From contig OZ249436.1 in NCBI GenBank assembly GCA_965235115.1, forward strand, positions 13,640,001 to 13,704,000: a stretch of 64,000 nucleotides of DNA. Reading direction: 5' to 3'. Shown in pieces: positions 1 to 64,000 of the stretch (the stretch's first letter is position 1; each line of letters begins with the position of its first letter). This DNA is from Laetmonice hystrix. Lineage: Eukaryota. Below the pieces are notes generated by a model, which ran no database searches, was not told where the DNA came from, and saw nothing but the letters and a program-made list of their open reading frames with translations. The position numbers were made by a program, and so were the translations under genes.

Positions 1-447
1 TTAAAGTTTCAGAGTCAGGGCGCTACCAAATGCCGAAATACACTGACACTGCATAGTATCATGACGCTGAATGTATTTTATGTCCTGCTTTAACAAAGCA
101 TACCCTATTTAACGAACTCTCATGATGAGAAACCAGTGACCAGACGTCAGATAGGAAAGTACCATTTAGCCGGTCAAAAATCAATCTTGAAACTCATTAA
201 TCCCAATTAGTCGGTGGGTGGGAGTAAGTGGAGTGAGGACTGTGTACGTAGAGGTGGTGAAGAAATCGATGTACCTACAGTACACGCACCACGCCAAATT
301 AATGTTTTCTTTTACCGGATTGGTCCTCCCTCTGTCCATCTTACTTGAGAGGCGGGCCCTGATTTCATTCTGTGGTCTGGGAAGGTGTCATGGAGGTGTA
401 GCTCCCATACATATTGAGTGGTCTCCATCGATAATCAGGTCTATGGG

Positions 448-621
448 CAGGGGCGGACCTAGGTTTTTTCTAAGGGGGGGGGGGGGGTTACAGAGACGCC
501 AACAGTGCCGAGCTCGCGAAGCGAGGGAGCCCTAACAGGTGGGGTCCAGTAGGCGCTTTTAATTGGTGGCTCTGAGGGGGGGGGGGGGTAAACCCCCTGA
601 GCCCCCCTGGATCCGTCAGTG
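448..621. mobile_element. MITE-like element with imperfect TIRs (CAGGGGCGGACCTAGG ... CCTGGATCCGTCAGTG), internal poly-G tracts and a 6-bp target-site duplication TATGGG
   Basis: The inverted termini are visible directly. tatggg flanks both ends (442-447 and 622-627). Confidence 0.75.
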
Positions 622-3600
622 TATGGGGTATAGCGCAGCCTGAACGACCGTCGTATACATGTGGCTACTAATGCAGGATTTATAGTGAGGAGCTATAGAA
701 GTTATATAGTAACGGGAATGTCAAACTTACCAAAACTTACTTCTGGTATGTACATGAGCCTTCTCTCATTTTGTAAATATCCGAGTTAGAATTGCCTTGT
801 TTTTCTGTTCATTGGACGCTCAGGTCAGGGACTTTTGAATTTCCAGGGATGGGGATCATGAAGTAACCGTTACCTGCTTCGTGTGGAAAGGAGAAAGAGT
901 GTTCTGATGGCCGAGAACATGTTTCCTCAGCACTGATACCATTTCACACTTAACCGTGCAGGGGTACGAGTTCTATGGTCGGACGAACGGCAGGTTTCCA
1001 GCCCAGGGATGAGAACTTCTGTCAGTGGGAACCCAGGCGGTGATAGAAGGTACTACAGTGCCGTCTTGATAGCAGGTCATGTAAGATTGCATCTGTCATA
1101 CGGTCTATGTGGAACAGAAACGGTACAGCTGATCAATGCCAGCCCCAGCCGGTGAAGTTGTTATACTGAAGCAAGCGAACTGCATCCGATTTTTCACATG
1201 TAACACTCCCCAATTAATAAACATATAAAGTAAAAAAAGGGGAAGCTGGAATCTAATTTAGGGTGTGATTTATGAGGTATGAGGTTTATTTAGCTGGTTG
1301 ACTTAACCGGCAACATCAGTTGACTTATAATGATAGTATTTCCATGATCGCTGTATTTAATTAGGGAAGAGGGGAAACAAATAGAAAGTAACGTTTGCTT
1401 GCAGCCTTTCATATATGTTTCATATCTGTTTAAAGGATGTGTAATGAAATCAACGATAGTATTTATCGTGTTCCTTAAATCGGGGAAGAGCAAAATTTCC
1501 CGTTCCGCCCCTCACCCCCCTCAATTCAGGCGGCAATGACACATACTATCTTAGATCTCGTGGCGAAATGAGAACTTCAAAGCCAAAACTCCATGACTGC
1601 AAATTTCCCTGACAGGTTTACGATACAATTACTATTGTCTATCACATAATAATGGGCTCAAGAGCCGTCTATCGATACGGGATCCTGTCAGCCTCAGCGA
1701 CATCTAGCCATGATGTACGATTTACATCCATTATCTAGATGAAAGCAAAAGTAGGGAAATGATTCGATCTACCTGTGCGAAACTCCATTTCGTCTGAACA
1801 TTGTAGTGGCGAGCGGCAGCGATATTGACCGCAGCACGGCGGCACAACATCAGACAGACGTATCATCCGGTGACCTAACATCGAGTAATTGAACAATGAA
1901 TGAGTCACTTCAGAACAACTCTAACAAATGTCTCACAATGTAATATAATTGGGGTTGTGGTCTCAGGAGTAGCAGCGCCAATTTGACATTGGCTCGCAGG
2001 TGGAAAACTTCTTGCATTGCATGCCTCGAAGTTCCAGGGACTATTCTAGAATGTACGTGTAGAAAAACAACGCCTTTCTGCACTCTTGACTAGTTTGTCT
2101 CAAAAATCAAGAAAAAAGGGGCAAAACAATGACCCCAATCTTCCGAACAATGCTTGATCCATTGGCAGGGCGCGTAATGCGATGGAAGCCGCCAGTTTTC
2201 TCCAATCTGGTACACCAGACCTCGGCAATAGTTTATGTAGGTATAAGAAAATCAAGGTTAAATGAGGTCGGGTATGAAGGCAGTCGCCTGCACATTTTAC
2301 GACTTAGTTGTAGATGGAAAATTAACTATTAATCTTGATGAACCACAGGAGTCAGAGCATACCACTGATGTCATCAATATATCGTGTTTACATTGTCAGC
2401 AGGGCCGTCCAATGACTGTGTAGAACTTTTTGTTTGGCTCATTACATGTCACTTTGAAATCCGCGGCCGCCCATCACCAAGTTCTTTATTGACGCCGTAA
2501 ACGTGGTTTTTCACCAAAGAGAGTATTGTGGAACTTTTTTGCGGCGATTCTACACATACTGGCCGCTTCGTTAATCTCTCAATTCTTTGGGGGAAAGGCA
2601 ACTCAGACACACCAGATCAAATCAACATGAATTTGTTATGAATTCGAAGAGAAACTGCGCGTGTCTGGTCGTGAATCAAATCAAATTAGTGTTTTATCGT
2701 TCCACCCCTGCTATAACTAGGCCTACTCTTCAAAACGTATACATATAGGTGACATGCGGAAAAACCTTAGTACGTCACGAGAGAAAAAGTCAGTGAACTG
2801 ATTCTAGTGACCTCATGGTGTCGCAGAATTACGGCGCGCTGTCCCAATGACGTGTAAGCCCTTGATTGTTTATTGGTCAGGCCGAGAGTGAGGGCACAAA
2901 GGTGAACCGTACTACGTCACGCTCTAACCCCTACACAGGGTGACACAGGGAATGCCACCGACTACACGGCTACACGGTTTCTGAGAGATGCTCATGCCCC
3001 ATTGTTATAAAGATTGGGTTTCTCTTGCGTGCAGGAAATCGTGTGTTTGCTGGAAGTGGCATTACGAACAAAGGCAGCGGATGTGGGACGGCGGTATCGT
3101 GAGCTTGGCCTATGTCTGAGTGACTAACACTATGACAACACGAAGATATGATATTGGGAAGGCAGGAAACAGTTCTGTGAAGGAGTTAAATGAACAGATC
3201 ACCGAGAGTGCCAGAACGATACACGCATTACAAAATAGGGCGGATATAGGAATTTGTAGGTGACATCTTTGCTTGATTGAGAGACAAAAAGCTGAAGGGG
3301 GATGCGCGCACCATCTTTCAGTCTGAGATCCCCCTGAATCCGCCACGGTTTCCAAGCGCTAGGCCTACCTTAGATCACTGTGTTCTATTAGCTACAGCAG
3401 GATGTAGGTTACATTAAACTTGGTTGTTTCTGTGACAGTCCCCACTTGCACATCGTGCGTTGTTGCCTTATCTGGCCAACGGGCCTACTGGGTAATTACA
3501 AGCCTACTTATCTCGTGCGCTGAAGGAATTCGTATCTGTAACTGATAAACGGAATCCTTTTGAGACAAACAACGAACAGCGCAGACTCTGACAGACTGCC

Positions 3601-4869
3601 TTACCAAAACAGGGTTGTACCACATAAATATGGATTCCTTAAGAGCCTCCCTAAACTCCCAAAATCTTTCATTTAACGAAGGATAAATCTTTGAAAGTAT
3701 CGTTAGGTTTAATCTACCGGGATATGTTATGAGAGGCAATGATTCCGTTTCCAAAGGATTGGACAGAAGATTTTTGCGTGGATTCAATGCCGAGTGTAAG
3801 TAAACAAATGGGGTTCCATAACTCACCAACTCAGTACATTGTCATTAAGCTCTATCTTACCGGAGTCTACTATGTTGAAGGATTTAAAGCGACACTCTCG
3901 TTCTTCAACATTGTGCGATAGGGAGAGGCTCCTCCTAACGGTGGATGTGCTATTTATAGACATCAGTTCCTATTGTACAGCATAGGATGGTCGTAGTTAT
4001 CAAATATGCCACTAGGTGGCTGCAAGCATGGTCGAGCGGACGAGACTGTCGCTTTAAACAATTCTTTTAGACAACGTCTCTAAGGTATCAGATATTGATA
4101 TGCTAGATTTGCGCCTTGATTTAGTCTTGGCTTCCATGACGTAGGGTATCTCAAGAGTATACCTTAACAGGAACAACCGAAGGCTTCAATATTATAACTT
4201 GTGTGCCTTCATCTGTGAACGCATCCACACACCATCTTTTGAAAATGAAAGGACATAAAATCTATCATGAAATGCGCATACATATGGCTTGCACAAATAT
4301 GCCTTGTTAGGAAACCCATCTGCTGTCTTGACATTGGAGAAAGGGGCACGCTATCCAGACGGCTACATCATTGTGAGCGACACGTTTTCCACATCACAAA
4401 TGTCACATTGTCAGGCTATTATCGCGCCGGTTGACAGCCTGCCGTGGTTCTCCTGTCAACCAATTACTGCGCTCAATGTACCCCATCACCTCTACAAGCG
4501 AACGCCTACCGCTCCCAAGCTACCCCCAAGAAAATAGTCCAACTTTCACGATGATTTATTCATCAGGGTCGGAGAGGTCGCGTCATGGATAGGCAGGGGC
4601 AATAATATTATCACGTGGTGACACGAATTTAAGGCATGACCTTACTGGCGGGGTCAAATATATAATAATAACCCCAAACTGAATGTTTTCGGTCCTGCTT
4701 GATGCATGGGACCGTTTGTCCAGATATAAATGGCGGGTGCTTGGCCTCAAGAGGTTGTAAGACGGTAACGGCGCAGCGCTCTGTGACCACATGTAGTTTT
4801 ACCTTCAATAAAACATCCCATTCGTTATTCCCTCATACTGCAGACTGGCAGTTCGATTAAAGGCGCTGA

Positions 4870-4870
4870 C

Positions 4871-4916
<46 letters not shown>
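4870..4916. repeat. (GTCT)n microsatellite, about 12 units
   Basis: Direct reading of the sequence. Confidence 0.95.
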
Positions 4917-4917
<1 letters not shown>

Positions 4918-6462
4918 TACCAGGGTCATCGCAGACTGTACAATCATGTTGCAAGTCCCCGAATAGACTCAAAACCCAGGGGAAACCCAAATGGAAATAT
5001 ACAAAGGGGTCATGCCGAATTAACACATTTTCAAGGATAGTCAAAATCGTTAAGGCACTAGCTGTGAATCGGTAACATTGCCTGTGTCTTTAATATGTAT
5101 TTTTCTCAGACGTAGAAACAATAATAACAGACGCCAGTATTCTCTCAGACGCCAACAACAAAGGAAACTGGGCTTCTGGCGGTTGTGTTTAATCAGAAGA
5201 CCTTGGTTAGACAAGCACCGTGATTCGTAGTCCAATTATCCGTTTCATTTCCACCGTAATTGGAAGGCCCCGGCACGGAACGCTCTACCTGTGCACTAAT
5301 TCCTCCCTAGATGGCGCTGTTTGCCGGATATTGTGGCGATCATAACAATACCCACAATGCCGCTCGATCGATGTTGACCGCCTTCGACATGGCGGATCGT
5401 AACTTTGACTCATTCCTGTACGTATGGCAATCTGATTATACTGGCAGACACTCGTGATCAGATCACGCCTTCTGGACGTTCTGAAGTGTGACTATACATG
5501 TACATCATGAAATACTAGAGGTGGTTAACTGCCAGTCTTTTCGTTCTATTGGAGCGAGCACGTACCGCTTTAAGCAACAGACTGTATGGCCTTTTGAAAA
5601 CAATTTTGTTACAACTTTAAGCTGTTCACAAAAATCCTGCCACCGGGAGGTATATCTGTGCTCTTTGCGAAAATAATGTCACGGTTATTTATACACCAAG
5701 CCAAGGCTGGATATAAAGAGCCGTTGATGAGTCAGTTTAGGAACATTGAACATGCAAATTTGTAAAATGAAAGTACTCAAAGCCATCCATGCCATAAAGG
5801 TTATTCTGCGACCCTCAACCACTTCACCATACCAGCCTTCGCCCCACTCGTTGCCTCTTATATACAGCCAGGGGTGGAGGCTGAAGCCCATCCTTACCCC
5901 TGTTCCAACGGGATCTTTATCAGGAACCAATAGGCAAACACCGTGTCTTTAAGAAGCAGTCCGTGTCCTGAGGAATTGTATAACAAGAGCAGACAATTTA
6001 TAAAATAGATTTATTATTTTTGAAACATAAGTGCTGGCCACCTCTGTCTGGAGTCTTGTTTTTTTTTTAGATAAACAGACTTCGATAAAATCGGATATTC
6101 TGTGTTTTGAAAAAGGATATTCTCGGAGACATGTGTGACGTTGGTGTGTGGAAGACACCACTATAGCACTATAGATAAGTGAAGAGAGACTTTTCTTGGC
6201 GTGCGATAAAGGCAGATGTTGTCACGTAAGAAACAGTGGAGAAAATCTCTTAACGAACAAAACGGTCGGTCGGAGTAACAAACGTTAGTTGTTCACCATT
6301 CTTCCTATGTGCTCCATTCGTGTTGAGGCCTTGCACAGTGTATTCACGGCCTACGTGAGGGCCGAATAACGTGCGGCGCTATTCAAAAACACATTTTTTG
6401 ATCGAATGTGCGGTCACCAACTTGGCGTTGCTGTGAAAAGAAAGGCTGAATTATCTCTTGCA

Positions 6463-6713
6463 TCACCTCTCCTGAATGGTTCTTAATTTGAATGTGTCGA
6501 CAAGGAAGGAGAGCAAGAGGATGTACAAGAGCCAGTAACGCCCGCTGTAGTCGGCATTGATTTTGGATTGAGGCAACTGCATGATGTGCCGGTAAGACAG
6601 AGTGTTGGTATTGGGCGCAGGGCTGGCCACTGACAGGGAGACAGAGGCGAGAGACTGGCACGGCCCCCGCAATGTCTCAACTGTTCTCAGCAGCCACTGA
6701 CATACAACACCAG
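6463..6713 (-). CDS. Possible terminal exon of an unidentified minus-strand gene, with a hydrophobic C-terminal segment (GPI-signal or TM-like: ...SGRYWLLYILLLSFLVDTFKLRTIQER*)
   Basis: Open frame with many C-ending codons and a weak acceptor (gattatcag) near 6713. No family recognised and no partner exons confirmed. Confidence 0.25.
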
Positions 6714-9161
6714 CTGATAATCAATGCACACTTCCGAGACGCCATATAAGTATTATGTAGGGGTTATCTGTGCGTGTAATACTGCATGATGAGGAATCTA
6801 TGGCAGGAAATATGTCAGGGATGGCACCATGTCTATACGTGCCATTGCCATTGATTTCCGTGTTACGGAGAAATTTAGTTTGCTGGCCTAAAACAACCAT
6901 GACTGGGCAAAAGGGCAGTATACGCGCGAAATAGACTCGAATACTAGAATTTCCCGCTTGTCGTGGTACCATGAGTCTGAAAACTACTTTTTCTTTTTCC
7001 GATATATTTATAATAACTGCAAACTGTCCAGTTAATGTTTAAGTGAGCCTAGTAAAGGAAGGAAATTATTGGTAAGCACAATGATTCCGTGTTTGTAGAC
7101 CCTGAAAGTTTTATACAGTGTTCTTCTCTGGGCGGCAGTTGACTTAGATCGAATATTCTGCCTTCCTGTCATATAAAGGTTATGTTTATCTCCTTACTTT
7201 CGCCAGAATATATGTTTGCTTCACAGTATTGCTTATGAGTGTGTTTGTGTGGGCACATTGATTTCCGTGTCGTTGATGTCGTCGGTGGAGCTGAGTCTGA
7301 GGAATACCGTTATTTGGGCAGTCCGTCAAGCTGGGCCCAAACTTCTGCGGCCACAATCTCCGGTCATTGGCCATGTCCCTATGATATTGGCGTCAACTCG
7401 CACTGGTCACCGGCCTCGCAGGTCACAACTCATTGTGCTTTTCAACCAATATATTGGGCCCGGCTGGGGCCACGCGGACACGGCCAGTGGGCGACGATGG
7501 CGCCGATATCGAACCAGAAGGGGCCGTGTTAGAGTCACTCAATACGGTCGTGGCTCAGCCTCAGACTAATCCTCGAGGGACAAGTCGAAGAAAATACCAC
7601 CCCATTCTAGCAAATGTGACCCTCATTTTCCCGTGAACGAGCGTCAAGAATTAGCATGCACGTATTAGTGTCAAACACAAGACCCCCATTTCTTGTCAGA
7701 CATTTTGACATTTTTAGGCGCGCGAAACCTTCGTGTCATTACATGTCTGAGGTGCAAGACAAGTAAAGGAAGTGTTATATCATAGTGGTTTTGATATTCC
7801 GAAAAGAAGATGCAGAAATTTGTTCAGTGCAAGTAATTCGTGTCAGAAATTTAAAATCTTCTCTTCAGAAATGTCCCGTTGCGGCCCATCCAGGACTTAG
7901 TATTTGAGACAAGCTAGACGGAGCGGCTGGGTCGTGACAGAGTTACGCGCTGGATGGGGCTCAGTCGCCGAAATCCACGGATATGTTAATATCATCGTGA
8001 TTTCAAATCCTCTACCGGTTGGCTGGCTGTATTCTGATTGCAAGCGATTAAGTTATAGTGTTGTCCATTTCACTCACGCACGAGGGAACATGTTATTGGA
8101 GGCCCATGATACATAGCGTATCATATATTCAGGAGTGTATAAAATAGGCTATGTATAGGCATAAATCAGACAGTGTCAGAGAACCTTCAATAACGAGTCT
8201 TACTAAGAATGTTAATGATTCTAAACGGACAAGATGTTTTATCCAAATTCTAAATTGTCCACATGTTCAGTCTCTGGATAATTACACTTGTCAAGTGTTC
8301 CTATGGCTTGGGTTGAAAGAAATACATTGTACGTACAATTTTCATGCCCGGTCCGTTTTAGGTAATTTAGGTACAGTACGTTTTTAGGTAATTTAGTACA
8401 TTTATGTTGTAAATTGGGACCGGATAATGTGTCCGTTATATCCGTTTGCTCGTTACATCCGTGTCCGTTATATTCGATGTTTATATTGCCATGACGTACT
8501 GTATCTTACGTATATCCTACATGTGACAATGTATAATGACTCAATGAACATTTGGTCACAATCATGAATTCCCTTTCTGATAAATGCAGTTCCACATGGA
8601 AGTGTTATACACTGTAGAAAGTACAAGTGTGTTTTTGCGCGACAGCATCTATAGTCCCAGCCAGTGACGTCATTGGGGTATTATCGCTAGAAACAAAAGC
8701 CAGGATTTAATGGGGGGATAGACAAAAGGACAGGCAATCAAGGTGATTATTGGGATGTTCGATGAAAGCATGACCGGCTATAATTATTTTCATGTTTCCG
8801 ATCCCCGAATAGATCGGAGATTTAGGCGTTCATACATAATTTAGGCCTGTAGCAATGAATGACACTGTTCACTAGATGCTGAATGATTGTAGCGTCCTTA
8901 GAAAGATGCTGGATCTATCGGCGGCTGACAAGTGTCTCTGACAACCGGCCAGATGACATTGAATAATGGTTGAGTGGCCAGTAAAGTTAACAACGCGTTC
9001 ATTTTGAAAAGGCTGTGTTAGAATGCCGTGGGGCCTTGCTGACAAATGATGCCTGTATATGCGGAGTGACTGCGCCTTTGATCAGGTGGATCGAAAGTCG
9101 GGAAAGAAGGATTGGTATCGTGCATACGAGGCGTGGCTGTTCTTCACCGAGTGTAAACTAG

Positions 9162-9215
9162 CGGTGTTTATGAAACCAGTCCTTACGGTGTTTATGAAAC
9201 CAGTCCTTACGGTGT
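9162..9215. repeat. 24-nt tandem duplication (cggtgtttatgaaaccagtcctta x2)
   Basis: Direct reading of the sequence. Confidence 0.85.
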
Positions 9216-12200
9216 CATCGCCTCAACTCCCTATTTGGATAGCCATAGTTTTTACGGTACTTTGAGAAGAGCCCTTGGGGTGTTTATGCCTGGGTTCATA
9301 TGGCCGTCGTTATAAATACAACATGGTTGGGGAGAGAAAAGAATATGATTGTCTTAGTAATGGAAGTTGTGTTGAAATAATCGACATGGGAATCATGATG
9401 GCACGCAATGGTTCCCGGCTTTCGTCGTGAGACGGTGTACACTCACTGGGTAATCCCGCCATGATTGGGTCAGGCTTGGGGGTATACATCGAATCGAAAG
9501 TATGAACTCTGGTACGCGGAATAGACACACATTCACTAACTATAACTGGCTGTTTTTACCACAGCGCATTTCCAGTTCATTTGAGAGACCTATTCAGTAG
9601 CCCCATGTCTGTGCCAATATGTACCAGCTCGCATTTCTCTCGCCCGGTTGTGCGTGCATTTCGACGGCAAGAAGGCGTTGCATGTGCACATTGTGTTCCT
9701 GTTTTGGTGACTTGCAGGCCTAACAGGCTCTCCAAATATCAACTGATACGTTTTGTGTTTTACATGTTATCGATTTGACAGCAAGTCATTTCGTAAAACT
9801 AGATTTTACACCAACTCAACAACAACAAAGTGTGATTTCGGAAACCGGATGTGTTAGAAGCTGTCTAGACATGTCCGGTGTATATCTCGGACGGGCCGTG
9901 AGAAACACAAACAGTTCTCACAATATTATCTTAAATACCAAAAACAAGACAATATTCAAAGTGTGTAATATCTCGTGAAACACAGTCCAAGATAGATTGT
10001 CTCATCAAGGATATCTTGAGTGGTATTGGCCTACTGCATTCGCGGACTGCTGCAATGAGAACCCCTCCCTTTTATTTTTGATTCAACTTTAAGATATTTA
10101 AAAAATAAATAAATAGAAAGATGACACGGCATCTGCATGACGTATTGTGCACTCAGTAGAAGGAAAGCTTCGACTAACCAACAAAATGATGTGTTTTGTT
10201 TTGCATTAATCCAACTCAATTTGACCAAATCTAGGACATCATCGATTTCAGACAGTCGATCCATATTCGGCATGAAATACACGTAATGTGGTGAGATGCC
10301 TCTGCTCAAAATGATGTAGATTATTCAGGGTCGGAAGATAAGAGATCAGGTTTGTGCAAGTATACTCTTTATCATCGCGTTATATTCGGGATAACTTGTC
10401 AGTTAGGACTGCAGGCCATGGCCTTAAACTGCGTGTATAGACCAGCCAGTTACCAAAGACGACTTGTAAAACACCCATACATCTTCTCACCTGTTAGTCA
10501 TCATTCCCGAGACAGAAACAAATATTAGAATTGTCCCACAGTGGGCGTCCTTCTATAGGCTCACAGCGAGCTGTTAGCGACATAAACGTAAACACGTCAG
10601 AGATCTGATGATTATGTATGTAAATATAAAGTCATGTTTACTGAGTACGTAATAGAACAAATGACCAATCTTTCATGAATACCATCTTTGTATGGGCGGT
10701 ATAAGTTTGGGGCTCAACTAAATTTGATCACCTGGTATATTCACCTTGAAATTAAATTTATCATTCGAATGTATGTACGTAAATCAAAAGAAAAAAGGAA
10801 AAACTTTAATTCTACATAATGTGGGATGTGGGATGTAGTAAAATGTTTAAGTATATTAAAAAGACGAAATAAAATAAAATAAAACAATCGATATGTATTT
10901 ATATCAAATATATTAGGAAATCAATCATGAGTTATCCGGAGAGGATCTTTGACAAAGAAATTATCGGATAATCCAAAAGATCTATTATTGAAGTGTTTTC
11001 CAGATCTGCAAAATAATGCTTTCCATTCTGAAATATCGAGAAAACATTTGGGATGCCATGGGCCAAATAAATTATCTACGGGATTTTATTGATGTTTGCC
11101 ATTTGGCATCGACAAAAAATCTCCATCTCTTGATGGCTTAAAGACGAAAGAGGACGAAATAATCAGTTTGGGGAGAGATTCAGATAGTCATACCTTGTGG
11201 TTATGCGTTTCGTCTTAAATGATTCAATTGATGACGCATAAAAATGAGAGATTTGCATCCGTGCAATTCCCTGAGCTGTAGTCTTTGTCGTTAAAGAAGG
11301 CACAGTAAAAACTTCTTTTACAGAGTCCATGGCATTGCCATGGCTACAGAGCGAAGACCTTGCGATTCTCACACCCACACAAAGAATATGTTAACATTCC
11401 CACAAGTGTAAATTCATATTTCGAGTTGACATCGCTCTTTCGATGTATAATTTACATGGGTACACAATCAACTTTCTAAATATGTAAATCTACCGGACAC
11501 ATACATTTGCCGAGTTCTGTTGTATCACACTAAAAGTTTGCTGAGAAAAACTATGCGTCTGTTGGGTCAGGGTTAAATGTTTTATGTGCAATACTTATGT
11601 CACAATGTATGGTTCTTCTTTCAGTACCAGCAAGGGATATGAGGACGTAGAGGTCATGATATTGCGCGCACACACACACGGACACACCCACACGGCTCTG
11701 GGAGGGGACGGGGAGGATATGGGTGACTCTAACACAATAAACGTTTGTGGTAGCCCGTTATATAGCAGACGACGAGGGACGTTTGTGAACCAAGGAGTGA
11801 TCCTGATATCGGACGCCGTCAAGTTGACATCGCACAAAGTATATTGATATAGTCGGTTGGTGTCCCACAGGAATACAGCGGAAAATCTTATTGACACACA
11901 GGTATCAAACAGGCTTCTGTTTGCAGGAGATCGGCAATGCTGATTTCTGAACCGTAAAAAAATAAGATATACTAGGTACAAGTTAGTTATGCTTCTTATA
12001 TTAGGCCTAGCCTCCTTCCTTTGTGACATGTATGTAGCGCCAAATGATTGAAAGTACTAATTTGTGATTTTTATGAGGGATTGGGTTAAGAGATTCAATA
12101 AAACGCTTCGATGTTATATTCATACTTGTCTCGGGCAAAATGAATGTATACGGAGAGCTCTGTATATGCAAATCAAGTCATGAATATGTAAGACATGATA

Positions 12201-14949
12201 TCATTTGTCAGACGTGCGTTTTTGTCGGCATCGACAGCTTCTGTTGACCATGTAGGCTTGTGTCAACAGTACTGAGATTCCTGCTATCGAAATATTTACC
12301 ATTGTCTCTGCCATTTCAAATGAAAATCTACTTTATATGTCGATCAGGAATGACCGATTCAAATAACAGATTGTGCAAAAGGAGCAGTAAAAGAAATTTG
12401 CCCGATCTCTGATCCCATTCGAGTGGAAACCGGAAGTAAACTGACTCCCATCTGTCATGACATCCGTGTCCACGTCGGGTTGAGCAGAACGTACGGAACG
12501 GTCATATAGAAAAAAGACGCACTTTCCTTGTAACAGGCTCCCTAACCTTCGTGCGTATTTTCTACTTCATGCGAGCATTCTGATCTCATAATGGTGCGTG
12601 GCATGTAGCACTCAAGTACTAAGGGCTGAGAAAAACCTGTCACGATTTGAAAACACGTACACGATGGCTTACACATGTGTAATCTTGCTGCTATAAAACC
12701 ATCTTTGTTTTCACTTACCATCTTTGTTTCCACTTATTTTGTTTTAAGATTCCTTGCTATACCTGGGGTTGTAATACTATACTTGGGTGTATACGTGTGA
12801 GATTGGGAGTGATGTGTCCTACCTCAGTAACAGCACAGATCATGGTGAGGTGGTCAGTTTTACTGATAGAGGAAACAAGCGTACCCGGGGAAACCACCGA
12901 CCTTGCAAAAACCTGATAAACTTTCTCACATGCATGCATATATACGGACTCGAGTGAAAAGCAACAGAATTACAAACCAATGCCTGACTATGGAGATTTA
13001 GCACATGCCTATTTTTGGGTGGGAAGTGAAGGAATTTTGCAGTCAAATGTTTAATGTCTGACTTTTCCGAGTATTGCCATAAGAGTTTCAAACGCCCAAT
13101 TGGTACATTATTATACTGTTGTAAAGGAATTCTGATACTCTGTACTTTTAGCAGTGCTCTCTATAGGGACAATAATAATGACTTGCGCTATAAAAGATAG
13201 TCAACCAAAGATGGTGAACCAAAGGATGTATAAAACATGCCATTACTAGGTTATTCGTCATTAAAATATGCATGAATACAAAGTTAATATTTATGTTTAA
13301 TCGACTGTTCTTTGAGAAGAGGAAGAGGCGGTTGATGTTTTTGGTTAGTGTCAGTTCGTTGCTACCATTCTGGTTGAGAAGGTAGTCAGCGATGCCGGGA
13401 GTAGCCGGGAGTGTTGGAAGTACAATGGAGGAACCCTTTCACTGTTGGCCACCAATCACGCCATCGCCATTACCCAAGCATTAGCAGAACTATTGATCAC
13501 GATGTTCTGTCGGGTGGTGGCGCTCCAGTCGCCGGCCAGCCGGACGGAGACAGTAGCCGGCCCACGACACGCCCGGCAGACTGCGAAAGGGCCGAGGGCG
13601 GGCAGTGCACGAGAGTCTACCGAGAAACGTGCGAACTCGGCCCTGTACCCGGGAGGCACCTGACCGACGGCATACCACATAGAGATACAGCCGTGTAACT
13701 CCACCCGCACGTACATCTGCCGTCTACTTGCGTGTCTCCTGCACCATCGCATGCGTAGTGTGGAGAATGGAGCACAGTTTGGTAGTGCTCATTGCCCACC
13801 CATACCTGACAATAAGGACCAACCATCCCAGCCAAGCATCGCATCCTCTAATTGTATACATTTCTACCACTGTATACCACTGATCGATGCGATGCTTGCA
13901 TGGGACGTCTTCAAGTCAATTAAGTATAACGAAAGTCCCCCCTCTCATAAATAACAGTTACTGAAAGGTTTTTTTTGTAGAGTAAGCGTAATCAATGGCG
14001 TCCACATGTATACATGCTCTTTAATCTCTTTCTTTGCAGTTCCGTGGATAATAACAGCGAACTGATGAGAAATGAGACAAACTGGCCATTGCCGACTTCT
14101 GTTCCTCCAACTAACCACAAAGAAACGCAAGGCAGCTGAACAGGCCGCTTTGCCTTGGACGAGTTCTACGAACCTTCATCCATGATCGGATTGTAAGGAA
14201 GGACGCTACGCTAGATTTGTATTCACCTGAACATAAAGAACAAGTTCGAACACTGCTTTCTAACATTCCAAGGATCTTCAGACGTTTCCAGTGAAGCCTG
14301 TAGCAGCAGGAAGAGCAGCCAAACGTTCGTTCTGTATGTTTGTGTGTTTCTGTCGGTCGGGACGAGGATTTTTCACGGGATTTAGAATTCTTGGAGGCAT
14401 GCGCATAAGGTGGCCCCGTGGGGGTCTGACGGGTGGCACACCTTGCTGTCTATGGGCTGGCTGTGGAGGATCGTAGGCATCACGGCACGGTTGTAGGCCT
14501 ACTGAGCAAGTGTGCGCGCAGCGGGCACTCAACGCCATGGGTCCTACCGACAGTTTGAACGGACCAGACGAAGGTAAGAGGGGCAGCAGACAGGTCACTC
14601 TGCCTGTTCTCTTCTAGTTACTACTATTACTCCTACAACTTCTACCACCACAACCACCCCTACCACTGGTAGACTACCACCACTACGAGCAGCACCAGCA
14701 GTAGAAGAAACGACGTGGCTAGTTTCCTGGGACACTAACGTTACATATTTATCTGTCCGTCTGGCACCCGTCGGTTCCAGTTCTGTCGGCAGGGCCGTTA
14801 GTGATGGTTCTTGCAGGAGTCGTCAGTCATACTTACCCCAATCACGGAACACTAGTACTACAACGACAAGAGGAGTGTCAGCACTGTGCGCAGCCTGGGT
14901 AGGAAACTTGGAGTGATACTTCAACAGTAATCAAATTTCTACCGTAACG

Positions 14950-15257
14950 CTGTTTAATAATCCAAGGTCGAATGAAATTCCATGCGATTGTCCATTCCGT
15001 TGTTACATTCCGTGTGGCCCGGTCGGCGGGGAGTGGACAAGGATACGTGATCTTCCCACACACGTCGCACCCACGGCCGCCACCCACGGCCTTCATGTCG
15101 ACGGCGGCCAGCTGTTGGCCGTTGTAAACTTGGTGTTGGAGACCGGTTGGACACCGGTCTGACAGCCACTGTTAACACTGGCCGCCGGCCACCCTCCGGC
15201 CGCCTTCCGCAGCCACCAGTGTGGGAGTGAGGGCCGTCGGTGGCCACCTCGGCCGGC
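14950..15257 (+). promoter_or_regulatory. GC/CpG-rich promoter and 5' UTR region of the nAChR gene, with a short uORF at 15095-15127 (MSTAASCWPL*)
   Basis: CpG-dense stretch directly upstream of the signal-peptide ATG, containing an out-of-frame ATG...TAA. The transcription start was not determined. Confidence 0.5.
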
Positions 15258-15330
15258 ATGGAGAGAGCGCCATGGGCACTGTGGATCCGCCTCTACCTTA
15301 CCCAACTCCTACTACTTGGTAGTATCCAAG
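15258..15330 (+). CDS. CHRNA7-like: Nicotinic acetylcholine receptor alpha7-like subunit, coding exon 1 (signal peptide MERAPWALWIRLYLTQLLLLGSIQ + G)
   Basis: ATG in strong context (gccggcATGg), 24 hydrophobic signal-peptide codons plus 1 nt, then the canonical donor CAAG|GTAAGT. Its phase-1 end joins the exon at 58633 to give ...GSIQ-ETHQGPHEKRLL, matching the alpha7-type junction (insect alpha6 ...IK-ESCQGPHEKRLL). The link across 43 kb is inferred. Confidence 0.8.
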
Positions 15331-18300
15331 GTAAGTCGTAGCACGGAACCATACACCATTATAATACGTGTCTTATCTATACTAGCAGCCTGGTCCTAAG
15401 TTAACACCTCGCGCACTACCTTAAATTCCACAGATTCCAGACAAGGTATAGTTTCCCACCTCCAGGCGCAGATAACGAGTCACGATGTGCCCGCTTGAGG
15501 TGGGTACTCACCTCCATAAACAATCGTTTTACATTATCTCGATACAGGATATTAGTAATTGGACAACCGTGTACTACGTATAGGGAAATAAATGAATTGT
15601 GCGGGTACCTGCGATACTTCAGATAGAATTACCCAGAGTGTGCCGGATGCTAGAATTAGATATCTTCATGCAGAGCCGCACTTTGCGTAGTTTTGTTACT
15701 AACTTCGTTAGGTGAACAGCACCGATCAGGAAGGGCCACAAACAGCAGGGTGGCACTCATCACACCAACAGTCTAACACAGAGATAATGACGTTTCATGT
15801 CAAGGCTATAAAGTTCCTGATTCCTTAAACTATTTATATGATACACTTTACTCATTTATCTCGTCAGGCTGATACTCCATGCAGTAAATCATTGATACTA
15901 GATTTGCCCGTGAAATTCCTGTTTACACGCAGTATTGCGTTCTACGACTGCCTCCCCTGAAGCAGCTATAGAGGACGGGATCCGAGCAAAGTTTGCAACG
16001 GTGGGAATATTATGTTTAGAACAAAGAGTGGCATTGGTTTAGACGACTGAGGCTCTGTCAGTACAAACCGTTTGGCGTTCTGGCGTCGCCAAAACCAGTG
16101 TCCCCGTCCAGGGCCCAGCTTCTGTCCGTCATCTCATTAGTTTTCAGGGTCGTGAGTGAACGGTGTCCAGAGACGGCAACGATTCGATCAAACCAGGCTA
16201 TCATATACACCATTTCCTGTCGTTGCCTCAGCAACCGACATTTGAAAATTGGCCTGCAAGACGCGCAAATGAAGCGGACGATATTGAACGATATTAGAGG
16301 CGGGTTTGCATGTCGTAACATCAGCATGGCTGATTATATTCCGCATGACCACATTGGTTTCAGGCCTTTCTTTTCGTTCTTCACTCCAATATAATTTTTT
16401 TTACTTTTATAGAATTTGAAAGGGCATCAAGTCGTTTTCTAGTTTTAAAATTTCTTGCTGGACTTAAACTTATTTCAGGATAATTCGAATGTAAGAACAC
16501 GAATTCCGTATACCGTTGACCAACGCATGTAATAGGTATATTTCAGAGGGAAAAAATTCCGTCCCGAACCCTTAAAAACTTTCCGGATGAACACACTGAA
16601 GTACGACGGCAAGAGCAGTCAGGAACTCTTTTAAAGTCATATCGAAACAATCTAAAATATCTACCATTCTAAAATATATAGATCACTAAAGGTGGAACAT
16701 AAGTCGTAAATTGTTGTGGCAGTCTGGATGTGTTCATGTTAAACCGTTCAGTTTAACCAGGCGAAGGTATTTCTCATTTATCTTATCATGAAGGCAGAGA
16801 GCAGTGGCCACGCTTCTTCCAGGCGCAGAAACCCGATCTTAACGGGTCGCCACTTCCCGGCCCATATTGATGATGGTAGCAGTGAAGGAGCTCACTAAGC
16901 GGTTGTCGGCGTGTACATAGGTCGGTCGGTCAGGCAGTCGGCCGACCGGTCAATCGGCCGGGTGGGCCGGGGGGTCGGGCCCCGCTCGCCGGGACCCTCG
17001 TGGTCGAGGACCCGCCCAGTAGGTCGGCCCCGGACAGACGGCACAGTTATCTATGGTCCGGCCACTTTTGGTGTTGTGAATTAGTCACGGGGGGATCGGG
17101 ACCGAGTTGATTCAATGATCAATGTTTGTGGACGTGCAGTGCGCGGTATGGGGCTGCCGATAGCGAGAGCCGGTAAATAATGTAACCGCCGATGACGTGT
17201 AAGGGTCACCAGGGTAGACGCCGTGATGGCGGAGCACTTCCGGTCTGCCGTTCTCTGGTGGTGCACAGGTCGACGCCGGCCACACGAGTTGCCAACCGAA
17301 GAATTTAAAGAATGCCGTCGTGGGGCTCATGGTATCGATTTAAGTACCGGAGAAGGGTATTCCTCGGCAAAGGTAGTATAGAGTCCCCCACCCTCCCACC
17401 TCTGTACCCTATGAACGAGAAAACGCTTGGAGGCGTCGCGACCCATGGGAGGAAATCTGCCACTTCTCATAAACGATTTATCAATGTACTTCTTAAGAGT
17501 GGGTCAGCTGAGTATTGAAAGGGCCGGGATCGAACTCGGTGGGAGCGGTAACGCCAGGCAGCTGATGTCGGCGTCGGCGGAGTTAGCGGGCCGATCCATC
17601 GGTGTGGTCAGTCCCTGCTGGCGCCGCCGGCCAGTCGAACCTCCCAGCATTCACACAGCCACAGTTCGCAACCCGTAGGCGTACTTAAGAGGGGTGAAAA
17701 GAGACCAGATAGCCATGCTCAACTTCCGCTACCTCTAAAAGCCATCTCGGCTGGAGTAGCAAGGAAAGTCTAGCCAATAAAACCCTTCGGGACGGTCATG
17801 CATTCTGTCGGGATGCAAGAAACATCAAACAGCCGGCTTCAAGTTCAGCAACGCGTAGTGTTTCAAGCCGTGGATGTGCCAGTATACAGTTTTGCTTATT
17901 GTAGGTAAACACGGAAGTTTTGAGATATGACCCAGGTCAAGGGGAGCAGGCATGGTAAGCGAGGTTGAGCTGGCATACTGGGTTAATACATGGGGCGTGG
18001 GCGTTACCAGGTCCTGTCAATCATGATCCCCTCATGTATGTGCAGAGGTGCCCCCTTCACCTATCGGGTGAATTATGTCGAGCCTTGCCGCGCTGCCATA
18101 CCTGTTTTACCCTTGGAGAGATTAACCAAAAACACCACCAACTCTGTTTCTGCAATACAGATCTTTAGATTTCAGTATCCACGCGTTATGTCGCAGACTT
18201 CGTAGTTCCTCTAGTTCTTCCCTATACGAAACTGCCACCCACGTATATTAGTCCTGGCTACGGTGACATCGTATTGACTTAAAGAAGTACACTAAACACT

Positions 18301-18345
18301 ACAATGATGGACGGTGCGAACTGTATTATCAATGTATAGAAACGT

Positions 18346-19714
18346 TCAGATTTCTCGCAATGATAGCCTATAACCAAACACACCTTGTCACAGTTAGGTT
18401 AGACAGGGTTATCCGGCAAGGGATTCAGATTTCTCGTAATGATAGCCTATGTTCCCAAACACACCTTGTACGCCTTGTCACAGTTAGGTTAGACAGGGAT
18501 ATCCGGCAAGGGATTCAGATTTCTCGTAATGATAGCCTATATTCCCAAACACACCTTGTCACAGTTAGGTTAGACAGGGAGATCCGGCAAGGGATTCAGA
18601 TTTCTCGTAATGATAGCCTATATTCCCAAACACACCTTGTCACAGTTAGGTTAGACAGGGAGATCCGGCAAGGGATTCAGATTTCTCGTAATGATAGCCT
18701 ATATTCCCAAACACACCTTGTCACAGTTAGGTTAGACAGGGATATCCGGCAAGGGATTCAGATTTCTCGTAATGATAGCCTATATTCCCAAACACACCTT
18801 GTCACAGTTAGGTTAGACAGGGATATCCGGCAAGGGATTCAGATTTCTCGTAATGATAGCCTATAACCAAACACACCTTGTCACAGTTAGGTTAGACAGG
18901 GAGATCCGGCAAGGGATTCAGATTTCTCGTAATGATAGCCTATATTCCCAAACACACCTTGTCACAGTTAGGTTAGACAGGGATATCCGGCAAGGGATTC
19001 AGATTTCTCGTAATGATAGCCTATATTCCCAAACACACCTTGTCACAGTTAGGTTAGACAGGGATATCCGGCAAGGGATTCAGATTTCTCGTAATGATAG
19101 CCTATAACCAAACACACCTTGTCACAGTTAGGTTAGACAGGGAGATCCGACAAGGGATTCAGATTTCTCGTAATGATAGCCTATAACCAAACACACCTTG
19201 TCACAGTTAGGTTAGACAGGGATATCCGGCAAGGGATTCAGATTTCTCGTAATGATAGCCTATAACCAAACACACCTTGTCACAGTTAGGTTAGACAGGG
19301 AGATCCGACAAGGGATTCAGATTTCTCGTAATGATAGCCTATGTTCCCAAACACACCTTGTCACAGTTAGGTTAGACAGGGAGATCCGACAAGGGATTCA
19401 GATTTCTCGTAATGATAGCCTATGTTCCCAAACACACCTTGTCACAGTTAGGTTAGACAGGGAGATCCGACAAGGGATTCAGATTTCTCGTAATGATAGC
19501 CTATAACCAAACACACCTTGTCACAGTTAGGTTAGACAGGGATATCCGGCAAGGGATCCAGATTTCTCGTAATGATAGCCTATAACCAAACACACCTTGT
19601 CACAGTTAGGTTAGACAGGGATATCCGGCAAGGGATTCAGATTTCTTGTAATAATAGCCTATATTCCCAAACACACCTTGTCACAGTTAGGTTAGACAGG
19701 GAGATCCGGCAGGG
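18346..19714. repeat. Minisatellite with 81-nt unit (79-nt variant), about 17 copies
   Basis: Unit gatagcctatattcccaaacacaccttgtcacagttaggttagacagggagatccggcaagggattcagatttctcgtaat. The 79-nt variant breaks the reading frame. Confidence 0.97.
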
Positions 19715-22700
19715 GATTGTTTTGATAATATGCGACTCATTAAAATGTGAGAGAAAATTGGCGCCCTCGCCATGATTATCGACATATTTGAGAATCCCAG
19801 CGCTGTTGTAGACCAGCAGGGACCAGCCATCTAACGACCGCAAGCACCTTATGACAGAATCGTCCTTAATTAGAACATTAGAACAAAACGTGTTCTTCAC
19901 CGTTTTCTGCTGTGAGTGACGTTAATAACACGAGCCCTGGGAAATTGAAAGCGGCTAGAGAGGCGTGAACCTACCACAGAACAGTCCCATTCATTTAGTC
20001 TGATCGCACATTATAGAAAATTATGATTCCATGATAACAAGCTACTGACACCTTGATCTGTCACTATCCCGACAAATTACTTATACGCACCGTGCATAAA
20101 TAAGGATACTAATTAAAGTATCCTTTCCATGAACCATTCATATTTCCAGACAATATCTTCTCTCTTTTTTTATAGATGTTTACCATTTCACAACGGGAGA
20201 CATATGCTCACGATAATGTACTTTTTCTGCCCCTTGTCGTGCCTCACATCAATCAACTACTGTGGCGTGAGTTGTAAACTTACACAACATTATGGGCATT
20301 ACTCACGATGGTGACAATAAATAGTCCTCATCATACATAATTGCGAAGCCATCATTGTTATGTCAAAAAAAGCTAATTGAAAGTTGTGTTCCCATCACGA
20401 CCGTCACTGTTTTAGGGAAGTGGGACGTGTCACAAACCATCAACCCTACCATTATGGTCCCCTCCCAATGCACCATTATAGATCTGTGCCACAGGGTTTA
20501 TTATTGTGTAGTCAGAACAATAGTTAAATGACTTTAGAGGTATCATTTATTATAGGTATCGGTATTCACTAATATATACAAGTTGCAAGCTTATTATATA
20601 TCCTGTAACTTTACAGTGATGTCAAAAGCGGTTGGCCACAGGGGCCATGCCCCCCCCCCCCCCCACCAGAGAAACATGTCCCCCACGATTCAAGAGGCAC
20701 AGAGAAAGACCTAGGTGGGCAGGACCTGCCCAGTGAGGGGCCTTGCAGCGCGCCGTCAGCGTCACTTAGCGGGCCCGGGGATTGTAACTGAGTGACGACT
20801 GTTCGCTAGTCTCCGTATTTTAAGGAGGCCTCAACAACTTCTTCCGCCACAAACTAGCGCATCGTTCGTCCATCCACCATCTCTCCCCAGATTAAGTGTA
20901 AGGAGTGGGGGGAACTTTGGAAGTGGACTAAAACAAGAGGTAGCCTGGAAGTCAGTTAACCAGGGCCCATTTCAGGTTACCTTTGTGTCTTTCGGTATTT
21001 AGCGAAATTCGATCGTCAAATCCTTAAAGCGAACAGTAACGCATTTCAATGGGAGAATTTCTTTGGCACAGTGTGTTCCAATGGCTTTGAATTGTTATAT
21101 TCTTAATGGTTAAAGGTGGCCAGGTTGAAAACTTCAAACACTTTGTAAATGGGATTATATGCGACCAAGGATGCCTGAAGAAAGACGACGTACGACCAGC
21201 TTGCCTTCTATAGAGTCTTAGTCTCTCGATTTGAGAATTATATCGTCTTCACAGGTCACAGTTCGATGGGGACTCTACTATAAGGGTTGGTTTCATCCTA
21301 AAGGAGTACAGAACTTTCCTTTAGGGATTACGAAATCATTGTTTCCTTTGAGCTCGTTGGTGACTGGCATTTGCTAAAGAGTCGCGAACCCTGGTCGTAC
21401 TTTATAAAGTAATGGGCCCGGGAACAGTAAATAAAAGTGGTGAAGGCAAACAAGTCATGAGGATGCTCTCCGTGGAAATCCACGTATATGCCAAACCACT
21501 CTACGCAGCCAGGATTTATCGGCAGGGGCAGGACGCTGCGCAGGGAGATTAGTTCTTCTTGTTTCCGAAGTAAGCCTGCCAATCTCAACTTTTCCAACCG
21601 TGTGTGTTTGCCTAAGCCAGTTTAAATAGCTAAACTGCGGGAGCTGTTTCTCCTTTAAACGAGGCGGCTTGGTGTGGCTGGATCTGATCCGTTCTGGAGA
21701 GAACCCAAGCGCCCACCATTTGTCAGAACGTATCCTCTCAAACGTCATGGTTAAAGGCTCCGGTCGCTACCTCGGCCACTGGAAAGGCGATAGGAAGCGT
21801 TTCCAATGTTCACCCACTTTCTACTCACCCCTGTGAGAGGGCAGAGGGCCCTCACCGCCCATAGCCGCCAGGTGTCATTTTGTCTGGCTGCCTGCAGCTC
21901 TTGGCCGCCACTGAAGAGGTCGGTAACTAGGTCCACTAATATCGAAAATCCGACAAGAACTGAATTTGAATTGATGGCACCCCCTTAGGCTGTTGACTCT
22001 GCAAGCCCAGCAGTGTTGACACAACAGTTGAGGTATATGTTTATTAGAAGGATACAGCACAGCGTGTGACGTTGGTATAATGCTTCCAGCAGTCAGCCAT
22101 CTACCTCAATCTGCTCAGACGATCGCTACCAGGTCTGCTATCTGTCTCAAGTACACGAGTTGGGTCAAACCTCCTACATCTTTAATACATACAACGAGGT
22201 TTTCAACAGTATTTTGGTACATACACCAAACTTTTAAGTGTCTGCCACTGGAGAACGATTTTCCTTGCAAGTGTACTGGGTAAGCCTCCTTCACAAAGCA
22301 TAAAATCAATGCAAATATTTATGCTTTTCGAAAATAAATCTCCGATATAGGCTAGACTGCCGAAAGTCTGCGGGGGTTCCAGTACATACGGAAAGAGTTC
22401 TCAACACAGAGGTCAAACCAGTAGGTTAATCCTATAATCGTCAATCTGAATGGGTCTGAACGTATCTAAATGTACAGTATCAGACCCGCAGTATCTCTCA
22501 GACAAGCAAGGGCTGATGCTTGATGCTGATAACACAGTTTGATGGCAGAGCTGAGATCTGCTAAGCAGCGGCAAGAAATGGATCCAACTTTGAATTGGCA
22601 CATTCGCATGAGGAAGTCGTATATTTCATACATAGGGTGCGCAGTTGGAAGGGGAGGTGGGGGGGGGGGGGGGGGGTCTACAGTTGGCTTACACAGGGGA

Positions 22701-23106
22701 GTTGTTAGCTATAGGTCCTTGAGATGGAGAAAAAAGTAGGCCACGTGGATTAGTGCCGAAACTCGTCTGGAAGCGGTGGGATATGTTCTCTGTGGAGCGC
22801 TTACATCCACTGGCTCGGTACCTCTGATCATCCTCCGCCCTTCCTGCCGGCAATGGGGCCGCGAAATCCTTATCCATTCATTCAGGGCACTGAGCCGGAG
22901 AAAATATTATTTCTCTTCCTTGTCCATATAGAGATCTCCTCGCCGTTTTCTTCAGGCTCGTCTTGATAGATCACCTCTCTTTCAATCCGTCCTAATCCCT
23001 TCCTCATGCGGAGTTGTCATTCTCCGATCGTCTTAGCGATTATTTACCGGCCAGCGGCCTCTGAGACAGAAGCTGTGATTGGGTGCCACCTCATCCTTCA
23101 ATCCCA

Positions 23107-24175
23107 TTACATTCGTATCTACCTGAGGGTGTCGTATCCTGATAACGATCAGTAAATAGTATCAGACCACGGGTAGGGGGGGGGGGGGGTACCCATGAGT
23201 TACATTCGTATCTACCTGAGGGTGTCGTATCCTGATAACGATTAGTACATAGTATCAGACCACAGCCCGGTATGGTACCCATGAGTTACATTCGTATCTA
23301 CCTGAGGGTGTCGTATTCTGATAACGATCAGTACATATGATCAGACCACAGCCCGGTATGGTACCCATGAGTTACATTCGTATCTACCTGAGGGTGTCGT
23401 ATCCTGATAACGATCAGTACATAGTATCAGACCACAGCCCGGTATGGTACCCATGAATTACATTCGTATCTACCTGAGGGTGTCGTATCCTGATAACGAT
23501 CAGTACATAGTATCAGACCACAGCCCGGTATGGTACCCATGAATTACATTCGTATCTACCTGAGGGTGTCGTATCCTGATAACGATCAGTACATAGTATC
23601 AGACCACAGCCCGGTATGGTACCCATGAGTTACATTCGTATCTACCTGAGGGTGTCGTATCCTGATAACGATCAGTACATATGATCAGACCACAGTCCGG
23701 TATGGTACCCATGAGTTACATTCGTATCTACCTGAGGGTGTCGTATCCTGATAACGATCAGTACATAGTATCAGACCACAGCCCGGTATGGTACCCATGA
23801 GTTACATTCGTATCTACCTGAGGGTGTCGTATCCTGATAACGATCAGTACATAGTATCAGACCACATCCCGGTATGGTACCCATGAATTACATTCGTATC
23901 TACCTGAGGGTGTCGTATCCTGATAACGATCAGTACATAGTATCAGACCACAGCCCGGTATGGTACCCATGAGTTACATTCGTATCTACCTGAGGGTATC
24001 GTATCCTGATAACGATCAGTACATAGAATCAGACCACGGGTAGGGAGGGTACCCATGAGTTACATTAGTATCTATCTTAGGATACCGTATCCTGATAGCT
24101 ATCAGTAGGCCTACATATAGTATCAGACCACGGACAGGGATGATATCAACGAGTTACATTCGTATATCTGACGAT
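23107..24175. repeat. Minisatellite with 86-nt unit, about 12 copies
   Basis: Unit tacattcgtatctacctgagggtgtcgtatcctgataacgatcagtacatagtatcagaccacagcccggtatggtacccatgagt. Confidence 0.96.
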
Positions 24176-24524
24176 ATCGAGAACCCTGCAAAAGTTTATT
24201 AAGGATGAGTCAGGGATCAAAGAAATTAAAATAAACACTGACTGTCGGGTCTGTTTCCAGGTGAAATATAATATATGTTATAACAAGCGGCTCAGGTGAT
24301 CTCTCTAAACAGTTGTCGGTAAATAAATCATGATACAAGTCGGTAGAATCTGGAGGAATGCTCAGTATGGAGCAAAGAAAACTTCCCAGTGTCGGCGGGT
24401 CTAGGATAACAGGAAAGGTGGAGGGTGGTGCAAAGATTGGGCATTTACATTCTATCAAGGGAATCGCCAACACAAAGGGCAACGTCATCAACGTTCCTAG
24501 ACGTGTTGGAGGCGGCGGCCTCAA

Positions 24525-25092
24525 CCTGCCTCCCCACCGACCTATCTACCTACCCACCCACCTATCTACCTCCCCACCCACCTATCTACCTACCCACCGA
24601 CCTATCTACCTACCCACCCACCTATCTACCTGCCCACCGACCTATCTCCCCACCCACCGACCTATCTACCTGCCCACCGACCTATCTACCTACCCACCGA
24701 CCTATCTACCTACCCACCGACCTATCTCCCCACCCACCGACCTATCTACCTACCCACCCACCTATCTACCTACCCACCCACCTATCTACCTCCCCACCGA
24801 CCTATCTACCTCCCCACCGACCTATTTACCTACCCACCTACCTCCCCACCCACCTATCTACCTGCCCACCGACCTATCTACCTGTCCACCCACCTATCTA
24901 CCTACCCACCCACCTATCTACCTCCCCACCCACCTATCTACCTCCCCACCCACCTATCTACCTCCCCACCCACCTATCTACCTGTCCACCCACCTATCTA
25001 CCTACCCACCCGCCTGCCTATCTACCTCCCCACCCACCTATCTACCTCCCCACCCACCTATCTACCTACCCACCCACCCACCTACCCACCCA
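24525..25092. repeat. C-rich low-complexity repeat (cccacc[c/g]acctatctacct, units of about 20 nt with 4-nt subunits)
   Basis: Direct reading. It produces the spurious Pro/Thr-rich ORFs 24358-25134 and 24425-25108. Confidence 0.93.
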
Positions 25093-25102
25093 TTTATCCT
25101 TG

Positions 25103-25909
25103 CAGTAACATCTGGCCATCCATCCATATTCTAGTTACAGTAACATCTGGCCAGCCATCCGTATTCTAGTTACAGTAACATCTGGCCATCCATCCATATT
25201 ACAGTTACAGTAACATCTGGCCAGCCATTCGTATTCTAGTTACAGTAACATCTGGTCAGCCATCCGTATTCCAGTTACAGTAACATCTGGCCAGCCATCC
25301 GTATTCCAGTTACGGTAACATCTGCCCATCCATCCATATTACAGTTACAGTAACATCTGGCCATCCATCCATATTACAGTTACAGTAACATCTGGCCAGC
25401 CATTCGTATTCCAGTTACGGTAACATCTGCCCATCCATCCATATTACAGTTACAGTAACATCTGGCCATCCATCCATATTACAGTTACAGTAACATCTGG
25501 CCAGCCATCCGTATTCCAGTTACGGTAACATCTGCCCATCCATCCATATTACAGTTACAGTAACATCTGGCCATCCATCCATATTACAGTTACAGTAACA
25601 TCTGGCCAGCCATCCGTATTCCAGTTACAGTAACATCTTGCCAGCCATCCGCATTCCAGTTACGGTAACATCTGGCCAGCCACCCGTATTCCAGTTACGG
25701 TAACATCTGGCCAGCCATCCGTATTCCAGTTACGGTAACATCTGGCCAGCCATCCGTATTCCAGTTACGGTAACATCTGGTCAGCCATTCGTATTCTAGT
25801 TACAGTAACATCTTGCCAGCTATCCGTATTCCAGTTACGGTAACATCTTGCCAGCCATCCGTATTCCAGTTACAGTAACATCTGGCCAGCCATCCGTATT
25901 CCAGTTACA
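25103..25909. repeat. Minisatellite with 35-nt unit, about 23 copies, abutting the C-rich repeat
   Basis: Unit gttacagtaacatctggccagccatccgtattcca. Confidence 0.96.
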
Positions 25910-26852
25910 TTACCTAGTCAACGCCCATCGCCGTCATATATTCTTCATGCGAGGACCTGTAATTAAGATTGATGCCCGCTTTCATTCGATATGATTCCAA
26001 ATCGACCATTAATACCCAAGTAATCAAATAATAACCCTATAATGTCTGCGCTGGTCACTAGAGAGAGCCCTGACTGGGGATCGCACCGTTAGTTTATGGA
26101 CGGGTCAAGGATGGAAGGATGTTAGGTTACTGCCACGACACGTTTACTGAGATTACCAAGGAATTGTCCATGTATACATGCTCCCCGGTACAGCAGAGCC
26201 CTGACGGAATATACCAGATATTGGGGGGAGTCTCACCCCGATTAGTGTGAGATACTTGATACGTTATACGTTACGTTATAACTTGAACACGGTCTGTGAT
26301 AAAGGTGTACACGGACGTTATCGGTCAGTAAGATAAGATCTGATATGTAACATTAGTTAAAGACACGCTCTACCGACACCAGTCAGAGAATTAGTAATAT
26401 ATTCAGTATAGGTGTAGGCACAGACGTCGTGGGTAAAGTTAGAGAAGGACTTATTCCTTCCCGGGATTGGTAGGGCGTCAATCTTCAACATGCTTGTAGT
26501 TTGAATGAAATCAATGCTGACACATCGTTCCGACAAGGTGGCTCTCGGCAGACGAAGGGATTTCCTGCAACATCTAATTCGTTTACAATCAGCAGAGGAA
26601 TAGTAATTTATTATACATTAATTTATCACGCAAAATTATCTCATCTTTATAATGTGTAGGTCTTTGATTGTCGTGCTCAATCAAGAAAGAAACATGTCAT
26701 GAATGAAAAAAGAGGGACAACATTAGTAGTTTACCTCAGTTGTATAATTTAATGTAAAGATTGCTTGCAGATATATGTTTGGGATTTTGCCATGTTTACC
26801 GGGAAGGACGTGCATGGTCTTGACGTGTATAGACGTACTATGAGCAGATTTT

Positions 26853-28226
26853 GCTTACTGCCAGTGTGGACCTAGCCCCAGTAAGCATCCCCTGACTACG
26901 GGTTCACCGGCTTACTGCCAGTGTGGACCTAGCCCCAGTAAGCATCCCCTCACTACGAGTTCACCGGCTTACTGCCAGTGTGGACCTAGCCCCAGTAAGC
27001 ATCCCCTGACTACGAGTTCACCGGCTTACTGCCAGTGTGGACCTAGCCCCAGTAACCATCCCCTGACTACGAGTTCACCGGCTTACTGCTAGTGTGGACC
27101 TAGCCCCAGTAACCATCCCCTGACTACGAGTTCACCGGCTTACTGCCAGTGTGGACCTAGCCCCAGTAACCATCCCCTGACTACGAGTTCACCGGCTTAC
27201 TGCTAGTGTGGACCTAGCCCCAGTAACCATCCCCTGACTACGAGTTCACCGGCTTACTGCTAGTGTGGACCTAGCCCCAGTAACCATCCCCTGACTACGG
27301 GTTCACCGGCTTACTGCCAGTGTGGACCTAGCCCCAGTAAGCATCCCCTCACTACGAGTTCACCGGCTTACTGCAAGTGTGGACCCTAGCCCCAGTAACC
27401 ATCCCCTGACTACGAGTTCACCGGCTTACTGCCAGTGTGGACCTAGCCCCAGTAACCATCCCCTGACTACGAGTTCACCGGCTTACTGCCAGTGTGGACC
27501 TAGCCCCAGTAACCATCCCCTCACTACGAGTTCACCGGCTTACTGCCAGTGTGGACCCTAGCCCCAGTAACCATCCCCTGACTACGGGTTCACCGGCTTA
27601 CTGCCAGTGTGGACCTAGCCCCAGTAACCATCCCCTGACTACGAGTTCACCGGCTTACTGCCAGTGGGGACCTAGCCCCAGTAACCATCCCCTGACTACG
27701 GGTTCACCGGCTTACTGCCAGTGTGGACCCTAGCCCCAGTAAGCATCCCCTGACTACGAGTTCACCGGCTTACTGCCAGTGTGGACCTAGCCCCAGTAAG
27801 CATCCCCTCACTACGAGTTCACCGGCTTACTGCCAGTGTGGACCCTAGCCCCAGTAACCATCCCCTGACTACGGGTTCACCGGCTTACTGCCAGTGTGGA
27901 CCTAGCCCCAGTAACCATCCCCTGACTACGGGTTCACCGGCTTACTGCCAGTGTGGACCTAGCCCCAGCAACCATCCCCTGACTACGAGTTCACCGGCTT
28001 ACTGCTAGTGTGGACCCAGCCCCAGTAACCATCCCCTGACTACGAGTTCACCGGCTTACTGCCAGTGTGGACCTAGCCCCAGTAACCATCCCCTGACTAC
28101 GAGTTCACCGGCTTACTGCTAGTGTGGACCTAGCCCCAGTAAGCATCCCCTGACTACGAGTTCACCGGCTTACTGCCAGTGTGGACCTAGCCCCAGTAAG
28201 CATCCCCTGACCACGAGTTCACCGGC
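26853..28226. repeat. Minisatellite with 57/58-nt unit, about 24 copies
   Basis: Unit gcttactgccagtgtggacctagccccagtaaccatcccctgactacgagttcaccg. The +1 variants shift the frame. Confidence 0.97.
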
Positions 28227-31200
28227 CGCGGGCGGTTCGCCTCATACCGAGAGATGGTGTACGGACGTCAGAGAGATCACGGTGTGCGAACACGGCCAGG
28301 AAATGCCAGCCACAACCACCGCAGACAGCTGACATATGGCCTGGCCATTCACACGTTCATGGGTTTGAATCCCTCCACAGTAAGGAGCGTGTAAGGTACG
28401 GATAATCTATTCAACCACGAACCAAGGTATACTCCACCCTCGAGACAAACAAAACCGACACCACACCTGTACTGTACCACCTGTTCGTGCGAAAACTACA
28501 ACGCAGTTTCATCAGCCATATTGTACATGTATATCCCAGTGCAAGACGATTCCAGTTTTAAGGTCCTTGCCGAAAAAAGACGACATGAGGCTGACAAACG
28601 CTACCATCGCAACGCAAGCGAGGCAGAAAGAAGGGTGATTGACCCGTGAAATATAAATGGATGGCGCGTGGCATTAAGCGGTAGTATCACGTAGATAGGT
28701 CAACGGAACGCTGCCGTCTGGATGAAATATCACCGTACGGGTGACGGGTTACGTCAAACCACGCTCGCCCTGCCTGGGTCGGCAGACCGCTAAAACATGG
28801 CTTCAACCAGACCGAGTCACGGACCGTCCAAAATCTTACTCACCATTACTCAACATCTGTAGATGTACCAATCAACGTGCGATTCGGCGTCAATAAAATG
28901 CTCTATGAAGACACCTAGCCGTTCGGTTTCCGTGAGTGTATTAAATTGCTGCTCACGCATGTTGATGGAATCTGCTCTTTATGGCTTCGTTGTTGTCAAT
29001 AAAAGGCACAAAGTTTGACGAAAAAAAGACTTATGGACCTCAATGTAGCATGCGTTTGGGATGCACTGCCTAACCTAATGCCTCGCTAATCGAGCATGTT
29101 ACGCTTGATGTGAGGAAATAAAATACTCTTAGTAAAAATGATCTCAACGCACCGATCCACAACTTTTATTCCAGCAAGAATTGGAAAGAGGCCAAAGAAC
29201 TAAAACTGCATGGAAGATTTTATTAACGTGTTCGCACGCACCCGGCTGCCTAAATCTGGCATCATGTCATTCCATTAGGACCTCCTCGACAGGAACCGTG
29301 ATCAGAAGAGACATGGAATGCATATCACGGCCAGAGATAATTAGGCAGTCAGATTTTGTTACAAAAGGTCTGATTGTAAGTGACCAGCACTAAGTCTCAG
29401 GTTACAATGCTTACTTGGGGCAGTGAGAGTTACTATTCCTGTGTCGGGTGGTCAGGGCGGAGCTGGATTGGGTCGCACATTGAATCCGACCCTTGGAACC
29501 GAGTGCAGGAATCGAGTCTTGACGACACATGAGGGAAACTAGGATTATACTTTCACTGACAGCACCCCCGGAACAGGAAACCACCACGAAAAAAACCCTA
29601 TGATCTCTAAAAGTCTCACATGTCATTTTATAATCAGTTTAATATTCTAAATCGTTCGATACTCTTTAGAAGGAGTCCACAAAGAAACAAACCTCAGAGG
29701 GAAACCGGAAGTGATATCAAAATATACGGGCAGAGATGGGCAGTACTGAAAGAAAACTCTTTAGACAAAATTCCCACTAAATGAAATTATAATTTTAGCT
29801 GAAAATCATTTTGAGAATTAGACCTGATTACAGGGGCCGGCGTGGTGACGACTTAACTGGTTTGGTCCGTTCATACCAACTACCAGCTCGAGAAGCAATC
29901 AATCAAGATCTCAGAATGGAGTCGACCCCGAGTAATGTTGATAAAGATGATATGAATGAATAAGGCTTTATTGAACTTCACTGGTTACCTCAAATATTTT
30001 GTTCAAAGCGGCACAAATAAGCAATAAAACAATAGTGACAGTAATATATAAATGATATGTACAAAATATATAGTAGGACTAGACACTTCTACCCGATCTA
30101 AGGCGAGTACATGGTGTCAGTCTGTGGATTAAGTTTTGATTTATAGATTTCCCCTAATTTTGGTGACGCTCTTCAGGTACGTACAGTATCTGTATTAATT
30201 CTATATGTTTTCGGAGAGTGCGATATGTAATCATGGCTCTCTGAGGCAATATTAGGCCGTTATGGGTACTAAATTGCCAAGTAGCATCTACCGTACTGGA
30301 ATTTGGGCACTAAATACTAAACTTTGAGCGTCAATCACCAATCCGTGTGAATTGATTAGAACATAGGTCCATCAAACAGCTGTTGGTGTGAATCGTTCTG
30401 CGAGAATTTACTGAGTTATGTGCCATGTCTCCCCAATGTGCTGGTGAAAGATGGGAGAAAAAAACGCCATTAAACGAGAGACATTTCCACCCTTGTAGAT
30501 AATGAATCAATGTGTCTCGGCTTATCAGCGTCCAGATGTTGGATGACAAACACACTAAGCCAACGCTTTCATTAAGCCTTCACTGAAAGCAAGGTTCCTA
30601 CGATCTCCCCTGGTGGGTCGGTTCTTCTTCTTATGGCCCTCTTTGACAGCCTCCATCGAGAGCAGCACACTGCTGCCCAAATGGGCACGCCTTGAAAGTG
30701 CGAATAGTGGTACCGTGCCAGACGTCTTTGTGAGAACGACAGTCCTGCCGACTTAAAAAGCGTCGGGGTTTTATCCCTCTGTACAGGCAGCTTAGGGTTG
30801 CTTCGACATCGCAGGACCGCAGTAAATCAAGACCTTCAGATGGTATATCTGAACACTGTGAGACCTGATTAAAACCCTCCCTACCACAGAGGTTGCATAT
30901 GTTCGGGACGATGGAATCGATTCAAGTGGCATACAAACAAATGGCCGGATACTCCGGCACTATTGAAACCCTAGTGACCTATAGTTAAAGGACATAATTA
31001 TTAATGTATACCCGTCCTATACGTACATTATTATATCAAAATATAGAGCGGGCTGGTTTCCACCATAGGCGTTCAAATGACAGAGTAGAAACGAGCAGAT
31101 GCCGGTCATTATAGAAATATAATTGTACAAATATGAAGAACTGGTCATGAGCACGGGAGTGCGACATTCCTATTACCATACGTGTACCGTGTAGAGGTAG

Positions 31201-32324
31201 GCGTGCGACTGTTTAAAGAACATGCCCCAAGCATTCCGTTTCAACCCAATTCTTGCAGCGTGAGTTTGGTTTCCAGCTGGCCTGCTATATAAATTAGATT
31301 TTTTTTATCTCTCTCAATTTCCCGGCTGCAACTAATAGTCGAATGCTTTTCACTTTGCCACCGAATGGGTGCGGGCTACATGACTGATGTATATGACTTA
31401 GGACGTATATGATTTAATAGTTTGGATTTCAACGATGGGTTGACAATTTACCAGCATCCCAGACTTTAATGATGAGTTCATTCAGTCTTATAATTAGTTT
31501 GTGCAGTAATAATGATCTGGTGAGGATAACGGCCAATAAACGTGAAAATACGCTTGACTTCAGGCGGCAGTAATGTAGCCCTTTTTCACATAAATGGACC
31601 GTCGAGTGTATAAGGGTCAAGGTAATTTATTAAAGGATCAGCCTATACGATGTCATAGTGGCCACTTCATGGATTGTTTCTATTACAGTATGGGCCTATG
31701 TGGCGCTTCTCTCTAAAACAAAACCTTCATGTTGGGCGAGCTGCATTAGTAATTTCCTGTCCAAAGTTTGCCAAGGACGTGTCACCCATGACCTTCCTGC
31801 TGGCTTTTCACTTCTTTAGGTCCCTGTTTGCAAAATGTGTCACCCACACGCCCACCGGCCAATATCATCGCCCTGGTAATCTCCTTCAAATTAGAATTGT
31901 TTTGTGTCATTTTTCTAGACGCTGACTGAATTGGTGTGCATGTCACCTTCCATTGTGCCACCAAGTGGCTCCAGACGACTCTGTACGGAATGTAATCCCT
32001 CCTTTTATTGGTGCCGTGACCAGTAAGTGGAGCCTGGCCGTATCATGTGCGGATTACTGTCCAGCGCCGCTCGTGAGTGGTGCAGGTTGTGATCCCTTCA
32101 GTCAGCATCGTTCTATACAGTCCTCACGAAAGGCATCGATTGACCGCCACTGAGCCGACTTCTATTAAAGCCATGTCAGCGTACGACAAGTTCAAATGAG
32201 AGGGTAAAGAAGTGTGCGCATATCAAAGGGCATTTTCCGGGGTATTCATTCATATATCGGCCCTTGTAGATATATGCTAATGGTCAGTATGGATCTAGTG
32301 AACTATACGTAGTTATATTCTAAA

Positions 32325-33452
32325 CATAGAGAGTGAACGTACTCCTGTCACTAAACACATCCATAGAGAGTGAACGTGCTCCTCTCACTAAACACATCCA
32401 TAGAGAGTGAACGTGCTCCTCTCACTAAACACATCCATAGAGAGTGAACTTGCTCCTCTCACTAAATACATCCATAGAGAGTGAACTTGGTCCTCTCACT
32501 AAATACATGTACATCCATAGAGAGTGAACTTGCCCCTCTCACTAAATACATCCATAGAGAGTGAACTTGTTCCTCCCACTAAATACATCCATAGAGAGTG
32601 AACTTGGTCCTCTCACTAAATACATGTACATCCATAGAGAGTGAACTTGCCCCTCTCACTAAATACATCCATAGAGAGTGAACTTGTTCCTCCCACTAAA
32701 TACATCCATAGAGAGTGAACTTGGTCCTCTCACTAAATACATGTACATCCATAGACAGTGAACTTGCCCCTCTCACTAAATACATCCATAGAGAGTGAAC
32801 TTGCTCCTCTCACTAAATACATCCATAGACAGTGAACTTGCTCCTCCTACTAAATACATCCATAGAGAGTGAACTTGGTCCTCTCACTAAATACATGTAC
32901 ATCCATAGACAGTGAACTTGCCCCTCTCACTAAATACATCCATAGAGAGTGAACTTGCTCCTCTCACTAAATACATCCATAGACAGTGAACTTGCTCCTC
33001 CTACTAAATACATCCATAGAGAGTGAACTTGCTCCTCTCACTAAATACATCCATAGAGAGTGAACTTGTTCCTCCCACTAAACACATCCATAGACAGTGA
33101 ACTTGCTCCTCCTACTAAATACATCCATAGAGAGTGAACTTGCTTCTCTGACTAAATACATCCATAGAGAGTGAACTTGCTTCTCTCACTAAATACATCC
33201 ATAGAGAGTGAACTTGGTCCTCTCACTAAATACATCCATAGAGAGTGAACATGCTTCTCTCACTAAATACATCCATAGAGAGTGAACTTGCTTCTCTCAC
33301 TAAATACATCCATAGAGAGTGAACATGCTTCTCTCACTAAATACATCCATAGAGAGTGAACTTGCTTCTCTCACTAAATACATCCATAGAGAGTGAACTT
33401 GCTCCTCCCACTAAACACATCCATATATAGAGAGTGAACTTGCTCCTCTCAC
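32325..33452. repeat. Minisatellite with 37-nt unit (43-nt variant with catgta insertion), about 29 copies
   Basis: Unit catccatagagagtgaacttgctcctctcactaaata. Confidence 0.96.
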
Positions 33453-35624
33453 ATGGTAGGCCTCTGTTTCGGTTTGCAAAATAATATGGTTAAAGCTTAT
33501 AGGGAAGCCATAACTACCAGGAATTTAACAAAAGAATGTGACTTAACATTGATGTAAGAAGATATATATTCATACCAACAATAATCTTAAAGTAAATCGG
33601 CTCGGAACCAAGTCGGCGTTCTCTCAGACAGTTAACAAACAACGCAAGAAAAACGGAGCATAACTCGCGTATCTGACGTGATCATTACGTTATCTATTCG
33701 GATAATTTAATTGGAAGCGGAAGCGTCAATATCTTTTATGTCCAAACCAACCATTTGACTTATCCCATCACTATTAATGACGGTAATATAGTATTAACCA
33801 GTTCATGAAGTGTTGCGAACGTGGAACTAGTCACTGAGGTCTTGGTTCAGAGCCACGTTATCCGAAATCCGCGATATCGAAATCTAAAATCCCATTCCCC
33901 TGACTGCGCTTTCCTCTATTGATTGAAGTAATAAGGAGATCTTTATGTCTGGGCCGTGTAGTCCCGGTAGGGTTTTAAAGATCGAGTTAGTCATCAGTTA
34001 GCAAGAGAGGTCCTCTACAGGAAGCAACAATCGACGGAAATTTCTCTCCGAGATACATTGGTGCGGTTTCGGGAAGAGGAAAGAATCCAAGAACTGATTA
34101 ATACGGAATAGGCGACTCCGTGTGCCGTTCTGATCCTGTCGAGCCATCTTGTGTAAGTCAGTCAATGGTTGTATAGAAAAACTTAACGTGTAGGGTCTGT
34201 GTGAGTTCTCCGTGATTCAGGGGCCAACGCTGGGCGCCATTTAACATCAGTTGGTTGACATATGTCAATACTCAATCGGTATACATAGAGGATGCTGTGA
34301 ATGTAAATAGGGCGCCGGGAGCCGCAACCAAAAGTTAGCGTCGTGTATACAGGGGCTGTATCTATAGGGTCTTCTCTAGGGGACAAATCCTACCGGATCG
34401 GGCAATCACACTCCACCACCACTTTGCCTATTTTCCGGTACTTTCTATAATAAATGCAATGCATTTCGTTGGGACGTATCATGTTTAACTTTTCTTTAAT
34501 CGGTATGTTTGCCAAGGTACGACAGGCTCACTGATCCGACGGATTACATCGTCCGGTTCTCATCACCACTCCGTCGTTGTTTGGCTATTCATGGTCATCG
34601 AAAAGTTCACGTGACATCGGTACAACCCATTCCTCACAGTGGTAATTGATGTATAAACCTTACGCAGTAAGGAGGAACTTGTGGCATCAAAGGAGGTTCT
34701 GTCAGAATCGTCATGGTCTTGATAGAAAACTAGTAGTTAATGTATGATGATTACATTGTCCCAGTTTAGACCTCTCGTTAGACAGTCTGCCGGCAATAAT
34801 TTTGAGAGGTCAAAACGAAAGAAGATCAGAAATCAACGGTATGGTGTCGAAATTTAGTAAAGCAAGTACAATGTATAACTTGACTGATTCGAAGACTGGG
34901 GGTTCACATTAGCCCCGGTAACCCCCAACTAATTGCAGCTTGTCATAGCTGAGGGTTTGTGTGTGTGTGGTGTTGAGGGTGGTCGTGGTGGTGAGGAGAG
35001 GGAGGGTGTTGTGCAGTGTGGAAGCCGTGAGCAGTATATGTATAGGGGCGTTGTTTAGGCCGTCTACCTCCAGCCTCGACTGCCGGGCAGCGAGCGGGGG
35101 AGGCCCCGACACCGTCGTTTCCTGGCAGAGAATAAATAAACATCAGCGACTTTTCCTCCCCCACCCAGGTTTGTTATGTTTGACTTCTCTTGGCCAGGTA
35201 TCTTCCTCCAACACATACCTTGTGTATATCGACGTCTGGCAGTGTGTACTGTCATTACAGTTTACCGCACTCTGCCTTGCCTCATCCTTAAGGTTCCCCA
35301 GACAGGATACAGATGCAAGAAACAGTGTCATCACTTATGCACCCTGGACAAGCGGCCGACCTTCATCCAGGGGCGTGCGGTTCCATCCGCAAATAGTGAC
35401 GCTCTTTCCTGTACCAATACTGACTATACTCTATCCGATAATAGGGTCATTTTTGAAAGAGAGTCATTTTGAAAGAGAACTAGTTTAATATATCTGGGAC
35501 ACTGTTTGCAGTGGACACAACAGCCAAGGCTATGAACGAAACACGGTTTCCCGTGTTGTTTTTTGTATTTTGTTGATCCTGTGGTGTTGCTCCAGTCAGT
35601 CCAGTTTTGATTGTCTCTAGTCAA

Positions 35625-35923
35625 TGAACAGATACGGGCAGACAAGTATCCTGTCGTTCTCATAGGCCCTTTGCCGGTGTTGTCGATATAGCGTGCTGTA
35701 ACCGTCAGTATAACATTAGTACAGACAGATACGGACAGACAGGTTTATATCCTGTCGTTCTCATAGGCCCTTTGCCGGTGTTGTCGATATAGCGTACTGC
35801 AACCGTCAGTATAACATTAGTACAGACAGATACGGACAGACAGGTTTATATCCTGTCGTTCTCATAGGCCCTTTGACAGTGTTGTCGATATAGCGTACTG
35901 TAACCGTCAGTATAACATTAGTA
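35625..35923. repeat. Tandem repeat with 101-nt unit, about 3 copies
   Basis: tatcctgtcgttctcataggcc... recurs at 35647, 35748 and 35849. Confidence 0.9.
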
Positions 35924-37437
35924 ATCGGTCTCGAGCCACATTTTGACAAAGTCTGTGTAGCCATATCTACAAGAAGTACAAATCTCAGTTAAGTGCTCTC
36001 CAAAGTGGTCCATGATTAGTGTGTAATAGGCCCACCATTGGCGGCGCCTGCCTGGAATCGTAGAGCCGGGCAGAGAGTCTACTTAAACTGGGCCGTATCC
36101 CCCACCGCCCACTGTCTCCTCACTAATCCAATTGGCTGCGGGACTGGGCGAGTGGCGAGTCGGGTCCTTGTGGCACTCTGTGAGAGCGTCAAGGGAGCCG
36201 AATCGTTTGGTCAAACAGAGGTTATCAGCACAGAAGATGTTGGCCATCCTGTCTCGTGCCCCGGGTTAATTGCATGCTCTGACATACAACTGTGAATGCC
36301 ATCCAACACTTTTGCAAGGTGTCTGCTGCCTGTCGGAACCGTCAATGTCAAAAGTCTGACACATGGGGAAGGGCTGCGGGAGATTTATGTTGGGGGATGG
36401 GAGGGTATAAAGGGGGGGGGGTATGTTTATGTGGGATTGGAAACAGTCTTCCTTCAATCTTGAAGGATCTTTGAGGTAGAATAATAATGACAGCGTTATC
36501 TTAGCTGTGACATTGAACCCTCTCCATCCCAGAATGGTGATTACACTAAGCAGACCGAGTGTATGCCTGTACTGTGGTTTCACTTCGCTCGAATAATGAA
36601 CACTGCCATATCTGTACTAATACCGACTCTTTGTAAGAACAAGACTTTTTTTAAAATTTGCGTAGCCATGCTAATTCTTCAGAAGATAATTCTCATTGAG
36701 AATCGGCATAGAAATGTGTGAATTGAAATAGAGATGTGTGTATGTATGGAAATGAATGTTCCTCCACGTTTATCCTCGACGTGATGAAATTCAGACAAAT
36801 CCAACTTGACATAATCAAGATATTAAGAGCAAAGATCCTGCAAGTCACATTTAGGTTATTTAACTTACATGTCTTTCTACTTGTGGCCGTGGCTGGGCGT
36901 GATTTAGAGGATGTTCCGAGCTCGGCACCAAATGCAGCATGGCACGGTTCATTATGACATCTCCCGGCCCTTTCAAACGACATAACGACATCGGTTAAAG
37001 GTGCCCGCTTGTTGTGCGCTGGCTGCAGTTACTTGTCATTTGTCACGGCACGGGCATACAGACAGAACTTGCCGAGTTCACGGTGGTGAGAGGCTACCTT
37101 CACACAACCAGCGACGTGCGCGCAGTCGGGACGTGATTTGGCAGTCTGATTGGCGACCAGAGCGGTTGGCTACCTAACATCGTTAGTCCATCATTGTAAT
37201 CATGGGCTTGGATTTCCTCCCTCAAGTCCTTGGTTAACCTACTCATAAAAAAGGCCCGGCCAGGAGAAGTCGCCCCCCCCACACACACACACACAGAGTG
37301 CGTAATTACAAGAGGCGCCAGCATTTAGACGGCAATGGAAAGAAATTCAAGAAGACATAAAAAGTTTAAATCCTCTCTTACATGAATTGCTCGGGCTTGA
37401 AGTATGTATGACCATTAAACCGATTTGATTGCGAAGG

Positions 37438-38108
37438 ACAGTCCATAAAGCGTTAATATCCTAGCATTGGTGACCTATCGTCTAACTTCTGATACAGTCC
37501 ATAAAGCGTTAATATCCTGGCATTGGTAACCTATCGTCTAACTTCTGATACAGTCCATAAAGCGTTAATATCCTAGCATTGGTAACCTATCATCTAACTT
37601 CTAATACAGTCCATAAAGCGTTAATATCCTAGCATTGGTAACCTATCATCTAACTTCTGATACAGTCCATAAAGCGTTATTATCCTAGCATTGGTAACCT
37701 ATCATCTAACTTCTGATACAGTCCATAAAGCGTTAATTTCCTAGCATTGGTGACCTATCATCTAACTTCTGATACAGTCCATAAAGCGTTAATATCCTAG
37801 CATTGGTGACCTATCGTCTAACTTCTGATACAGTCCATAAAGCGTTATTATCCTAGCATTGGTAACCTATCGTCTAACTTCTGATACAGTCCATAAAGCG
37901 TTATTATCCTAGCATTGGTAACCTATCGTCTAACTTCTGATACAGTCCATAAAGCGTTATTATCCTAGCATTGGTAACCTATCGTCTAACTTCTGATACA
38001 GTCCATAAAGCGTTATTATCCTAGCATTGGAGACCTATCGTCTAACTTCTGATACAGTCCATAAAGCGTTTTTATCCTAGCATTGGATACCTATCGTCTA
38101 ACTTCTGA
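37438..38108. repeat. Minisatellite with 56-nt unit, 12 copies
   Basis: Unit acagtccataaagcgttaatatcctagcattggtaacctatcgtctaacttctgat. Confidence 0.96.
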
Positions 38109-38901
38109 CGAAGATGAAGATGATGTATTGCAGGTGTATGAATCCTGATGTTTCATGTGAACTTGAAAATATGACGGAAGGAAGGTATTGTATGAAGACC
38201 AGATACCACGTTAATATAACCATATCGGACATCGAAACGTACTTCAAATGGCAGTCCCATATTGACGGCCACCTAACCGGCAGCAGTCGACCATTTTACC
38301 ATACTACTTCCTTGGCGTCTTTGGTAACCTAATTAAATTGTGATAAATTGATTTTGACCGGCCTACCGCCAGAGGGAATCGGTAAATAATCGACTTTTTG
38401 GAGTGTAATATCCACATCAAAGGCGCTGCCATTTTGACCAGATAAAGCACGGCAGTGAACAAACTGAATTATAACAACTGTGGGGAATGCATGAAGGTAA
38501 AATAGTCCGCTTCCTGGTGCTGCAATGAAAATGTCATTTAGCAATGTATCCGAATTGTTCTTATCCTACGGGAAGCGTACACATGTCTTTGATTTCAATA
38601 CAGTCACACGACTGGGGAATAACGGTTGACGATTGATATGAAACCAGTAGACCCTATCTGAATAATATGGAACAGTTAAACGGGGCTTAATTGAATCAAA
38701 TTGCGACCATTTCATTTGAAGCAGGGGGAAAAAGGGATTATTTTAAAACTATGAACATGCATTAAAGCAGATATTGCGAGATCGAACGTGTCATGAGTTT
38801 TCGTAGTTTTGTGATACGAAATCATAAAGAGAAGTTTAATATACCCTGCGACTTGGATTGACCTCACGAATTGCAGGTCACGGGAAAACTACCATGCAGT
38901 T

Positions 38902-39076
38902 CAGGGGCGGATCCAGGATTTTTCTTCGGAGGGGGGGGGGGGGTGTACGGGTGCATGGATGAATGGATCCATAGCTCCTGACATGGACAAGGGTCACTCG
39001 TATGGGGGGGACCAGAACCCTGATTTAGAAAAATTTCGGGGGGCGGGCCCCCTGTGCCCCCCTAAATCCGCCACTT
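38902..39076. mobile_element. MITE-like element related to 448-621 (CAGGGGCGGATCCAGG ... CCTAAATCCGCCACT)
   Basis: Same terminal motif, similar length of about 175 bp, and internal poly-G. No clear TSD. Confidence 0.65.
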
Positions 39077-40840
39077 TTCATGATACACCAAGTACACCAG
39101 ATGATGTAGGTATTCGATGTAGGTAGGACAGTTTTACTATCTTCTGTCCATGCCCAGTAGATAATACAGACATGGTTAGGGGGAAAAATTGTCATTTCTG
39201 CCAATGGACGGGAAAAACTAGGAGAAAATTGTCACGCTAAAACGCACCTAAAATGAGATCATTCACTGAGCTTTCGCATGACAAAACCCAAGCTACAAGT
39301 TATTCGTCCGGGGTAGTTTGGTACTGTTTCTCTGCCGTAATATCGAAGCCATATTCAGAGCATGCATGTCGGAGGTGATCAGAGAGAAGTACCGCAAGCT
39401 TTTCTAATGAAGAGTCTGTTCAGGCTATGGTGTCGCCTGCAGTACTGCGACTAAAACAGCGCAGGTTGCCGACTCAGTGCACGCTATGGGGGAGCGAGTA
39501 AAACCGTCAGGAACTACCCCTCGGGTGCTATTATTGTTAACGCCAGGAATCTTTCTCTTCTTGTCATGCAACTGATCAGAGTCGACGCCTCTTTAAACGA
39601 TCAGCGTTTTGATACACAGTGTTTATTGAACGTCCTAGAAGTCACGTAACGGTGACAGAAAGACAAATATTGGTGTACACTGACTGGCCGGAAGTATTGC
39701 AGCATGAGAAGATATACTACAATTCGGTGTCAGTCACCTGCTTGAAATATCTTTGTCTCTAAATCCGTTTTTAGAATTTCAAATGTTTCGCAGACTTTTA
39801 CAATTACCCTTTGCAATGTTCGAATCACTAATTTATTGAAGTCTGCTGACAGGTCGACATGACATGGTCGATTGTATGCCTACTATACGTACATTGCGAT
39901 CAAGAACTTGAATGAGGGGCGTGTTCTAATATTTTTGGCCGTTGATTGCGCACTTGGAAGTGTTCAACATTTGCAACAAAATTTTCCATTTCAATTGAAT
40001 TTCGTTTTTATTTGTTCATTAGAAAGTGCATCATATTCTAGACCGTGTAGAGCGCCCGAAACTAAATGAAGACAGGAATATTGAATTATCGGGTAACTGC
40101 CTTGGTTTGCATAACTCGGGGTTTAAGGTCTGCTGTTCGCAGTTTTTTTCACACCGCTGTCGTCATACATCCAGAGCATACAGCTCACTTATCAAAAATG
40201 CAATAACGCCGAGAAGTGCCTCATATTAGCGCAATATGGATCGTCACAATTCAGTCTGACGGCGTGTGTATTGATACTCACCTACTGAGTGAAACGAGTG
40301 TTCACTCCAAATATCCACTTACAGGGCTGCAGTCTGTCTAATATATCCGACCCTGGCTGCAGTGCTGTATGCAGTATGACATTACGTAAATTTGGTTACG
40401 TGAATATATTTAAACGACACCTATAAACTATGATTTACATTAATATGCCTTTTTCAGATGAAAAGGTATATGCATCTGTGGACACATTCCTGCTAAATAT
40501 ATAGGTTCATCTTAGCCATTAATGATACTAATTACAGTATATTAGAGCGGGCATGACGTTTGTACAAAAGATGAGTGATGTAATATATTATATTGAGACG
40601 GTCCATCTAAATGCGTCGGCCCATGTCAGTCGAGCTGCTGTTGATAAAGTAGAGACGGTTCACCCTGAGAGCAGTGGATGTATCCATACGCCGGCCGAGT
40701 CTGGCAGTGAGCAATCAGAGCTGGTAGGCAGACCGTGACTAAATAGTCCGGATAATGTTGGTAGTCGTGACCCCGTGTGAGTATAAGCCCTCGAGAGTCG
40801 TCCCCACGGCGCTTAATCTCCCGACAGACGGCTTGTCAAA

Positions 40841-41212
40841 CACAGCCCCCTCACACAGCACCCCGTCTCTACTCACACAGCCCCCCGTCTCCACTCACAC
40901 AGCCCCCCGTCTCTACTCACACAGCTCCCGTCTCTACTCACACAGACCCCCGTCTCCACTCACACAACCCCCCGTCTCCACTCACACAGCCCCGCGTCTC
41001 CACTCACACAGCTCCCCGTCTCCACTCACACAGCCTCCCGTCTCCACTCACACAGTTCCCCGTCTCCACTCACACAGCTCCCCCCCGTCTCCACTCACAC
41101 AGCCCCCGTCTCTACTCACACAGCCCCCGTCTCCACTCACACAGACCCCCGTCTCCACTCACACAACCCCCCGTCTCCACTCACACAGCCCCCCGTCTCC
41201 ACTCACACAGCT
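40841..41212. repeat. C-rich minisatellite (ccccgtctccactcacacag, about 20-23 nt), left block
   Basis: Direct reading. It produces spurious ORFs at 40755-41279. Confidence 0.92.
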
Positions 41213-41345
41213 CATGGGTGCAGTAATCTTAGGGCCTGGGTTCGATTCCTGTAGAGGACTATACAACTTTTCTCTTTAGGGACATTGTCAAAGTAATTGG
41301 GTTACCCCTGATGCCCGTGCATTTCAAAAGAAAAATACAGTCTAC

Positions 41346-41654
41346 GCCAGTGCCAGGATTACCTTAACAGTCAATATTCGGTAGAAATCATGTGTAGCTC
41401 TAACTAGGAAAATATGGATTCCGTCTCATTTCAAAAAGATGTGTGTAGGGGGGAGGGTCCATTGTCCTGCTCGACCACCAAAGCTCCTTTTTTTAGGGGA
41501 GTGGCGGTGGCCTAGTGGGCATGGATGTCGACACCTTATGCTATGCGAATGGGTGCAGTAATCTTAGGGCCTGGGTTCGATTCCTGTAGAGGACTATACA
41601 ACTTTTCTCTTTAGGGACATTGTCAAAGTAATTGGGTTACCCCTGATGCCCGTG
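41346..41654 (+). mobile_element. Dispersed repeat of about 310-350 bp with internal tRNA-type A box (TGGCCTAGTGGG, 41508-41519) and B box (GGTTCGATTCC, 41574-41584); SINE/MITE-like, copy 1
   Basis: Colinear similarity to 57131-57478 (shared gccagtgccaggatt, atggattccgtctcat, gaccaccaaag, gcgaatgggtgcagtaatctt, gggttac.cctgatgcccgtg). Its 3' part is also locally duplicated at 41214-41340. Confidence 0.65.
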
Positions 41655-41670
41655 CATTTCAAAAGAAAAA

Positions 41671-42062
41671 TACAGCCCCCCGTCTCCACTCACACAGCCC
41701 CCGTCTCCACTCACACAGCCCCCGGTCTCCCTCACCCTGTCCCCCGTCTCCCTCACACAGCCCCCGGTCTCCCTCACCCTGTCCCCCGTCTCCCTCACAC
41801 AGCCCCCGTCTCTCTCACACAACCCCCCGTCTCCCTCACACAGCTCCCCGTCTTCCTCACACAGCCCCCCGTCTCCACTCACACAGCCCCCCGTCTCCAC
41901 TCACACAGCCCCCTTCTCCTTCACACAGACCCCGTCTCCACTCACACAGCCCCCCGTCTCCACTCACACAGCCCCCGGTCTCCCTCACCCTGTCCCCCGT
42001 CTCCCTCACACAGCCCCCCCGTCTCCCTCACACAGCCCCCCGTCTCCCTCACACAGCCCCCC
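41671..42062. repeat. C-rich minisatellite of the same family, right block
   Basis: Same unit as 40841-41212. The two blocks flank the tRNA-box element. Confidence 0.92.
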
Positions 42063-42895
42063 CCTACCCGTGGTAAACAATCAGAACTCCCATGGGATGA
42101 CTGGCACCCACCTAGCCGCAGGTCTTGCCGCTAAAATTCTTACGAGTACCCGAGTACTCCACATTCTGATGCTTCGGGTACATTTTACCTAAATATGGCG
42201 GACATCTTCCAAACCAACTTAGTATTGGATTGAACTACATTTTAAAGACCAGGCTATAACTTACCCCACGTAATACAATCATATAATTCAGTTTCGTTGA
42301 TGAGATGACTATTGATGAAATTCATTTCGTGGAAGAGAGATATGCTTAATGCATGTCCGATTCGTCACGATGATGTCTCTTGTACTCTGTAATAGTTCAA
42401 TGTGGTTTTCATTCCGAATGCTGTTAGATTTGTTGATTGGTGTAGGAGAAATGTGCGTGCGGCACGATTTGGAGGAACATTTCCACAAGATGGATCTAAT
42501 TAAATAATCTGGATGGATTTCCCCGGACGGCCGGTGAAGATTTTACCCAAGCGAATTAAAATGAAAGGATTGCAGACATGGTGAGTCCAGAGCTGAGGAA
42601 TAATGTGCTCGACCTTACGGCAAATATTCCTGCAGTCTGCTACATGATTATTCACGTTGTTTGATGCCAGAAAGTGTCCATTTAGATGTGTACGAACACG
42701 TGGGCTTTCAGAGCGTCCGCCGCCGCCGTGGACCCGCTGCCGGCCACGTCGACATGGGAGTCGACGTGGCCAAGTAGTATATGAAAAGTGGCCGTCGATG
42801 CAACATTCGAAAGACTACTGCAGAACAAATAGATCTTACAATCACGGCTAAATGTGAATGTGAGAGTTAGGAGAGGAATTATATTCATGTACGGC

Positions 42896-42995
42896 AGTTT
42901 GGTTCGTACACTGGTATATATATATATACCTACAAGTTTGGTTCGTACACTGGTATATAATATACATATCAGTTGGGTTCGTACACTGGTATATT
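42896..42995. repeat. Three copies of a 36-39-nt unit (agtttggttcgtacactggtatat...)
   Basis: Direct reading of the sequence. Confidence 0.8.
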
Positions 42996-43399
42996 ATACA
43001 TACCCCTTGGTTCGTGCTACGTTCCACCTCCGGTGGAGCACTGTTAAGTGCGTGCTGATTTTATTTTGTAATGGAATGTCTTGGAAGATGTTGGACGAAT
43101 TATTTATTGATGTCAAATCAATTTTCCTGAAATAAGTATGAGATTGTATTGGGATCTGTATTGGGATCTGTAGGGCTTTCAATGGTTCAGTTGTATCCAG
43201 CTATCCCGGTGTTCTCCGAGACAGAGAGACGTGTAGCAATGGTATTTTTCATATGTGAGATAACAGTAGTATTTAGCTCCTCTTTCTTTTTTCCTATCTC
43301 TCAATATAAAGAAATAAGAAATCTATTCCTACGTTATGGATCAAAAGCTTTGGAACCGTATGGGGTGACCACACCACATGTTTACACAATTATGCGCCT

Positions 43400-44270
43400 A
43401 GGCCGGGCACTGCATGGAGAGGTGTGTCCTAGCCCTGGGCACTGCATGGAGAGGTGTGTCCTAGCCCGGGTACTGCATGGAGAGGTGTGTCCTTGCCCGG
43501 GCACTGCATGGAGAGGTGTGTCCTAGCCCGGGTACTGCATGGAGAGGTGTGTCCTTGCCCGGGCACTGCATGGAGAGGTGTGTCCTAGCCCGGGCCACTG
43601 CATGGAGAGGTGTGTCCTAGCCCGGGCACTGCATGGAGAGGTGTGTCCTAGCCCTGGGCACTGCATGGAGAGGTGTGTCCTAGCCCGGGCACTGCATGGA
43701 GAGGTGTGTCCTTGCCCGGGCACTGCATGGAGAGGTGTGTCCTAGACCTGGGCACTGCATGGAGAGGTGTGTCCTAGCCCGGGCACTGCATGGAGAGGTG
43801 TGTCCTTGCCCGGGCACTGCATGGAGAGGTGTGTCCTAGCCCTGGGCACTGCATGGAGAGGTGTGTCCTAGCCCGGGCCACTGCATGGAGAGGTGTGTCC
43901 TAGCCCGGGGCACTGCATGGAGAAGTGTGTCCTAGCCCTGGGCACTGCATGAAGAGGTGTGTCCTAGCCCTGGGCACTGCATGGAGAGGGGTGTCCTAGC
44001 TCGGGGCACTGCATGGAGAGGTGTGTCCTAGCCCTGGGCACTGCATGGAGAAGTGTGTCCTAGCCATGGGCACTGCATGGAGAGGTGTGTCCTAGCCCGG
44101 GCACTGCATGAAGAGGTGTGTCCTAGCCCTGGGCACTGCATGGAGAGGTGTGTCCTAGCCCTGGGCACTGCATGGAGAGGTGTGTCCTAGCCCTGGGCAC
44201 TGCATGGAGAGGTGTGTCCTAGCCCGGGCACTGCATGGAGAGGTGTGTCCTAGCCCTGGGCACTGCATGG
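43400..44270. repeat. Minisatellite with 31/32-nt unit, about 27 copies
   Basis: Unit gggcactgcatggagaggtgtgtcctagccc(t). Confidence 0.96.
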
Positions 44271-44847
44271 ACAGGGTTGTTGGACGCCCTGTGGTTAACG
44301 CGCCGAATCATTCATCACCACCGCATAAAATCAAAGATTGTTCAGGCGTACTGATGTTTACACTGGCAGCCGCCGTTTTAAATCTGGCCTTATACACGCA
44401 GTCTTGCATATTTGTTCTTGCGGTTAGCATAGCATCTCGAGGAGAGCGCCGATTGGTGGAATTCATTACCCGTGACCTCTGTCCTCAGTGTAGGCGGAGT
44501 TTTTTTTACATCGGTGTAGGCGTTATTATGACATCTCGATGGCGGACCGTGTTATCGCCCTGAAGACACTTGACGCTGTCGGGGACTGGTGGCTGGGGGC
44601 CCGGGGGGGGGGGGGGCGGCGGGGGGCCGGGGGCCCGGGGGGCCGGGGGACCAGGGGGTCGGGGGCCGGTTGGGGGAGGGCAGGCCGGCTGAGGCGACGA
44701 CTAGCCCTCCTGGGTCTTCCTCCCATCGAGTCGTCCTCTCCCTAGACGTGAGCAGATCGATGGTTACTGATGTTTCACTTGTCCGAGAGGCTTACCGCCA
44801 GGATTTAAAAATATCGAAGGAAACACTGATTGATCTCCAGCGCCTTG

Positions 44848-46310
44848 GATGATCGGCGAGTGTTGGTATCAGCACCTCGGTATATGGAAGCTTACGTATA
44901 TATCGATGATCGGCTGGCATGAGCACCTCGGTATATGGAAGCTTACGTATATATCGATGATCGGCGAGGGCTGGGAGCACCTCGGTATATGGAAGCTTAC
45001 GTATATATCGATAATCGGCGAGTGTTGGCATGAGCACCTCGGTATATGGAAGCTTACGTATATATCGATAATCGGCCAGGGCTGGGAGCACCTCGGTATA
45101 TGGAAGCTTACGTATATATCGATGATCGGCTGGCATGAGCACCTCGGTATATGGAAGCTTACGTATATATCGATAATCGGCGAGTGTTGGCATGAGCACC
45201 TCGGTATATGGAAGCTTACGTATATATCGATAATCGGCCAGGGCTGGGAGCACCTCGGTATATGGAAGCTTACGTATATATCGATGATCGGCGAGTGTTG
45301 GCATGAGCACCTCGGTATATGGAAGCTTACGTATATATCGATAATCGGCGAGTGTTGGCATGAGCACCTCGGTATATGGAAGCTTACGTATATATCGATA
45401 ATCGGCCAGGGCTGGGAGCACCTCGGTATATGGAAGCTTACGTATATATCGATGATCGGCTGGCATGAGCACCTCGGTATATGGAAGCTTACGTATATAT
45501 CGATAATCGGCGAGTGTTGGCATGAGCACCTCGGTATATGGAAGCTTACGTATATATCGATAATCGGCCAGGGCTGGGAGCACCTCGGTATATGGAAGCT
45601 TACGTATATATCGATAATCGGCGAGTGTTGGCATGAGCACCTCGGTATATGGAAGCTTACGTATATATCGATAATCGGCCAGGGCTGGGAGCACCTCGGT
45701 ATATGGAAGCTTACGTATATATCGATGATCGGCTGGCATGAGCACCTCGGTATATGGAAGCTTACGTATATATCGATGATCGGCCAGGGCTGGCATGAGC
45801 ACCTCGGTATATGGAAGCTTACGTATATATCGATGATCGGCGAGGGCTGGGAGCACCTCGGTATATGGAAGCTTACGTATATATCGATGATCGACCAGGG
45901 CTGGGAGCACCTCGGTATATGAAAGCTTACGTATATATCGATGATCGGCTGGTATGCGCACCTCGGTATATGGAAGCTTACGTATATATCGATGATCGGC
46001 GAGGGCTGGGAGCACCTCGGTATATGGAAGCTTACGTATATATCGATGATCGGCTGGTATGCGCACCTCGGTATATGGAAGCTTACGTATATATCGATGA
46101 TCGGCGAGGGCTGGGAGCACCTCGGTATATGGAAGCTTACGTATATATCGATGATCGGCGAGGGCTGGGAGCACCTCGGTACATGGAAGCTTACGTATAT
46201 ATCGATGATCGGCGACGGCTGGCCTGAGCACCTCGGTATATGGAAGCTTACGTATATATCGATGATCGGCGAGGGCTGGGAGCACCTCGGTACATGGAAG
46301 CTTACGTATA
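44848..46310. repeat. Minisatellite with 51/54/57-nt unit variants, about 27 copies, open on both strands
   Basis: Core gagcacctcggtatatggaagcttacgtatatatcgat(g/a)atcgg plus a 7-, 10- or 13-nt variable part. It underlies the 554-aa minus-strand ORF and the 357-aa plus-strand ORF. Confidence 0.96.
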
Positions 46311-48897
46311 TAGTTTGTGCCGACCCTCACATTTATATTGACTTCCACACGGAAGTTGTTCAAACATTTATTTTTCAATGACAGCAGCCAAACCACAGGC
46401 TCCGTCCATATGTTACATACACCTTCAACATAAATAGTTTGAGGTATCGGTGACAAAAAACAGAAGCTCTATCTTTTAGAAGGAGTAAATCGTAGTTTGG
46501 AGGTTGAGATCAACTTATATAAGAATACATAGCATACAGTTTGCCAGAACCATGTGCCTTTATCTCTGACCGGATTAAACACGGAACACTCAGTGCGAAC
46601 ACCGCCATACAAAGGGATCGGAGACAAGTAGACATTTACTAAACCCAGTCCTTCCCACGCCAACTAGGCAGTTTGAGAAAACACCACAATTGATTCCAGG
46701 CCAAAGCTTCCTGGCTATGATGAAACAAACACAGCAAGAATGCAGGAAGATCGATAAGTAGACAGAAAGATCAATAGGTAGATGTTCTAACCTAATATGT
46801 ATTTTACATGAACGCTGTTGAGCAAACATTACCTCGTTATAATAGAGGTATATGTCAACATTACAGTCCCGGCAAAGCAAGACTACCGCCCCCGCCAGAA
46901 TGTAGAACCTTGCAGTTACCCAGATCAAGGAACTCCACCAGTTTTCTCCCCCTTAATTTCCCGGGGCCTTGTAAAACTCTGGACTTTATTATCGCTGTCC
47001 TTGTTGACCGCTGTATGAACCCTGTGACAGTCTTACACAAAGCTTGCCAGCTGGCAATCCATAACACTATGGCCTTCCTTTTTTTATTCATCTCAATTTG
47101 TAACATATTAGAACGCCTTTAAGCACTACAATATCTCTCTAAAATCAGCATCAGTTAAAGTATGGTTAAAATCCAGACACGATCGACATCCTTCGATGGA
47201 GGAATCAATTTAAGTACCCCTGTATCAGCAGCAAGGTCTGACAATTCCCATCGTTAAGGAACACCGCCCCCCGCCATCCGCTTCCCCCATCGCCATCTCC
47301 TACAAAACATGACTCTGGATACTTCAGACCTCACCCAGCTCATTTCCGCCCCAGGAGTTGAATTCTCACCAATCGGTGAAGGATTAAAGGGACAATGTAA
47401 CGTGAAACAACGGGACTTCCACCACTTGTCCCCGACTGACATCAAGTTAATAGGATTTCCAATGAAAGGGAGCGAGAGGAAAACAAGAGCTAGGGTAGGA
47501 TTGGGACTTGGCTGTTTGCTTGCCTCCTTGACCTTAGTTGACCATTGTTTCTCCGTATCCCCGAGCTGATGACACTTCAACTTAATCCGTGCCCGTCGAC
47601 CGGGCCACAGATTGAGGCTTGTGCCAGCTATACTTGATCCCTGGCCTTGATGGTAGCACGGACTACGTGCCATCTCCATCTCGCCTACTGGCTGTGATTG
47701 GGGGAAATGTTTGCTAATTTAGCAAGACATGCTGGAAGGGCTGGGTTCGTGTATTACTATAGCCACGGTCTTCGTTAGCTCGAGGTGGAGGACAGTGTGT
47801 ATTTCTCACATCATCCGGAGTCGTTAATGAAGACGGCATTAGCGGGGTGGATGACAGGAGACCTTGTACCAGTAGTATCCAATAAACGAGGGTTAAAGTT
47901 TGGTTGCTGACACGAACGGCCTCTCAGGTTAGAAATTAAAAGTAGATCTCTCAGGTTAGAAAATTAAAAGTATAGATCTATGATAGTAAGTTTTTTAATG
48001 TATGTATCTCTAAAGCATACTGATCGAATTTAGCATAGGCCTAGGCCTAATACAATTTTAACGCATACAATCTCCCCGCTAACACATAAAATAAGATGAG
48101 GTATTCAAGAGATTGCTGGCTGATTTTGTGTGATTCTGGAAGGAATCAATAGTGACCTGTCAACCCGCCCCGAAGTCACCACTTCAATTAACTACACAGT
48201 AGGAATATGTGTACAGGTGTTTTAGGAGTTTGACCTTCCCACCACATGCACCTGTCAAAACATGACAGAATGTTCGCTTTGGGAACTTCATTAAGAGCCA
48301 TGGGCCTGGCGAACTAAGCTAAACATGTCGGCGCCAGGCAATTGTTCTCAATAATGGTTTTCTGAGGAGAGTATCCCCCACACATAATACCACCGAGTGT
48401 TGAGAGATCTAATACTCAGATAATGGGGTTCATTCTTGGGTATGTGTTTACTGACAACATGTCAAGTTGCCGGACCATAAATTGATCCCATCATGCTATC
48501 ATGAACACGGTGGCGGCCTTCAGACGGCCGGACAGGGTAATAACTGTATTTACCTAACCTAATTACCGCTCTAATTGCCATGGGCTTGCCATTTTCTTCA
48601 GTCAATAATTCTCTGTGTATACGTCAGGAACCAAATTGTCTATAGCGTTCTGTGCAGCTTGGATTAATCATAAGGGGGTTAGCAAACGCACTCAGTAACT
48701 TCCTATGACGACCTCTGTGCTTTAGGGGCCGTGTGTGGGCATAGAGTAGAAATTAGCGTGTTTTGATACATATTCGTTTCATATTTGAACTTACGGATAA
48801 TTTAATGGAGGCCACCCAAGTTGAGACCCTATCCAAACTCATACATCCTTAAATATCATAGATTCCTTCCTCCAGCGTTTTGGAATGAGAGCCACAG

Positions 48898-48920
48898 GGA
48901 GGGAGGGAGGGAGGGAGGGA

Positions 48921-48956
<36 letters not shown>
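48898..48956. repeat. (GGGA)n/(GA)n microsatellite
   Basis: Direct reading of the sequence. Confidence 0.9.
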
Positions 48957-48959
<3 letters not shown>

Positions 48960-50051
48960 GGAGTGAATATAGGGCGATGGTCATGAGGTTGGAGGTTTGA
49001 GAGATATTTGAAGATATTAAAACGTTGCTTTGGCCCCAGATGGTTTTGGTTTCAGACTGGGGGGGGGGGGGGGTCGCCATTTTCCTCACAGTCCGTCTCA
49101 TACAAAAGATAGAAGGAATCACGTCTGAACAGATACTTTGCTATTACAGGTATCTAAAATGGTCGTTCCTCTTGAGTGTGTGACCCATATGTCGGCGTCT
49201 ACTTCACACAAGTTAGGGCAGGCGACCGGCGGATTGCAGCCGTGTGTCGGTGATAAACATTTATGTTTAGCGAACAGATACATGTTGCTGGTTCAGGTTG
49301 CGCCGCACACGTTGCGATGTTAGCATCGATGTCGGTGTCTCGGACACATGCATGTCACCTGAGAGGCATACACGTGGCCAAGTATCCGTATTGCCCGTAC
49401 GTTATCTCTCTATAGGTCTATTTTAATGTGTCTGTGTTTTCCTTCAAACCGCTGCTGAAACTATTTTACTCCGGGCGGCTCGGTTCAGCCATGATGGCAG
49501 ACATCCGGCGTTAGGCATCACCTAGTATAGTTGTCAAAGAACGGAGGGGTGTTTATCTTTCTATTGCTCCATCCGTACGGGGGAGTTTAAGAGGGTTAGA
49601 CGTCCCTGTGGGTTTTATAACAGACCCCACGATCCTTCCAACCAACTACAGGTTGCCTTTGTTGCGAACAATATCCCCCCTTGGCCTGGCATGTAGTAAC
49701 ACCTGCCGTTTTGAAAGCTGGAACCGCTCCAACAGGCAGATCGAGTAGGGAGAGATTATTGACTACAAAGAGGGGCTCGAAGTGAACAGGGCCCATCGGT
49801 ATACTATCAACAGGTCCAGAGTTAAAGGGAATATAAAAGTTTAAACTATCAATATAAGGGTGTTCAGCATGAATAAGCTTGTTCTTACCTACAATTCTGT
49901 GATTATCTGATCTGTAATAAAGGAATAATCAACCGAAATGTAGAGACATTTGTTCAAAGGTACGTTAGTGAGGAACTTTTGCTGTAGGTTTAAGTTACAG
50001 TTATCAACCTAACATGTGACACCTGAAAATCGTCAAAATCTGGGAATCCAA

Positions 50052-50130
50052 TCAAGCAAGCAATCAATCAAGCAGTCAGTCAGGCAGTCAGTCAGGCTGT
50101 CAGTCAGTCAGTCAGGCAGTCAGGCAGTCA
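50052..50130. repeat. Degenerate (CAAT/CAGT/CAGG)n tetranucleotide repeat
   Basis: Direct reading of the sequence. Confidence 0.8.
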
Positions 50131-51164
50131 AATTTTACCAACGTTTCCCGATGATGCAGAAGTTTAAAAAGTATAAGACCTCGCTATTGCGTCTCACATG
50201 CGTAATGACGCCAGCGGCAAAGGACTGGAACGGCAGATTGAATAAAATAACATAAAGCAAAAGTCAGTTTTTAAGAAATAAAAATTGTTTTTCGTCATGC
50301 GCTTATAGAAAGTCACCAGAAGAGATATTGGCCCATTCGGCCTCGTTATCGGCATCTAAACAATTCCGACATCCCGACGGAACCGATAAAAAGATGAACG
50401 TCATCGAGATAAACTAAGTTTATAGACACATGATCACGCATAAGAGACTATTCCATGACAGACGACAAACCTGGGACGGCCGGTATAGACGGGCAGGACG
50501 TGAAGAACGTCTAGTGACTGGGCCAGGACGTGGCATGACTCAGTGCCAGTGTCCTTGGTCTGCTTCTATCGAGACACGATGACCTGCTCGTTAATTGGTG
50601 AGGTGGTTCCATTAAACGTGGCGCTGACCTCGCCTCCAAATACCCCCCCCCCCCCCCGTGGCTCACATTGAATCCTCCCCCATCTCCCTGCAAAGATCGT
50701 ACTCTCAGAAGTCGAACACTTTCTCATTTCCGGTGTGCTCGACGATGCCTCTGGCAGCCAAGCGTTACACATATAATACCAGCCATGCGGAATTTGGCAT
50801 CTCGGGGGTGGTATTGATCTACGGAGAGGGTGGCGAGAAAAAAATGGTATGACTACACGATACCAAACTGTATATGTGTTTTTCTGTGAGTGTGATAGAA
50901 ATATTTATGATGATGACGCTAAGGTAAAAAAAAGTTCCTGGTTCCTGGTATAATAAACATTTCAAAAGTGGCGTGGAGACGCGGGGGGGGGGGGGTTAAA
51001 TAATGTTTGTGGTGACAGCTGGCTAAAATAGTAAGCCTCACAAGAATTATCATGTAAAATGAACCCATAAACAAGGATCACGACCTTGGCTGTCATCGCT
51101 TTGAATAAAACACACTCCAGTTGCAATGAAATATCCATTACAACAATGCTTAGTTTCAAGCCTT

Positions 51165-51182
51165 ACCGCTAGGTGGCAGCAC
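51165..51182 (+). promoter_or_regulatory. CTCF-like motif (ACCGCTAGGTGGCAGCAC)
   Basis: Close match to the CTCF core CCASYAGRKGGCRSY. Motif match only. Confidence 0.4.
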
Positions 51183-54100
51183 AATTCACACATTCATGCA
51201 AGGTGAGGGCGGTGAGGGCAAGAATAAAAGCACTGATGCGCTGCTTCTGAAGTGACGCGCGCACACCAGAAACCAGGAATTAATTTTTGTGGGCCTTAAA
51301 CAGTATATAATTTTGAAGAAAGCGAAAAACGGCTAGTAATGTACATGTATGTGCCGTTCATACCGTATATTTGGTTACTCTATTTGCTGCAATAAGTTAC
51401 TGCTATATGTGATGAATCGTTCAATTTTAAGAGCATGAAACACTCTTTTAAAAAACTGTAACATCAACCACTTACAACCTGTTCCCGTTGTTGGGGAAAT
51501 AGTCCCGCGGGCCACCTGAACACGTTCTTAATGAAGGCGATAATCTTAATCAACTATTTGAAATACCAGAATTCACACCATATTTAACAACATTCACCCT
51601 TCTGTGAAGAACCCGATCATAAACTCGACATTTGAAAGGTACAAACATCACGCGAATTAGAAGTTTGATTTCCATAGAGACGCATGCCTCCTATAAACTT
51701 CCCAAAGTCTTCAAGATGAGAACCTTGATTAACAGCACAGAGTCACTGTATCGAACAGTCTGTGTCTAAAAACCTGTCACAGTGTTGGGCGTTCGAGCGG
51801 CCACCCTATGATATGCGGTTGACCCTAAGTCATTCATAACGTAAGGACGCACACGTCCTTGGCTGACTCCCTCTGACAGGGCAAACAGGGAGAGCACTCA
51901 CGTGGAAAACCACTCCCTTTGTGCTGTATTGCGCTCCGTGCTAAGGCGAAAAAGAAGAGGGCGTGAATATTGCTTCTGCTGGCAGTAGAGGGCTAGGTTT
52001 GATTGAAACGGCGTCCCTTTCCCCTGTAACCTTATTGTCTCATTATCTGCAGGCCTCTGATGGCAACTTATAACTTACTACTGTGTCTTCTTTAATTACA
52101 AGCTCGGTGAGCTATAGGCGCATGGATGACGCAGGTGGCAGGCTGGAGTGACCCACAACAGGTGTTCATGTCATGTGATGGGGGGGGGGACACTTATGGA
52201 AACACTTATATTAACGCCATTATTCCGATCAATTTAAGTTTGCTTTATGTAGAAAAAAATAGTAATAAAGAAATGTAGACATGTAAAATTGAAAGTTCCA
52301 CAACGCCTTTTAATATTTTCATTCATTCGGCGTTCGTATGCAATAAATATTTTTGTAAGTAGGTCTAGTAGTTAAAGGGATCTATTGCACCCTGAGCCTC
52401 CGATATAAAGTTATGATGGCGATGATCCCAGGGATGGATGCCGTCAGCATGCTGGCCAAAATGAAAACACATGCATAATCTACAATATACATATGCTCAA
52501 ATTATAGGTATCTTTATGTACGTCTCCCTTGCGTTTGCAATTAGCCGACGTTGTTTGAATAGCAGTGGAAGTTGGGCGAGAGCAGAAATCTTTACCCTGC
52601 CGTGGGGTCCTATCTAGATGTATTTCACTACGACTGCTGCGTCCCATTGATCGCGCGTGTGAAGTTTCCGCTCGACCCGGCTTTCTGAGTGGGTTAGCGC
52701 CGACCTACTGAAGAGATGGATACTGACATCTGCTGTCCCATCGCCGCCCACTATCAGTCCTAGAAACAGGCCAGCCACCTTCGACCAGGCTACAAACGAT
52801 CCGTTAGCCTTCTATTTGTTTTGGCCTGATCACTTGCATTAGAGGCGTTGAAATTTAAGAATCTACAGTTGGCCACTGTGTGGTTGACCGGTTGGGCTCG
52901 TGGAACGTTAAATGGCGAGTTTCTCGTAAAGATGAGAGTCCCTGCAGTCCTTGCACGGATGCTTCGCTTTAGATCGAGTGTTTTAAATGGGATAGGAGGT
53001 GGAATATAAACAAGTCCGTCTACTTATAAACTAACAATCTGGAAAAAAACCCACTGTTATTTACAAGGCGGGCGTGGGGGGGGGGGGAGAAATACTGAAG
53101 AGCGACCTTTTTTTATAAAGCAACTTCCGAGTGCCTTAAGGGTGGTATTTTATAATCTATACATGGCCGAGGGGTTGGAGGACACGTGGCACGAGTCCCT
53201 GCCAGACTCGACCATCCATGTGGTGTTAATGGTCGACATGCTTGGCAAGCAACATCTGTCATTCTTTGTTCTGAAGATCAATGAATCGGTTCTTTTTTTG
53301 TGGTCGATGTTTTCAGTTCATATATATTATATGAAACCCTGGCACTGGATGTAGGTAAATCGATTTAGTATATATAGATTTACCGCAGTCTTCAGCTGAC
53401 AAAAATAAGTACAAAAATAAATATACAAATCTAAGACAGAACAGACGAAAGACGAGCTACTGCAAGGATAAAATAGGGAAGCAAATAGAAGAAAAAATCG
53501 AATAAGGAAAATGCATTAAAGCAGCAAGCACTTAGATATGACACGTTGGGAGGAGGAACGGCATTTGAGGAGACTAAAAGCAATCACGTTGTGGAGGCGT
53601 GGTATCAATGTGGCCCCTTGCTTGGCGTGCATTTTGCCGCCTTCTCTTCTATGTCATTAGTGACTGATAACATGGAGCGTTAGCATGCCACATTTCAATG
53701 TGAATACCGGCCATTAAGGTGTAAACGTATTTAAGGCATAGAGGAGTATAAGATATATGGATAAAGCGCTGACATGCAAGGGAGGGGTCTATTACCTTAT
53801 GTCATTTGTCTGACGATGAAATATTCATAGTTTACATATTTGTAATGATGACAGTGTCTGACAATGGTAATATGGATGTTCAATCAGTTGAAATTCGTGT
53901 TTAGTGAAAAGCCCTGATACATTGTTCAACTCCCACCGCTCAGTCAGTCAAATGTCGGACCAGGGAATGAATGCATTGAAGAAACAAGAAGAGTAAGACA
54001 AAATGGAAGACGAATAAAACTTTACCGGGGACAAAGGAAATGCCATCAATGAATAATCATCGAGATTGGAACTCTATAATAAACGTAGCGAGTGATCAGC

Positions 54101-54754
54101 TCTCCATCAAACCAAAGTGGTATAGGAAAAACGGAGAGGTATAGGATCGGAAATCTTATACACACCCTTTTACCTGCCACATATTCAAAGTGTATGTACG
54201 ATGGTATCTTTTTGTCTGGTGTTGACTTAGATGTCTCCTATAGACGCCTGCAGGTGATGTAGGAGTTTGGCTGAGAAACGGTTGACAGGCTCGCTGAGGA
54301 TAATCACCCCTTTCATGACACTTTATCCACTGCCCTTTTTGGCTAACGGTTTCTTACCTGACGAACTGCTTGCTCAAATAGCAGCTTTACTGTCAACTCT
54401 GTCAATGGCTTCTTCGTGTAAATAGCAAGCTTACATGTACTGACCCTCCTAATGGAGAAGTAATATCATGAATCTGGCAAAGAAGCTGGCGTCTAAATTG
54501 GCCAACTAATGGCAGTGGAAGGTATTCTCTGGAACCATTTAGGATATTTCTACCGGACTGTGCGCCATTTTCAGATGGTTTGCGACCTACTAAAGATGGC
54601 ATATATAACGAGTCCTCCCCTCGTTCTTCTCGATTACACAAGGGAATAATTATTAAATCAATCGTAAGAGTTTTCAAATAATAGGGGAATAAGATAAGTT
54701 TTCGTCATACACATGATGTATGATTGAACTTCAGCTGTTGATCGTTGTAGGCGT

Positions 54755-54845
54755 TCCATGGGCCCCGAAACTGTGCATGTATCTTAATATGGTGGGCCCC
54801 GAAACTATGTGCATGTATCTAAATATGGTGGGCCCCGAAACATAG
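54755..54845. repeat. About 2.5 copies of a roughly 35-nt unit (atggtgggccccgaaactatgtgcatgtatct..)
   Basis: Direct reading of the sequence. Confidence 0.8.
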
Positions 54846-55152
54846 ATGAGACCAGTGAATCTAAGGTATAACCTCGTAATTATTACCTTGAAACATTCAA
54901 TAACCTTGTCCATGCATATAAACTCCTGATTGGTCGTATTTTATTTATGTTGTATTTCACCATTTATAGTATTTCTTCTTAGTTTCCAGTGATACTTGTT
55001 TTAAATAGCTGAGACACACAAGGTTAGCCTATTACGTTATATCGGGCGGTCTTCAAATAATCGGCATGCTTCTGTACCCAGCCAGATAGAACCCCACGAT
55101 CCTTAAAGTATATAATTCAGCAAAATGTTAGAAACAAGAATAAGATGTTCCC

Positions 55153-55469
55153 GATACGAGCTGAACAGGCAGTGGTAAGCTCAGCTAGATACGAGCTGAA
55201 CAGGCAGTGGTAAGCTCAGCTAGATACGAGCTGAACAGGCAGTGGTAAGCTCAGCTAGATACGAGCTGAACAGGCAGTGGTAAGCTCAGCTAGATACGAG
55301 CTGAACAGGCAGTGGTAAGCTCAGCTAGATACGAGCTGAACAGGCAGTGGTAACCTCAGCTATAGATACGAGCTGAACAGGCAGTGGTAACCTCAGCTGG
55401 TACGAGCTGAACAGGCAGTGCTAAGCTCAGCTAGATACGAGCTGAACAGGCAGTGGTAACCTCAGCTAG
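55153..55469. repeat. Minisatellite with 35-nt unit, 9 copies, each with an internal inverted repeat (agctga...tcagct)
   Basis: Unit gatacgagctgaacaggcagtggtaagctcagcta. Confidence 0.95.
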
Positions 55470-57130
55470 ACTCCAAAGAAGGAGGAGATGTTGGAGGAAC
55501 GTCCGTTATTCCGCCCTTTTTCTATTTCTTTGCGGTGGCTTTACAACTTGCCGCCAACTCAAACTATGATATGACGATTTGTGATACGCAGCTGTTGCTG
55601 TTCGTTCAAGTTGTATTGACGTATTGTTTAATGATGAGTTCTCGCAGTCCGCGAGGCTCAGTGACGTCGTGAGCGGCGCGCGCAGTGTTCACAGTGGCTT
55701 CAGCGGCCAAACGCTCGATACTGGCCGAGCGTTATCGGTGAGGAGAGATAGATGGCACGCCCTGTTAGAGCTCTAGACCGGCTGAGTGAACAGGGTGCAG
55801 TCTCGACCAGGAGGGATGTTCATTAACCTATATGAACCACACTACGCCAGAACACCGGTAGAGTGTTCTAAGGAAAGCACTTATTCAAAGCCAACCCCGA
55901 GTGGCTGTAGAGAGTCAGTAAGCTTACACCTGATTCAGGCCTATACTATGCTAACACCAGCTAAAACTTCACGAAAACCAATGTTCTAGGATTGACTGTC
56001 TTTCGGTTGATCTGGGGGATATAAAAAGTCAATTCTTCAGTGACTGTACACTCAGACTTCGGGGAAACTCTGTACATGATTGGATACGTTAACAAAACGA
56101 GCAAGGTATATTAGGAAACTACATTGAAACTTAAAAAGAAGAGGAAGGTATTATCGACAATCCACATGTGAAACGTTAACATGAAGAGCACCACGTTAAT
56201 ATGAAGAGCAAGGTATATTATTGGAAGCCTATAAAATTATAAGCCAAAACGGTATAGAAATGTTGGCATATCCAGTGTGTGCTGAGTTTAATATGGAGAT
56301 TTTTCATCCACTAACTCCACGCAGGGGGAAATAATTTACTCCTCCTCGTAGGGGGTCATCGTAAATTTCCCAAACCTTACAGACATAGGCTAATCCTATT
56401 ACCTTTAGACCGACGTATACCTCCTCTAGACACTTCGGGATCATGACTACTTTCAATCAGCGCACCTTCTATCAGCTTTGTGGCCAGTATTATTAGGTGG
56501 TTCCATGAACATGTATTATGAGGTTTATATAGGACCAGCGTTTGGGTGCCTCTCCACCGGCAACAAACCACTTTTCTTTTCGAGGGTTTTTATATCGGAG
56601 AGCGATTACTTATGTTTGTGCCATACCCTGCCAGGTCTCGGCCACACAGTCCAGGTGATAGTTTGCAGTATTGTTGCATTGAAAACGATGACATAACTTA
56701 TTAAGTGGGATTTTAACGATCTATGGCTCGTTAAAACTTCGCTCTTTTTCAATCACACCACATCGAAATAAGAAATCGTTAAGGGAAACCGTAGGAAAGT
56801 GCATTTGAAATCTGTAATGGTGCCTTCGGGCGCGTTGGAAGCTGCCAGAAGGATGCTTGTTCACGTGAAACCCGACTCTGCACCGATTCCGCTGACGGGT
56901 CCCTTAGATGTACAACTCCATTCTCTAAACGCCGACTTGGGAACAGGAGGGCACTCCCCCCAGATATTTCTAAAGCCATCCCAAAGGTCAAAGCACGCGG
57001 TAGAGATAGATTCTGAAAAAGGTCAAATATTCAACATGCTGCTCCACTTAAAAATAGCTTCCGGTTAGCCTGATGAATACTCACAGTGGCATAGAGCCCT
57101 TCCATCTCCCCTAAAAATATCACTCAATTA

Positions 57131-57478
57131 GCCAGTGCCAGGATTAACTTAACAGTGAAACGTGCCGTAAAAATCATGTGTAGCCCATTCTTGGAAAACA
57201 TGGATTCCGTCTCATCTCGGAAGATGTGTGTAGGGGGTAGGGTCCATTATCTTGATCGACCACCAAAGATTTCTTTTCTTATGGAAGTGGAGGTGGCCGA
57301 GTTGGCATGGGCGTTGATACCTTATGCTGTGCGAATGGGTGCAGTAATCTTGGGGCAGGGGTTCGATACCAGAAGGGTGCAGTAATCTTGGGGCAGGGGT
57401 TCCATACCAGAAGGGTGCTGTTCAATTTGGTCTTTCCAGACATTCTGAAAGTGAAGTGGGTTACGCCTGATGCCCGTG
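57131..57478 (+). mobile_element. Second, diverged copy of the tRNA-box-containing dispersed repeat, with an internal duplication of the B-box segment (about 35 bp)
   Basis: Alignment by eye to 41346-41654. A-box-like TGGCCGAGTTGG and B box GGTTCGATACC are present. Confidence 0.65.
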
Positions 57479-58071
57479 TAAAGTGGGCAGAGGGCGACCT
57501 TCTATCTTCCCTAAAAAAGTCTAGACCTTAACGAAATGTAAGGAGATTGGCAGCTTTGTTCCCCTATTCCTCACCCCAGAGGGGTTGTATCCCAATGTCT
57601 ATAAAGTCGGGTTTCTTTCATTAGGACGTTAAAGATAAATGGTTGAAGACCGAACGGGTCATGCACTAAACATCCTTCAGTTCTGCTGAGGACGAATGAC
57701 ATAAATCCTACGTTGCCGCGTTCGGTAACTGCTGGTCGATCATATTGACTGCGCCATGAAGAGCAGAACATTATGTTAGGCGGTGGATTTATACGTCAGC
57801 CATGAACTAGATGCATGTAGACAGAATTCTTACCATCGTGGAAACAGAAGTTAACCTTCGCACGGGGTCCGTGATCAGAGATAGTGGCACGCAAATCAGC
57901 CGTCAATTTATGATCGGGTACTTTCCGGTCGCCGTCACGACGTCAAATCAGCGCCGGGCAAAATCTTCTCATCTGGCAAATACCGAGACTAATCTTTATC
58001 GGTAATCATCCTTAAATGGTTGTTTATTGAACCACGTGTAACGGACCAGAGAAGAGTTAGCTATAGGGATT

Positions 58072-58356
58072 GGTAGGTCTCATTCTTAACGTCATCTGCT
58101 ATTATAGGGTTATAGTATACCCAGATATCATGTGAGGGAACACACCTCGACTATAGGAGACCAATCGGTAGGTCTTATTCTTAACGTCATCTGCTATTAT
58201 AGGGTTATAGTATACCCAGATATCATGTGAGGGAACACACCTCGACTATAGGAGACCAATCGGTAGGTCTTATTCTTAACGTCATCTGCTATTATAGGGT
58301 TATAGTATACCCAGATATCATGTGAGGGACCACACCTCGACTATAGGAGACCAATC
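58072..58356. repeat. Tandem repeat with 95-nt unit, 3 copies
   Basis: ggtaggtct.attcttaacgtcatctg... recurs at 58072, 58167 and 58262. Confidence 0.93.
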
Positions 58357-58435
58357 TCCGTGAAGTTGTTTGACCTTCGTACGAGTAATGCTTCTTGAAA
58401 TTAATCATACTTTTTCATGTGGATTTCTGTCGAGT

Positions 58436-58630
58436 TTTCTCTGTGTCAACGGTGTGTGTCATAGAAACATTATTAACACATTCATGCCGTACATGATTTT
58501 CTCTCTGTGAACGGTGTGTGTCATAGAAACATTATTATCACATTTATGCCGTACATGATATTCTCTCTGTGAACGGTGTGTGTCATAGAAACATTATTAT
58601 TAAATTCATGCCGTGCATGATTTTCTCTTC
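58436..58630. repeat. Tandem repeat with 62-nt unit, 3 copies, running into the exon 2 acceptor
   Basis: aacggtgtgtgtcatagaaacattatt recurs at 58448, 58510 and 58572. Confidence 0.9.
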
Positions 58631-58632
58631 AG

Positions 58633-58778
58633 AAACTCACCAAGGGCCGCACGAAAAGCGCCTGCTGGCGGATATATTCAAGGACGGCCGATACAATACA
58701 TTGGAGAGGCCCGTAGCGAATGAGACCGACGCTTTGTCAGTGTATTTTGGACTTGTTCTTCAACAGATCATCGACGTG
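58633..58778 (+). CDS. CHRNA7-like: nAChR alpha7-like subunit exon 2 ((E)THQGPHEKRLLADIFKDGRYNTLERPVANETDALSVYFGLVLQQIIDV)
   Basis: Acceptor ttttctcttcag, donor GACGTG|gtaaag. The translation carries the GPHEKRLL..YN.LERPVAN...FGL.LQQIIDV signature of invertebrate alpha7-group subunits, with the same exon boundaries and phases as in that family. Confidence 0.96.
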
Positions 58779-60119
58779 GTAAAGTTGACCATTAAATTAC
58801 CTTATATTTGCCTTCGTCTCTTTTCGCATGCACCGTAGTTTGCCAAAGACAATCATCGTCATAAAGTAAGGAGGAAGTCTTTATGGCCGTAAGATCTGGA
58901 TGATAATGATTGTTGAGATTGGTCCGATTGATTTCAGTAACAGTAGGTAAAATTTTTATTTTTTGAGAATAATCTAGTAATGCTCATTAGATGATAGGTA
59001 AAGATATCATTTGGTTTTAGAATGTTTCATGTAATGTCTTGGCTGATTCAATCTAAGTAATAATCGTGTAAATTGTACTATGATATGCCAGTGACATAAT
59101 TTGATCGATTTACTTACTGTATGTAGATATTGAACGTGTACAATTTGTGATGTTGATGCCAAAGTTTTGACAAATGTATGTTTTTCTTTGCCCATGTTTG
59201 TGAGAGGGATAGCGAGTGTTCACCCTAACAAGTACTAATCAGCTATACCTTTGCCGTACGGTTTCTCAACCCCAACAACGTCCTTACAATGCTTAAACCC
59301 AACTACAGAAATTTAAATTGTTCAAGGTTCTGGTTCAAAATTTGATTTTAAAATGCAGGATGAGTTGTAATCGAACCGAGCTCATGTCCGCACATTTTGG
59401 GTCCCTACTTTGAATTCGAATAAGCGTAATCTTTCGCAGTAAAGATGCCTTAAGGATAGTGTTTGGCACAGTCTTTTGAATAATTCTTCAATTTTGATGT
59501 GTGTTCAGTTGCTAACATTGTTTGTATGTCTGCCTGCCATTTGAGTAGAATCTAAGAAATTATGTAGATGGTATTGCTTTGCGGTGATTTCCTTGTTGCC
59601 TACCATACAGAGGTTTTAACAATTTAACATCTTAAAAGAAAAGGTCCTTTCACAGCGAACATTGCTTATATGCAGCTTCTTGCTTAGTTATTTGGAAATT
59701 ATCGAACATGTTCTTAGGATGAGACAGTCCATACAACAAACAATGCTGTTCACGACGGCATGCTGTAAGAAGTAAAAACGGCTTAGACCACGGAGAATTA
59801 ATGAGATTATGATGACGTTGAGTGTATGGTTGTGACTCGGCCGAGTTTGAGTGGTGGTTCAGCTCTCTAATACACCATACGCACACACATTTGTCCCTGC
59901 TATTTAAATGCAAATCCTATAACGAAGTTCATTTTTATTTGGATTCTTGACGGAATTGTTGATTGTCAAGATAGTAATGAAGTTGGATTTGAGACTTTAG
60001 GAACATGCTTTTGACCAATATCTCGTTAGTCGTGAAGTTTTTAGCTCTTGGATTTGACAAGTGACGTTTACTGTGTTATTTTCTGCCACGAACTAATATT
60101 TGTTTTCTATTTTTCCCAG

Positions 60120-60164
60120 GATGAAAAGAACCAAATATTAACATCTAATATATGGTTGAATATG
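60120..60164 (+). CDS. CHRNA7-like: nAChR alpha7-like exon 3a (DEKNQILTSNIWLNM)
   Basis: 45-nt phase 0-0 exon with acceptor ttttctatttttcccag and donor gtaagt. It matches the conserved 15-aa exon 3 (DEKNQ.L.TN.WL..) that contains the loop D tryptophan. Confidence 0.95.
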
Positions 60165-60267
60165 GTAAGTTAACAAGGCTTGTTTCACGTGGCAGGTCAC
60201 GTGATGCGTAACACTCACGTGATTTGTTGCGTTTTATAATAACATATTCTTTCTTTCTTCCCCACAG

Positions 60268-60312
60268 GATGAAAAGAATCAAATCATAAACACAAATATC
60301 TGGTTAAATTTG
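60268..60312 (+). CDS. CHRNA7-like: nAChR alpha7-like exon 3b (DEKNQIINTNIWLNL), tandem duplicate and putative mutually exclusive alternative
   Basis: Second 45-nt phase 0-0 exon 103 nt downstream of 3a, with intact acceptor ttctttctttcttccccacag and donor gtaagt. It differs from 3a at 4 amino acids and many synonymous positions. Confidence 0.93.
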
Positions 60313-60588
60313 GTAAGTCAGAAACCTTAATGAGAAGGAAATGAGGATAAAACAAGTTGACGAGTGAACTAACTCTTTAAAAAAACAATGAAATCGAAAT
60401 AACAGGAACCAGCCAGCAAAAAATATGTTAGCCGCATAAACTTAACGACGAATCTACCTAGTCCCCGAATGATACCGTGGCCTTTTATCCAATCTAAACA
60501 CAGTTTAGAGTCATTAGAGGCTTAAACAGCACCAGTTCTAATACATAAAATGATAAAAGGTGACAAAAGCAAAATAATTAGCGTAATA

Positions 60589-60606
60589 ATAGCGCCCTCT
60601 TGCCAA
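60589..60606 (-). promoter_or_regulatory. CTCF-like motif (TGGCAAGAGGGCGCTA on the minus strand), about 280 nt downstream of exon 3b
   Basis: Close match to the CTCF consensus. Motif match only. Confidence 0.4.
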
Positions 60607-62359
60607 AAATGGTCTGTGACCTAGCGTTAAATAACAAAACTGTAACTATAAACTTTCAACTTATTTTATCCTCGATTGATTTAAATAAATGTGTATCAAC
60701 TTATTTTATCCTCTGTGTACCTTTATTTCGATAGAGAAAGGGACCCCTGTCCCATACAGCTTTCCTCGGTCTCAGGGTGGTGTACACGTCCTCTTTGTAA
60801 TGTATTTAAGTATGCATTTTTCAATGATTTAAGCGGGCGACGTAAGGCATATATTATGAAGGACAGGGTGTTTGACTTCTGAAGGTGCCTGATGTGATCA
60901 ATGTCATCTTTTCAGCCTGTGATTCCCTGGTCCCTGGTTATGTTCGACTCTAATAACCCAAGAGTAGATTTCAGCGTAACAGTTATTAGAACTATAATTT
61001 GCTGTCGACCATATTTTAAACGAAACATCTTGAGAGACGGTCCAGAATGTGTTTATATTCAAACACGTTCAGGGTATGCCATTATTTCCGCATTTCAACG
61101 AAATTGCGAAAATCTCTGTAACAGGGACATCCATTTAGTGGTGTTAACTTCTTATGACCACAACATCCCTCAAGCACCTTTGATTCCATGTCTCAGTATG
61201 GTCTTTCAGCTATATCTTCCTTCTGCTTCATATTAGAATATAAGTGGCAGCAGTATTTAATGGCCGACACGGTAACTATAGTTACATAGGTTGAGGAAAG
61301 AGGCCGACTATAGGATAAGACGCCTAACGCCTCGTGTGGAGGATGCCGCTGCACGTATTTGAGGTGTTTAGGATTTAAGAGGGCTTTACCTTGTGCACTA
61401 CCACCCTGGGTAGAGCGGACTATGGAAAGCCTAAAAGATGCATGCCAAACCTTGACTGCATACCCCCAATAAATATGCCATGCATGGAATAATCCCTATC
61501 CCCGTTTAAATGAAAGTAACCCTTTATCGTATACTGCATATTTTTTTCAAATCACGTCTAGTATGAACAAAATAATCAGGACCACAATATATAGCATGAC
61601 CTGTGAGATGAAGTATACTGTGCATATTGCCTTTGTCGGTATTTATGGTTTCTTGTTGAAGGTAAACCTCAGTAAATCACTTTTATTCGTTGGTCAGTAC
61701 CCAAATAGGCGGCACATTATTGTTTGCCTTTAGTATCTCACGTCAGTTTGTATATTATTTTCGGGCAAGGTAATACTTCTTTCTGTGTTATCTATGTTTG
61801 ACCCCGGAAGGAGTTGATAATACAATTGATCCGGTGATTAAGATAACAACCGTTTTGGGCATAAAATATGTAATATAGGATGATATAGAAGAAAGGCAAT
61901 AATGAACCCACTGAGTGATGTTACAGAAATTAAAACGTCATAACCATGAGATTCGTGGCCGCCTAAAGACAAATGGCTGCCGCCCGTCTTTTTTGCTTTT
62001 CTTCATGTTGTGGCGTGCCGTAAACCATTTCAATTAACTTAATTTTTTCATAATGGGAATTGCATTTTCTCTTATTAATATATGTCTTTTTACTGGTGTT
62101 TGTATCATCGGGTTCTATATGTTGCATATAAGTATCCAATTACCTTTGTAATCATTTAAACAATTCCTTACCAAAACCATTTTTCAAAGAAATCCTTTTC
62201 ATTCCTGATTCATGTTGATTTTAATTTTTATTAAACATCAGAGATGCCTCTATATCGCTTATCTACATGCAACTGGGTAAAAATTAAAGGGATGTAAATA
62301 ATATATCCATAAACAAACTCAAAGTAGGCGACCCACGTCTCAGTTATATTTGCCATGTT

Positions 62360-62523
62360 TATGAATATGTCAGCGTATTTCGCCTGGCAGTGGCCGCCAA
62401 TATGAATATGTCAGCGTATTTCGCCTGGCAGTGGCCGCCAATATGAATATGTCAGCGTATTTCGCCTGGCAGTGGCCGCCAATATCAATATGTCAGCATA
62501 TTTCGATTGGCAGTGGCTGCAAT
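62360..62523. repeat. Tandem repeat with 41-nt unit, 4 copies
   Basis: Unit tatgaatatgtcagcgtatttcgcctggcagtggccgccaa. Confidence 0.93.
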
Positions 62524-64000
62524 TATGAGAAAAGAGCAATCTAGATTTCGGATCCTGACAAAGTTACGGCATAGTAATGACTACAAGAAAAAGAAGAAGT
62601 TACTTTCAAGTCTATAGGGCCACTGTCAGGGGAAACACTTATACCGACGTATTTACAATCGTACTGGCTACGATTGAGACGTTCTTTGTATTTTGGGTGG
62701 GTTGATGGATGTAATATTTACGTCCCTTTAAGTAACTGTGAAGCCTTCCTAACACGTTCGATCCTTAGTTATCATTGTCAACATCTTTTTTTAGCATTCA
62801 AATGCCAAGCGCCACAGGAATTTTAATCAGCTTTTAATTCAAATGCCATGTTAACCCTTGCAGCAGGTTTTCCTATGACGAGGCATAGAAGGGGAAAGTG
62901 TTCATATTCCCAACCAATTTAAATAAATACTGGTGTCAGTTAATGTACTTTATTAAAAGTATAGGCTCGCAAGGATATTATTTACGTTTATTAATGAGGA
63001 ATTAGTCTCAAAGTGAGAGTCGCCAGCTGCAAGGGTGAAAACAACGTTAGGTTCTTTTTTTGTCATCCACAGAAGTTTTTCGGGGAATCGTAAGTACAAA
63101 ACTGCGGTTACAACAAACTCGCATTGCAAACATTGAACTGGCTGGCCGTTCCCTGTAACTAAATCTAACCATCCATGGGTATTCTTTTACCCACAGGCGG
63201 TAATTAAGCAAAATCTCAAATCTAAGCAGGAAGGCATAATTTTGATATCAGTTGTCAGATTTCATTAGAATTGTGGTTTCATGCCAAGTTTATGTGTTTT
63301 CTTTTTTAATCCTGAAACCCAATATCAATCACGCGACAATGTCTTAATAAGAATGGTACCATATATTTCGCATACTGTGCCATTATGAATTTGTTACAGG
63401 TTAACTTACGTTACCATCTTTTTGTTTGTATGTTTTTCCATGTGAAACGACCTATATATGTTTATCTGTTCCACACGTTCCACCATATTGTATTTGTCGG
63501 TGTGTAATATGTCTACAATATAATTCTTACATCACACATGCTGAGGACAGAGAACACGGTATTATTGGCGGCTGCATTTCCCATTAGTACAGAACAGAGA
63601 ATGACCCACTAGCGCCGGAATGATAGAGTGTAGGACATATCAAATACAGAAACGAAAACATTTCCCTCAAAACACTTTGATAAGTTATCCTCAAAGGACC
63701 GGCACTAGTAGAAAAAGTAGGACAGTGGATAATGGAGAAATGGGAAGCCCGCAAATGTAAACAGATTTGGTCCCATCTAACAAGAAGGACCACGATAAAT
63801 TATAAGTAATTATGGTATACATGATTATATAATAGTTTCTGTGGCGCAGAGAATCCATTTTGCCATTTTTGTATGCCTCGGTATATCTCTTTCTGCTCTG
63901 CAGTTCGGTGAGATATTGATTAATGAGTGGGAGAATTTTTGTTCTGAGGTAATTGCTGCTGGTGTAGCCGGTGGTCTAACAAGGTCAGAGTGTGACAGTA

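Follow-up and report, generated by a model that had tools for sequence, protein, structure and literature searches.

Two tandem versions of exon 3 in an annelid alpha7/alpha6-type nicotinic receptor gene and a conserved intronic inverted repeat beside them

The receptor gene and its tandem exons

The window, that is, the whole 64,000-nucleotide stretch of Laetmonice hystrix DNA analyzed here (G000:C1:13640001-13704000), contains exon 2 and two tandem copies of exon 3, designated 3a and 3b, of a gene encoding a nicotinic acetylcholine receptor (nAChR) subunit. The gene continues beyond the window as far as exon 9; coordinates above 64000 extend the window numbering, and addition of 13,640,000 converts a coordinate to the position on contig C1. 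The exons and the intron between the two exon 3 copies are as follows:

58633..58778, plus strand: exon 2, 146 nt, entered in phase 1 and left in phase 0, ...THQGPHEKRLLADIFKDGRYNTLERPVANETDALSVYFGLVLQQIIDV, ending ...QQIIDV
60120..60164, plus strand: exon 3a, 45 nt, phase 0-0, DEKNQILTSNIWLNM
60165..60267, plus strand: intron between 3a and 3b, 103 nt
60268..60312, plus strand: exon 3b, 45 nt, phase 0-0, DEKNQIINTNIWLNL
67619-67728: exon 4, 110 nt
68183-68436: exon 5, 254 nt, with the Cys-loop
70211-70405: exon 6a, 195 nt, tandem copy (L002:6211-6405 = G000:C1:13710211-13710405)
70489-70683: exon 6b, 195 nt, tandem copy (L002:6489-6683 = G000:C1:13710489-13710683)
72454-72540: exon 7, 87 nt, TM2
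75624-75733: exon 8, 110 nt
75925-76371: exon 9, the last coding exon, ending at the stop codon

The original prediction was of two intact 45-nt phase 0-0 exons lying 103 nt apart, with strong splice sites, in an alpha7-like nAChR gene of an apparently non-insect host. Both exons are read directly in the window, with a pyrimidine tract and CAG on the 5' side and GTAAGT, a consensus donor, on the 3' side. Exon 2, whose splice sites were likewise read directly (acceptor cag, donor gtaaag), joins in frame to either copy, and exon 4 follows (AWNDYNLRWN...). The segment encoded by 3a comprises the beta1-beta2 loop and the beta2 strand with the loop D tryptophan. The two copies differ at 10 of 45 bases (78% nucleotide identity); four codons carry a synonymous difference and four a changed residue, the latter being the foreseen ILTS versus IINT and M versus L differences between isoforms. 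The intron flanks of 3a and 3b cannot be aligned with each other. On both strands of the 64-kb window, 3a and 3b are the sole instances of AG followed by a 45-nt open frame and GTAAGT, and a tblastn search revealed no third exon 3 copy within 124 kb. Independent contigs, assembled from three DNA runs of one sample, were collinear with the window across 58599-62389 and showed no indel or variant in 3a, 3b or the intervening intron; the pair is therefore not an assembly artefact.

Tandem repeats were also observed in the window. At 58435-58628, a 62-nt unit is repeated 3.1 times and ends four bases 5' of the exon 2 acceptor; the DNA contigs fragment here and word depth is raised, so that further copies of the unit probably exist elsewhere in the genome. 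An 86-nt unit is present in 10.7 copies of 95% identity at 23188-24107, and a 20-nt unit in 13.6 copies at 24529-24800.

With 3a or 3b joined to 6a or 6b, all four combinations remain open over 463 residues beyond the signal-peptide exon; a scan of the window for exon 1, as a signal-peptide exon with a phase-1 donor, found none. The family assignment of the original prediction, an alpha7-like nAChR alpha subunit, was borne out by every hallmark inspected. Pfam PF02931 (ligand-binding) matches exons 2 and 5, with exon 2 corresponding to Neur_chan_LBD positions 1-40, and PF02932 (transmembrane) matches exons 6a, 6b and 9. The translation contains the C-x13-C Cys-loop (CKIDITWFPFDDQKC), the vicinal cysteines of loop C that mark the alpha type (YDCC in 6a, YECC in 6b), the loop D tryptophan (NIWL in both 3a and 3b) and the GEK ring before TM2 (GEKITC in 6a, GEKISL in 6b).

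Databases were queried with exon 5 and then with the proteins that exon 5 matched. The closest full-length proteins were the alpha-7-like subunits of the nemerteans Lineus longissimus (73.7% identity) and Tubulanus polymorphus (72%), and the best match of the Lineus orthologue among solved structures was human alpha7 (E 1.5e-153). The Capitella locus, read exon by exon, was closer than the nemerteans, with 87% identity in exon 5; the nearest paralogue in the Laetmonice genome showed 63% identity in this exon. A maximum likelihood tree of 25 proteins recovered annelid, nemertean, mollusc and ecdysozoan clades and followed the species tree. It grouped the Laetmonice gene with Capitella and two contigs, L011 and L015, in an annelid clade (support 96/91), with nemerteans, Lingula and molluscs beside it, and with arthropods, including Drosophila alpha6, plus a tardigrade on the other side. 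This placement indicates that the organism is an annelid, and the expectation of a non-insect host thus held. Judged from these comparisons, the gene is this annelid's single orthologue of the alpha6-type subunits of arthropods and of vertebrate alpha7.

The exon 3 and exon 6 pairs in related genes

The same 3a/3b pair was found in the same order at orthologous loci of Capitella, the annelid contig L011, the nemerteans Tubulanus and Lineus, and the snail Haliotis:

Capitella: upstream DEKNQILTTNIWLNL, downstream DEKNQILQTNIWLRL, intron 258 nt
Tubulanus: upstream ...IISSNVWLDM, downstream ...IINTNVWLDL, intron 308 nt
Lineus: upstream ...IIATNVWLNL, downstream ...IIHTNIWLNL, intron 103 nt
Haliotis: upstream EERKQILHSNIWLKV, downstream DEKNQIIHTNLWLQL, intron 1.5 kb
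L011 (annelid contig): upstream copy 46 nt with a 1-nt insertion, downstream copy intact and of 3b type, intron 231 nt

At the loci checked, every copy begins after AG and ends before a GT donor, which reads GTGAG in Capitella and GTAAGT in the others. The two copies belong to recognizable types: at positions 8-9, 3a carries T/S-S where 3b carries N-T, and the last residue is M in 3a as against L in 3b; the Tubulanus copies are split alike. The downstream copy was of the II[NHS]TN type in Tubulanus, Lineus, Haliotis and L011. Lingula and the annelid-clade contig L015 have a single exon 3, of 3b type, from which it follows that a copy can be lost. Judged from these loci, the pair predates the split between annelids and nemerteans, and it probably predates their split from molluscs. 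Purifying selection on both copies had been proposed from the window, and the intact pairs of Capitella, Tubulanus, Lineus and Haliotis agree with it; the exception is 3a of L011 (L011:4247-4292), where an extra G after CAG lengthens the exon to 46 nt and shifts the frame. The extra G may come from misassembly of this one contig, or the exon may be disabled.

Exon 3b is identical to its Lineus counterpart (L018:63606-63650) at 44 of 45 nucleotides. All 13 codons for conserved residues are the same, compared with 30-59% in the other exons of this gene pair, which suggests constraint on the RNA sequence itself.

The closeness of the Laetmonice copies (103 nt) and their 78% nucleotide identity could point to a recent duplication, private to this lineage and without conserved function. 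This reading is contradicted by the orthologous loci, and the gene tree gives no hint of paralogy. The unalignable flanks, the type-specific residues common to relatives (with the same split in Tubulanus) and the conservation of two adjoining intronic elements, E1 and E2 (described below), between annelids and nemerteans also speak against it, and we attach hardly any probability to it.

Alternatively, one copy could be a dead relic, a pseudo-exon that is never spliced in, the gene then making a single exon 3 form. The insertion in 3a of a close relative (L011) and the presence of the 3b type alone in Lingula and L015 fit such a scenario. We nevertheless regard it as quite improbable. In both Laetmonice copies the frame is open, and the invariant DEKNQ...NxWL core and the AG/GTAAGT boundaries are kept despite unalignable flanks; Capitella, Tubulanus, Lineus and Haliotis retain the two types in unchanged order; each copy is used in RefSeq models of relatives; the sampled DNA carries no variants in either exon; and the L011 insertion could itself be an error of assembly in one contig.

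The manner in which two functional copies would be used is indicated by RefSeq, whose isoforms are gene models computed by automatic annotation. Isoforms of equal length that differ only in exon 3 are present in Lineus, Tubulanus, Haliotis asinina, H. rufescens, Aplysia and Biomphalaria. The sets of Lineus (five isoforms), Tubulanus (two), Haliotis, Aplysia and Biomphalaria contain no form with both copies; one further Haliotis model skips both. Inclusion of both copies (+45 nt) or of neither keeps the reading frame, so that nonsense-mediated decay cannot enforce exclusivity.

Joint inclusion, producing a subunit with a doubled beta1-beta2/beta2 segment, deserves consideration as a common outcome. 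The frame would be kept, a 103-nt intron is in principle long enough for splicing, and there is a precedent in the Bombyx alpha6 type III transcript, which contains both exon 3 copies (PMC1919356). Database models with both copies exist for Capitella, Macrobrachium, Limulus, a tick and several insects. The Capitella model, however, includes the two copies of the loop C/TM1 exon as well, which would double a membrane helix, and it therefore looks like an annotation read-through. Given also that the RefSeq sets of Lineus, Tubulanus, Haliotis, Aplysia and Biomphalaria hold no double form, common joint inclusion appears improbable. We consider it likely, with good confidence, that exons 3a and 3b are two functional alternative versions in an annelid alpha7/alpha6-type gene, one of them being expected per mRNA. 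Either/or use in Laetmonice itself is supported indirectly, by the conserved pair and by the RefSeq isoforms of relatives.

Models that join both or all tandem copies were seen in Capitella (CAPTEDRAFT_221893, P0195; two exon 3 and two exon 6 copies), Owenia (P0203), Armadillidium (P0045), Macrobrachium (P0224), Limulus (P0401), Haemaphysalis (P0371) and P0023, the last with four TM2 exons. Most of these are probably annotation read-throughs.

A second tandem pair lies about 10 kb downstream of 3a/3b, outside the window. Exons 6a and 6b, 83 nt apart and 73% identical in protein, differ immediately before TM1 (RRRK versus RRRT), all along TM1 and at the pore start (GEKITC versus GEKISL). The two types, 6a upstream of 6b, recur in L011, L012/L013, Capitella, Owenia, Tubulanus and Lineus, and the swap is annotated by RefSeq in Lineus. 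Two copies of the loop C/TM1 exon are present in Lingula as well, and one in Haliotis. In the exon tree, annelid and nemertean 6a copies group together in one clade (91-94% support); independent origins of 6a in the two groups were 8-13 log-likelihood units worse, a difference at which the AU test does not reject them (p 0.15-0.20). The isopod Armadillidium has an exon 6 pair of its own that does not group with 6a. The 6a-6b intron, 83 nt in Laetmonice and 58-60 nt in two relatives, may be short enough for splice-site crowding to prevent joining of the two copies. We would expect 6a and 6b to act as a second either/or pair, affecting loop C, TM1 and the cytoplasmic mouth of the pore, and together with 3a/3b to allow up to four subunits. 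The changes in TM1 and at pore positions 2' and 3', on its cytoplasmic end, suggest differences in conductance, permeability or assembly between the exon 6 versions.

In insect alpha6, it is the TM2 exon that comes in two or three versions (PMC1919356). The TM2 exon is single in Laetmonice, and its protein sequence is 100% conserved among annelids and nemerteans. The second multiplied exon thus differs between lineages (loop C/TM1 in annelids, nemerteans and Lingula, TM2 in arthropods), which indicates that the gene was diversified repeatedly by the same means.

Two side observations concern the loop C/TM1 exon. Its upstream copy in Lingula anatina (L021:9686-9883) is intact, with AG/GTAGGT, and is missing from the annotated protein. 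GCATG, the core of the Rbfox-type motif, occurs within about 60 nt upstream of 6a at three annelid loci (L011:8270-8285, L020:6408-6420 and, in window numbering, 70150-70165).

Intronic elements beside exons 3a and 3b

The intron downstream of exon 3b contains three short elements:

60343..60359, plus strand: E1, 17 nt, GAGGATAAAACAAGTTG, starting 31 nt after the 3b donor
60657..60673, plus strand: E2 copy 1, 17 nt, CAACTTATTTTATCCTC
60697..60713, plus strand: E2 copy 2, 17 nt, the same sequence as copy 1, 40 nt further downstream

E1 is identical in Lineus and has one change each in Tubulanus and L011, and in these four loci, Laetmonice included, it is positioned 23-49 nt after 3b. E2 likewise recurs in Lineus, Tubulanus and L011, at a distance of 398-573 nt from 3b; with Laetmonice included, the range is 345-573 nt. 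The surrounding intron is otherwise unalignable, including the 300-500 nt between the elements. Neither element is present in Haliotis or in the loci that carry one exon 3, those of Lingula and L015; in Capitella, an E2-like element alone occurs. Elsewhere in the 627-Mb genome, the motif does not occur above chance.

E2 is the reverse complement of E1 except at the central position, which is mismatched in all four loci (C.A in Laetmonice and Lineus, U.C in Tubulanus). In a duplex scan, E1 and E2 were each other's best partner (-20 to -24 kcal/mol), and RNAalifold returned E1:E2 as the sole consensus helix across the region, with 16 pairs and 62 of 64 cells paired. Across the four loci, no compensatory change was found in E1:E2, and one U-A pair is changed to U.G. 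Duplex scans from exon 2 to E2 revealed no partner near 3a, as a selector, that was consistent across species, E1 alone being strong and conserved, and long windows around exon 3a, scanned for a stem, gave uninformative duplex scores (z between -2.1 and +1.6). The E1/E2 inverted repeat is probably an RNA stem, which would influence how the 3b donor is used or which of 3a and 3b is chosen. Such a stem beside the 3b donor would be the most likely regulatory element of the pair.

The elements might instead act as DNA, as three copies of a 17-bp protein-binding site in an intronic enhancer or as the ends of an old mobile element. The motif contains GATAA and AACAAG, the pairing shows no compensatory change, the central mismatch stays a mismatch, and E2 is doubled in Laetmonice, all of which this reading would accommodate. 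A mobile-element origin, however, is ruled out by the uniqueness of the motif in the genome: at chance level elsewhere in 627 Mb, it is not a repeat family. Further points against action as DNA are that the inverted orientation and the 23-49 nt position are kept in four loci despite an unalignable spacer, and that the elements are missing from both single-exon-3 loci. We hold action as DNA to be possible, at appreciably less than an even chance, and favor the RNA stem, which makes the E1:E2 repeat a specific candidate for the control of exon choice.

The intron between 3a and 3b was also inspected for structure. Three TCACGTG palindromes lie within 38 nt (60185-60222), and from them a hairpin of 20 bp is predicted at 60187-60232; the intron fold has an energy of -27.0 kcal/mol (z -3.4). 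The sequence GGTCACGTG recurs in the same intron of L011 and is the only part of the hairpin region shared with relatives. As a conserved feature the hairpin was rejected, being absent in L011, Capitella and Tubulanus. An 8-nt complement between CTGCCACG upstream of 3a and CGTGGCAG in the 3a-3b intron is likewise unconserved in relatives.

Predicted effects, origin and known systems

Exon 3 corresponds to what we take to be residues 44-58 in human alpha7 numbering, with W55 as the loop D tryptophan. Subunits made with 3a or 3b would share an identical beta1-beta2 gating loop, DEKNQ (44-48), and the loop D tryptophan, and would differ at beta2-strand positions 50-52 and 58 (LTS...M versus INT...L). 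The four differing positions lie on the complementary face of the acetylcholine site, and in a homomeric receptor every binding interface would change. We infer that the difference between 3a and 3b has a functional effect, and an altered agonist or toxin pharmacology, or altered gating, is a plausible one.

The exon 3 pair is present in arthropods as well: in insects, and in the prawn Macrobrachium, the horseshoe crab Limulus and the tick Haemaphysalis, where models read through both copies. Arthropod copies are of type I[LV]T[TS]N upstream and L[LI][IV]TN downstream. The upstream type is nearly the same in arthropods, annelids and vertebrate alpha7, whereas the downstream types differ between the protostome branches. 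Mean identities over the 15 residues were 10.75 for a-a and 10.45 for b-b, against 8.85 and 11.15 for the cross comparisons. These values fail to separate like from unlike copies, so that either one ancient duplication or two parallel ones could account for them. The original prediction had posed a deep protostome-wide switch against a convergent duplication; depth is confirmed as far back as before the annelid-nemertean split, and 15 residues are too few to decide whether the pair is homologous with that of arthropods. It is a tentative and rather doubtful proposal that the switch arose once, before the arthropod-lophotrochozoan split, and is set in annelids and nemerteans by the intronic RNA stem E1:E2. 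If a single origin were true, the pair would be among the oldest either/or exon pairs of any neurotransmitter receptor.

The exon 3 switch of insects appears to extend to the orthologous gene of annelids, nemerteans and gastropods, and crustaceans and chelicerates also have the pair. Variation on the complementary face of the acetylcholine site would accordingly be long-standing across protostomes and not an insect peculiarity. The full-text literature searched held no published description of nAChR exon 3a/3b splicing outside insects and no paper describing the lophotrochozoan RefSeq isoform models. A survey of lophotrochozoan nAChRs does not treat splicing, and a 2026 mite paper calls the presence of alternative splicing an open question. 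The switch thus appears to be visible in automatic RefSeq annotation and undescribed in the literature searched.

The RefSeq entries concerned, named neuronal acetylcholine receptor subunit alpha-7-like or acr-16-like, are orthologues of the Laetmonice gene, those of nemerteans being 72-74% identical over the full length. Their models swap the same exon 3, and Lineus also swaps the loop C/TM1 exon. Unlike Laetmonice, Lineus has a third pair, at exon 4, and Haliotis lacks both the exon 6 pair and E1/E2. The two Lineus exon 4 copies (L018:70550-70659 and 70712-70821) lie about 50 nt apart and are alternative in RefSeq (isoform X4).

Competing RNA pairings control mutually exclusive splicing in Dscam exon 6, 14-3-3 xi and human ATE1. 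The Laetmonice locus resembles these systems in having conserved complementary intronic elements beside tandem alternative exons. It differs in that one pairing was found, with both arms in Laetmonice downstream of the cluster, with no selector for each variant exon and no covariation.

Insect alpha6 is the target of the spinosyn insecticides. Mutually exclusive exons in Drosophila Dalpha6 were reportedly described by Grauso et al. in 2002. The Laetmonice gene belongs to the same orthology group and has the same 45-nt DEKNQ...WL exon in two tandem copies, the upstream one being of the canonical ILT[TS]N type, and exon 4 is almost identical (AWNDYNLRWNETEYGG in Laetmonice, EWNDYNLRWNETEYGG in Drosophila alpha6). 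In contrast to the insect gene, where exons 3a/3b and 8a/8b/8c are mutually exclusive (Jin et al. 2007, PMC1919356), the Laetmonice gene is that of an annelid, its downstream exon 3 copy has II[NH]TN rather than the arthropod LL[IV]TN, and the second cluster is the loop C/TM1 exon and not the TM2 exon, which is single in Laetmonice.

Vertebrate CHRNA7 differs from the Laetmonice gene in its single exon 3 and single loop C/TM1 exon, and its sequence DEKNQVLTTNIWLQM is resembled by the 3a type. Human CHRNA7 exons 3, 4, 7, 8 and 9, which we take to be 45, 110, 195, 87 and 110 nt long, match the Laetmonice exons in size.
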